From positions 23,066,001 through 23,130,000 of the forward strand of contig CM119371.1 of NCBI GenBank assembly GCA_051294905.1: DNA of 64,000 nucleotides, given 5' to 3'. Position 1 is the stretch's first letter. Each line of letters starts with the position of its first letter. Positions 1 to 64,000 of this stretch are shown piece by piece. The DNA comes from Botryllus schlosseri (Eukaryota). The notes under the pieces were generated by a model. The model had not been told where the DNA came from. It made no database searches and saw nothing but the letters and a program-made list of their open reading frames with translations. A program made the translations under genes and the position numbers.

Positions 1-94
1 GCACTTCGCGCGAATAGGCGAGAATAGCTGCCTCAGTAAATGGACACCAAATGTAGATACCTAATAGGCTATCAGCAAATAGCGGACAGCCTAA

Positions 95-553
95 TGGGGG
101 TCTGGGAGTGAAGTCCCCCGGAAGTTTGGTTTATCACCCGATGGGGGCCCAGGACCAACGTTTTTTGTTTTTTTTGGGGGGGCTGACGAAGTGCTGTTAC
201 GGCCCTGGTAACGAATAATTGTACCTGCGGGCACGCCCGAATATGTTTAATTATTAATTACGTGCCCTGTATTTTACTATACAACAGCTCACTCAGTGCT
301 ACTGGTAAATCTGATTACGTGGGCTGAGAGGATAAAAAGTTTATAGCGACTTATATATGTAATTACCACCTATTCATTCATGCATTATGGAAAATTTTGG
401 TACCTAGGGCGACCAGGCCACACAAACTTTGCTGACCATCAAAAGCACGATATGGGGTTCGTGGGGGCGAAGCCCTCAGAAGTTCGGTTTATCACGCTAT
501 GGGTGCGCAAGGCAATCGTTTTTAGGAGGGTTAACGAAGTGTTGTTACGGCCC
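95..553. repeat. Two diverged copies (about 95-207 and 452-553) of a MITE-like terminus ending GTTACGGCCCT
   Basis: ggaagtttggtttatcacccgatggg...gacgaagtgctgttacggccctg vs agaagttcggtttatcacgctatggg...aacgaagtgttgttacggccct. Confidence 0.55.
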
Positions 554-683
554 TCCCTCTTACTCATTGTCTTTATTACATTCCTTACAATATGAAGTTG
601 GGGTGGGGCGCTGGAGCACGATAATTTTTGAAAGGGGGCGCTGGAAAAAAAAAGGTTAAGAACCACTGCTCTAGAGTGTCGCT

Positions 684-2322
684 TAGGGCTGTCCAAAATT
701 TGGAAAATCTTAAAGTCTCCGTGATTGTATCTCATTCTATAGATTATTGATGAAAAACAACTATTAGCCTGAAAAAAGCTTACAGAAAAGCCGTTAAGAT
801 TTCGGTCAAAGCGTTTGAAAGTAGCTGCTCAAGAATGGGCGTGCCACCGATCATAGAACGGCAAGAAGACTAGTAATCAAATAACCACGGTTCTTGATTG
901 GCTAATCGGCTATGCTCCAATGATGACGGCAGCAGCAGCTTGCTGATTAGGTGTTAAAGAAGTCTGCTACCGGCGGGGATTCTGAGTGCGCCTTGTTAGT
1001 ATTTTGGCAGGTGATGATTTAAGATTAATTCAGGACATGTTGAGTTACGAAATACATGATGAACAAACAACACCTGCTTCACAAAACCTTTTACAGCATG
1101 ACTGCTTTATTTTGAACGAAGCGGCTGTAGCCTACATGCCGTGCTTTCATCGAGGAAAAGCAAAGGCGCTTATGCAAGTGGTGAACGAATTCCCCGTTTA
1201 AGAAGGGATACATCATCAGTGAATACAAATATAAAGCTTAACTGTGACACTATACTTTGTGTGATCCTATTGGACCCAAGTTGTAGTATATAGCTGAAGT
1301 TTTGAAGGTTCTAGGGATTGACTGAATCGGCCGGTTATGCTTGGCAGTTATACTTGCAGCAAATTAAATTCACTTATAAGGGTTGTCAAAGTCCTTAATG
1401 ATGCTGCAGAAAAGAGGTGTAAGGTAAGCACAGGCTATGTTGGATATGATATCCAAACTATGCTGGATACTATATGCAGCATAGTCTGTGCTTTTCTTCA
1501 CACCTCTTTTCAGCGGGATCAATAAGGACTTTGGCATACCATATCCAGCATAGCCAGTGCGAGTATGCGTACATTATCACCTCTTTTCTGCATTATCATT
1601 AATGACTTTAACAACGCCTACAAGTGCATTCAATTAGCTGTAAGCATCTGATAAGTGCCAAGCATAACCGGCTGATTCCGTCGATCCCTAGAGTGATCAA
1701 AACGTCACCTATATACTACAGCTCCAGCCCAATAACATCACACAAAGTATAGTGTCATTGTTAAGCTTTATATATTTGTATTCACTGATGATGGATCCGT
1801 ACTGAAACGGTGAATTCGCTCAACACTCTCATAAGCGCCTTTGCTTTATCTCGATGAAAACACGGCATGTAGGTTTCAGCCGTTTCCTTCACAATAAAGC
1901 AGTCATGCTGTAAAGGCTTCTGTGAAGCAGGTGTTGTTTGTTCATCATGTATTTCGTAACTCAACATCTCCTGAATTAATCTTGAGTCATCACCTGCCAA
2001 AATACTAACAATGCGCACTCAGAATCCCCGCCGGTAGCAGACATCTTGAACACCTAATCAGCAAGCTGCTGCTGCCGTGATCATTGGAGCATAGCCGATT
2101 AGCCAATCAAGAGCCGTTGTATTTTGATTACTAGTCTTCTCGCCGTTCTATGGTCGGTGGCACGCCCATTCTTGAGCAGCTACTTTCAAACGCTTTGACC
2201 GAAATCTTAACGGTATTTCTGTAAGCTTCTTTCAGGCTAATTATTGTTTTTTATCAGTAATCTATAGCATGAGACACAATCACGGAGACTTTTTGAAATT
2301 TTCCAAATTTTGGACAACCCTA
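684..2322. mobile_element. Foldback-type non-autonomous DNA transposon, almost entirely palindromic (about 750-bp arms)
   Basis: Starts TAGGGCTGTCCAAAATTTGGAAAAT and ends ATTTTCCAAATTTTGGACAACCCTA. Arms align throughout, and ORFs 986..1201(+) and 1782..2018(-) are near-identical mirror translations. Flanks agagtgtcgct (673-683) and tgactgtcgct (2323-2333) match 9/11. Confidence 0.9.
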
Positions 2323-2619
2323 TGACTGTCGCTATCCATGACGCGAGAATGTCTCGTGATTTTATTGATTAACTGAATATACGTTACGTTATAAACTAGT
2401 TTGATGATTTGCGGACCCCATGAGGATGTGTATGGGACCCCCAGTGGTTAGCGGACCCCGGTTGAGAACCACTTTAGTAGTCCAACTCCCATTGCTTGCC
2501 CATGCTCTTATTTAATAGTATACAAGATCAGTGCGGTTCAAGGCTTCAACAAGCTGCTTGTGCTTCGGTTATCATGTCGCTTCGCACTGGGTGAAATATA
2601 GGTCGTGTAATATTTTACA

Positions 2620-3600
2620 GTTCCATGCTCACTATAGCATATCCCAATATATAGCAATCGATGCGTGTAGTTATATCATACGAGATGCTGTACGAAATGT
2701 TCGAATACCATCGAATAGTGTTGGTAAAGTCTGCATTGCGCTTTATACAATGCGGACATACTTTCAGTACGATAAGTTGCCATGAATCCCATCAAACTTG
2801 GATTGCTGATGTATGCGCAATGGGCAGTGTACCATCTGACGATCTGATTAGTAACATCACATGGGAGCGAATGTACCACTCACTGACTTCGCCATGGAAG
2901 ACGCTAGTATCATGGAAATTCGGGAATGCAATTTTCACTGCCCGCGCCGACCGATAGTGAAATCGACAATGAAAACGGATCGACAGCGGATACTCAGTAC
3001 GTTTTACTTTGCATATTACGTGCATAGACATAATGTTTTTTATCGAGATGTTATGACAGTTGGCTAGCAAGGGTTATGATCGGAATACTTTTATTTTAAA
3101 GCTCGACCAGGGACGCATCGCCAGCCGAATGCGAGAGAGCCTACACTACACGGGAAACACGCAGGTTTGGGCACGTAGTCGACCGCAGAACGGTCCTACA
3201 TATACACGGTAATCATTAAATACATCTTGCGTTTAGTTGGTACCCGCAGATCACAGGGTTACCGGACGCGAGCGACCGGGCCGAAGAAGAGTCGTGAGCA
3301 TTTACTATACGCCTATATTCATACTGGCAGAGACTATCATATTCATACCCATACATTTGCAGCGCTTCACATGAATACGAACCCCCGCCCAGCAATCTGG
3401 TCCCATTGCCGTAGCGGCGGAGCTCGGTGAGGATGGTACGCCGTATTGGAACATATAATTGCCGCAAATAGCAAATGGTCATCTATTTACTTTCAGACGT
3501 GGATTAATACTACCGTTACCGGGTGGAACAAGTCGACGGCACTTCCGGACTGAAAATAATCATTCACCGATCCCCTAAGGCGACCCCACGATGAACTGAC
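2620..3600 (+). pseudogene. Degenerate spliced RING-finger-like gene, copy A of YR-element cargo
   Basis: FIQCGHTFSTISCHESHQTWIADVCAMG (RING-like CxH..C..C), then EHLLYAYIHTGRDYH and a GT..AG intron at 3436-3496. Homologous to 12900-14110. Confidence 0.55.
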
Positions 3601-3685
3601 GACCTGCTATTCCGCATTCTTTATTCGTTACTGTTATTCCATATTACACCTATTGACTTAATAGCGACTATTGTACGATAGCACA

Positions 3686-5915
3686 AAGGGATGATGACCA
3701 ACAAACTCAATTCGGGTCGCGGGCCGCATTCAGACCTTCAAACGTCTCGCGGGCCGGATCAGTAAAACGTGTTTCAACACACATAAAAATGAAGTTGCTG
3801 GTTCATTGCATGCACAACAGTTTACTGAGTAAACATGCTCACTTTACGGGGATAAGCTACCCCTCGAACGGCAAGAGTTCCAAAAATTATTTGTTTTTTA
3901 TATTTGCTCTGTTTGATGTCATATTCCCTGCACCTAAACCTTCTGATGATCGGATAAGTGTGTTCTGGCGACGGACAGACAAACCGACGAACATGTGGGG
4001 ATCATGCACTTTCGGATCAAAGTCACTACAGCCATCGTATCAAAGTCACTACAGCCATACGCAGAAAATTACTTTAAAACCGAAAGTACGCGAGCCAGGT
4101 TCTAGTCAGGGTTCGTCAAATCAAATTTTACCATGACGCGCTTTGGATGCTCGACATTCGCCAAAAGCCGATCTATTCGATACGCACTCGTTATCGTAGT
4201 ATAAAGGAAAGTGGTTGAAGAACTGTCACCTACGTTATGGTATTTACCATGCCACTTGGCTCCAAATTGCAGGAATATGTCTTAATCAAATTTAAAGGTA
4301 TGTGTATATGACTGATTTTTCACGTCGAATCGTAGATTAGCCTTTCAAATCAATGTTACAATCCTGTCCATGCAAAATGAAGTGGGGACCATTGAAACAA
4401 TATTTTTGGAAAATGTACACATATTGACAATTGGACGCAGAACCAAAACTGACCGAAAATGAAATTGAACGAAAGGTAAGGGGGTGTGACCAACCAGATT
4501 TGTAGGTCGAACTAACGGAAGGAATTATATCCTCTTCAAGTACACACGGTTCGTCTTCTCTCACTGCGATCCCGTATTGCTGCTGAATCTTGACACTTGA
4601 CATCTCTTTTTCTTAATGATCGCCTCAATATTTGGATGCAAATCCCGACTAGCAGCACACTTAACGATGTCATTGTGATGTTTATTGGTTAGCCGTGAGC
4701 GTTGAACTGTATTATTGATGTTCATTACGGAGAACACTTGTTCGCAAAGATATGTAGTTCCGAACATGGATAAAACCTTGGCGGCCATCGCTGTTAATCT
4801 GGGGACTGCGGTGTAAGATACTGATAAAACTTGTTCAAGTCCACTGACGCAAATTTATCCTTCATTTTGGTATCACACTGCAGGTCAATTAGCTCGAGTT
4901 GAATTTCAGCAGCCATTTCAGATGGCTCGACTGTAAATGGCGATCGGAACACGGCAAATGTATTCTTGAGCTCATGGAAGACCTGAAACCTCCGTTAATA
5001 CTCTTGCAGTAAATCTGCTATGTTTGCTTTGTAGTTTTCCGCGCCTGTACAGTATGGTGCATTCGATCTCACAGCCGTTAGACATGGGAAATGTTCCAGG
5101 TCACCTCGGGAAAGCTGAGCCTCCCACAGTGACAATTTCATTTTGAACGCGCGTATGTCGTCTTCATACTGGGTGACAACCTTATCGCGACCCTGCAATT
5201 TACTGTTAAGCGTGTTCAAGTGTTGCGTAATGTCAACCATAAAAGCAAGATCATGAACCCATTCTTTGGACTGAAGTTCGTCTACTGGGCGACCTTTATG
5301 CTCCATGAACTCTTCAATTTCGCCTCGCAGCTCAAAGAACCGTTTCAGTACTGCGCCTCTACTTAACCACCGCACATCAGTGTTATATGGTAGACCAGCA
5401 TGGACGTCATTATCGCTGATGAATGCATCGAACTGGCGATGATTTAATCCGCGCGATCTGATGAAATTAACGGTTTTCACAACCACACTCAAAACATGGT
5501 CCATCTTTAGAGTTTTGCAGCATAATGCTTCCTGGTGCAAAATACAGTGAAAGCAATATACATCTTGTCCGCCGTTCGCGATACGTACCTTCTCCCGAAA
5601 TTTCGTGGCCACGCCAGTCTTCTTTCCGACCATCGACTGCGCACCATCAGTAGCGAGGCTGATGGCACGGGACCAGTCTACCCCCGCCCTGTCAAGCGCT
5701 CCAACGAGTGAGATGAAAATATCACTCGCTGTTGTAGTGTCGGTCATGGGCACGAATTGAAGCAATTCCTTAGTAATTTGTAACGACGGATCAACACCCC
5801 TAATAAATATGGCCAGTTGGGCAACATCTGTTACATCGATGCTCTCATCGATCGCCACTGAAAATGCGATAAATGATTTAATTCTGTCTCTTAATTCGCT
5901 CTCCCGATCATTTGC
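3686..5915 (-). mobile_element. 5'-truncated hAT (Charlie/SPIN/GTF2IRD2-like) transposon with transposase pseudogene
   Basis: ORF 4995..5858 has AIDESIDVTDVAQLAIFIRG, LATDGA, HCILHQEALC, VRWLSRG and DLAFMVDIT. After a TAA it reads IQLELIDLQCD, then frameshifts into the C-terminal dimerisation motif MFGTTYLCEQVFSVMN..RSRLT (4561..4788). A degenerate Charlie-like end (aaactcaa..cgcgggccgc) lies near 3690-3770. Confidence 0.92.
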
Positions 5916-6299
5916 TAGTGTATAGTCCTAATTGCATATTTGATAATTCTCCTATCAAATGTCATAACCTTCCGAGCCATCAAATTAGTCGTTGGGATTA
6001 CTAGCATTATGGTTGCATTGCATGCAAATAAGGTTAGGAACCAATGCATTAACATGTTCACCTTTACAACATGGACGCGGTCGCGAAACATGCGTATTGA
6101 TGCTAGTTGTCATTTGACGAAAACGTGCTATATTATAAGTAGCATATCATTATTGACGTATATTTCGCCATGCTCAATATTGGTTTATGATCTCTGATAT
6201 GCATCTACGACTACGAGATAAGTGTATTGGTTGGATGCGTTCAGTGTTATGCCATTATGGCCTCGAATGTAAACGGGCTTTCAGTCACACGACGGTAGG

Positions 6300-6700
6300 C
6301 CAATCCACCATCGTACCCTTCGACGAGGGGTATGGCGTTACACTAAGGGGGGCCAACCTGAGGCCGCATAAGGAAATCTATGCAACCGTGCACACGTATT
6401 TCAATTAGTATGTGTTGGCGGCCGGTGACATGGACATTCGATTGGCGAATTCAATCCCAAATTTTTATATTTTGATCAATCTCAAACTTCCATTCGCAAT
6501 GCGCGTGATTCAACACGACTTCATGTTTCGATGTTAATATAGCAGCGCCCTTCCGAGATGAGCAGCACGGTGCCGATGTAAACCGCACCCGATGATGTGG
6601 CCCATACAGAAATACCAACTTGGCAATGGGTCACCATCACGAAAGAAAGTTTTGCAGTAATAAGCCTACCACGATTTGTGGATAGGTCGTATTTTCTGTC
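6300..6700 (-). pseudogene. Orphan ORF remnant, copy A of YR-element cargo
   Basis: Manual translation ILTSKHEVVLNHAHCEWKFEID..SNVHV aligns with MLRLKHGFVLNDTNILTFEFEE..INVHV at 18365..18559(-). Confidence 0.45.
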
Positions 6701-6960
6701 AATAATTAAGTAAGAAACGCGTCAACCAGGAAATTCAATCAGTAAATTCAAGGCACACGCCTTCTACAAGAATATCTCCGGGACGGATCTCGCAATCTTC
6801 GCTATCGGATATCCGTTCATCGTCCACGTCTGTAAGTAACATTAATATTCCGTGACTTGTTAACAACAAAAGTCATTGGTCCAAGACGTACCAGAGCATA
6901 TGACGATAACAGTTATGGCAAGCGACCTGACGTTGGTTGACCACAATATCGTCCACGCAA

Positions 6961-7108
6961 TCGGCTTCCCACGACGTACTGTGAAATTATCATGTGTTGT
7001 ACACGGGACAACATCATCTCCATAACTTGTAAGTTCGGCTTCCCACGACGTACTGTGAAATTATCATGTGTTGTACACGGGACAAAATCATCTCCATAAC
7101 TTGTAAGT
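6961..7108. repeat. 74-bp direct tandem duplication (2 copies)
   Basis: tcggcttcccacgacgtactgtgaaattatc...cataacttgtaagt occurs at 6961 and 7035 with one mismatch seen. Confidence 0.95.
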
Positions 7109-7189
7109 TAAAGTAGCACTCGCCTTCGACGACGTATCCATGTGGTACATACGCCGTGAGTACAAAGTAAAAACTGATGCTTTTTACGA

Positions 7190-7270
7190 ATTAACGTACA
7201 TTGCATGGCTAGTGGGACACTGCATAATAATGATATGCAGTGTCCCACTAGCCATGCAATGTACGTTAAT
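7190..7270. repeat. Perfect 37-bp inverted repeat with 7-nt loop
   Basis: attaacgtacattgcatggctagtgggacactgcata - ataatga - tatgcagtgtcccactagccatgcaatgtacgttaat. Confidence 0.95.
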
Positions 7271-9447
7271 ACGTATATATAATATAATATGCAGTGCATA
7301 TACTGACATTTTACATACCTGCAAGTGTCGCTTTCCAAATTGTCGCGTTCTTCTATTGGACCAGACTCGTCACTGGTCGTCCCTGGAATCAACATTATCA
7401 CAATTAGCATAAACGTAACATGATTTGGAACAACACGCAGATTTTAACGCCGTAATGCTATTCCACGTGTAATAAACGAACTAGTAACTTACCCGTGAGC
7501 TGTGTCCGAGTATGTTTCGGGCTCGTTATCGGTACACAGCAGTTCCCGAAACTCGGGTATAACATATGGGTGCATGGGTGCTCACTGTCATTATATGTAT
7601 TTTCTCTTATTTCCGGTATGCAACGTTCGTCCATGATGGAGATCAAAGCGCAATGAACGCGATGCGAATTGGCAATTTAACAATTATCACTCACCATAAT
7701 TGACCTAATCTTAACCATAGTGACGTATGAATGGGTCGGCAAAATGCTGGCACAGGTCAACGGTATTGGCTGTACTGCAATTGGTAGCTGTCTGAAGCCA
7801 GGTCATCTACATGGACTAACAGCCGGCTGTGTCTTTCGTTATATGCCGTTCGGTAGTGAGTCGTGGATATCGCAGCTTTTTCTATAGTAGGGGTCACAAA
7901 CACGCGTCCTGCGATGTCATAGTTTGCGGCCCGCTACGTGATTTAAGATTGCTGAAGAACGCTTAGTAAAACATTTACAAATGCTGACATCGATTTCATT
8001 GTCAACATATTGTTGTGGTTGTGGGCATAGCGCCTTGATGTGTAATGGCCCACCACTGCCAATACCAAGACGCTTAGAAAACGACGTCGGGCTTCCGGAA
8101 ATACTAAGCTTCGCTAGGATACCGTTTTCCAGAAGATAAAGTGTATACCTCGTCCCAATATATAGACTCTTTAATCCGAGGGATGGAAATCGACGGCAGT
8201 GGAGGGAGAATGATGCGACCGTCTAGGTTAACTTATACTAGGATGTGTTAACGGTCGTCAAAATGCTAATATAATTTGCAAATTGACTCCCTAATTTAGG
8301 AGACGTTTGAATTTTTCTCGAAATTTTCCTCGTGCTAGGCACGGTTCAACTCGAATTGACTTTCTATTTTAATATATTAGTGTCCATTTTTATCTGAGGT
8401 TCACAATATAGATCCGAAAAGCATAGGAGAAATATGCTCCCTATGAAGAAATACCAATTTTGATCCTGTGCTCATCATAACTAAGGAGATTTGTTTCCAG
8501 TATGCATACGTTTTGACCGAATCCAATATCGTTCCACTACACTGACAACTCTTACGGGTAACAGAGAAATAACATCATGTACCAAATGCGACTAGTTACA
8601 ATTGTCTCACCCAACGACGCATCGTATAATTCATTAACATCAATTTCCGAATATTCCCCCTCCTCCCCTTCATGAATTTGTCAGTGAATATGATCACACG
8701 GGATGATGAAGTATATTATTTGATAGTGATACGGGGAACAATACTTATAGTAATGGCGAACTTCATTAATGACTATGAAAAGTTGTCGCGCTTGGCCCAA
8801 CTATAAACCGTATCCCTGTTAATATACAGAACATGAATGTTCACGATTTCCGTGCGCATATTATGCTAATGTGAGTCAAACGTCAGTGAAATAGCAATGG
8901 ACAATCGACATGATCAGTTTAACGTGGGTGTTTGGCGATAGTGCATTCTGATTTTGTTTTTGCCGCCCTTGTATATTAGGATATCACGTATAACTTCCGA
9001 TATGCGGGCATTGTTGGGGTGGGGGATATGCAATAATTTACTCGGATCGCACTATGTGTAAAAGCAATCACGTGGTAAGCAATCGGCGCGATCTACTTCC
9101 GTTTGAGATAATATGCAGCGGATGTTCGATTTGTCATCATCGCAAGGTGTCTAACCGTATGATCATTAAATGGCCCTACCCACGTATGCATAACGTAAGC
9201 CACGTGCGTTGACAGGTCATTCAACTAATTTGATTTTATACGCACTGAGTCACCTAAATGTCGAGCACACACTACTAAGGACAACATTTACCGACGTCAA
9301 TCTTAGTTTATTACACAACGAACAAATATATGCTTAAACATGTCCGCTCAATTCATAAACAACAAGAGCAGCCAACACCCAACGCCGAATTATAGATCAC
9401 CAATCCGACTCCACCCTAAGAGACAACAATAGACATCGTATAACATA

Positions 9448-12400
9448 TCACTTGTGGCAGTCCCGTGGCATGTTCAATTTAATGCGCATTGGACCATGAT
9501 CTAGTCGAAATCGCGTAGCGGCTTGTAGCAATTACTCCTGTCTCCTCAATAACAATAAAAGGTCCGGATGACTACAAACACATAGAAACTGAGCTTCGCT
9601 CATCGTTTTAGGGCTCCTGCTGGATATTATTTGCCTTCACACTGCACGGCGCGCGGCATCAATCGCTATGCGGTCTGAAAATGCAGCGTATAGTTACGGA
9701 GTCGTAGGCTATCCCTCGGTAAAGCCGCTTTACCAATGGGTACGGCATATTCGGACGGGGTGTTGCTGTTATTGGAATCCGCTGAGGTAATAGGTCTGAA
9801 GGTCCTGCCTTGGTCGGAGCGTGGTTGCGCGTCTACTATGCGTTGGGGCGTCATGCGGACCGGCGACTGGGCGCTCGCGGATGCAACGTGAGCTTCAGTA
9901 CGCGTAACGTGGTCGCTGGCATTCGTATGTGGACCGCCGTCAGATGGTAACTCTTCGTGTGGTTCTTCATTCACTGAATCCCGTATTATTCCGTATATGA
10001 ATATGGCACCTTCGTAATTCATTAATGAACAATACGTTATATGTAACTTATCACATGCGAGCGTACGTCATTGCGCACGTTACGATATAACTTACTTCCA
10101 TCCGATATACCTGTTTCGATGAGTTTTAATTATTATGGAGTATGGAATCATGCCGTGATTAGCTATAATACTACAGTAACGACTGTGTTCGATTGCAGTA
10201 GCGACTGAGTGATGTTTTGCTGCCGGTTCGATTATGAGGTAGGCTACCTTTATTCAGTTGGCAAATACCTCATTATATTGCGGTGTTATGCTCGCCCACC
10301 AGTATCAGCCAAGAAATCATAGCGATATTTCATGTAGTCTTGACAGCGAATTCAGACTGACTGTATACTTGGTAATTCAGGCTTGACTCTATAGGCATAA
10401 TAATGAAGGTCAACAAATGTTGCGTTTATGGCTGTAAGTCCGGATATTTGACGACTGGGAAAAAGGTGTCGTCGTTTCGCTTTGCATTTTATGATTTGGA
10501 GTTCCTCTGCCTCGATCCTTGATTCACACGAGTGACAAATGATACTCTGAATAACTTTGGTGCTTTACTAAACCTACCGAAATATCTCGAAAATGTCCGA
10601 AAAATTTTACTGGAAGAGCTATAAAATCAAATATATTAGAAGACTGATGGTCATGAACATATTCCGTATTCATACGCAATGATTCGTTTCGCGCTCCTAC
10701 TCCGGTACACATCCGCGCAAGCTTATAGAATTTTTACAGAAAGTTTTCCCTCAATGTCAGCCGCGAGTCGGTACAGCAAAGGGAGCGTTGATGCGGTTGA
10801 AGTCCGTGGAGTTATGAAAGAAAAGGGCGAGATCTCCACTGGTATAATGTTGATGGTAGATGAGTTGTATGTACTCACAAAAAGGGGCCATATCACGCTG
10901 GTAAATATTATGCAGCAGATGAAAGCAGTCATTTATATAAAAGCATTGTTGGAATGATGGTCCATGGTCTTCAAAAATCAACAACCATCTTGGTGAAGGC
11001 ACCGCCAGAGACCGAGATTGCGGAGGAATTGCTGGATGGTATTGCTACTCTGAATGAAAATGGATTTTTCGTTTGAGGAATGTATCAGATAATCATCCAT
11101 CCGCTGTGAAAGTCTTGGAAATGATGCGAGAAAAGTGCCCTAGCAATGATAAGTTCTCTTTTCATTATACAGAAAGAAGGTTCTCGCAGTACAGGCAAAT
11201 GAGTGGGGACGGTTTCTGGTCGGTTTAACAAAAGTTACCAATTCTGAAAAGATAACACTGCTCCGTTCCATGCTGATAATTGACATTAATTTCTGAGAGC
11301 ATGATGTTCGTGTTCAAAGCTCAGCTCATTTGGATCGTTTTAAACACTATTAAAGATGTGGCAATTGAAATTACAGGAACCCTTTTATCTCCTAACAGTG
11401 AGTTGGTGTTCTATTATGTTACTGTCTGTTGTTTGTTGACAAAAGGTTCTCAAAAATGGAATTCCAAGGCATGTTGCGAGTTAATTTTTGATGAATCCGG
11501 TGACACAAGTTCGGGCTATTTCGACTCTCTCGTGTGAGATTGCTTGCTCCATCAGAACCACTCGCCAAGTTTCTTGCATCAAGTTTTTCAATCCTGGATA
11601 GTTCTGATACAATCATCAGCTTTCATCCTCGAGTCTCAGTGAAAGGAGCTCCGAATATGTTTTGCAACGATTTGGGGGCCCTAAGGCTTTGCCTGTTCTA
11701 GTCATCAAGATCGAGCTTTCAAATTGGCGAGCCTGAATCATTGTGAACATATATTACACTAACAATCAGAAGCTGGTTAATGCCTCTGTGAGAAAAAATG
11801 ATGTGGACTTGAAAAACGGCATTTGAGCTAGTCGTAACCTGCATACTTCATTGATGCATTTGATTCACGGATGTGAGGTCGAAGCTTTATGACCATAAGC
11901 CTGGTACTCGTTGTTGCGAGTAGTTACTTATGAAAACGATATCAATTTATTCTCTACATGCTATATTTGATTTTACCATGTATTAAAATACTTAACATTA
12001 GCAAGTTTGTTCCTTACCGCTATACAGATTATTTCTGTGATTAGTGGATATACTGGATAACTGTATCTTCGACGCTGTCAATTGTAACTTTGGGAAAGTA
12101 CTAATTTCGTCTGTTATACGGCTTTGCTAGACTTATCTGAAGGGAGGCATCTGGTTGCGAGAAGCGGAATCGTAAGCAATCGCTGATGTCTGTTTTGCGA
12201 ACGTCGGCCTCCCCGATATTGCAAGTGAAATGCGCCATATAAGGCCGTAAGTTATCGTAGGCCCCGGTCCATTACATAGCGCCACGTCAGCGTATATGGT
12301 TTTGTGTCGAGTAGCCAACGCAATATTCAACAGTTGTCGGCCTGCAGCTGCTTCCGGTGAGACACTCGTTGTCCGCGACAGTCCATCGTAATGCCAAGCC

Positions 12401-12450
12401 TACTATTTGCCATGACAGTACAATACTTTGATGCATCCGCGGTTGCACCA
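9448..12450 (-). pseudogene. Tyrosine recombinase gene 3' part, copy A (interrupted at about 10125-12250)
   Basis: 12250-12450 reads HYDGLSRTTSVSPEAAAGRQLLNIALATRHKTIYADVALC (copy B: HYDGMLRNASVAAGAAIGRKLFNRALATQHETIYADAARC). It resumes near 10120 as IETGISDG|gtaagt. Downstream exons SAQSPVRMTPQRIVDAQPR and HPDL..GPMRIKLNMPRDCHK* match copy B. Confidence 0.75.
10403..11830 (+). mobile_element. THAP-domain / P-element-like transposase remnant, heavily deleted and frameshifted
   Basis: MKVNKCCVYGCKSGY..KKVSSFRF (THAP start) at 10403. MIRFALLLRYTSAQAYR..GSVDAV..KGEISTGIMLMVDELY contains the first catalytic Asp region of THAP9/P-type transposases. Confidence 0.75.
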
Positions 12451-12899
12451 ATTAGTCACGTGTTCCGAGTCACAAGTCCGTTTGTGAACTCGACTCAGTT
12501 AGCTGTTATAACCCAGTCAGTCCGATTTCGAGTAATTTTACGGAAGGTTGGGCCCAAGGCCAATTTACGAGTTTCAGTCTCGAATCATCAACGGGTCGTG
12601 ATGTTTTATCGTCATGGAGTTGGCTTGTGACATAATAGCTGATCCTCAACCGCATAATAGCTTTGGAGAGTGATGTGCTAGTGAAGTCTCATGAGAGTTC
12701 CGTTTGGCGTAGTTTTTGAGTGAAGTCTTAAGTTCTCAAACTGATTAAAGTATATGGCTGTTGCATAAATTGTCGAATACTTAAAAATCTAACATGCATT
12801 TACGGGCCGCGCGCTTGATACATCTGAGCTACACATGTGCAATGTGCATGTGCACTAGTGCAGACATTATCTATACATTGTCGCGATCCACCATTTGAT

Positions 12900-14110
12900 G
12901 AATCGCGTGTGGCGGGTCAATACCAAACCAACGTGTTGGGATTGTTATTATGACAAGTTCCAGACTGGCGCGACAGTTTAAGAACTTTGTTCCAATGGTA
13001 ATAAGACTGGCGATATTAGTGATATTGTACCACCGCTGTTTCAGCAAGTGCAGCGAACGTCGTCACAACTTGGACGGCGATATTTGCGCAACGTGCGACT
13101 CGACGAACAGGATATGGGGACGGCTCGCCTATGTCAATAATACATACCCACAAACCAAGATTAGATGCTAACCATCTGTATTTTGGGTGGATAACCCCTT
13201 ACCGGTATGTTGATGTTCGCGATTGGTATACGGGAGACGCACATACTTCATCAGGCTAATGCCAGCCACCCCCGTCTGGTACGATAGCGGTATGTCGTCA
13301 CAATGGTCAAGCCACTGCCAGTTCCGGCGTTGATTACTAATGTTCAAGTGGAGCGACTGTGCCATTTACGGAAAAAATATGGACGAATACGCTGGTATTC
13401 CGGAAATAGCGAGATTGGTGGGTTGCTCAAGGAAATACGTGAGCTCGCCGACGAATGTGTGGACCGTGGCCGCGACTACGACCGACATACTGATAAGGAG
13501 TAAGTGCTGCTTTGTATAGTACTGGTATAGACACGCCAACGGTGTGTGTTGAGTTGGTATAATATGCAGTTATCATGGATAATGATAGGCATAATGTTAT
13601 ATTACAGCTGGATGACGGACGACTCCTCAGTCGATATGGGGTTGACTATCACTAATGTAGAAAAACGCAGGTTTGTACACGCAGTATATCGCTTAACTGT
13701 CCTGTATAGTGTATATATACACGGTATTATATAACAAAAACGGTGGTGCGTTTAGTTTGGACTCACAGCTTTCAACGGGGGGAGCGGGTGATGCCGATCT
13801 TGCCGAATACGAATCGTGGGCATTTATTATACGATATCATTTATAATGGCGTCGACTATCACCAATACATTGCAGCGTTGAACCCGTGTCCGACGAAGGT
13901 GAGTCCCATGGCGTGGAGGATGATATCGGCGAGGATGGTACGTAGTATTGGAGCATACAATTATATATAGTCAGGACCAACTGGTTACGTTACCTCATGT
14001 TCCTTTCAGACGATACTGGCTACGGTTACTGGGTCGAGCAACTTGAGTGTCCGACCCGGATTGTACTGGTCATTCACCGGTGCAAGAAGCAAGACCAGCA
14101 TATCATTGAA
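12900..14110 (+). pseudogene. Degenerate spliced RING-finger-like gene, copy B of YR-element cargo
   Basis: KPTCWDCYY, then LYHRCFSKCSERRHNLDGDICATCDS, RELADECVDRGRDYDRHT and GHLLYDIIYNGVDYHQ. The intron at 13938-14009 is in the same position as in copy A. The last exon reads DTGYGYWVEQLECPTRIVLVIHR. Confidence 0.55.
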
Positions 14111-15562
14111 TGAGCTGTATTAATAAATACTACATTCAATGATGACTTTTCGATAGTACAAACGGGTCCTGAACACACGGCAAGCTGTCGTCAGTCAATG
14201 CGAGCATAATTATTATGAATGGTTTTCCTTACGTAGCTGCGCACTTGAACAGAAACATTCGCAATCAATAGCAATATTAACAGTCTGTATACGCCCATGG
14301 TGATGTTGATTATGTGCAAGAGCGCTAGGTGTAACCACGTCTATTACGTCATATATTATTGCCGGTATCATCAACAACTGTATTGACTTGAAGATTGGTC
14401 TACTTAACTACTAGTTGGTAGTGCAGTGATAGGCGAGTCCCTTTCACTATGTGTATTTAGACGACGTAACCGATACATATACTGGCTATTCGTGACTTAA
14501 AGGGGCACTGCACTCAAAAAATGATGTGGTCTCAAATTGAAGGGCAAAACGAAATAAAATTTTTGGCCGCAGCCGTTTTCATCAGAACGCCACCGTAATG
14601 GAGCTGCAATTTATTGAAATTTCCAGAAACACATCCGGCTGCAGCTGTCGTGGCTCCGGGTCATTTCTTAACCCGTTACATGGAACGATGACTTCATCGT
14701 CGCACTTGCTCGACGCGATTAGGCAGTCACGCAGAGGACGAACTTTAGATAGTGGCCAGCCAATGTTACGAAGCAAATATGTCTTACACGCCAAGGTGGT
14801 GTAGATACGCCGTTCCACGGAGGATGTTCAGTCAGGAGATTTTTCTCTTAATCGGGGCTAGTGTACTCTATTTCTTGAGGGCAGGAATAGATCATGTCCT
14901 ATTCTTATGTTATGTATAAAACATTACCATCACCAATCAGTGTGCCCCTGAACATTTCAAAATTCAGAGCGGTCATAATTGGTTTCGCATTCAGGTTGGA
15001 GAATCATAAGATGAGGGTTTGACGGTATCGTAAAATTATGGCTTGGGGATTAGTAAGATTACAATATAATGAATATGTTTTAGGGTCAGCTGCGGAGTTG
15101 TGGGTTCAGGTTAGGTTTGCGTCCCGTTGGATTTCGGTTAAGGATGATGAATTTTCCTACAATACCAGAACCCTACACCAATTTAGAATGTCATGAATTT
15201 TGTAATGTTCATGGGGAACCCTGACTGGTGGTATTCATGTTGTGGATAAGAAATTACTCTTATCCCGAAAATCGACTACAGCATAAAGTGCTTTTCAACC
15301 TGTATGACGGTTCGTACTTGTTCAAATGAAAAGAATTTCAAACAAATAGTCTACCAATGTTCAAACAAATAGTCAACCAATGTTAAGTGTGAAAGAAAAA
15401 CTGTATTTCCGGAGTTGAGCTAGAAAGTTGGCTGTTTATCAGTCGATCGACAACGGAGTCTGATTTACCATTTTCCAGGATTCTACATGATCCACTATTC
15501 TATTTCTGAAAATTTTGAATAAGTGTCCTCCTGTCCCGAATCCAAAATACGATAACGATGAC

Positions 15563-15740
15563 CAGTGAATTCGGCCTCACGAACTCGGCCGTCAGGGAAC
15601 TCGGCCCTCGGGAAATTTTGTATTACAGCGAATCATTAAACTAATAATATTATTATCAAGTGATTGGTGAAAATATTGATAAACCCGAGGGAAGAGTTTG
15701 TGAGGCCGAATTCACCGAGGGCCGAGTTCACCGGCAACCA
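15563..15740. repeat. Small inverted-repeat element built from GAA(C/T)TCGGCC units, nested in the Kolobok
   Basis: gaattcggcctcacgaactcggccgtcagggaactcggccctcggg ... cccgagg..gtgaggccgaattcaccgagggccgagttcacc. Confidence 0.6.
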
Positions 15741-16248
15741 CGATAACCCTACCTTGTAGGTAACAGTGGGCGATGCCAGTGTTGATTTGAATGCAAAGTA
15801 TTGGAATTTCGGCACACATTCATATTGCGATGACATAACACGTCGATTTAGTGGAAAAGTGATATTGTTCATTGGTTCGCCCTTTAAGCTTCGAAAGAAA
15901 TCACTGCACGATACCCCCAGAAAAAGCAACGAATACCTTGAGAACAGCGGAAGTGCGATATATGTGATTTTTTACTGCAGTGATTTTAGTATTTGATTAA
16001 TCAACAATACGATACGCTGAATGTGAAATAATGACGCTCTGTACCTACAGGAAGCCCTACAAATACAAAAGTGATAAGCTTTTCTTTTCGTGTAATAAAT
16101 TCCAGCTGGCTGGTGCGAATTAAATTGTCAAAAAAATGCGAATAGAGCTGAAAATGGTTGAAAAGTACTGGTCTACGTTATTGTCTTGCTCTACCCAGAG
16201 TCTTCGTAATAGTATATAGAATATACATTGATATTATTAAAAGCTGCA

Positions 16249-16850
16249 ATGACATCGACACGTTGTGCATTTATATCGTGTGAAGTCAAAAGGAATGACG
16301 CATCGCATACTCTTCATAAAATTCCTTCTGAAATTGCACTAAGACGACAGTGCCATATCCATCAATAAATCACCAGTTTGCTGTGTGACATGTCTGCAAA
16401 GGTAACTGAATACTGATATTATTTGAAACTTCTTTTGCCTGACTAACCATTTCTCAGGACTGAAAAAAAAGTTGGTGTCTCTGGGTGAGAAGAAAGGTAT
16501 GGAAGACTTGCTACTATGGACAAGAAGCATCACTAAACACTTTGGGTGGTGCTGTCAGCATTGTGGTCAAGATAGCAGTGTAAGTCTACATATCAACTAT
16601 GTCTGACATCACATATTAGGAACTTTTTATATACCAATATGCAATCGCAGGTGCTAAAAAGAAGATGGATATCTCTTCTGCATCACATCACCGGACAGTT
16701 GACGGGGAGACATATTCCTGCAGCCATGGCACTTTGACTGGGGATCAGTGCCTAAGAACTAGATGGTTGCAATGTGGATCTCCCAGTTTCATATCATTGA
16801 AATCTTTGATAGAAAAAAAAGTTTGACTTTAAAAACGTTGTTCTAGAACA
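16249..16850 (+). pseudogene. Kolobok transposase remnant with THAP-like start and two introns
   Basis: MTSTRCAFISCEVKRNDASHTLHKIP; NHQFAV*HVCK|intron|GLKKKLVSLGEKKGMEDLLLWTRSITKHFGWCCQHCGQDSS|intron|VLKRRWISLLHHITG. This resembles the DxWH..KKL..W..SI.NH..WC..KW.S..H pattern of Kolobok transposases. Confidence 0.75.
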
Positions 16851-16939
16851 TCTAGAACAATACATCTCTATCGTACATCTTCGAGTTGTATGGCATGTGC
16901 AGAGCTGCGTAGCTTACTAGATCAATTTCATTCTTCCAC

Positions 16940-17490
16940 TGCCCGACTGCCCAGTTGTAATACCCTACCCTATATAGTCCTCGGATGTTTCTTTTACTAT
17001 TGAGTTGAATTTTTAATAAATGCCGAGTAAGCCATTGGTGGAATATAAGAATAGCCATTGGTGGAATATAAGAATGCAAACAGTTCCCGTTCGCTGATCG
17101 ACTTATATAGCAGAGCCGCAGTGTTATCAATCACAGTTCGTTAGAAAGCCTTCTGCCAGGACCATGTGGTTGATTGTTATAATTCCAGTTTTTTTTCTGT
17201 TCACAGAGCAACTGCACCATTCATTGTCAAGTGTCCGAAGTTGACTCTGGTTTTCTGACGATTTCTTAGACCAATACAATGAGATTGAAAAATTGCATCC
17301 AAGAAACGCGGGTGCAAATACTTGAGTTTGTGCTTCTAGAGTTGCAACAAGACCGGCGAATTCCTCCTCTGAATATTGTGGCTCAAATTGACACGGCAGG
17401 CTCTCACAAAATATCGTGATATCATTGAAATCTTCTACATCTGTATCTTCATCAGAAGTTCATTCATCAGCAAGATCTTCTTCCATACCA
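16940..17490 (-). pseudogene. KolX-like second gene remnant of Kolobok
   Basis: Minus-strand fragments LPCQFEPQYSEEE, LRTLDNEWCSC, GFLTNC and TLRLCY resemble the PYxFEP / WCxC / GFxxxC motifs of KolX. Confidence 0.55.
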
Positions 17491-18364
17491 TTAATGTCAA
17501 AGGAATTGCATGAATGAACGAACTGATGGAGACAGAAGATTCGTTAGTGAAACTGAGAACAACAATGTTACGATAAAAATTTCCACAACAATGTTTGAAC
17601 TTTGATGAGAATGAAACAATGATATTTTCGTGTTGACCATCTATACATCTGTGTCTTGAACAAGTAAACTGGACCGTATCAAAATAGTTGCTATGCCATG
17701 GGTAAACGATGCAAAATATCCTGTGTCTGTCTCTTGCACAAGACCACTACTCAGAAGGTTGTGCACTGTGCAGTCATTAATAAATCTTGAAAATGACAGC
17801 TGTATCAATATAGCTTTGCATCAATATACAACTGTAATGGCATCTCAGTATCAGTCAACTGGCAAATACTATAGAGTCATGACAAGCTCCAGACACAAAT
17901 CCTCCTGACTTCTAACACCGTACGTTGAGCGCCGCCTTGGTGTGCAAGGCATGATTCCTTCACAACATCGACTGACAACTATCTAAAGTTCGTCCTCTGC
18001 GTGACTGCCTAATCGCGCCGAGCAAGTGCGACGATGAAGTCATCGTTGCATGTAACGGGTTAAGAAATGACCCGGAGCCGCGACAGCTGCAGCCGGATGT
18101 GTTTCTGGAAATTTCAATAAATTGCAGCTACATTACGGTGGCGTTCTGAAGAATACGGCTGCGGCCAAAATTTTTTTTCGTTTTGCCCTTCAATTTGAGA
18201 CCACATCATTTGTTGAGTGCAGTGCCCCTTTAACTATCGTTATTGTCTGATACGAATATCTCCTTTCGATTTAAAACACAACAATTTTGTTGTGCACCAG
18301 AACGGATACACGCATGTATTTATTAGGAAGATAACCTGGTCGGCGTTGATATTGAACGTGAAGT

Positions 18365-18740
18365 TTATTTAGTGTTGGTTGTGTAACCGCACAGCGGTCG
18401 CATGAGCTGATTTTCTACATGTACATTGATTGGATACGAGTTATGCCTCTGTACTAGACATTTGAATAGATTATGTATAAAGTAGTAATTTGTTTCTTCA
18501 AATTCGAAAGTCAATATGTTAGTGTCGTTCAGCACAAAACCGTGCTTTAACCTCAACATAATTCTCTGGCAGACTATTGCTTCATGTATAACGCCTATGT
18601 CCGCTAGGCAGGTTTCAGCGTTTAATATGCGGTGCGTTGCAAATTCTTTAGATAACTATGCACAATATATACACCTGCAAGCGTCGATATCCTATCAATT
18701 CGCGACAACATATTGCAATGCTGTCTATATTTTCCCGGTT
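18365..18740 (-). pseudogene. Orphan ORF remnant, copy B of YR-element cargo
   Basis: ORF 18365..18559 and its upstream frame are homologous to 6300-6700. Confidence 0.45.
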
Positions 18741-18794
18741 GTATGACACCATGTAAAAAGAACGCTCAACAGTATGACAGTCTAATAGTCAGTG

Positions 18795-19390
18795 AATTAG
18801 GTGAGTCGCACGCCGTCTTCACTCCCATCTGCGGAACTGGCCTCGCAATCGCCGCTGCCGTATACAATATTATCGTCTGCATCTGTAAGTAACCTTAATA
18901 TTCCGGGCCTTGATAACAACAACATTCAATGGTACAAGGCCTACCAGTGCATACGATGATCTCAATGACGGCCAGCGTCGTAACGTCGGTGATCACCAAT
19001 TCATCCGTGTAGTTGGCTTCCGACGACGACCTGGAAAGTTGTCATATTTTGTATAAGATACGAACCTCATAATATTGGCATGTAAGTTATATTCTCACTC
19101 GTCATCGACAGCGCCTCCATGCTGTTCACACGCAGGAAGTAACAGGTTCAAACTGAATACGTTACGTCGTTGATTAATACCCCACACTGTATGGCGATTC
19201 AGCCGCGACATCTCATATCATTGTACACACCGGCGGATGTCCCAGTCAAGTCGTCTCTATCCGATCTTGTACTGGAGGAGGCACTGTTCGTCCCGGGCAG
19301 TAATAGTATTACTTATGTGGGTATGCATTCACCCTTATTCACCCATGTTAGAGGTCTCCGCGAAAGAACTTCAACGACGGTACATAATAC
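18795..19390 (-). pseudogene. Degenerate spliced orphan gene with acidic, SIM-like C-terminus, copy B of YR-element cargo
   Basis: LPGTNSASSSTRSDRDDL; SEANYTDELVITDVTTLAVIEIIVCTD|intron gtaggc..ttacag|ADDNIVYGSGDCE. Nucleotide similarity to 6810-7000 is clear. Confidence 0.5.
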
Positions 19391-19669
19391 CCGCCAATGA
19401 CAACCGTGATATAGGCGTGACGATATGTGATTCGCACAAGGTGCTTTGTTATACACGAAATAACAGAATGCTCATTCGCACCCTCATTGTCACGATGCCA
19501 TACAATATCCGCCACATATCGCACGTGACGCGACAACGAACTTATCTATTAGTAAGTAATAACGCCCATTGAATAAGCAAATAACGTGAACCAACACCCA
19601 CATCAACATCACCAAGCGACCTCCACCATTAATAGTCATGTACACATACCATGCCTCTCGACAAACCTA

Positions 19670-21330
19670 TTATCTGTGGCAGTCCCGCAACATTCTCAAT
19701 TTGCTGCGCATGGGGCCAGTAGCTAACCCACTTCGCGTAGCAGCATGTCGCAAGGACTCACTGAGCATGGGACCCGTTCGCCGCAAAAATAAGGACAGGT
19801 CCGGATGACGGCGAAGCCACAGGAACTGATGCTCGTTAATAGATATATAGGGCTCTTACTCGTTACTCGTTGCCTTTTGAATGCAAGGCGTGCGGCTGGA
19901 ATAGCGATGTTATCTGCAAATAGGTGGCATAGTGACAGATCCGTGTGCTATCCCGATAATTATATGCGTACCGTTGGGTGCCATATCATGGAAAGAGGAG
20001 TCTTGATGCGCGTAATCCGATGAGACTATCGCTGTCGGTGTCGTGACAGTATCGAAGCGTGGTCGCGCATCGACTATTAGTTGATGTTTCGCACGGGCTG
20101 ATGACTGGACGCTCCCGGACGTAGAGGGGGCGCCATTACGCGTGGGACTGCAGCTGGCAGTCGCGGATTTACCGTATTCCGTAGTTTCAGTCACTGCAAA
20201 GATTAGCATGCAATTTAGTCATCCATAACTTTATTATTTATGTGTGAACAATGCGCTCTATGTCACCTAGTACACGCGTACACGTAATGCGGTGAAGGCT
20301 TTACCGATGTTATTTACCTCCGTATGAGAGATCTGTTTCTATATCATCATGGGACGTTCCAGCGCACCTAGCGGCGTCTGCGTATATAGTTTCGTGCTGT
20401 GTGGCCAACGCACGATTAAACAGTTTCCTGCCGATAGCTGCACCCGCCGCGACGCTTGCATTCCGCAACATTCCATCGTAATGCACGTTGGCTACCCCGA
20501 TCGAATGAGACGAGGAAGCAGCCACGTCATCCTTTTCCCGAAGAGACAGACCGCTCGCCATAGTGGCCAGCATTTTTCGTAAATGCTGATAAGACACTCC
20601 TTGCATCCCGTGTCTTGTCAGATATGATTGGACACATTTCGAAAGATGACGTATGGGCTGACCGGTCGTAGAACGAAGAGCGGGCGCCTCAGCGGGGCTC
20701 ATGCATCCGTTGTGGCGAGCGCATAACTGGAACACAATGACAAGTACTTGGTAATGGTTCGTCACTGCTTAACACATTCCGTGAGCTAGCTCTGTAGTTA
20801 TGATGACATGACCAATCGACTATATAGATAGCATGCTCACCAATTTGAATCGTTCATAGCGGTCGTGCTCAAACGCAATCATACTACCGAGCGATTTGCT
20901 TTTTGTTTGGTTGACTTGTACGATTACGCGGTCCTGGTCGCTGATCAGCTTGCCGGGATTCATTAATTATTCGGCGGTGACCCGTCTGAAATGACACAGT
21001 CGTGTCCCGGTGGATGCTCCTACGTCAATTAGGAGTGCCGCCAAGCACGCGTGAAAACATTTGTGTTTGATTTGTTATTATTACTGCGCATTGTGCAGTG
21101 CACGGCGTTGAATTACCTTGTCGAACATTGATGCATGATGCAACACGAGATTCTCGGTGGCGCAAATTCTGAATTTATTCGATTAGTCTGAACGGAACCT
21201 TCTATGTTCCAAAAGACTTCATTGCTGGACGGACTCTATCGAGCGCAACCATATCGCGGAACGAATTTTAAACCATTTGGATATGTATTTCTATTGATAA
21301 GGTCGCGGCATGCGTCCATATTGTTCTTAC
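19670..21330 (-). pseudogene. Intron-containing tyrosine recombinase with C-terminal extension, copy B (one in-frame stop, later frameshift)
   Basis: LAALLIDVGASTGTR (box I Arg at about 21001), VIVQVNQTKS (Lys), a phase-0 intron at 20727-20840, then SYQHLRKMLAT..VAASSSHSIGVANVHYD (box II Arg, His, Tyr). Further exons at 19972-20193 and 19670-19913 are bounded by GT/AG. Stop at 20967-20969. The 5' end is uncertain. Confidence 0.8.
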
Positions 21331-21724
21331 TGCAATAACATGTGGATAATTAAAACCGCACCATTTTACGATCAAATTCTACTAGCTGATCGGGACCTAC
21401 GTAGGACGTAGGCCCCGGCCTGATATTAACCAGCGCGTTGTCGGCAATAAAACCCTAGGTGCGTAGCCAGAGAGTTTCTATTTTTTATTGCTAGAAATCC
21501 CGACCTTTTGAAATGCCAATTCACTGATTCGTACTATCGATGCTGCGTACTGCAAATTAGCTATAATCATTTGTATGCGAAATGGGTCATCGATATCTCA
21601 TGTGCACTATCGGCGGTGGTTTGATTTAGCGCGTCTACATAGGCCTGCTACCGTCCGCAGATACACTTTCGCCGAACAGAAAAAATCTCTTAGTGTAATA
21701 TTATTTGTGTTTATGTATCTTGTT

Positions 21725-23196
21725 CAGTGGTTCCCACACTTTTCCGGTGTGAGGGCAAAATTTAGAATTTCAGAGTACGGTCAGGGCCGCACGAATACTA
21801 CGGCTATGAAACGGACCCAAACAGTCATCATGGCTATTTCGGAGTAGTTTTATTACCCTGGCGAAATTTCAAAACTGTACACTGCTTACCGCTACTTATT
21901 TGCTGCATTGGGTGTCCGTTGAGTGAATCAGCTTTTCAGAATCAGAATCGGATTTCTTCACTGGCATATAATTTTTTTTCCTGCGGGATGGTATTTGTCT
22001 TGTGAGGTTCAGATTGCCAAGACAATAACATTCGGCGCCAGTCATTTAGGCGCCTATGGACAAATAAATCTATATGTATTTTGTATATATAACGAAGTTT
22101 TTGGTATTTCGAAGTTTTTGGTCAGTATTATAGCAGTCCTTTACGGCCAAGGCTTTCTCGCTGCCGATCGTTCTGACACACTTCTTGGAGTCACATGTTA
22201 CATGACCTAAAACTTTATCTGTCTTGGTGCGTTGTGGTGCGGTCATGGCCAACGCTGATATGCCCATTTCGATAAATCTTGCGTATTTTTTCTTGGGGAA
22301 GAGTACCCAATAATCAAGATATGCGGCGAATTGAAATCGCGCAATGCGCGAAAAATTTTTGAAGAAGTTGCATAAATTTTCAAAAAATACTCTATAATTT
22401 ATGCTAATTCACGAAATAATTTAAGGCTCCCTTCGATCTCGGCCCCCCTCAATTGGGGGGTTTGGGGTGCGGCAGTTACGGCTCTGACTATAGGACTACC
22501 AATTATGCTGCTTTTAGCCGGCTAAGCAGTATGCATCTCGGCGCATTCAACCGTGAGTCACGTGTTTCACATCTAGTTATAATAGGGTTACCATCCGTCC
22601 TCTTTTAAGGTGATTTGTCCTCATTTTTGATTTTTTTAAAGGGTCCTCGGAGGACGCCCAAATATCTTCTTTTTCGAGATTTTGTCTTCTTTGTTGTGGA
22701 TTTTGGTTACATGGGCCAAATTCGACTGATATACATTAAGTCAGCACTGTAGGAACGCTACGGCGGCTATTTCGGGAGCTGGACCGGAAAGTTGACCTTT
22801 TTTTCAGTCAACCACCTGTTAATGTGAAAGAAAAACTCTATTCTCCGGGAGTTGAGCCTCTTTCTCTTTTTTAGTCAAGCGACCACGAAGTGGGAAAAAG
22901 TTACCATTTTCTCAAGATTTGCCTCCGGTTTTGAAAGTTATCAATACCTATTTATATCTATAGCTACTGCTCGTTCAACTGGAAAGTTAGGGCACATTGC
23001 ATTGAAGCAGCAGTGACGTAACGTTAGCAGTCTATACTCACAGCTTTCCTGCGATTCTATAATTAAAAATTACAGAGGCCAAGCGAAGCAAGAGTATTTT
23101 GTAAATATAAATTTTATTTTTTGTCATAAATCGATTTCGTAATATATTTTTCGGGCCGCAAGAAGGCTATCTGGGGGCCGCGCTTGGGAATCACTG
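21725..23196. mobile_element. hAT-type non-autonomous element
   Basis: CAGTGGTTCCCA..TGGGAATCACTG termini with a perfect 8-bp TSD atcttgtt (21717-21724, 23197-23204). Confidence 0.9.
22583..22940. mobile_element. TAGGGTTACCA MITE, partial copy
   Basis: Same family as 27409-27830 and 33537-33890 (tagggttacca.cgtcctcttttaag). Confidence 0.7.
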
Positions 23197-24347
23197 ATCT
23201 TGTTGATTAAAACTTATGCCCGCGTCTGAAAAAATTGCGCTCGTTGCCATTGCCGAATCTGGGTATTTAGGTATGACTAGCGCAGCCTGTAATTGTAATT
23301 ATATCAGGTTTGCGGCATGTCTGCAATCTCGTGTTCAGCGCAACATTTCCGGCCGATTGTACAGTCCGATAAAATTGATCACTACTATGTATTCCGCACA
23401 GCGTACTGAGGCTAATCTCAGCAAACTAACGATCCTTATTAGATCTACAAATTCTACCTAATCATTAAAAACGCATATTTCATCGCGCTCTCTGAGAAAC
23501 ACCATCTCCTATCGCGATTTGACAATCAAATATACGATCACCTTCTACAAATTTAAGTGCATCAGTTGCATCGATGAGGGCCGCAAGACGGGTGTAATAT
23601 ATTTTGTGAACCATTTTGTGATCAATGTTCTCGGAGCACAATGTTGAACAGTGTTTTATTGTGTGTGCCTGTTATTTGGAATTTATTCCAGTGCCCATAA
23701 TATTATTCCAATTGTGCTTCGCGAACGTAAATCGGGAAATGCAGCAATGCAGTCAAAATCGATGTTTTCATTTAGCAACCAATTGTCGCGATGCGAGCTA
23801 CTCAATACCAAGTGGGAACCCATTGTGTTGGCGGTAAAGGACTATTACTGATCGACCGCACGCGTTTGTAATCATAATTCTTGTCTGTCTTTCGTGTTCC
23901 AGAATGGTCGCGCCGTGTTACTGCTCAGTCCAGCGACGAATGCCGAGCGCGCGGCAATCATCTCAGCAGGAGATCGCGTCGCGTTACATTGTGCGATGCG
24001 ATATGCGTGCACAGACGGATCTCACTAATTGTTCGCGGCACCGCGTAACACTGTCATAATACGACTTGTTAAATTGCAACTGAATATTAGCGTCAGAATG
24101 GTCATTTCAAAAGGACGGGGTTTTGCGTCTCAAAAAGAGGGGGTTTCGCCACCCCCTGGCTACGCACCTGCCGCCACCCCATGCTAAAACAAAAGTTGGC
24201 GCCTATAAATGGTATCACGTACATTCATCTAACACCGTTGGCTAAAACGTGTTGAGCTCGAAGTCATGAAGTCTAAGTGCTAATTCCAGGGTGCATGTTT
24301 TTATAATGTATTTACAATCAGAAACTGATATTTCATATTTGAATTAC

Positions 24348-25477
24348 CGTTCTCGATGTAACGAGTGTAATATCCATCATCATCCTGATACCTGGTATGC
24401 TCGAGGTACTTTCCTATCGTCCCGCTGTTTAAAAATAAGACGGTTCTTGTAAATTAAAATCAACAAAAAACCAACAATGAGCGTACTTCAACTTCTTGGG
24501 TTAATATCGACGTGGAAGAATTTTAAATAGTGCACAATGAGGAGAACCAGCACAACGAACACGCTCATACCACACAATGACTTCAAATTTCTATCTCCTG
24601 CATGTAGCGTAATTAGAGGGGAGATTGTCATATTACTTGTTATAATATACTGTTACTAAATCAGTGTATCCAATCGGCCCGTGATATTGTAGCTTGACTG
24701 TGGCGCATGCCCGATTCATAGCGTCGCTGTCCAATGTTCTCACAGTTACGTACCAGGTATGATTGAGCTGAAATAGGTGAAATACTGAATCACCGGCCCT
24801 CGTTGACTTCACCAATATAAATCTTTGCAGGTAGTCTTCACCCATTGTGGGTGGGATCAGCAATACCAGATAAGCACATTATATCACCGAATAACTATAG
24901 TCCGTGCATGAGACAATAGGATCATGGTGTGACATAGAATTCACCTACTAGTTCGTCTTAATTACTGGTCTATTCTATGTTTGCTTTTCATACATGCATT
25001 AACATCTTGTATCTACCGGAAATGCGATTCCAAGTCGTTTCCAGCCTTTCCTATCGCTTCATAGTTTAGCAATTATGTGGTGATTTAATGCATGAATCAT
25101 ATTTATACACAAATCAGAACCACAGATCATCAATCAAAACTATAGTTTTCACTATATGGGATCAATTTGATCAACATAAATATTTTTAATGCAACGTTCC
25201 CACACAGGAATTCGAGGTCAGCTACATGGAACCTGCAAATTCTAGTCCAATCATGGCCATTGTGGCCTGGTCTGTCCAGACAACAGCCTCTTAAACTCAT
25301 CTAATCTTCATAGGTTAGCACACCGCTAGCTATAGGCTAGCAAACACAGAAAATGATTACCTTCGCTGGAGAAAATGCCCTTGCGGAAAATGGTTTGGGC
25401 AACGGTGCGCTCATATCACACCCGATGCTTTCGCAGCTTGCAAACAAAGCCACGCAGACGGTAAGTATCAGCAACAT
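24348..25477 (-). CDS. Lipocalin-like secreted protein, copy 1 (exons 1-3 only visible)
   Basis: Exons 25361-25477 (MLLILTVCVALFASCESIGCDMSAPLPKPFSARAFSPAK), 24637-24767 (LNHTWYVTVRTLDSDAMNRACATVKLQ..) and 24348-24424 (GTIGKYLEHTRYQDDDGYYTRYIEN). Canonical GT-AG sites, intron phases 0,2,1. TATA-like sequence near 25545. Confidence 0.8.
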
Positions 25478-27181
25478 CTTTATTATCGACGTCGATATAA
25501 ATGAACGAATCCTATGCGTTGGCCGCCTCTTCAGTGGCCAGATCTATATACGCAATAGCAACCCCTGCACTATCCCTTGAAACGACTACAACCAAGCGTG
25601 ATTTCCTTAACGGCGTGACTTGATTACACGAATACTATTCCCACACTAGATTTGCTTTACACAGGATATGTTTGAAATCATGAAACCTTTTTGTGAAGCA
25701 TGACACCCACCCGCAGATATCGTGTCACCGTGCACCACATTCGTCAGGAGTGTTGACATAGTTTTTTGTAGTGCTCCCGCTGACCTCTGATGGCACGATA
25801 AAAGTATTAGAACACAGTTAAAATATCGTGAAGAAATATAATGAAAATTGTCCTACTCAGATGACCCCGCGTGTATCCGTGGTTACCATACTATCAATTG
25901 CATATGCCGAATACCGTTACGAGGTTATCATGCATGAAAACCGTCGAGTCGTTATTTTTTATACATCCTATTCTTACTCCGGTGATTTGGTCGTAAAACG
26001 TCAGTGATGAGAATGTAAATAATACCTGTGATGTAACAGTGAGCATTAGATTTCTCAAACCCGATGTTTCAAATGTGAATATACTGGTACATTGCACTCT
26101 TACTTGCCCAGACGCGTTCAGTAAAAGTAACAAGATAATATATTGTCCTTTTACAAATAAATGATTCTATATCGGATCGCTATTAATTTAAATTCTTGCA
26201 ATCGTCATGTTCATTTACGATTGTAAATCAAGATTACCCCACGTCTGTCGGACATGTATGACAATCATCAAACTTGTTCAAGAAGATGCCGTCATACGGA
26301 CGTCAACTATAAACGAGTTTGTTGGAGGCGTGTCATATAAAAAGAGTTTCCTGCAGGCATAATGGAGTTGGCATTCATAACTTTTTTTATATTAATTTGT
26401 CATACATCAAAATTGATCATTTCGTTTCTCTAAGCTATACGATCTTTATGGGGAAAAGTTGTGGAAGGCTTTGCGTATTTACTACTGTCGAAAGAACTAC
26501 GAAGTTCGTGACTTCTAACCGACAGACGAAGACGTGCCCGTCAGCAAGTCATATGTTCTTGGCTGATGGGCGTTTCGTGATAGATTCGGGTGATTGAATA
26601 CACTCCATGTGCCTTGTGCAGTGAATCAATACTTATACCGGATACGATATTATTGATATATTTATATTTTTCTGAAATTATTAATGATATAATCATTACA
26701 TTCAGAAGGTATTCGGGTATCATACAGGAAATATTATTTTACTTAGTATACCGATTGTCGTGTTCGTCGTATTCACAGTAAATCCACACATATTGTTAAT
26801 TTTCGGATTGGTGCAAATAAGCCGATGTCGAAATTGAGATTACTTTTGCAAGACCGCGAATTCAGAGAGTGTTTCATTTGTCGATTATGACGGAACAAAT
26901 CGTGTACATTGACAAATTACCCAGATTTTTTCGTTATGCGAATTCAGTATCCAAAACAGCAATTTAAACGTATCAGTATCATGTCCATGCTAATAATACG
27001 TGCGACCAAGCATGTGTAATTTCTATATATATATCGACCGCGTGTGTTGATGTATCCACTGTCCAGTGTAGCTTATGCGTCGGAAGAAGTCGAGGTGTTC
27101 TTCTTGAAATCAGCAGTAAATTATGTGTAATATTAACTGTGTTCGTTTTGCAGGGTTAATATAAATATTACATACCTGAAA

Positions 27182-28410
27182 ATGATACGTCAAGGACTGA
27201 TGTTGATGTGTTTATTTCTGGTGATAGCATTACCGATGATAACAGGTAAAATCAATCGTAGGAAATGTTGGTATTACTCATTTCATGACCATTTTCAATT
27301 ATGAACGTTATTATTAAGATTCAAGGTGTAGGTGTCACGAACTGATATTTGGTGTATAGGCCACACGCAAGCATGATATCCCTACTCATGAGACTAATTT
27401 ATTTATGGTAGGGTTACCATACGTACTCTTTTAAGAGGATTTGTTCTCTTTTAGACTTTTTAGAAAGTGACCTCGGAGGACGCCCAAATGTCCCATTTTT
27501 TGAGAATTTGTCCTCTTTTCTGAAAATTTCGGGTAAATGTGTATGAAAATTGGACTGAGATATAGGAAATTAGCACTCAATTAACGGTCCGGTGGGTATT
27601 TCGGGAGTTGAAATAGAAAGACAACTTTTTCTTTTTTTGTCAACACCACAATATTCAATTAAAAATTGGTGGAATTGGGCGTCGAATGAAAGTGATGACC
27701 ATATTTTTTTGTCAACTAACTACAGACTCGAATAAATTTACCAATTTGTGCGGATTTTACTCCGGTAATGTAAGTCTGGAAATTTTGACAAAGTGTCATC
27801 CTTTCAGTTTTTAAAAATATGGTCACCTTAGTTATGATGTTCATCCGGTGTGGTAGGAAATATGTCATATTACCGCCGACTGGGGTAATTTTTAGTAGTT
27901 TCCAAATCCCCCCTACCGTTTGTTCCATTGTGCCCCGCCTATGGTGCGCAATGGGACAAGCGTTAGGAGAGATTTGGAAATTCGGCATTTGTGATTTCGA
28001 AATACATTTATGTCTAAAATTGTATTTTTTAACCCATTGTGCCACACCTTTCCATGAACTCCTTACCTCACCTTGTCGTTTTTCTTCAGCATCCCTGTCC
28101 GAATTCAATCCTGAAATCTTCAATGGCTCACAAGAAAGACCAAACACAGGTTTGTATTCAACCATGCGCTGTCGGTATCGAGATAAAAGAAAAACATTCC
28201 CTGCATGTGCGATAACCGAAGTTTATAACCTGTAATGAAGCAATATAAATGTATTTACTAGTACTGCATCGATACAAATTTTAGTATAGTTCCCGACCTA
28301 ATTTCATCACTTCCGCCCCATTTGCCATTTCAGAACAATCCAGTTCTTCTCATATTACTATAACAAAAAAGGCTGTTCTAAATCATAGAAATTCAGGCGT
28401 TTTAATGTAA
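27182..28410 (+). CDS. Putative small secreted protein, spliced, family unknown
   Basis: Exon 27182-27245 MIRQGLMLMCLFLVIALPMIT (signal-peptide-like) followed by gtaaaa. Exon 28090-28149 ASLSEFNPEIFNGSQERPNT. Exon from 28334 EQSSSSHITITKK. Intron phases are compatible (1,1), but the 3' end is uncertain. Confidence 0.45.
27409..27830. mobile_element. TAGGGTTACCA MITE
   Basis: tagggttaccata..tatggtcacctta terminal inverted repeats. Homologous to 22583 and 33537. Confidence 0.8.
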
Positions 28411-29165
28411 ATGGTTTCACGACAATTGCTAGCCAATGTTAGTAATTCGACCTTTATTCCAATCGTTATTAAACAGTGTAATTATCAAACATTCATACAC
28501 AGCACCAGTCAAACCGTGCTACGGCTTGTTTGGCAATGAAGAGGACAGCGTTGATACTTCAATGTTGAGCGATATTACGAGGTGTAACTGTAAATAATAT
28601 TCCCTGATAATCCAAGTCAGTAGATATGACAGCATTGGATATTTTGACATGCGACATGTGATTTATAGATAAGTAGAGGAGTGTTAGGGATAAAACTAAT
28701 GCTGCGCAAAATCCAGTATACCTGAGTGATACGATAAATGAGCATTAGGCTTGAAGCCTGCCGAGTACAGTATTCGATTATCGCCCATGGTAACGTGATG
28801 CAAGTAGGACTTACGTGGAAAGCTCGTATATTTTACCTTGATGCGTCCGCCAAGAAAACAGTGGCGATTCTACAAGGCAATAAATATAATTGAGGTTTTC
28901 TTTCGACTATACCCATTTCAATACACTTTGTTTCATCGCTGTGGGTTGATAACTACTTCACATAATGTTATTTCCATGTACGTGCTCAACATTTATTCTG
29001 GATGCGGTGAAACGCTCAACCTAGGCCTCAATTCCGTCACTGTGGGAGATAAATATCTGAGCTATAATTCGTGACGATACCGTAAGTCATCGTGGAGAGG
29101 ATCGTAAAAATTAAGTACCTAGGCCTACACTCGACTTGCATCATTGCAATTACTATTCTCTATTC

Positions 29166-30616
29166 CAGAGGCGGGCAACTTTTCCAGCCGGCAGGCCGGA
29201 TATAGGAAAATTAGGTACTTGGTGGGCATATACAAGAAATAAATCGTATTTAATGAATGTATGTAAACGACAGCAATGTCACTTCAAAGCCATTTCTCGC
29301 CGATAATGACGAAGGCAATGGGGATTTGAGAACAGCATTGTGACACAGGCGCCTTTATGTCCGCTTCTCTCTGATCAATTAACACATGGTGCAATCCTTG
29401 ATTAAGATTTCAATGAGTTCGATAAGCCCATATTTACCAAGACATCAATTCATTAGAGTTGAGTACAGCGCAAATACGATAATGCAAGTCTCTCGCCGCG
29501 ACAAACTTACGCGTAAGCTCCACTCTCGTACGCTGCCCACTAACGTATCTAATAACAAACAGTCAGAAACGTAACAGTACTTCGACAGCCCCTCCCCCCA
29601 AAACGTTGATATTGCCCCCCCCCTCCATAAACGCTTACCGAGCAAAGCGTGCAAAAATATCTGTAATTCATGATAGAATCGGTCAATATGATCAGGAATT
29701 GCATATATATTGCTATCATTTTTTATCCTCTTTATGTTCACGTAATCATATTTACCGGTAATAGAGCTGAGGGAGGTGTCTTTGAAAATGTAGGGCCCCT
29801 AAATAACAATTAAACATCTTCATACGGACCCGTTGGTATAACGACTTCGTTACATGATACTATTACGTGACCTCTGCTATGTCAAAATATATTGAAATCG
29901 CCCAAACTTACTTAACTAAATGACGCACACGATTTGAAACAGATATTTCTTTAATGGCTAATATAATTTTTCCCTGCTGTATGGCATTTGTCTTGTGGTG
30001 TTCAGAGCGCCAGGACAAGAACATTCGGCGCCAGCCATTTAGGCGCCAATGGACATTAAAACATCTATTTTATAATTGTATATATATATCGAAGTTTCGG
30101 TCTGCACGAGGACAGTCCTTTTTCGGCCAACGTCTTCTCGGTGCTCGGTGCCTAGCACACTTCTCGGAGTCGCATGTTGCAGCATGGCCTATAACTTCAT
30201 ATGTCTTGGTGCGTCGTGGCGCGGTAATGGCCAACACCAAAGTGCCCATTTCGATAAATCCTGCGTATTTTTTTGTGAGGGGGGGGGGGAGGGTACCCAA
30301 TAATGAAGGTATTTGTCAACATTAAATCGTGCGCAGGGCGAAAGAAATTTGAAAATTTGCATAAATTTCTAAAAAAATACTTCATAATTCTTTTAAATTC
30401 GCGAAATAATTTTGGCCCTCTTCGAGCTCGGCTCCCCCAATTCCGGGGTTTGGGTGCGGCAGTTTCGGTCTTGCATACAATCACTAAAATTTGACGTTTA
30501 AGCTAGAAGTGGTGAATATCGACAGACTGGGGCCGCGGGCCACATTATCATGTAAGATGGGAAACTGTCCGCGGGCCGGACAAAATCCCGTCGCGGGCCG
30601 TATGTTCCCGCCCCTG
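29166..30616. mobile_element. hAT-type non-autonomous element
   Basis: CAGAGGCGGGCAAC..GTTCCCGCCCCTG termini with a perfect 8-bp TSD ctctattc. Internal 29955-30470 is homologous to 21960-22480. Confidence 0.9.
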
Positions 30617-31692
30617 CTCTATTCAGATTCCAGTGTTCGTATTATCATGCTCACCTCCTATAATATTGTACAATGGATATGTTATTATATCGGCTAGAAA
30701 ACACCATTCCAGGTGGTACTTACGGATGAAGCATTCCAGGAAATGGTGTGATCCAAAATATTCCATTTCATTGACACTGTCGCGTTATTTTTAAGGTAAA
30801 TCGGGACGCGGGAGAAACAAAGGCTCACGTGGCTTTCCAGGCCCCTAGGCCACCGCTGAAGAAAGAAATCCATGCATGCCGATCACACATTGTATAGGAT
30901 ATATGATTAGCTCTGTTTATAAGTCAACATGTTAACATGATACGATATCTGATCATCAATATTGCTGTAACATTTGTGACTATATATAGCGCATAGTAAA
31001 AGATCAGCGATTTGATGATTTCAATTTGCGGCAGGCCTACCCAATTCGTTTTGGAACAGCGTTTCATTGTTGGTGACATGACAGGGAACGGCGCGACAAG
31101 CTCCATGCATGTATATGCAATATGCATCGATTAAAAATTTACAGCATTGATGGGTAATTTGAGAATGGGTTTACGTCTTCACACGAGCCAGAGACTTTCC
31201 GGCGACTATATACCCCAGGGTGTACAATAGGGCTGTTCAAAAATAACTTATATTTCTGGATTCCAATTATTCAGTTATTAAATTGTCAGGTTACCCTAAA
31301 AAACGATGCACACCAAATTGGGTTCAATTCTAACAAGTATAGGGCTCCGCAGATCCAATTAAAATTTTTAAGTTAAACAGAAAAATTGAAGAAAAAAATT
31401 CAAACTTTTCTGCCAACCCCGTGAAATTGTTGAGCCGTCTTCAGAGACGATGTAAAACAATTTTTTGTCAATTCCAACCAGTAGAAACGGTGTTATTGGA
31501 GTTTTTCATTGATAATCCTCGGATTATCCACCAATCAAGGATAATCATAGAATTATCAACGAAAAACGCCCAGTCGAACCGGTGTCGGACTAAATAATTG
31601 AAAACCAGGATTAGAAACAGGACCTGAGAATTTGTCGATCCGCACCGCAATATTAAGATTAAACGATGTATATAAATCTGCAGCGCATATGG

Positions 31693-33122
31693 CAGTGGCC
31701 GGGAACCTAGGGCTCGCGAGCCATATATGGCTCTTTTGGGCATAAGATATGGCTCTTTTCGAAATTTTTGTTTTTGTGCTTAATTTATCAAAACTGCAGC
31801 AACTTGTTATTAAATCTTCAGCACCACCAGTATAATCATTCTTGTGGTAGTATAAACAATTAAACATGTCTTTGAGAGGTTTATACAGTTGTGTATTCAA
31901 GGTTAGGGTCTCGGACCCCTTTTTCAAAATCCTCAAATTTATGCTGCTGTACCGCCGGAGACCAATATCACTCCGGATTTCGATATACCCGCCACGAAAT
32001 CTTTGATTGCACGATACGTTGATTGATCAAAGAGACTATGGGAGACATGGCGGCGCCTGTATCACAATGCAGTTTTCAATTACACATTTTCTTCCTGATC
32101 TACGGCGAGAAATGAACTGTCGTGGGTTGAAGTGACAGTCACAATTACAAATTCAAATTGCAAACAACGCCATATAGCTATCCACGTTATTGATTGATAA
32201 CGTAGCTTTGTAGTCGCTGTTAAAATGTGGGCATGTGGCGCAACGTTATGTTGCCGCCGAATACTTTGAGAATTGAGAAATTGAATCGGAATCAGTGCGA
32301 CAATTACATCCGATTCATATCAGCTATTAGGAATTGTAAGATATTTACGACGAATTGCGCTATCACAGGTAAGGCATGGCCCGGCCGTGCCTCACATATG
32401 CCTTACCTCTCCTTTCGCGCTTTATTTTCGAACAATTTGGTAGTGAAAATGTTCAAAATCTAGTAGACAGGTGAGGCGCTGCCTCACTTGCATCCCCTGA
32501 CCCCACGTCACTGACACATCACACATTACAGTGGGTATGTATACTGCTGTATAGTGACCATGTTGGCTCTGCCTACGTATGTCATCACGGGTACTCGCAT
32601 TTAAGAGAAGCATCAAGACGAACCTACGATCTCGTATAACTGACGAAAGTCTCAAATGTTGCATGAACAACAATTATCAACCAGACTACAAAGCCATCAG
32701 GAATACCATGCAACACCGAAAGATGCATTACCTGTAAAAAGCCTGTAAAAAGTATAGGCTATTCATACTTTTACTGTTGTCTATGTCTGTTGTAATTGTC
32801 TTGAGCTTCGAAATATATCACAGGCCACTCAATTCAATGCACTTAAAAATTTATAACTTGCAAAAGATCTCTGTAACTCAAGTTTCGCATACTCGTTACT
32901 CAAATAAGACGATCAGCATGATTAGTACGAATTTTTACCGAGGAAATAGGTGCAATTGCAAACGACGAATCACATGTAGTGATTTCGAAATTGTGCTACC
33001 ACGAAGTCACGATTTTTCAATTGTGATGTAATAGTTGATTGACATGTATGGCTCTTCAGGAGTTAAAATCGAAAATATAGGGTCAATATGGCTCTTCGGA
33101 CGAAAAAGGTTCCCGACCACTG
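31693..33122 (+). mobile_element. hAT-type non-autonomous element (same family as 41527-42934)
   Basis: CAGTGGCCGGGAACC..GGTTCCCGACCACTG. TSD gcatatgg/acatatag (6/8). Aligns along its length with 41527-42934 in inverted orientation. Confidence 0.88.
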
Positions 33123-33194
33123 ACATATAGGAACATACACTCACAGCGAAAAGAGTGGGTATACACACCCCAAAAGGGAGACGGGGTTAAACCC

Positions 33195-33515
33195 GCTAGA
33201 CGCCAACCCGCCACACGCCACCCTGCGGCTGAGTCTCTACGTGGCGTCTGGCGCCTGAACGTGTTGAAACGCAGACTGGCGGCTGAATCGCTACATGGCG
33301 TCTGGCGTGTGAGCGTGTTGAAACGCAGACTGGCGGCTGAATTGCTACATGGCGTCTGGCGTGTGATCGGCTTGAAACGCATACTGGCGGATGAAGAGCT
33401 ATATGGCGACTGGCGTCCAACATTTTAGGACACCGTACTGCGACATGGCGTTCGGCGTCTGGCAATTTTGAAACGCTGTGCCGTGTGTAGGTAGCCAGTT
33501 GCATAGCGTCTGGTG
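33195..33515. repeat. Tandem repeat with unit of about 54 bp (GGCGTCTGGCG core)
   Basis: ctacatggcgtctggcgtgtgagcgtgttgaaacgcagactggcggctgaat repeated about 4 times, then decaying. Confidence 0.85.
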
Positions 33516-33536
33516 TGTAGGATATGATTTATAGGC

Positions 33537-33890
33537 TAGGGTTACCACACGTCCTCTTTTAAGAGGATTTGTCCTCTTTTTTTGACTTTTTTGAAAGTGT
33601 CCTCGGAGGACGCCCTTTTGTCCTCTTTTTTGAGATTTTGTCCTCTTTTTAGAAAATTTAGGTCACATTTAGAGCAAAATGCGAGTGATATGCCAGCACA
33701 GAAGTGACGCTCCGGCGGGTATTTCGGAGTGAAAAACTGTGATTTGAGCTCTGAGCGAAAAGTTGACCTTTTTTTTTTAGTCAATTGATCACAAAGTGGG
33801 AAAAATTCACCGAATTCTTCTCCGGTTTTGCTAGTTTCAAATTTCTGAAAAAGTGTCCTCTTTTTAGATTTCCAAAATATGGTAAGCCTA
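33537..33890. mobile_element. TAGGGTTACCA MITE
   Basis: tagggttaccac..tatggtaagccta; third copy of the family. Confidence 0.8.
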
Positions 33891-34358
33891 GGCAAAGTTA
33901 CTCATCGAGATGGAAAGGAGTGCTGGTGGATCAAAGTGATTTATCGCTGCATTGTTATCTTCCTCGATGGAGGAATAATGTCTGGTACCGTAGTGTCCTA
34001 TATGGTGTTTATATAGCTCAGTGGTTTCGACACAAGCAAATCTAATGGCTCAATGAAATCGGTCTACGTCATACTTTAGTCACATTTAGTCAAAGGCAAA
34101 TAGACGGCGATTTTTTACTGGCTTGCCGACCATTCAATTTGATGAAACGGGTATCAATTGAATGCTGACGCTGTACTGACTACGAAAATATAAATTATAT
34201 TTCGTTCGTTGCCCTGGAACCCCCATAATAAGCCTCGAATTTTTCATTGTTATGGAGAGTGACATAGTGACGCAACAATGCTGTCTGGCGAAACGAGATC
34301 GACTCTATGCTGCTACAGTTATTTGTTGGGTTGCTGGATGAGTTTCCTTGTGGCAGAA

Positions 34359-35772
34359 ATGACTTTAGCTGAGGACTTTACGCAGCTTATTAAAATCGTT
34401 ACAGTTGAAGAAAATAGTTGCAGTCTATGCGACATCAGTTTTGAAACTGTGCAAAAGCTACATGATCATATTGAGGTAGTACACTGGGCTAACCGTGTAG
34501 AACATACCGTCCGCCCTGATTTACAAGGTTTGTCGAGATTTTGTTTTATAGTCTACTTGCATACCGTCCTTCGCACTTCTTAGAACTAGCCTTTTTATTC
34601 ATAATCGCATGACGTAGCTAGCTAGCGACGTAGTTACGTAGATTATACCAGACGCAAGACGTCGGCACGTACAAATTGGACGCAGCCCGTGGCGTCTGCA
34701 TAGTTGATATATCCGACGCCAAGCGTCGAGATATACAAATTAGATGCACCCGTGGCGTCTGGATAGTTGATATACCAGACGCAAAGCGTCGGAATGTACA
34801 AATCAGATGCATCCTGTGGAATCTCGATAGAGGATAGACGATATACGCATATACATACACACTCGAAATAGCGACAATCGACATGCACAAATTAGACGCA
34901 GCCCATGGCGTCTGCATAGTTGATATATCCGACGCCAAGCGTCGACATATACAAGCTAGATGCACCCCGTGGCATCCACTGCAGCAGACGGCAAACGCTA
35001 AAATATCAATTTATTCAATACTCAGTTTGAAATTCTTCTTCTTAATATAATTTTAATTGTATTTGCAGCATGCCTGGGTGAAATACTAAATTTAGGGGTA
35101 TCCTTTGCCCTCTCAATTTCCGAGTTTTGCATTGTAATATATATTTATACAGGTATATAGAATGACATTGTAACATGTGTATAATGTTGATAATATCAAT
35201 AAAACTGATTGATTGATTGATTATATATTGTATATGGAATTGTCAAACAAAACAAGTTTTGTCTGTCGATATTGCTGTAATATTGTAGGAATGCTGGGGA
35301 CAAGTTGTAGGTTTCTGAACCAACTTCTCATTGATCATACATGTTTCCGGCGTTTTCGAGGCTACAAAGTACCATGTCGATTGAAGTGTATGCAACGCGT
35401 GGCCAAGCACAGAAGTCACTATCACTGCCCCATCTGCGCTAAACTTCTTGGGCGGCGTGGATTATTTCAGTATCATTTAACTAATGTGTGTGGCAATCCG
35501 CCACCGCGCAAGAAGAGCAAGACTCCTAATTTCAATGTGCCGGCGGAGAGCAAAAGTAAAAAGCAATGCAAAGAATGCCAGAAGACATTTCCAGATCTCA
35601 TTGCTTGACTAGACATTGGCGAGATGCCCACAAACTTCCCGCAACCCTTCCTGCAGTCTGCATCGACCCAACCAATGGTGTTTTTATGGTTTCTCAGGGA
35701 TCTTCAGGCTCTGCTGCTCCATTACATGTCACAAAACATGACAGACGAATCACCGCCACAGCCTATACCTGA
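34359..35772 (+). pseudogene. Zinc-finger N-terminus of a Zisupton/HMGXB3-like transposon protein, truncated
   Basis: Exon 34359-34527 has a C2H2 finger (CSLC..HIEVVH). A phase-1 intron runs to 35361, then GYKVPCRLKC..RSHYHCPIC..FQYHLTNVC and CKECQKTF, and after a frameshift LTRHWRDAH..AVCIDPTNGVFMVSQGSSG..PLHVTK. Family call is from motif recognition only. Confidence 0.6.
34645..34995. repeat. Tandem repeat with unit of about 62 bp (CCCGTGGCGTCTG core) inside the zinc-finger gene intron
   Basis: tacaaattagatgcacccgtggcgtctggatagttgatataccagacgc repeated about 5 times with decay. Confidence 0.8.
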
Positions 35773-35784
35773 AATTACGACTTG

Positions 35785-36065
35785 ACACCGGTTGAGCGAT
35801 TCATATACCGAAAAGGGTTACTGGTCGAGAGATGGCTATACTAGCACCGGTTGAGTGATCCCTATACCGAAAAGGGTTACCGGTCGAGAGATGGCTATAC
35901 TAGCACCGGTTGAGAGATGCCTATACCGAAAAGGGTCACCGGTTCAAGACGAGTTTCGAGGCACAGGTCGAGAGATCCCTATACTCATAAGGCACCGGTC
36001 GGGTGGAAGGGGGGTCTGAAAAGGTCACCGGTTCAGGCCGAGTTTTCGCGGCACCGATCGGGTGC
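35785..36065. repeat. Tandem array of CACCGGT-containing units (period about 59 bp), probable transposon subterminal repeat
   Basis: caccggttgag..tataccgaaaagggttaccggtcgagagatggctatactag occurs 2.5 times, followed by shorter accggt units. Confidence 0.75.
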
Positions 36066-36099
36066 ACCCATAAGACACAATAGCCGTTCGCGAGCGATC

Positions 36100-36800
36100 T
36101 ACTATACTACTTGCGTCTTCGTTTTAACAAGGATCTGCTACATTTCTTTCTGGCTTAGTTCTTGTATATCTTGTGATTGGCTTTTAATTACGTCGAAGAT
36201 TTTCTTTTCCTTCTTCCATTCCTCCGTCAATGTATTTCTGTGAGGGTGGAGGTTGTTGTATAAATTGCAATTTATATCTCTCACCTTCGCTGTTAGATTG
36301 TATATCGCTTCTGCATGCCAGATATCGATCGGGTGCTCGAGTCGACTGAGTTGTAGTCTTTTTGCTCACTTCGCTTGTGTTGCAGATTCGATATCTGGCA
36401 TATCAATTCCTCCTTCTGGCTTAGGTCTGATAAGTTGCATTCTGCTTTTTTGCTCAAGTTTCTCAGGACTCCACAGTAGGCCGAAGACGAGACGTTCGAG
36501 TTGCTTGAGCTTGTCACCTGGAATTTGCTTGTTCGCATATGTATAAGTTATTTTGCTAATTATGTATGCCTTAATCGCCGTTATTTTACCAATCCAAGAA
36601 AGCCGTTCTGATTTAATATGCCTTACGCTTTTCTCGACTCCTTGTCAGAGTCTGTCAAAGTTCATTTGCAGTTCGCTTTCTCCGTGGTATAAGCCCAGTA
36701 TCTTAATTACTGGCTTTAGCATATGTGCGTGCTCAGTTTTTTGCAGTCTGATACGTGATTTTTCGTTCAGCGGTAGGATTTCCGTCTTGTCTGGGTTGAT
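36100..36800 (-). mobile_element. Tx1/L1-clade LINE ORF2 fragment (post-RT region)
   Basis: INPDKTEI..VIKILG..LSWIGKITAIKAYIISKITY..FGLLW..LIRPKPEGGIDMPD, with in-frame stops. Confidence 0.8.
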
Positions 36801-36880
36801 ATCTTGACCTGTCACTCTATGCAAGCTTTGATATTCGTTATCTTGACCTGTCACTCTATGCAAGCTTCGATATTCGTTAA
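36800..36880. repeat. 39-bp tandem duplication at the LINE fragment junction
   Basis: atcttgacctgtcactctatgcaagctt(t/c)gatattcgtt occurs twice. Confidence 0.9.
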
Positions 36881-36986
36881 TTTGCTCCAGTGCCAATTTA
36901 TTTATGCCTGGACTAGGTGGGATACAGTTTCTGTGAACAATAGAAGTATGCAATTCTCTATATAATATGATGATCTGCTTTTTTAT

Positions 36987-38527
36987 CTACCTATAGGAGC
37001 GAATGGTGCGGTTGCTCGGCAATTGGAGAACATTGTTGCTTCTAATGTGTGCATAGGCTGCTGGGGATCTCGAGTACAACTCAATGCACCATCTCAGAAT
37101 GTCAGGATGATAGCGGCGACCATTACCTGACCTCTGGGAATTGATCATGTCATCAAGAAATAATTGATGCAAGAACTCATTCATGTTGCCTTTTTCAGTA
37201 TCAACCATCGCCTATAAATTAACCTTATTAGTTGCATGTTGCTGCCAGTTATGTGTGTGGTCTGCAATAAATACCTGAACCGTCAAATGTACCTGCTCAT
37301 CCACCTCTACCGTTTCGTCCAAGCTATTTTGGTTATTCGCCTTGATGTATGCTGAGCAACCATCACAAATCTCCAGCGAATCAACTAGAATGTGGGCAAT
37401 CAAGGTCACAGAGCTCAGTTACACTGACCTGTCCAACGCAGATTTGTACCTAAAATACGGCATGTCGCGCAGCGATGAATCAGAGACACTTTTAGTTCGT
37501 GACTACCCATTCTTCCGACTACAGGGTGAGATTTGGTGTCCTGAAATTCTGATCCGACTCCGGAACATACATTTAGCTTCTCCAATTGCTCTAAATATGT
37601 CGTATTTCAACATCATTATCAGTTACTTCAGTGAATTTTCGCAACCTACTGATGACATCATGTAGTTCTATGTAACATATATCCATCTCAAAAAATTGTT
37701 TCGAATCCACTGCCCAGCCAAAGCAGTGAAGTTGGTTGTTCCCTGATTGCAGGTCAATGCTTATCCTGAACAAATAATACTTCATAATTGCAGTCATTTT
37801 TCAATCTATTTCAGGCTACTTACACGGACACTTATTAATTTTTTCGCTACCTGACACACTATTACACCAATGACTAACAAATTCACCTCAATCTTGGTGC
37901 CAGACCAGAGTCTTCATCATCGTCATACTGTCCAATCAACCTGCCCTTTTTTTCGTATAACACCCAATATTCTAAATGATCAAATGTTAGCCATTCACTT
38001 GCACATTATATGTATATCCTAGGGACACCACCTGACTCTACTCGTATCTTAATTGCTGCCTTGTGAAGTTTTTCAAAGGTTCTGTAAACCTGTTTTGGAG
38101 GTAATTGTTTCCTCTTGCTAGGGGGGTTGCGATGTGGACTCCTGAACACACTAGTCAAATTTTTCGGAAGATTTTCAGTTGGCAGCGCTCCGATCCTAAG
38201 CATTTTCCTGGACTTTTTGATTATAATGTCACTTTGACTGAAATGTTGCTCGCAGATTGCCATCCTACATGAAGGAAAACAACTACTGAACAATAACCCC
38301 TTCTTGTAACCATTCTATCAGACTCACATTTCTCTACAAAGCTTGTCTGCAATGATTTTCTTTGTCTCACCCCTAACTGAGTACACAAACTTGTGCAGCA
38401 TTTCTCTGTGGTGTTTTTTTTCCTCACTGGCTGCAAATTCAGGGCGAAGCACAGTAAAAAGACCAATTCGATTTTTAGATGGCTTTCGAAAGTTGCACTC
38501 AGGAACACAACAATTTGATGGAGCCAT
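36987..38527 (-). mobile_element. THAP-domain P-element-like transposase, spliced 5' half, catalytic domain missing
   Basis: MAPSNCCVPEC..|intron|..AICEQHF..GALPT forms a complete THAP motif. GRRYHPDILRWCIELYSRSPAAYAHIR..LQLPSNRTIRSY is typical of the region preceding the P-type DDE core. Confidence 0.85.
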
Positions 38528-39839
38528 GTTTGCAAAACCTAATCTTTGAAATACAAAATGATAATAATGTTACTTAGAAGAGCAAAGTCAAGACGATGTG
38601 ATTTGAAAATTGAATGATCAAATCAAGTAATATAATAGCATTAGCGTAAGGTGGGCGAATTTAAAGTCTGATATCACTAGTCAGCTGCCACTCTTCACAG
38701 GCCTGATTAGGATATTTGTTTTTCCTCTGCATTTAGGTGTGTGAGATCAGAGTTGCCGTCGTGATATGACATCAATATCAGGTGAATAGTGCTTGCAAAT
38801 CGTTTAAACGAGTCATTTTGAACCTTCCAGAAGACCGAATTGTGGCATACATGGTGGTGACCAACATTCTTTTCTTTGGGAGCGAGCGACTACGGGTCTC
38901 GTGATGGTGATATGGAGTACTGGTACAATACTTCGTATTGCAGTTCTTGCGGCCGCACAGTGATTACTATAACAAGTAAGACTTTACAGGCTAAACGAAT
39001 GATACTATATCGCTGTTCCTGCGAAAAAATTCAGTAAATGGTACATGTAAATTGCCAATTGCAAATAGATTGCACATTGCGGCCAGATTTTATCACACAA
39101 TAACACAAATTGCCTCTCTTCATCGTTTAGAAACTCCAGATTTCCGATGAATACTGTCCTCTGTCCATAAGTATTGGTTGTAAAACCACTGAACCTATTC
39201 ACAAGGCATGAATAAACAACGACTCGATGTGTTGCAGTTGGCTTTCTGCGCCTAAATGCCGCGGCTACCGCTCTCATCTAATCGAAATTGTCTCGAAACT
39301 GGAGACCATCACATCTACATTCGTTACGATTGTTCGGTTGTCCAAATCCGGTAGATTCAGTCAGGCGTGACCTAACAATGGGGAAACGGGAGTTTCCGTT
39401 CCATAGTCACTTTCTATAATAGTACCGTATGTCCGTATATTATAGTTTATAGTATTCATAGTTTGTTATTGTTGCCATTGGTACAATACGAATTTCATGG
39501 TTTGTGATTTTGATTGTTGCGTCATACTTTGCCTTTTTGGTTTTGATTTAAATCTGTTTAAATCCCTTTAGTGTGCCGATAACTCTTGAAAAGAGGCACC
39601 CGAAAAGTCTTCGAGTTAATAAAGATTATTCTACAATGGATATTGTAATAAAAGAATATATATATTATAGGAAAATTCACGGATATGGCGTTGTAGCTGG
39701 TAATGCATTCTGGATGATAGACCCTGAGTAGGGCTTGGCAAAACCGAGATCCTGAGTGATTCGATTCTGAATCACGTAGTACGCTTCGAGTCGAGTCGAG
39801 TATTCGAGTATGGCTCATGATGACGTCACACCACAATGC

Positions 39840-39995
39840 ACTATGTCAAACTTCAAACATGCACCTTTTATGCCACCACAAAGAATAAAATGCTTTCCGT
39901 CACATTGAAGATACTTCAGTCTTTTTTTGACCATACCGATTTGATTGCACTTCATGACAATGTTGTGCGATGATCATGACTTCGGAAATGTGTCA
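39840..39995. repeat. Dispersed repeat, with inverted copy at about 62950-63090
   Basis: ..gacaatgttgtgcgatgatcatgacttcggaaatgtg vs cacattgccgaagtcatgaccatcccacaacattgtc.. Confidence 0.6.
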
Positions 39996-41458
39996 TACCT
40001 CATTTCCAGTCACGTTCAAAGTAGGGATGTTGTGAACGTGAAATTAAGGTTCACATTCTGTGTGTAACCCTCACAAATTTAAAGGTTCACGTTCACAAAC
40101 GAAGCTTGGTAGATATTACAATGTGAACCTTTTTCATGTGTTACAATTTTTCACGTCATCATAACATCTTTCGTCTAATTTTTATGCATTTCCACTTCGG
40201 ATCACTCTATGCAGGGCGCTGGCAGTGTAAAGAAACGAGCATGCACTTTGACAACCTCAAACAATTTTACTGCTTCCTTTCAATGTGTTGCTCGAAACAT
40301 GTGTATTTTTTTTTGACAATTCCCAACAACCAGAATAGAAGACTTTAGTATACGGGTGCATCGGCCTCAGTTTTAGACAGGTTTGCAGAATATAAGAATC
40401 ATTTGTGGATCTTGGTAGGCCGAACTTTATTCCGTTTATTGACCTTTCCAATAAACAAAATAGTCTTCGCGGCAACTTTGTCAATGACAGGAGGGCAGAC
40501 TTATTTTACCTTCAAATCTAATAGAAAATAGAGAGTCAGAGTGCAGTTACTATTGTTGCCACATTTCTATAACGTCTATCCCTGCACCACCCTCATTATA
40601 TACCATTTAAGAACATTTGATTCGATTTAAAAGTAGATATATTATAGGCTAATAGTAGAGAGTCAAAACATATTAAAAGCACTCCGGCACACATCCGGTC
40701 AGTATGTGTTTCCGCTATATTTCGATTACGACCGGTGTTACATATGTTTTCGTGATTGCCACTGCGACTCAACGATGAATCAATTTACTTGAACATGGAA
40801 AACGGGTTGTCGACCACTGGCTTAGCATGGTTTCAATATGACGAATGCATCACATACGTCACCCCTGCGTTACAATTTTAACATCAGGTAGTTTGGCACA
40901 CATCCCAGCTCGCTGATATTCGCTACCTCCTCATGAACTATAGCTATGACGAGACGAGTTCATGCACTAATTCGTGGCCTATTTCACCTCGCCGAACCCT
41001 CCACATAGTTCGCGACAGCCGGCCCAGATTCTATTACTTGGTAAATAATAAGCCATCACTGTCATCCCTGCCATTCGCTGTGATGCCAAGAATGCCATGG
41101 ATAACCTTTTTTCCCGCATCATCAGTATCTGGATGGTGATAAAACCTACAGAAGCGGTGCACACGAGTTTTCCGGTATCGACTCTAATTCCGATTTAAAA
41201 ATATTTCGGCCATCCAACTCTAGAAAAGGTCAGCAAACTCGTTGCTATCAGTTTTTAATGAATGCATACTTTATGCATTCTGCATAGGATTTCAAGACCT
41301 GTTGCTGCTGTACCAAGCTGGTATATTTAGTTAATTATGTCACGGAAACAAAACATGCGACAAAAGTTATATTCGCTCGTTCGATCAAATTTATTTGCAC
41401 AACAAACAATTCCGACTAGTAACATATATACTTCCTTCTATAATAATTTATGAAATTA

Positions 41459-44400
41459 TTACAAGAAGTATTGTATAGCATCGCAGCGGCTAAGTCTTAT
41501 TGGTGCATTTATGCCATGCTTTAGAACAGTGATCGGGAACCTTTTTCGTCCGAAGAGCCATATTGAGCGTATATTTTCCATTTTACCTCCCAGAGAGCCA
41601 TACATGTCAATCAACTACTACGTCACAATTGAAAAATTGTGACGTCGTGGTAGCGCAAATTCGGCATCATAACAAGGGATTCGTCATTTGCAGCGTATTT
41701 TCTCAGTAAAAATTCGTACTAATCATGCTCGTTGCCTTATTTGAATAATGAGTATGCAAATCTTGAGCTGCATAGATTTATTTGCAAGTAATATATTTTT
41801 AATTGTATTGTACTAAGAGGCATATAATATTTTTTTGAAGCTTAAGACGAGTACCATTTCGATTTCCAACAGACGTAGACAACAATAGAAGTATGAATCT
41901 ACTTTTAACCCACCTGTTACTGTTGCTTCTTTTGGTGTTTCATGGTATTCATCCTGGTGGCTTTTTAGTATGGTCGATCATTGAGGTTAAACCTAACACA
42001 AAATTTGAGACTTTCGTCAGTTATACAAGATCGTTAGTTCGTCTTAATGCTATTTTTAAATTCGAGGACCCATGATGGCATACGTATAGGTGGAGTCAGA
42101 CATGGTCATTCCACATTAGTATACATAGCCATTTGTGATGCGTCAGTGAAGTGGGGTCAGGGGAGGCAAGTGAGGCAGTGCCTCACCTGTCTACTAGATT
42201 TTGAACATATTTACTACCAAAATCACGCAACTTGCCTATTTATTGTTTGAAAATAAAGTTCGAAACAGAGGCTAAGGCATTGTGTTAGCGCAATTCATCG
42301 TAAATATCTTAGAATGTATAATAACTGATATTATTCGAATGTAATTGTCGCACTAACTCGGATTCAGCTTCTCAATTCTCAAAAGATTCGGCGGTACGAT
42401 TTGCGCAACACGCTTGCATTTTAACAGCGACTACAAAGCTACGTTATCAATCAAGAACGTGCAGTGCATGGATAGCTATGGCGTTGATTGTAATTTGAAT
42501 TTGTAGTTGTGAATGTCACTTCACGGCAGTTTATTTCTCGCCGGAGATCAGAAAGACAATGTATATTTGAAAACTGCATTGTGATAAGGCACCGCCATGT
42601 CTTCTAGTCTCTTTGATCAATGAATGCATCGTGCGATTGAAATTTCGTACCGGGTACATCACATTTGCCCGTGATATTGGTCGGCAGCAACTTAAATTTG
42701 AGGATTTTGAAAAAGGGGGTCTGAACCGCTATCCTTGAATACGTCACTGTATTAACCTCTTGAGGACATTTTTTACTCCCACAAGACTATTTATACTGCT
42801 CGTGCTGAAGATTTAATAACGAGTTGCTGCAATATTGATAAATTAAGCACAAAAAATGAAAAGTTCGCAAAAAGCCAAATCTTATGCCCAAAAGAGCCAT
42901 ATATGGCTCGCGAGCCATAGGTTCCCGACCACTGCTTGAGAAGATCGTTCCGAATAAACAACAATCCATCTGCGGTAATGCTCCTTTCCGCGGTAAAAAC
43001 CTGCACACGCCAACCTAGAAGAGAGTAGCATAAAAGAATCAGAAAACCCATAATAAATTTTATTGAGAGAGGAAAATATCGACCACGCGCTACTTACGTA
43101 TCAATCGATCGGTTACGCACGATACTTGACGACAGGTTGCGACGGAAATCGATTTTATAATTTGATATTGGATTGTTGCCGTGAAGTAAGTAAGCTGTAA
43201 GTACCTGAAGGACTGCAATGTACGGAAGCCACGTAATGGTATGACTTCCAAATATCCTTATACACAATAGGTTTTCCTGATGAAGCTGAAAGAAATTGAA
43301 ATTAATTAATCAATATCATCAATGAATTCAATCATGTTTACGAGACAGTGTGTCAAGCAGTGGGCGATTTCGAGAAACAAGTCTTCGAAAATACCAATGG
43401 AGGCTATTGGGGAGATGAAGAGACAAAAATATGTGGACATCCAGTCATGCATATCACATAAACACGGCTAAAAATGCTCGTGAAGACGGCTTATTTTGCA
43501 TTTGACGCGTAGGTTGACAAAGAAAAGGGTCAACTCGATGGCAAATGGACGAGGTGAACGGTTTTCCGGGAACCTATGCTCGGTAAAATGATCTTGTGTT
43601 AGTCAATTCACCATCGATCAGAGTTAGATGAATAAATTTCCCGTTTCTTTGTGTCGGGTTTTGCAATAAGATATCGTTGCGAAGACTAGCACTATTGTGA
43701 AAAGAAACAAATCGAAATATTATGCAACTTACTTCTATCCATCATAATTGGAGAGGTATCACTACTGTCAAGAGAGCCGTCGATCTTGACTGTATTCACT
43801 GTATTTCAAGAAAATAAATCGCGATTAAACTATGACAACGCTCCTTTCATCATGTATACAATTGTAAAAGAAAAGTATCGGACACCAACTATAGAACTGA
43901 CTCTATCAAAAGTAAAAATGTATGGATCGTTTGCCGATAAGAATTCTACGACATGATCAGCAGATTCTCGGGCGCTAGCATGCAGTGGTACAAATATGAA
44001 TATATTCTATATTTAAGTATTGTAACGTTGAAGCTAACACCTTATCAATGTTTCTAATGGGAGCTTTATCGTTGACTAAATCATCCCTAAAATAGGCAAA
44101 AGCCTTCATTTTCTTTGGAATGAATCAATCAAGTACACATTCAAGTACATTCCTACAATACTGCTGTCTCACGCGTAGTGAGCTATAGTTATTAAGTTCA
44201 CGCTCTACTTGCAGAATGCATGCATTTAACATAGCTTATCAATCGGTACCTCGTATTTAATTAGGTGAAAGACCAAAGTTGAATTACCGTTCTCGATGTA
44301 ACGAGCGTAATATCCATCAGCACCCTGATATCTGGTATGTTCCAGATACTTTCTTATCGTCCCGCTGTTGAAAATCACATAATTCTTGTTGACAGAGATT

Positions 44401-45596
44401 AACATTCTTCTACGCCTTAGGTGAATATCTATGTGGAATTGTCAATACTACAAAGCGAAGACAAAGCAAAACGAACATGCAAATACAACCCAATTAATGG
44501 AAAATTCTATATGGTGAGTCGAGTATTATTGGCCACATTGATACGTATATATATATTACTTGTTATAATATACTGTGGCCAGATCAGTGTATCCGGTTGG
44601 TCCGTCATTTTGTAGCTTGGCTGTGGCGCATGCCTGATCCGCTGTATCGCTGTCTACTGTTGTCAAAGTTACGTACCATGTATAATTGAGCTGAAATGGA
44701 GGAAATATTGAACCATGAGGCCTATAGTTTGTTTCACTTATATCAACCGTTGCAGACATTTTTACCGTGTTGTGGGATTTAAATGCTTAAGCCCGGAAGG
44801 GGTTATCGCTATGCACAGGATCAGCAAATAATAGAATGATCACATTATATTACGAAAAATAGCCTGCGCTTGACATTATCGGATGATAATGCAACATCAA
44901 TTTCGCTCAGAAAAGCCTGCCATTTTCGCCTAATTATTGACGTTATATACGTTATTTCATTGCGCATGTTTGTCTCTTTTCAGGTTATTCGGTAACAATT
45001 AGATATTTCTAACCATGCGTGTAAGGATGATAAGGTCATTGAAAGTCGTTACCACCCTTTCATATCGTCATGGTGTAGAGTTTTTATTGGATGAAAAACA
45101 GATTAAACATATTAAAATAACCGTTTGTTTAAACTCGGTGGCACTGATTTGAGATCAATATGATCAATACGAATGATTTTAATTCAGAATTCTGCTTTCC
45201 CTCATTTGAATTCGAGATTAGCGAATGAGGAAAGCGATACGGAAGTTGTAAGCTCAAGATAAGCCAAGGCGGATGTTTTGTCGGCCACTCGCTGTTGTTA
45301 CATCTCTCTATAAGCCTACGCCAGTCTCTTGAATGCATAAAATCTTTGCAGGTCCACAAGTCATATGCACGCGTAGGAAAATATTTTCAATTGCTTTTAC
45401 GACCGTAATACGAATATGTAATTTCATTTATTCATATATATTGTCACACCTCTGAACAAACAGCAGTTACCTTTGTTGGAGAAATAATTGCGTTGTCCTG
45501 CCTCGGCAACAGTTCGGTCATGTCACACCCGATACTTTCACACCTGGCAAACAATGCCACGCACACGGCAAGTACCAGTAACATCTTAATTATCAT
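41459..45596 (-). CDS. Lipocalin-like secreted protein, copy 2, six exons, last exon split by a transposon
   Basis: Exons 45471-45596, 44560-44690, 44288-44364, 43733-43798, 43205-43285 and 42935-43014 plus 41459-41518. All sites are GT-AG, with phases 0,2,1,1,1 as in chordate lipocalin genes. The product of about 205 aa has a signal peptide, KLNYTWYV, HYVASVHC, GWRVQVF and NDLLKHGINAPIRLSRC. AATAAA on the minus strand near 41390. Confidence 0.85.
41527..42934 (-). mobile_element. hAT-type non-autonomous element inserted in lipocalin exon 6
   Basis: CAGTGATCGGGAACC..GGTTCCCGACCACTG. TSD ctttagaa (41519-41526) / cttgagaa (42935-42942). Confidence 0.92.
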
Positions 45597-46679
45597 GGTC
45601 GGCGTCGATTTGACTGAACGAAGAGCGTGTCTAACCCTTGGATAGGGCGACCTGATATATATAGGCTACGCATTTGCAACCCCGATCTCAAGAAACGATT
45701 CCGGTTAATTGAGGGTACGCGTGACTTGATTATGCGAAGATAATTCGAACATTATGCATGTATTGCTACATAAAACATGGTTCAGAAGACTCGACATAAG
45801 CTTACTCTTTTGAGAAGCATCTTACTCGCCCACAGATATCATGACTCCATGCGCCATATTTGACAAGAATGCTTACCACGTTTTATGCAGCACGTCGACC
45901 ACAGGCGAAACGAGGATATTAGGAGTGAAATATCGTGATGTTGTATAACGAAGATACTACAACTTATTTGACCGGGATGATATCCATTTATTAGCATCCT
46001 AATTCACATAATACTGCATAATGATCACTGTAAACTAACGAAGAATATCTTCGTTCACAAGCCTATAAGTAACGTATAACATTACAAATCATAGGAGAAC
46101 TATAAAACAACACACCATTTTCACCGCAGTTGCAGTACTGTGAAAGTGCACGTTTGATTGATAGAATAGACCCTATGGCTTCGTAGGGCTGAGACCTATT
46201 GAGTCCAAAGTTATATAGCACTGCAGCTATATTATATTCTTTGAGGATCTCGTCGCTGCATACGGAGTTAAACCACTGGCGTCCTCGATCCCGTGAATAA
46301 CGATACTTATGGGCCATTACGGTTGAACAGTTGACTGACATATCATCATTAGGGCTGTTTCGGGATAAATATGTGTTCCCAATTTCATTTACATACTGAT
46401 TAAACTGTTAGGTTGCCTAGGAAGATACACATCAAATTCAACTGAGTTCCGACCAATAGATGCCATCCACCCCGAAATCAAGATGTGGTACATTTTGTGT
46501 GTGTGCGTAACTAATTTTGGCACTTCCTCGTGATGATACATTGTGTTTCTTGCGCTTAGAATATAAATTTATCAGTGACATCCGGCATAAGGTGAATATT
46601 ACATCAGCCGTATAACGTAGACAACGTCTTTCCTGTCGTTGCAGGGAAATTCAACAGCACTTCAAGACATACTTAGTAT

Positions 46680-47672
46680 TAGGGATGGTGTGAACCTCTG
46701 AAAGGTTCGGGTTCGTGTGAACACGAACCTTTTTGAAAGGTTCTGTGTGAACACGAACGTGAACCTCGTGACGTCATATTGCTAATTCCAACCCTATCTT
46801 TCAATGAAATGATAGCCTATGTTAATGTAGGCTACTTGTACACGATACCCAGCGAAGACTCGGGCCACATAATGTCGCATTGCTGAAGTACATATTGGCG
46901 TTTTAAACGTCGCTATATGTATCAACCGCGGTTATCAAAGGATATAATAATCTCATAAAATCAATACATTCCGTCGCTTTGCCAACAATTTCGACGAGGA
47001 CTTACCAGGGAATATAAGCATACGCCTTAACGGTCTTAGCCAGACCGGACAATGTGTTTGGAATCTGAGTATTGCTACATTGATATTGAGCTGAGTGTAA
47101 AACGGGTTTCTATACTCGCTACCGATACCATAAACAACAAGTTATATAGCAGTATCCAGCACCTTAATCGCACGGATTTGGTTTTATTGATACAGTAAAG
47201 ATATGAAATCGAGATTGACCCCGTACGCCCGCTCGATTTTTTACATCAGAAAACGATATCAATGTCATTGATTGGTTGAATAACCATCATTCGCTGACTA
47301 CGTATATAGCTCGTGATGTTGTGTGATTGCGGGTCAAGCTCACAGCAGAGAGTCACTAAATATTCACAAACGGAAAGCTGGATATTTCGAGAAATTTTTG
47401 GTAACAAAAAAGCCAGTAAAACTTTTAAGGTTGTCAGGGTGCATGCTCGTTTAGTGTTGATTTTTTATGCTGCCAGCGCCATGCATCGAGTGACCCGCAG
47501 TTGAAATGCAATAAATTTGAACCAAAGATCTTATAATGAAGTGCAAATTACAATTAACCAAAAAGGTTCACAGTGCAGAACCTACCAAGGTTCTGTTGTG
47601 AACGCGAACCTCTAAATTTCCGAGGTTCACACACAGAACGCGAACGTGAACCTCACGTTCACACCATCCCTA
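46680..47672. mobile_element. hAT (Ac-like, TAGGGATG) MITE with GTGAAC subterminal repeats
   Basis: TAGGGATGGTGTGAAC..GTTCACACCATCCCTA with a perfect TSD cttagtat. A related end fragment lies at about 40022-40130. Confidence 0.93.
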
Positions 47673-48379
47673 CTTAGTATTGCCGAAATCATACTGATTC
47701 TTAAACATATTGCTTGAAACATCACGTTATTTCGTCAGTGTATAATAAAATAACCAGTTTCCGAAAGCAACCTCTAATGGTACTTAGTTCCAGTTTTTAC
47801 CAAATCGTTCTTCGTCAAGAATGATTCCCTCAGCAAACCCAGTAGTACGAGTCCGAACTAGAGCCTATTGCGTCACGAGAATTTCATCAACAAGTTGTTA
47901 CCAAAAAATACAAAATGCCTAGTGAGCCGTGCTATAAGTCGGCAGTTACGGAATAAAAATGAAAAATATCGGCCTGGTGTAAATGACCATAGCAGTCGAC
48001 AAACACCATGAATACCACAAAAAAGTTCACCTAATGAATTCGAAGCATATATGCTACACTGGCTTAAGCTATTTTTGATACATCTGCTGTGACACGTATT
48101 AGTAACAGGTGCATGATACTAATGCATTTACGTCGCGGTTTTGAATAATCAATTTCCATAACAAAACAATTGGTTAATTTATAAATGTGGAAGTTTTTTG
48201 TCATGGTTCTCCGTACTACGAGATGGGTAGCGTACCATTAACAATGAACTGATACAATCACAAGCGCAGAAACTTTCCGAAACAAATGTTATCCATTCGA
48301 ATTAGAGAAACCGGTGGTTGCATATTTTGATGCATCCTTAACAACGATTCAAGAGCTCTGTTCCAGCTAGACTAAATAG

Positions 48380-49084
48380 CAAGGATGGGGAGGCCTTCTT
48401 AATGCAAGAGCCGCATATCTAAAATCTTAGCTTTGAAAAAGCCACAACACAAAAATTGAAAAATATTAATTTATGACGTCACATGGAAATTTAGGCTATC
48501 GAATCGATTTTGTTATTGTGTGGTCTCCACCTGGGCTGCAAGGTGTTTGAAGTCAGGCTTATATGACGTGTAAGCAGCTCCTTCAAGTGCTGGTGAGTAA
48601 GATTTTAGCTCCGTAATCTCGACGACATTTTCTTGGCGAAACTCTGCAGTTATTGCCTGTCTTTACAATACAACCCGCAGAGCCGTATTCAACATTGCTA
48701 GGCCGGAAATGATTGTGACCTGCGCTGGCTTAATTAATGATTGAGTCCATTGTTGAACACAATGATTTATCGTTGATTGATTAATGACCAGACATCCATT
48801 GTTGCCGGTGAAACGTTTATGTGAACTCGATTCGAGAGTTCATTTGCTAATTTCTAGTCATGTAGTGCCACCGTCCCCTAAATTTTACGAGTCCTGCGTG
48901 AACCACAAGAGAAGAAACATCACGAGAACAATAGACATATGGTTTATACGCGATAAAATGCATCAACCAAATTAATCAACTTTAGCTAAATGGCGAAGCG
49001 CATGTGCAGTGCAATAAATAATGAGCCGCAATCAAAGCCGAAAGAGCCGCATGCGGCTCGCGAGCCCTACTTTGGCCGCCCCTG
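48380..49084. mobile_element. hAT-type MITE
   Basis: Right end gagccgcatgcggctcgcgagcc..gccgcccctg. TSD ctaaatag/ctatatag (7/8). Confidence 0.75.
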
Positions 49085-49123
49085 CTATATAGCATGTAAT
49101 ATAAGATTTTATATCGTAGAGCT

Positions 49124-49508
49124 CAGTGGCTCCCAACGTGGGCGATGTCGCCCCCAAGGGGCGATTTGGATGACTGGGGGGGAGGGGGGATAACGAATGG
49201 GGTGATAGGGGGGCGAAACGGCCGAAGGGGCGATAGGGAAGCGAACATAACGAAGGGGACGATGGCGCGTTATAGCGGCTATATTGGAGTCAAGTCAGAG
49301 AAATGATCCTTTTTTTTATGTCCACTCACGAAAATTTATGTGTAAAGGTGTAATGTCGAGTTCGAGCCGAAAAGTTGACCTTTTTTTCAGTCAACTCACC
49401 AATGATTACAGTTTGTATGCCCATTTTCGGTTCCCAATATTTGGGGGGCGATGATCGGTGTAGAGCTTGAAAAGGGGGCGATGAGTCGAAAAAGGCTGAG
49501 AACGACTG
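49124..49508. mobile_element. hAT-type MITE with GGGGCGA repeats
   Basis: CAGTGGCTCCCAAC..GCTGAGAACGACTG. TSD gtagagct/gtccagct (6/8). Confidence 0.75.
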
Positions 49509-49809
49509 GTCCAGCTGAAACAGTGTACTCCAATCGGGTATGCAACGTATATCATGTAGCACCTACCTTATTGATAAGTCGGTAAAACAGGTACTCTCTC
49601 TACTGCTGCGTTCTGTAACGATTAAAAATTGTTGGACAGCAATGTGTATCTATTATCCTATTACTATGATGTGAAATGCATCCTCTACTAACTGGACAAA
49701 TACGATCAATAACCGTCAGCCGGTAATAAACTCTACACTCAGTTCGCCAACTTTTCTGGCCGCGTAGTGATCGCCGATGGAAGTGGCTTCCCGGCACTGA
49801 AAGTTTTTC

Positions 49810-50065
49810 AAACCAATCGTAACGCATACGGCAATCACGTGAGCAGTGAAGTAGAACTTCCGTTTTTTTAACCAATCACGTCGGATCGTGAAATAGTGTG
49901 AGTGGTGAACTGAAATTTTACCGTCGTTCTGCAACCAATCACGACGGATACTGAAATCGAGGACCGTGAACTAAAATTTCCTGTTTTCCAACCACGGATT
50001 CGGAAATCGTGTGAGCTGTGAACTGAAATTATACCTCAGTATTTCAACCAATCAAGACCAATACT
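49810..50065. repeat. Degenerate tandem repeat with unit of about 60 bp (AACCAATCACG..GTGAACTGAAATT)
   Basis: About five units starting near 49812, 49870, 49933, 49990 and 50046. Confidence 0.7.
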
Positions 50066-50729
50066 CAAATGTCTTTTTTTTTTATAGATAACTAACCTAC
50101 GCATAGATTCGCACCACCCATCATCACCCTTGCTCGCCGTGAGGAATTGACTACTGAAGTGCTCAGCAATCTGAACGCAGCATGATCGGTTATCAATAGC
50201 TGAAGACCCGAACCCTCAAATTAAATAAAGTTGATCTTATTTGAAAGCTACCGTCACGCTGATTCTGAAAATAATACATTAAAATTTCATTAGGACAATG
50301 GAACTAACCCGAATTAGCCTTCAAAATCTGAAAATCGACATCGTGCAGCGATGCAGCACAATCACCATAACAACGGCCTTTGCGTTGTTGCGATTGTTCA
50401 GAACAATGTCGATTTGCAGACTTTTGGGGTGCATTTCGAGGGGGTTCCATTGCCCCGATAAGATTTTAATGTATATTTTCGGAATCAATGCGACAGTAGC
50501 TTATAAATAAGCTCAACTTTTTTTAATTTGAGTGGTCGGATCGTCAGCGATAGGATTAGCAATTATCTTGCGTTCCAATTGGTGCAATACAATCCGAATC
50601 TGGTCCCACTGTATCAATATTGCGCAGAATCCGCGTCCCTGACACTATTTTCGTGTCCGTCTGGTGCTCATCATAGGTATCTTTGGTTTTATATATTCAA
50701 CCAATATATTTGGTAGTTGCATGGTCTTA

Positions 50730-50910
50730 ACATAGAATGTAAAAAACATGTTGCGTTTCAGTTTTGAACTTGATTAATGGGAAAACACGTCGCGTTTTCG
50801 GTTTTAAACTTGTTTATTTCAAAAACACGTCGGCGTTTTCCGTCGTTTAACGTGTTATTGGAAAAAACATGCAAAAAACACGTTGAATACACGGTTTATT
50901 TTTTACAGTG
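50730..50910. repeat. Short element with AAAAACACGT repeats ending TTTTACAGTG (CACTG-type terminus)
   Basis: Four to five aaaaacac/atgt motifs and a terminal ttttttacagtg. Confidence 0.5.
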
Positions 50911-51211
50911 TAGGGCGATTTATTTTTACCTAAAAAACGGAAGATTTTGACCTAAAAAATCAATATTTTAACATTTTACGACCTTAAAAAACTTAATTTT
51001 GATCAAATTTTGCTCTAACGTACGCAAATTAGGTGTTTTCCCACATAATGTTAGAATTGAACTACTCATCTTCATTTCTGGTTGGATCTGTCTGTGCTTA
51101 CGAAGTAGATTGGCCTGAAAAAACTTTTTTACCTGAAAAATTTTTAGATTACAAACCCTATTTGTTTATTTATTTATTTAAATATTTATTATATCTGGCC
51201 ATATGAAGACC

Positions 51212-51457
51212 GAGCGAGATGGTTTAATGGTGATGCGTACGGCTTCTTGATCGGCAGGTCGTGGGTTCGATCCCCGGCCGGGTCAGACCAAAGATTCGAA
51301 AACTGGTATTCGCAACTATCCTACTAGGCGCTCAGCATCCACGGATAGCATGGAGAAGAAAAAAAACTGAGGATGCTAATTAGATGCAACTCCGTCGTCA
51401 AAAGCATCTCGATTTAGCAGGCAAAAATGAATACACACCTTCTCTCTCTCTCTCTCT
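51212..51457 (+). mobile_element. tRNA-derived SINE
   Basis: A box tggtttaatgg, B box ggttcgatccc, body shared with 53600, (CT)n tail. Confidence 0.88.
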
Positions 51458-51519
51458 GAAGAACTCCAGTAGTTACACCACGTAATATGGTAAAAATAAT
51501 TAACATTTGTTGTAGTAGC

Positions 51520-51850
51520 CTAAAACGAAAGATACTTTCCTACATTCTCGGGTAGAAAGTGTCTTTCCTCACTAAGTAGCTTGCCAAGAATGGAGAAAGA
51601 ACGCTCAACAGCAGCAGTTGTTAGCTGACAACACTGAAATTGTGCCTTCACTGCTGGTGACACACCGTGTTGCTTCAGTCTGACAACGGTGTCTACATCA
51701 CAATTTTTCATCATGCGCTTCTTGATATAGGAATCATACAATGCCCACTCAGTCTTGCTTCAGTTAGGATATTGCGGTACCTTGAGCACCATGTCAACCT
51801 ATTTGTTTCATTTGAATCTTTATGCTTCACAATGAGCAGACAATGGGCTG
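51520..51850 (-). mobile_element. hAT transposase C-terminal remnant
   Basis: QCCQLTTAAVERSFSILGKLLSEERHFLPENVGKY (hAT dimerisation motif). Confidence 0.75.
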
Positions 51851-52389
51851 TCTACAACGGTAGACCTATAAAGTAGTATACAAACTGTAAAATGTCAAAT
51901 GATAAGTTCACCCACAGTGCAAAATCGACAATACAAACGAAATGCAGGTTGCAAAAAGAATTTTGATTTTGTAAAAAAATTTGACATTTTTTACCTAACG
52001 CTACAATTTTGACAAAATGTTGACTTTTTTGACATGTCAAAAAAATCGCCTTTCATATTATTAATAAAGGGACGATCTATGCTGTACTTCTGTGTCGTCC
52101 GGCATTTTAAAAGGTATGTAAAATTTGAATCTTGATTTTATTAACACCAATAACACAATACACCCACATTGACGTGAATCAAGCAAAACATGTGGTTTAT
52201 ATTCAATGGTAGAAGGTCTTTGAAGAGGAGATGCAACCCAAAGCTGATAAGGAATCGCGCGTGATCAAAGATTTGTCTGGCCTAAATAATGCTATCCAAT
52301 ACAGTGCTCCTAGTATAGCATATAACTTCGCTGACATGACTGATGATATATCTGTTATGCGTAAATATTGAATTGCGGTAAATTCTGCT

Positions 52390-53110
52390 ACAAAGAAAGC
52401 CCATGCAGTCCCCGAATGGCTCTTGGAACCGTCCGTTTCAATCTTGGAGTATTCAAGATATGAGGTTGATAAAGTTTCATTACCCTGGATACAATCAGCG
52501 CGGGGAGGGTCTGGTCCCAGTTAAACTCGCTCATCTGCGTATCTACATTGAGGGGCGATGCGAGCCATGGTGGTGTTGGGAGTGCGTTTGCGGTACCAAT
52601 GTCAAAACTGTCGAAGAGTGGGTTGGCTCTTGGTTGTAAAGGAAGTGAAGGGAAAGAAATTTCGATTGACATGGGAAGACCAGGTAATTGATTTCCGTCC
52701 CGGACGGGAATGCGGTGACGAGAGGATACTGCATTTGTGCGACTCGCATACCTGGTTCCTTCTCGGTGATATGTACCTTCTTCCTTACTTTCAGTGATAA
52801 GGGAAGTTCATTGCAGCAATGTTTCAGAGCAATTATAGGGGTGCTGCAGAGAACACCGCAGCAGATGCGTAGGGCAGAATGTTTCAAGACATCTAATCTT
52901 TTTCATTTGTGCGTTGGTCGTCACAAGTGTATAAGTTTCGATGTCGTATGTAATAATATTCCGTATCTGGAAACGATAGATTTTCAGCAAGGTCTGCTTG
53001 TTTGCACCCCAGGTTTTACACGCTATCAATCCGAGGAGACTCAATTGGCTGGCGCACTCTTTGAGAATTTGGTCAATGTTGGTTTTGTACGAGAGTTTGG
53101 ATCAAACATA
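52390..53110 (-). mobile_element. I/Nimb-like LINE fragment (end of RT through start of RNase H), frameshifted
   Basis: TWGANKQTLLKIYR..IR; ALRICCGVLCSTPIIAL..ELPL; TPPWL..VD; IETDGSK. Confidence 0.8.
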
Positions 53111-53599
53111 CTCTACATTTGCTATCGTGGGGATTGTTTAATGGAAGTGTTTCTTACTAAAAATTTAAACATTGGTTAGAAATGTGCTGATATAGATACA
53201 CTAATTTTTCTATCTACTCAAAATAGCTTCGCGGGCCTGATGAAATCGTCTGGAGGGCAGTATGTTTGACACCCCTGAGCAAAGCTATTAAAATCAGTCT
53301 TAAATGAAAGCCAATGTCGTACTGATTCCGATAACATATATTTAGTCTGATAGGGGGCGTAGGGGCATAGTAAATCCACCACATTGCTATTAAACTCTGA
53401 AATCACTGTTGTTTCGAAGAATTATATCGCCGCAATTAAATGAAATATCACGTCGTTCCATGCACCATTATTTGCCCCCTCACACGATGCGGTCCAATTC
53501 TTTTACTATTGAACATTTATACCTTCTTTGACTTATCAGCGCGGACCACCTTTCTGGGGAGTCCGAACATATGTCTGTTTCAAGCTTTTGACAGCCCAT

Positions 53600-53854
53600 G
53601 AGCGAGATAGTGTAATGGTTATGCGTCCGGCTTCTCGATCGGTAGGTCGTGGATTCGATCCCCGGCCGGGTCATATCAAAGACTCGAAAAGTGGTATCCA
53701 CAGCTATCCTGCTAGGCGCTCAGCAATCACGGATAGCATGGAGGAGAAAAGAAACGGGGGCGCTGACTAGATGACCTCACGGCCGCAGGGCAACTCCGTC
53801 GTCAAAGCATCTCGTTGGTGCAGGCGAAAAAGAATATCATATCTCTCTCTCTCT
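53600..53854 (+). mobile_element. tRNA-derived SINE
   Basis: A box tagtgtaatgg, B box gattcgatccc, (CT)n tail, flanking direct repeat cccatgag. Confidence 0.9.
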
Positions 53855-56829
53855 CCCATGAGAACGTAGTTTTGACTTCTTTTCACAACTAATTATTTAC
53901 ATGAGCAAGTTTCAAAGCGAACAAATTCTACTTCCAATTGAATTATTTTGGGCTGCTTATGAATGCACTACCTCTTTTCGTATACTTGAGTTGCATTTTT
54001 CGGCTCTACTTCTACTTCTACTACTTAAATAGTATATGATGAAGCAGTACTTAACAACTTGACATACAAACACTTGGACGTCAAAACGAATTCAGTGGCC
54101 TCAATGCTCAATCAACTATTTGCAATTTTTTTACGCAAATGAGATTATGACATGGTATGTTAATCACGGGCTTTATAATTTGGGATTTCCCATGCGTAAC
54201 CAATTTATATTAATGTCAGCTGCTCCTTTTTTTCTAGTTTGCTTATCATAGTTTACGTAACTGCTCGACGCGGCTAAAATGTTGTACATGAGTGCGTGAG
54301 TCACTTCAAAGTACAAAGACATAGAAGATATTTGATAGCCCCCGTGCAATATCGTCAGAGTTCGATGGCATGGAATGAATAAAATAGAATGTGTTTTCGA
54401 GCTTCTCATAAACACAGTGTTGTTGCTCAGTCATAATGAGCAGTAGTCGATATCTAAAATATGTACCGTACGTTGTAATTGGTGATTGATAACATGCTAA
54501 AATTTATTTAATAAATGATGGTTTAAGTGGTAAAACGCACCTTTGCTGTACTATAACAACGTAATTCTGGAAAGGATTTGTGGTATACAGCAATGATTCC
54601 AAAACTGTGTGCCGCCACAGATTCTCAGGTGTGCCGCGAACATTTTTGAGGTTTTGGAAAAGAACTCTATAAATACTTTGAAAAAGGACTGAAGACTAGC
54701 ATATGTGATTTAAAGACACTTGAACCTCGTCAACAGCTGATAAATAAGCATCAGTGACAATGAAATCGGTTATTGAATCCTAATAAATCGAGCAATCATA
54801 CCGCAGAAGTACAACGGCTAATTGATTTACGAAAATGCGCAAATAAAATTTAAAGCTATTTCTTCACAAAAAATTGGATGAGTTTTAGTTGTCTGCTAGC
54901 AAATCCTGTTCCATGATCGGTGCAAAAAAATAAACATTACTGTTACATTTGCACCTTAGTGGCTAGATTGAGATGGCTTTTCTTTTTTTGGGTGAAATTG
55001 AAAGTTGTAAACGAGAGGTGTTGGTTAACCAATTCTATGCTGCATTACCGTATCTTTTCCGAGGCAGGATTTCAGAGGCTGCGATCCCCTTTGGTCTTGC
55101 AGCAACTCATTCTGTGTATATTCTGCTATCAGCACTTGCAATATTCTGGAGCTTCGGTTCGAAACTCTCAAGACCAATGTTCCCTCGAATTTCCCACTAT
55201 TCTTCGCGCACTCACGCGCGCAATGACTGAAAAAATGTCATCACTTCTGCTTTCTTGTGCGCGGCACACGTTTTTCTGTGCGCGGCACCTTTAGCCTAAA
55301 TCGTCGGGCATTATCCCTGAAGACGCAAGTGATCACATGCAGTATTCTCAATCTATTTAATCCACAACAAAATCGCAAACTCAAATGTAGCCCACTCGTA
55401 TTGTGTTCCTATGGTTTCTTTGCTTTACGATAACTAGACAGGATATACGTTGAATGCGATATACGGCGGACTAGCCGCGGTCTAATTTCTTTGTGAATAT
55501 CAAAATCCTGCCAGTGACTTTCCGATGGTACATAGAATTTCGCCTCACTATGCGATTCCAGAAAACGGTTACTGGTAGCCATTTCTAACACATATACCGT
55601 AAATCTTGATTTTTTTTTGATCTTTTGATATCTATTAAATGTCTGATATTGCTTATTATTCAACTCCCCGTACAGTGTAAATCCCTATGAAATCATCCTT
55701 TTGTGCGAATTTACAACCGTACCCAACAGTCCCTACAGTATGTCCCGGGATATTGAAGATCAGGATGGAATAAGGTGACCTATTATTACTTTGTGATCAA
55801 GCCAATAACGGCGGCCTTCTTCGATTGGAGCTAGTAACCTCTATTCCGGCCGATATAACGAGGTCGTACAAGAAATTGGTAAAAATGCTCGAAATGGTAC
55901 GCGGATACAGAGGTTTCTGGAAGAACTGATATAGGCTACTCCTCGCCATCCCATGTGAGAAATCGGTGTCATAAAACAGCCTGGAAGTGGGCCGTGCTCC
56001 GAGTAATCAGATGCGGAATCATAATAAAGATTATCGGCCTGGTGTAAATGATCATTGTAGTCAATCAATATGAATAGCACAAACAATGACAAAGGAGAAA
56101 GCGCATATCTTATCATTAATTTGTGTTTTACATGGAATACGAAGCCGATGGGAGTGCCTTGCGTAGCGGCATTTGTTTGCTGATTTAGGTCAAATCGGAC
56201 TGGATTGCTGCAATTCCCGATCAATGTTCGCAAAGCCTTTGAAGGAAATAATGAATTCTTATACTCAGGCACACACAAAACGCATGGTCCGATCTCACGC
56301 TCCAATCAATATATCTGTAATAAAAACTCATCTCACGAATTATTGTGAGCAGGGGAACCTAACTTGTGACGCTTACGACCACAAAAAATATTTTAGAGGA
56401 GAACGTGTATTTCCTCGTCTATGCTTGAGAAAATAAGGGGTTTGGAATATTTTGTGAATTTTATAGAAAACCTTGACAATTAGAAATTTTTCGCGGCCTT
56501 CCTGAAATAGCTTCACCTAGCCCACTTGTGCATGGATCACCAACACGCAGCCGGCGTTCTGATTTAAATTTCGGAAGAACGATAAGTCAACCATTAGAAA
56601 TGCTAAAAGTTATTTCCGTTTCAAAATATTGTTGTTGTGGTTGTTTCAAAATAAGCTATTCCCCTATGCCCAGCATCACTGTTCCTCACTAACTGGAACA
56701 GCTTTGACGCCGCCAACAGCATGCTCTCAGGGGAGAATCACGTCAAAATATTATTTCCCTTCTTACTCCGATCGACGTTGAGTTTTCCTTTAATTCCAGC
56801 ATCTAATGCTGCCAATGATTGACTATTTT

Positions 56830-57163
56830 AATGGAAAGGAAAGGACGTAGTTTATTTTTGTCCTTGATGCTTTTTTTGCGGCATATACACCGACTCATGA
56901 TACACATACACACGATCTGCGCATATACATACCATGAGCGCATGATGTGCATATGCCGCTGGACAAGGAAGTGCAGATATAGCCTTTGCGGCTTTCTAAG
57001 TCATGCACCACCCCTCCATGCTATCCCAGTAATGCATGAGCGCCAAGCAGGGAAGCCATGGATACCAGTGTTACTAATCAGGTCTTTGGTCTGACCCGGC
57101 CGGGAATCGAACCCACAACCTACCGATCAAGAAGCCGGACGCTTAACCATTACGCTATCTTGT
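56830..57163 (-). mobile_element. tRNA-derived SINE, same head but different 3' body
   Basis: Reverse complement reads gatagcgtaatggttaagcgtccggcttcttgatcggtaggttgtgggttcgattcccggccgggtcagaccaaag. It diverges from the other two copies after ..gcatggagg. Confidence 0.8.
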
Positions 57164-58367
57164 CGTCATTACGCTATCTTATCATGTCATTAAAAAGAAA
57201 AGCTCATCCATGACCTCTTCCTCCCTGGAATCAATAGTTACATTACACAGTTCATCGAAATCAACCGCTTGCCAAGTCCAAGCTTGGTTCCGATCCGAGC
57301 CATTAGCAATATCGACAACGTTTACAGAGCTCGTCAAACTTCATATGTAAAGCGGGATATTCCTATTTTAAAGCAATTCGCTGGTAAACGACCCCCCCCC
57401 CACCCTTGGCAATTTCAGAATAACTTTTATATTATCTTTGATATCATTTATATTTCAATAATCAGGCATAATATGACTAACTGAATACACGGAATTCTTC
57501 CCAGACGTGCATCCTTTCTTCGTCTGCTTGAAACGCTCCATATCAGTCCTGGGAAATTGTATTTAAAAAAAAACTCGACCGCAACACACGAATTGCGAGG
57601 CATAAATCATTAATTTTATAATCAGCTAGAGCAGTTGTTCCCAACCTTTTTCGACTAGTGGACCCCTTGGCCGATATTTGAGCCGGAATTCCCCCCCTAA
57701 GAAAAAGTTGCCCGGTTACCAAAAAGGTGCTTTTTAACGCACAGCCATTTGTTGACTGAGCAATATATGCCAAAACGTTTTCAGATATGCCTTAACTATG
57801 TTGAATGCGGCCTGCATTACACTTTCATGAAGTACCGCTGACAACTTCCATATCAATTATTTGACACTAGGTCTGTTGTTATCAGTGGTGGATTTTGGTG
57901 TGGGCGGTCGTCCAGGAGCCCTTGGTCGAAGGATCCCCCCATCTTTGGTTTAAGTGCTTTTTCAAGGATTATAGCGAATAAACGTGGAAATCCGTGTACC
58001 ATTCAAGAAGATGGTTCCGTACAGATTCATCAAATCTCTGCATTTGTTAGAAAAGTTTCATAACCCGATAATCAAACTTTGACGTGGTGTGGTGGCTTAT
58101 TACTATTGTCACCCGATAGCTTGCCAAATAAATGTGGTCTATTAGCCTGCAGCAGTTGCTATCGCTGTTTTGTTATTTCACGCTTCATGCCATACATCTT
58201 CAACATGAAGACATGAGATATATTTAACTGGGTCACTTGTTTTATAATTTTACAATGTATAATAAAAGAAGGCTCAAGAGCCACATCATATGCATACATA
58301 TACATGCCTTCCTTATTTCATGATATAGATCAGCTATATATCGATCAAATATTCGTTCTGTTTACAG

Positions 58368-59814
58368 TGGTTTGAAGAGAACGTTTCGCTGGCATATGGT
58401 CAATACCGAAGACGGATATTTCGAACATGTTGAGGAGGATCGTGAGTAATTTGAAGTCTTGAACTGCGAGTCGGTGGGGCTAGATATATTGTGTGCAATT
58501 CGAAAGTTCAGGACTGCCGTTTTTAAATTAGTTCTGTAACTTGGAGTTAGGCGTATCTGATACCGTAATCGTATTTTGAAAGACAGTAGTGACACACCTT
58601 TAGCGATCGTAGACTAGGTGATTCGAAAATAAAGACAATTCAGAAAAAGTTCATATTAGAGCATATAGGTATTTGGGTCTGTATCCGGCTATACAAGATA
58701 TAGTCTCACTACTTCTACACATGCTGCTGTATGTCAAAAATCGTCTTCGAACCCCGAAAAATAGCGATGTTTCATCTGGCTTCAAGTAACATATCATTTT
58801 GAATAGCCAAAGAAGTCACTGCTGAAAGCTACGACGAAAATGGGAAACTCAACGAGGAATCAGCAGCGGAAAGTTTGTACCGTTAAATTCCTACTATATC
58901 ATTTTACACTTCTATAATAATTGCATAGAATTACTCCTGACGCATCAGGTGGAGTGCATGTTCATAACCGAATCAAGAGATTCGGATTTTGACTTGCCGT
59001 ACTTCTTGTAATAACGCCCCATAGATGTAACCTTTGAGCTAAGACTGTTATACGGTGTCCGCTCATCGGTGTATGTCTCTCGAAAATTATCGGCTTCGAT
59101 TTGAAACATATTGAGACTAGACTGAAAAATTTTCCATGTAGAAACGAAATATTACTATTATGTAGCTTGGTATCATATACTTATCGTTCCTCTCAATAAT
59201 TGTAGAGCTGTAGGTTATTAAATGTGTGAATTATTTCAGGCAAGGACATGCAAGATTCGATTCATACTTATCTCGGAGATTCCCAACACTATATTGCTTA
59301 CATCCGATGCACTGAATACGGTATGTCATTTTTCTTACCTTGTCAAGACATGACTTTAACAACACCCACAAACGTTGAAATCCTCCCGTGGCGTTAAACT
59401 TCGTAAAAAGCTGTATCGGACATTAAAGATATGTTGCAAATTTTATTGGAACTATATTTTGGTTGGGCGAAGACAAATACTTTCGTTAGTCGAAGGATGC
59501 ACACTCACTACTGCAATCAAGCCCTAATAGTTGATATTTGAGTCGGATTTGAGTAGGCCTACTCGTATTAACGTGCCCAGCCTTAATTAGGTGGCTATGC
59601 AAGACCATAGTTAAAGTAGTGGCGATCTTAGGTTACTTCATTGGAGTATGATGTTATACAATTTGTCACTGTCACAGGTTGGGTTGTTTGGATTTACACA
59701 AACGTGAAGACGGTATCGGCCGAGCTTCTTGTCTATATTCACAACGATCTACTGAAGCATGGAGTGTCGGCTCCTCTTAGATTGGGTCGTTGCAAAGATA
59801 TAAAAGATATTTGA
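58368..59814 (+). CDS. Lipocalin-like protein, copy 3 (exons 3-6; 5' exons not located)
   Basis: Exons 58368-58441 (GLKRTFRWHMVNTEDGYF), 58807-58872, 59240-59320 (HYIAYIRCTEY) and 59678-59814 (GWVVWIYT..HNDLLKHGVSAPLRLGRCKDIKDI*). Exon 4 and 5 lengths (66, 81 nt) and phases equal those of copy 2. Confidence 0.85.
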
Positions 59815-60822
59815 AAGCATCTCTGTGTTATGTTTGCTGTTCGATTGCGTGAGGTGATTATGGATTCTGATCACATTTTGTACTCAAAACTGAGTCAGAA
59901 TACACAGTATTTTTGGTCTTGTAGTCATATTCATCACTACTCACCGATTAAAATGAGCGAATACATACAGTGATTGATGGTGGACAACATGCTTGAGATT
60001 CATGAATAAACATTATTTGTGAAGAGATGATTCGTCGCTTCGACGTAATATTGTAGGGTATTGAGAAGTCGAGATGTAATTTCCAGAGGACTCGGCGAGA
60101 GCAAGCAGTTATGACACATCGGCAGCCCGTGTTATTTTTGGCATGTGACAAAAATAGCTTAATTTTGGTATTTTTTAGATTTTATTTTTGGCAGTTTGGC
60201 ATCGCCAGGAATTCGTATTTGTATACTCAAATAAACGATGTAAAACACACTATAGTGTAATCTTTCCTGTCAAACGAAAGCCCAAAGTCGTGAGGTATCC
60301 ACTCTGTGTCATGTAACAGCGTAAGTAAAATCCAAATTGGCAACGGTGTTGGGGAGTCAATTCATCAAATACAAAACAGGCCGCAATATTTATCTCGAAT
60401 AGTCGATTCGATATACCTGCATAATTACCTGCATTCACACTGATCACAATATCACTTATGATAACAATTCAAAATTGTTCCTGACACGTTTGAGTCACAG
60501 CGCTTCACTCGCTAACCAGTGGTCAGAAATCAAGTGTGGCTTTAATATTCAATATAATACGAAAACCTATCCAACGGGCAAACAAAAGAACAGTAAAGGA
60601 CTGAATGTTTGCAGGTATGTGTATGGTACGCATGGATTAGGGTTACTTCTTGGCGACTGAGGCATTTTGCAGTATGTAAGTGTGTATGTTCAATTGCTCA
60701 TTGATGAAATAATATCCCTATTGTTCAACCGGACACAGTCTATCAGTGATTGCACCATATGGTGATATTTTATTGAACAAGTTTAAAGTGAATGGAATTA
60801 TATAATACACATTGGCCTAAAT

Positions 60823-61696
60823 CAGGGTTGTCAAACATACGGCCCGCCACGCGATTTTGAAAAATGGCTGTATTATCCAGAACATTTCTAACAAATGTTG
60901 AGATTTTTAGTATGAAATAGGCCTACTTTCATCAAATAATCCCTCAAGACAGAAGATATCGAGTGTGTTCAATGTGTTCATAGGCGACATTATAACCATC
61001 CGACAGCGGTGTTGTGGTTTCACTCTAGTCACCATTAGGAACAAGTCGCTGCCATTGACACCAAATTTCGAGAGGGCAAAAAAGTGCATAGTGAGTTCAA
61101 AGTGTTATGGAAAAGTAGACCAAAAATAGTTATTTGCAGAAGTGAAAACGTCAGTTACAAACCGGTTTATACAGGTTTCATGGAGAATATAATTATGACA
61201 CAAAAATATAATATAATTATCAGTTTCGATCATGACTTAACATCTCCTCGGTCTTCAGAGAAACCCAAATCGCGATACAATAATACATCTGCCTATACGG
61301 TTAAATTTCTTGTATTCGTCGCAGTGTATAGGCCTAGGCTAACGCATGTGTCAGATTACGACTAAAACAAAGCAATCATAGCATTATGCCAACGTATATC
61401 GTTTGTAAAGTCGCTGTGTTAGCAGTTTATCTAACTATCCAAACGGCCAATAATCGTAATTTTACTAAAGCCATTGCTTGCGAATTAAGGTGCTGATAAA
61501 ATGTAACCCTATGGTCCGTGATATACCTTAAATATTATTGTGTATATAGGCTTCATAGTTGAGTAATGAGTATTCGTGTGAGAAACAAGGACATGGATTT
61601 TGAGGTAACATCTTGGAATCATTTGACTGGTCCGGCCCGCGAGTGCTCTGAAGGTTTGAATCCGGCCCGCGACGCAAGTTGAGTTTGACACCCCTG
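60823..61696. mobile_element. hAT (Charlie-type) MITE
   Basis: CAGGGTTGTCAAAC..GTTTGACACCCCTG. TSD gcctaaat/gcccaaat (7/8). The right end resembles the terminus at about 3690-3770. Confidence 0.8.
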
Positions 61697-64000
61697 GCCC
61701 AAATGCTGCATGGCCCGCGCATGCCACCTACATGAGGTAACAAAAATGAACGGGCGGTGACGACAGCAAAATGAATAATCATTGAGATATATCCTTAATT
61801 GCTGGATTTCATTTACTACCTGGGTTGACGAATTCAAAGTAAATCGTAAATCCAGATTCTAGTACTCAACTTTTTGGCCTCGACCCTGATATTTTCATTC
61901 GCATTACATAACTCCCTCGGGCGGTATACCAAGGCCTTCCGAAGGGTTCACGTGCCGAAATTTTGTAACTTAGCGTTACACAGTTGTTCTGTCGCTTCAT
62001 GCAGACTTGATAATACTTGATACCATTTCTATCTAAAACTTTCAAAACAATCTACATTTGCAAAAAGCCTTATTTTTGGCATTTTAAGATTTTTCTTTTT
62101 GACTGTTTCGGCATTTGGTTTCCGAAATGCTAAAAATAACACGGCCTGCACATCGGTGAAAGATGTCAGTGCCCTCAATATAGTACATTGATTACATGTA
62201 CCAATCACGTGGAAGTTACATACAACAAAATCGGGAAAAATACATTACAAGTCACATTCTGTGAAAATCACTAACAGTGCGTTTCAGCTGTGTCTGAATG
62301 AAATCCCGTACACTTTCGTGATACGAGTTACAGAATATATCAAGAACTGAGCCATTGCGTTACATTGTGAAACCATCTATAGATGAATCCTTACATTTAT
62401 AACCAAAATTGTGTATTATGGAGATGCTCACCATAAAACGCAGAGCTCTTCAACCGGGCGTGAATCGTACACTCCAGCCTAGGGTGTACCATGATTTTAT
62501 AAGGATGTACTAGATCCACATTAAAATGTACCGATGACTACCTATCACAATAAATAGGCAAGCTGATGCTTCAGAACTGGTTGACCGGATGTACAATATC
62601 GTAAAAGGTTCATATCAGCGGTACGTAGGTTGAAAATTAAATTCTACTTTGTGATGTCATAAGCACATATTTCTCATAATTTCACCATAGTTAATGGATA
62701 GGGCTATGGGCACAATGATTCGATTGCTCGAATCTGAATCGAATATTAATTTTAATGATTCGAGTCGAGTAGTAAAAGACGATTATTTGAGTACTGAAAT
62801 TATACGTTCCTCGCAACTGAAAGTTACTTTATCAACGAGAATTATAGTTTGGATACTAATTTTCACTGTTGAAGCCTTGAAACCTTGATTGGCCGTATCG
62901 TAGCATACGAAACATTTAGTACAAAGTTACGAACGATATTGAAAATAGCACATTGCCGAAGTCATGACCATCCCACAACATTGTCACCAAGTGCCATGAA
63001 ATCAGTATGATAGAAAAAAATACCAAAGTATCTTTAATGTGATGGATAACAGGCATTATATTCTTTCAGGTCTCATAAAAGGTACATATTTGCATAATTG
63101 CAGTGGCTTAGCCGGTGTTCGAGTTAGAGAACCAAAGCGTTAGATGGTGGTCCGGTAACCGCGAGTCACGTTTGTTATTTACCATTTTCAAGACGTTGCG
63201 GCTTTGCTCAATGCTCATTGCACATCCTTATTTTGATTAGGCCAGGAGTGACCAACCTGCGGACGTACGGCTGCATGCACTGGTAAAATAACAATTATGC
63301 GGCCCTCTAGACATTGTTAAATTAGCTGCCGTCAATAACCAATTTGAACCAACGTATTGATTCTCAAATGTTTTAATGTTTGCGATTGGCGTGATTCAGG
63401 GTGACTTGAATTTATAGTTTTTACGATAAAAGTGTCCTTGCATTCCGAACCCCACCGTAAAAATGGGAACCACAGAGGAAAAAAGGCGCCCCATAAATAA
63501 ATATCAGATTGGATTCGAGGGCGTCTCACGAACGACGGTCACATACTTATCGCGTATATCGCAGCGGCGTGTCAAAATTCCAGACCCCTTCAGTCAAATA
63601 CATCGATTCTTAGAGATAAATGTCAGAGGTCGAGTGTCGTCTATTTTCGTATACTACCTGCACATGAGGGTATATTAGGGGAGTGAACATCGGCGTCCAC
63701 TGGACCCAACTGGTTGAGAACCTGTGATCATCTTACGCTGTCTAGCGGCGAGTCTTGCGAAGCAGTTTTCGTTGTAATTCTATCAACTTACAGGAAGGGA
63801 AAATGATATTGATCGGAAACAACTCGCCAAATTATACGCAAGCGGTTTTGAGCTATACGCATGCCAATTCATTACTTCACTTATTCAGTATTTTAAAAAA
63901 GCGAAAATAATTGGAATATGCCATATCGCAGCTTCTCAATGTTGGACGCTATACCATAGTATAATTTTTAGCCTTCAATGTCACATGTTATAAGCTTGGT

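Follow-up and report, generated by a model that had tools for sequence, protein, structure and literature searches.

A decayed tandem repeat in Botryllus schlosseri is probably the relic of a Crypton-like tyrosine recombinase element

We analyzed a 64-kb window of the Botryllus schlosseri genome (GCA_051294905.1, CM119371.1:23,066,001-23,130,000, forward strand) and, within it, the region at 2,323-21,724, where the initial annotation had placed (at 2530-21420) two tandem copies of a four-gene unit, read as a candidate mobile element carrying cargo. Our data indicate that the locus is probably a decayed head-to-tail pair of a repeat unit of about 5-6 kb, in which only one gene, a lineage-restricted tyrosine recombinase (YR) with introns, can be demonstrated. 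We consider the tandem repeat likely to be a decayed Crypton-like relic rather than a four-gene cargo-carrying element. We show that the units lie in tandem and align collinearly, that the insertions nested in them are real, and that the YR copies of the window are both dead.

Unit A (2324-12396, minus strand after its YR remnant), the older and decayed copy, was delimited by copy comparison and A/B alignment; its left end is the point at which a 94-97% identical copy on contig C3 (8.646 Mb) starts. Unit B (12827-21074, minus strand after its YR), the younger-looking copy, was delimited by A/B alignment and YR search. Unmasked blastn of A against B returned four collinear plus/plus matches. 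When the nested insertions were masked, the units aligned in four collinear same-strand blocks at 61-70% identity: 2978-3569 with 13480-14079 (63%), 6739-7035 with 18789-19088 (70%), 7117-7177 with 19096-19156 (70%), and 9315-12394, read across the 'P-like' insertion, with 19533-20484 (61%). Aligned sequence made up about 1.97 kb of masked A, which totals 3.66 kb; in the control, none of 20 shuffles of B gave a match. The collinear, diverged head-to-tail units of the initial annotation, and its placement of YR on the minus strand in both, are borne out, as are its nested insertions; its unit ends and four-gene content are not. Homology of B to other copies ends at 21064-21074 instead of 21420. 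Unit A, previously drawn to about 12450, has its YR only at 12268-12396, followed at 12397-12826 by a 430-bp interspersed repeat with at least 1690 genomic candidates.

The nested hAT-type insertion occupies 3702-5918 on the minus strand, is multi-copy in the genome at 86-93% identity and carries a 310-aa ORF (4995-5927) and, at 4561-4854, a hAT dimerisation domain (Pfam Dimer_Tnp_hAT, 22.8 bits against a cut-off of 21.4). A second element, at 14501-18229, is likewise multi-copy, is flanked by a TTAA target duplication and has perfect terminal inverted repeats of about 40 bp; the copy on C17 presents the empty TTAA site. A third, multi-copy insertion at 10115-12267, recognized from genome copies and the A/B alignment, breaks an otherwise continuous alignment of the units. 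Both are genuine insertions, but the superfamily names given to them, 'Kolobok' and 'P', found Pfam support in 0 of 46 ORFs. RNA reads over 14501-18229 are nearly all below 99% identity or partial fits, and appear to be derived from other copies. The earlier list of insertions was also incomplete: it missed segment 'a' (7237-9281), which lies in A and in the C3, C7 and C17 copies and has no counterpart in B, and a window-specific stretch of 504 bp within it (8308-8811). A fold-back palindrome with 17-bp arms (7220-7266) falls within a short segment that, compared with the C5-type copies, shows an inverted triplication.

All YR sequence in the window lies on the minus strand. Unit A retains the last 42 or so codons (12268-12396), including the HYDG tyrosine motif. 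In unit B, catalytic exon 2 (20313-20726) is open, contains the YQHLRK and SSSHS...HYDG motifs and shares 94% amino-acid identity with the C3 copy. It is preceded by an intron (20727-20840; GT at 20840, AG at 20727), whose position is common to three other lineages (L002, L004 and L036), and by a remnant of catalytic exon 1 (20841-21074) with the GTRL.HFRR and TKSK motifs, one in-frame stop and its 5' side cut off. A zinc-finger or core-binding exon was sought across the whole 64 kb and was absent, YR being found only at 12268-12396 and 20313-21074. Both copies are therefore dead, A being reduced to 42 codons and B having the stop and neither of these exons. Conservation of intron positions between A and B, as previously claimed, was not confirmed, since positions can be compared for YR alone and A has lost that part.

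The 'acidic orphan', which had been counted as a separate gene, corresponds to a C-terminal domain. The domain is conserved in B (19673-19855, minus strand), where a stop codon common to the lineages closes it, and persists in A as a remnant with in-frame stops (9436-9606, minus strand). Using tblastn, we found it downstream of YR on the same strand in every lineage fetched. Of 11 genomic matches to the domain, 10 are situated 0.4-2.9 kb downstream of a YR match. Judged from these sequence comparisons, YR and the acidic orphan belong to one module, of which the latter forms the conserved 3'-terminal part.

The remaining two proposed genes, 'RING-like' on the plus strand and 'orphan' on the minus strand, were not supported as genes. 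In A, the RING-like region is block d' (2978-3569), which aligns with B as given above and has no coding support; in B it is block d (13228-14500, resuming at 18230-18354 past the nested element), a repeat 79-94% identical to copies on C5, C1 and C3. The orphan block of A (6739-7177) is 70% identical to B 18789-19156 and has stops in all frames, and that of B (18738-19584) is unique in the genome at our search sensitivity and absent from the C3, C7 and C17 copies. None of 105 ORFs from these regions reached a Pfam cut-off; the sole row for RING scored 14.3 bits (E 0.037), where the cut-off is 27, and lay on the opposite strand. A/B tblastx over both regions gave similar scores in several frames, all with stops. 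Across seven comparisons, dN/dS of the d-ORF (164 aa in the C5 copy) ranged from 0.41 to 3.4, with 0.87 and 0.91 in two full-length comparisons at 92-93% identity; values near 1 indicate that this ORF evolves neutrally. RNA depth in four runs was essentially nil over 2668-6002, 8004-10004, 12673-14006 and 18676-21343 (at most 0.1, in two bins of one run). A single run, X11, reached a depth of up to 1.25 over 6670-7336; its reads there show mismatches, a deletion and a non-canonical (TG..TA) skip of 78 bp, and no GT-AG junction was seen. The RING-like and orphan regions are thus likely to be non-coding or neutrally evolving parts of the unit.

These results bear on the reading in which RING-like gene, orphan, acidic orphan and YR form an undescribed cargo-carrying YR element that integrated twice. 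The four blocks, alignable in the same order and orientation in A and B, would suit it, and so would ORF scans in which no reverse transcriptase, DDE transposase, polymerase or capsid of the unit's own appeared. Against it stand the Pfam, tblastx, dN/dS and RNA results, the assignment of the acidic orphan to the YR module, and the subtelomeric and array copies of YR, which have no d (0 of 30 d-ORF matches fell on C30, C9 or C49). The discordant divergence and relative inversion of d and YR, and the dispersed copies that span the unit junction, both described below, also speak against fixed accessory genes. We regard the four-gene cargo reading as largely refuted already and extremely improbable. 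What survives of the initial interpretation is a decayed, diverged pair resembling an animal YR element, with no such enzymes or capsid of its own; the fixed accessory genes do not.

YR is coding, and is the only one of the four that behaves as a gene. Open relatives elsewhere in the genome encode two C2H2-like zinc fingers and a core-binding-type domain in their N-terminal parts, then a catalytic domain and the C-terminal domain, which is conserved and about 60 residues long. The catalytic motifs are conserved across a 21-row alignment. The catalytic residues follow the order R, K, R, H, Y, and the H-to-Y spacing of 9 would match that of Xer-type enzymes. dN/dS between lineages was 0.13-0.38 wherever dS was computable, and pairs with saturated dS had pN of 0.17-0.47 against pS of 0.55-0.89. 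The structural model was poor (mean pLDDT 51; C-terminal 100 residues below 40). With it, the top Foldseek rows (about 40 listed) were tyrosine recombinases, type IB topoisomerases and the related protelomerase TelK (best E 0.017, probability 0.89-0.95), with the exception of two vitamin-D-receptor and two YopR rows. VIA-align gave Z of 5.5-7.9 to the tyrosine-recombinase fold (84 of 376 chains at Z≥5), and in the ESM Atlas 19 of 30 matches were Phage_integrase clusters at 0.94, alongside protelomerase and NDC10_II clusters; no fold search reached E 0.001 or Z 8. Window YR thus resembles phage and bacterial tyrosine integrases, Cre, Flp, XerA/XerH and type IB topoisomerases in catalytic-domain fold and residue order. 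Unlike these, its gene is eukaryotic and intron-bearing, identity to solved chains in structural alignments is 7-15%, and the usual HxxR box reads YQHLRK, with its first His out of register. Searches of Pfam and a profile search of PDB sequences returned nothing, so that no sequence-level link to a known YR family was found, and hhalign against a DUF3504 ORF of the same genome gave a probability of 0.1%. The family comprises four cluster representatives among 1.8 billion proteins.

In line with the element-family part of the initial interpretation, YR is found at 50 or more places on many contigs. The window-type copies dispersed to C3, C7 and C17 do not represent one unit transposed with common boundaries: they span the A|B junction and have in common a deletion in which 9281 is joined directly to 12775. 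The breakpoint, 12774/12775, falls within the 430-bp repeat, whose tail (12775-12826) these copies keep and which is complete in the window, so these copies carry a deletion of a window-like arrangement and derive from a composite locus that was by then tandem, rather than from single units copied separately. The tandem arrangement is therefore older than the spread to C3, C7 and C17. Between window B and C3, the YR part is 90-94% identical and its flanks 80-86%, and YR dN/dS is 0.19 (152 codons), which argues that B-type copies were under selection during or after their spread; an active element or a host gene fits this better than passive copying of junk. Segment 'a', which lies inside A here and is inverted and beside d in other lineages, likewise counts against the history favored here.

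Such selection would also be expected if the composite of about 9-10 kb (segment a, c, d, e, C-terminal domain and YR) were itself mobile, a Crypton-like element moved by its own YR together with non-YR DNA, as in the C17, C3 and C7 copies. Part order is the same at four unlinked loci (window, C3, C7 and twice C17) at 80-94% identity, one end is common to C3, C7 and C17 to the base, and three diverged YR lineages have a d-type repeat near YR (within 4-10 kb). However, the common end falls within a truncated MITE-like hAT terminus, where it also cuts through the zinc-finger exon; on the opposite side the copies stop at different points (equivalent to 7292 of the window in C17 and to 6646 in C3 and C7), and they include unit A remnants and the deletion scar inside the 430-bp repeat. 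In addition, d differs by only 11-21% between B and the C5-type copies, and the YRs of B and these copies are saturated at synonymous sites (pS 0.85), indicating that d and YR do not co-evolve; the C5-type copies also have the YR module in reversed orientation to d. We consider a mobile composite quite unlikely.

A host (domesticated) multi-copy YR family based in subtelomeric arrays is a further alternative, with the window holding two pseudogenes that arose by ordinary tandem and segmental duplication and no transposition. Consistent with this, purifying selection is seen between all YR lineages, even near-identical copies; on C9, copies in which every YR part is open are found 3.4 kb from a run of telomere repeats; on C4, which starts with such repeats, YR is matched at 25 kb; and C30 has, among the matches listed, 11 at 16.7-18.9 kb spacing. 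The YR family yielded no termini, no target or empty sites and no circular junctions, a result that also counts against the Crypton-like reading, and window-type dispersed copies straddle the unit junction. The duplication common to C5 and C1 spans at least 33.6 kb (99.6% identity), and the one boundary found lies inside an unrelated high-copy repeat, about 13 kb from YR; a third copy has a different boundary. The 40 kb examined there held only two further ORFs of at least 220 aa, one of them (403 aa) within the duplicated segment. On the other hand, many of the matches on the many contigs are broken (stops in 9 of the 50 listed), a family with so few cluster representatives is narrow and fast-evolving, like transposon families, and a lineage of active copies under selection would yield an equal dN/dS signal. 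We consider a host family without transposition rather unlikely, and we retain the Crypton-like relic.

DIRS, Ngaro and VIPER retrotransposons encode a YR and are commonly found in tandem or nested copies, as here. Unlike them, the window has no reverse transcriptase, RNase H or methyltransferase in the ORFs scanned, and an RNA intermediate is made less likely by the YR gene having kept its introns. According to Kojima & Jurka 2011 (PMC3212892), Cryptons are DNA transposons encoding a YR (after Goodwin et al. 2003) as sole enzyme, with no reverse transcriptase or long terminal repeats, an intron-interrupted gene and boundaries that are hard to define; fungal CryptonF has a C-terminal DNA-binding domain (GCR1_C) and some CryptonS a second gene. 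The window family shares the sole enzyme, the lack of reverse transcriptase and long terminal repeats, the introns and the poorly definable boundaries, and its C-terminal domain parallels the one in CryptonF. It differs in having no detectable sequence relation to DUF3504/CryptonA or any Pfam YR model, in its N-terminal zinc fingers, in the lack of definable termini, short direct repeats or target motif, and in copies that lie in 17-19-kb arrays and beside telomeres. In Chlamydomonas, active Cryptons recombine with short target sites and thereby produce inversions and translocations (PMC9977147), which fits the inverted, rearranged mosaic at our family's copies. Starships and Enterprise, giant fungal cargo elements mobilized by a YR (PMC10104507, PMC8092012), likewise associate a YR with large duplicated DNA, as at C5/C1. 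Our family differs from them in having no DUF3435-type YR match, in the distance of the C5/C1 YR from a boundary within another repeat, and in the lack of evident cargo genes in the 40 kb examined.

We propose that the YR family works like a Crypton: YR would excise the element as a circle, which would integrate by site-specific recombination at a short matching site. The head-to-tail pair may have arisen by integration beside a resident copy or by unequal exchange. Later loss would have removed the greater part of YR from A and the 5' exons from B, five or more insertions would have followed, and a segment straddling A|B may have been copied to other chromosomes via ordinary segmental duplication. 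The more interesting lead is the YR family itself, which is lineage-restricted, matches no Pfam model, and has open subtelomeric copies and arrays of 17-19 kb spacing.

The source assembly comprises 219 contigs (495.5 Mb), in which the window lies at G000:C1:23066001-23130000. Aligned without masking, units A (~2324-12396) and B (~12827-21074) gave four same-strand, collinear blastn matches at 65-75% identity, and tblastx recovered the same blocks, with similar scores in several frames and stops in all of them. After removal of 3704-5917, 7237-9281, 10115-12267, 12397-12826 and 14501-18229, sensitive blastn returned four collinear blocks: 2978-3569 with 13480-14079 (63% identity), 6739-7035 with 18789-19088 (70%), 7117-7177 with 19096-19156 (70%) and 9315-12394 with 19533-20484 (61% over 981 columns, straight across the removed 'P-like' element). 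Twenty shuffled versions of B, used as a control for the masked alignment, gave no match. These data show that the tandem, collinear, diverged A/B pair is real, as the initial annotation had proposed for the region once its nested insertions are masked.

The nested insertions themselves were also found, being multi-copy or carrying inverted repeats, a TTAA duplication and an empty site. Copies of the nested hAT (3702-5918) occur at 86-93% identity on six contigs (C4 twice, C5, C6, C8, C15). It contains a hAT dimerisation domain (PF05699, 22.8 bits against a cut-off of 21.4), the only Pfam match among the window ORFs scanned, and neither terminal repeats nor an 8-bp duplication was seen at its ends. 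The 3.7-kb element at 14501-18229 has ~40-bp perfect inverted repeats at its ends and a TTAA duplication, and a copy on contig C17 shows its empty TTAA site. TTAA targets are also used by piggyBac-type elements. For the multi-copy element at 10115-12267, a further insertion interrupts the d region (in B, 13228-14500 plus 18230-18354) of the copy on contig C5. The names 'Kolobok' and 'P' given to these last two elements were not confirmed, none of 46 ORFs having a Pfam match.

Two further repeats were noted beside the units. The 1.64-kb stretch at 683-2322 abuts the left end of unit A and matches C17 (L024, where it is inserted in the d region) in both orientations at 79-81%; it resembles an element of the foldback or long-inverted-repeat type. 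A 430-bp interspersed repeat, complete in the window at 12397-12826, has at least 1690 candidates genome-wide, and most genomic copies span 12397-12810/12826. On C12 (25.22-25.31 Mb) it recurs every ~9.3 kb, a regular spacing which indicates that it is part of a larger tandem unit there.

The minus-strand gene annotated as a tyrosine recombinase (YR) was borne out by motifs, fold searches and substitution rates. At least 50 genomic matches were found for the ORF at 20310-20768 (minus strand), and longer relatives consist of four parts: a two-finger C2H2-like exon, a core-binding-like exon, catalytic exons and a C-terminal piece. An alignment of 21 paralogous pieces (A1) shows conservation of GTRLSYFRR, NKS..QG, YQHLRK..AT and SSSHS..VA..HYDG, whose residues follow the R, K, R, H, Y order of tyrosine recombinases. 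The AlphaFold model from A1 was weak (pLDDT 51), so the fold identity is of modest confidence. Foldseek listed almost exclusively integrases, Cre, Flp, Xer, type IB topoisomerases and the protelomerase TelK (best E 0.017), VIA-align gave Z scores of 5.5-7.9 to the YR/topo-IB fold, and Phage_integrase clusters accounted for 19 of 30 matches in an ESM-Atlas feature search. Between lineages, the catalytic exons show pN of 0.17-0.47 against saturated pS, and dN/dS was 0.13-0.38 where computable, which points to selection on the YR part; six rows with L004:1500-1920, aligned in a wrong frame over 9-42 codons, were disregarded. Based on the motifs, the three concordant fold and language-model searches and these ratios, we conclude with fair confidence that the YR represents a real, selected tyrosine recombinase.

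Sequence searches gave a different kind of result. The YR had no Pfam match at E<=1, and its exons, the C-terminal ORF and the ORF of the d region (d-ORF) all scored far from Pfam cut-offs. No PDB sequence matched the YR profile at E<=10, and a word-indexed search with the 271-aa YR ORF, covering longer proteins only, returned nothing at E<=0.001; relatives amounted to only four cluster representatives among 1.84 billion proteins. Having neither a Pfam nor a PDB sequence match, the family is missed by sequence libraries, and it combines purifying selection with a conserved intron and a new C-terminal domain. The GT...AG intron lies at one and the same codon in window B (20840/20727) and in stretches L002, L004 and L036. 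The lack of reverse transcriptase (RT), DDE transposase, polymerase and capsid noted initially was confirmed, together with that of RNase H, among the 16, 105 and 46 window ORFs scanned (lower length limits 35-80 aa).

In the whole 64 kb, tblastn with the zinc-finger, core-binding and catalytic exons of three lineages found YR matches only at 20313-21074 and 12268-12396. The A copy keeps the last 42 codons and, of the catalytic motifs, only the Tyr motif. The B copy keeps all catalytic motifs, has one in-frame stop, and lacks the zinc-finger exon, the core-binding exon and ~30 codons at the start of the catalytic part. The homology between B and related copies stops at 21064-21074, and the right end previously placed at 21420 was corrected accordingly.

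The 'acidic orphan', listed as an accessory gene, was reassigned. A block common to A (9436-9606) and B (19673-19855) carries a ~60-residue motif (...MRSKLRMLRDCHR). In every lineage fetched, this C-terminal domain follows the YR on the same strand; it is 26-32% identical between distant lineages, and ends at one same stop codon in A-type, B-type and C5-type copies (the last being relatives on C5 and C1). Ten of its 11 genomic matches are 0.4-2.9 kb downstream of a YR match; an Atlas search with the domain gave no usable match. The 'acidic orphan' is thus no accessory gene; it forms the 3' portion of the YR module, as a last exon or as a second ORF in tight linkage.

Neither of the other two predicted genes could be substantiated. 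We scanned 105 ORFs of at least 35 aa from 2324-3703, 5918-7236, 12827-14500 and 18230-19600, and none exceeded a Pfam cut-off, be it for the RING-like gene or the 'orphan'. The single RING row (zf-C3HC4_3, E 0.037) lies at 14077-14190 on the minus strand, whereas the predicted gene is on the plus strand, and with 105 queries chance alone would give ~4 rows of this kind. In the RING/orphan part of all copies there is a single long ORF, the 164-aa d-ORF of the C5-type d region, which is matched by window 13249-13500. Its dN/dS ranged from 0.41 to 3.4 across seven copy comparisons and was 0.87 and 0.91 in the two full-length ones (92-93% identity), giving no sign of selection on the RING-like region.

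RNA was sampled thinly, from four bulk runs (1.0-1.9 billion letters each, ~6-13% of a run; reads at least 96% alike). In these runs depth was essentially nil over 2668-6002, 8004-10004, 12673-14006 and 18676-21343, the highest value there being 0.1, in two bins of one run, and no GT-AG joints were seen on the putative genes. The exception was run X11, in which 6670-7336, within the 'orphan' region of A, was covered at a depth of up to 1.25; because these reads show mismatches, a deletion and a TG..TA skip, we ascribe them to transcription of other copies. Most of the other reads fell on the TTAA element, with the look of other copies.

The four-gene, cargo-carrying element is therefore not supported, its accessory 'genes' being without Pfam or selection support and its acidic orphan being part of the YR module. 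What stands of that interpretation is the relic: a Crypton-like YR family with a single gene has left a decayed tandem remnant here. A multi-gene cargo-carrying YR element would have been the first of its kind in an animal, and the evidence does not bear it out; the window is instead a worked example of how a tandem relic pierced by transposable elements mimics a multi-gene element.

Several window pieces recur in collinear order, at 80-94% identity, at loci on C3 (8.759 Mb), C7 (22.23 Mb) and C17 (twice). These pieces are 6646/7292-9281, 12775-13204, 18230-18737 and 19585-21064, with 13197-14500 in the C17 loci only. Missing from the loci are 9282-12774 (A's C-terminal and YR remnants), 8308-8811 and 18738-19584. 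Such an absence might mean that 9282-12774 had been inserted into a B-type unit, a reading ruled out by the 430-bp repeat, which straddles the breakpoint: the repeat is complete in the window, whereas only its last 36-52 bases remain in these loci, directly after 9281. The 9281/12775 join is thus a deletion scar. The B 'orphan' block 18738-19584 is homologous to that of A (6739-7177) and otherwise unique in the genome at the sensitivity of our search. Its loss, together with the scar, shows that the ancestor of the C3, C7 and C17 copies was arranged like the window and already tandem.

These copies straddle the A/B junction. Their common end, on the YR side, falls within a truncated MITE-like hAT terminus, which cuts into the zinc-finger exon, and their opposite ends vary. 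Four genes co-occurring at unlinked loci with shared boundaries, as envisaged initially, were thus not found, and the pattern looks like segmental copying of a composite locus rather than single-unit transposition. The YR part of the dispersed copies is more conserved than their flanks, with a dN/dS of 0.19 between window B and the C3 copy; selection on the B-type YR therefore still acted during or after the spread, which pulls against plain segmental copying. In both C17 copies the YR catalytic exon is split by an ~840-bp insertion holding a 296-aa BTB-BACK ORF (Pfam BACK, 1.5e-12; L007:2266-3153 at C17:2.233 Mb, same in L010).

The d region of B is 79-94% identical to those of the C5, C1 and C3c copies (83-93% within the d-ORF), whereas the YRs of B and the same copies are 64% identical in DNA, with a pS of 0.85; the d region and the YR have no common history. 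C5-type copies carry the YR module in inverted orientation with respect to d. In three diverged YR lineages, d-ORF matches are found 4-10 kb from a YR, in either orientation; others, on C3 at 5.13 and 4.78 Mb, are without a YR, and none of 30 is on C30, C9 or C49. The d-e repeat (window 13228-14500 plus 18230-18354, with copies on C5, C1, C3, C7 and C17) could represent an independent repeat, serve as a target or act as a non-autonomous partner.

Segment 'a' of unit A (7237-9281) is without a B counterpart. It starts at a palindrome (7220-7266, 17-bp arms) and, inverted, abuts d in the C5, C3 and C7 copies. Relative to C5-type sequence, window 7155-7416 forms a small inverted triplication around this palindrome, the signature of fold-back or template-switch rearrangement. 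Recombinase- or replication-driven inversions are a plausible history for segment 'a', the former since active Cryptons in Chlamydomonas are reported to cause inversions (PMC9977147).

Among known elements, the family appears to work most like a Crypton: according to the published description (PMC3212892), the likeness lies in a YR alone, retained introns, absent long terminal repeats and elusive ends. Membership is not established, given no DUF3504 relation, the presence of a C-terminal domain, and no termini or target motif found. Alignment A1 and this genome's DUF3504 ORF gave an hhalign probability of 0.1%. That ORF, a 394-aa frame on C14 (C14:23661062-23661493; L044:1084-2268, minus strand; 45.5 bits, over the cut-off), is a Crypton-derived gene or CryptonA-type element, unrelated to the window YR by hhalign. 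In that description, animal Cryptons of groups A and I have no C-terminal domain after the YR (PMC3212892), whereas a conserved one of ~60 aa is present here in all lineages examined. Defined Crypton copies have short (4-6 bp) terminal direct repeats or a target motif, and empty sites. No common termini or target motif was found among the dispersed copies compared, whose ends lie inside other repeats or differ between copies.

DIRS and Ngaro elements differ in that the YR here is without RT and RNase H in ORF scans and retains a conserved spliceosomal-type intron; a DIRS/Ngaro reading was excluded by the lack of RT in the ORFs scanned. We also considered a giant Starship-like mobile element for a duplicated segment (at least 33.6 kb, 99.6% identical) shared by C5:20750123-20783758 (L040, L015, L016, L043) and C1:13155001-13186111 (L041, L017, L018, L042), which contains an open C5-type YR gene. 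It was rejected, since the single boundary identified is within a repeat of high copy number (~2500 candidates); a third copy of the segment ends elsewhere. In Starships a YR 'captain' lies at one end, and cargo genes move as one unit with defined termini; here the YR is 13 kb from the boundary identified, and unit-level accessory 'genes' are unsupported.

The family is concentrated beside telomeres and in long arrays, and these copies are more interesting than the window itself. C9 starts with (CCCTAA)n up to ~3745 (~3.7 kb), and ~3.4 kb beyond these repeats is a minus-strand YR gene (7099-9173, within C9:1-10400; L051, L053, L054) whose zinc-finger, core-binding, catalytic and C-terminal parts are all open. 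C4 also starts with telomere repeats (C4:1-400, L052) and has a YR match at 25.2 kb. Thus (CCCTAA)n was found at two of three large contig starts tested; the first 400 bases of C3 contain no telomere repeat. On C30 (212 kb), 11 YR matches are spaced 16.7-18.9 kb apart. The region 4.7-9.1 Mb of C3, which holds internally duplicated blocks (6.65 and 8.45 Mb score identically), accounts for ~15 of 50 listed YR matches and 19 of 30 d-ORF matches. Head-to-tail arrays would be expected from recombinase circle integration, and also from unequal exchange. The titles and abstracts listed by a literature search included no animal case of subtelomeric YR arrays, and a search listing yielded no metazoan case of a Crypton in tandem arrangement.

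Taken jointly, the data could reflect an undescribed animal Crypton-like lineage with a four-part YR, open copies a few kb from telomere repeats and in head-to-tail arrays of 17-19 kb, arrays formed by circle integration, a role for d-e and an influence on subtelomeres, a combination that we consider rather unlikely as a whole. Under such a scheme, the recombinase would integrate circles into resident copies and so enlarge the arrays and the A-B pair. The d-e repeat, shared widely beside YRs of very different lineages, would be a recombination-site carrier or a non-autonomous partner; in both cases subtelomeres would be shaped by the enzyme, which would also give rise to inversions and segmental copies elsewhere. 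If the family is active, it would allow Crypton-type recombination to be studied in an animal, together with the dynamics of subtelomeres and rearrangements driven by a recombinase.
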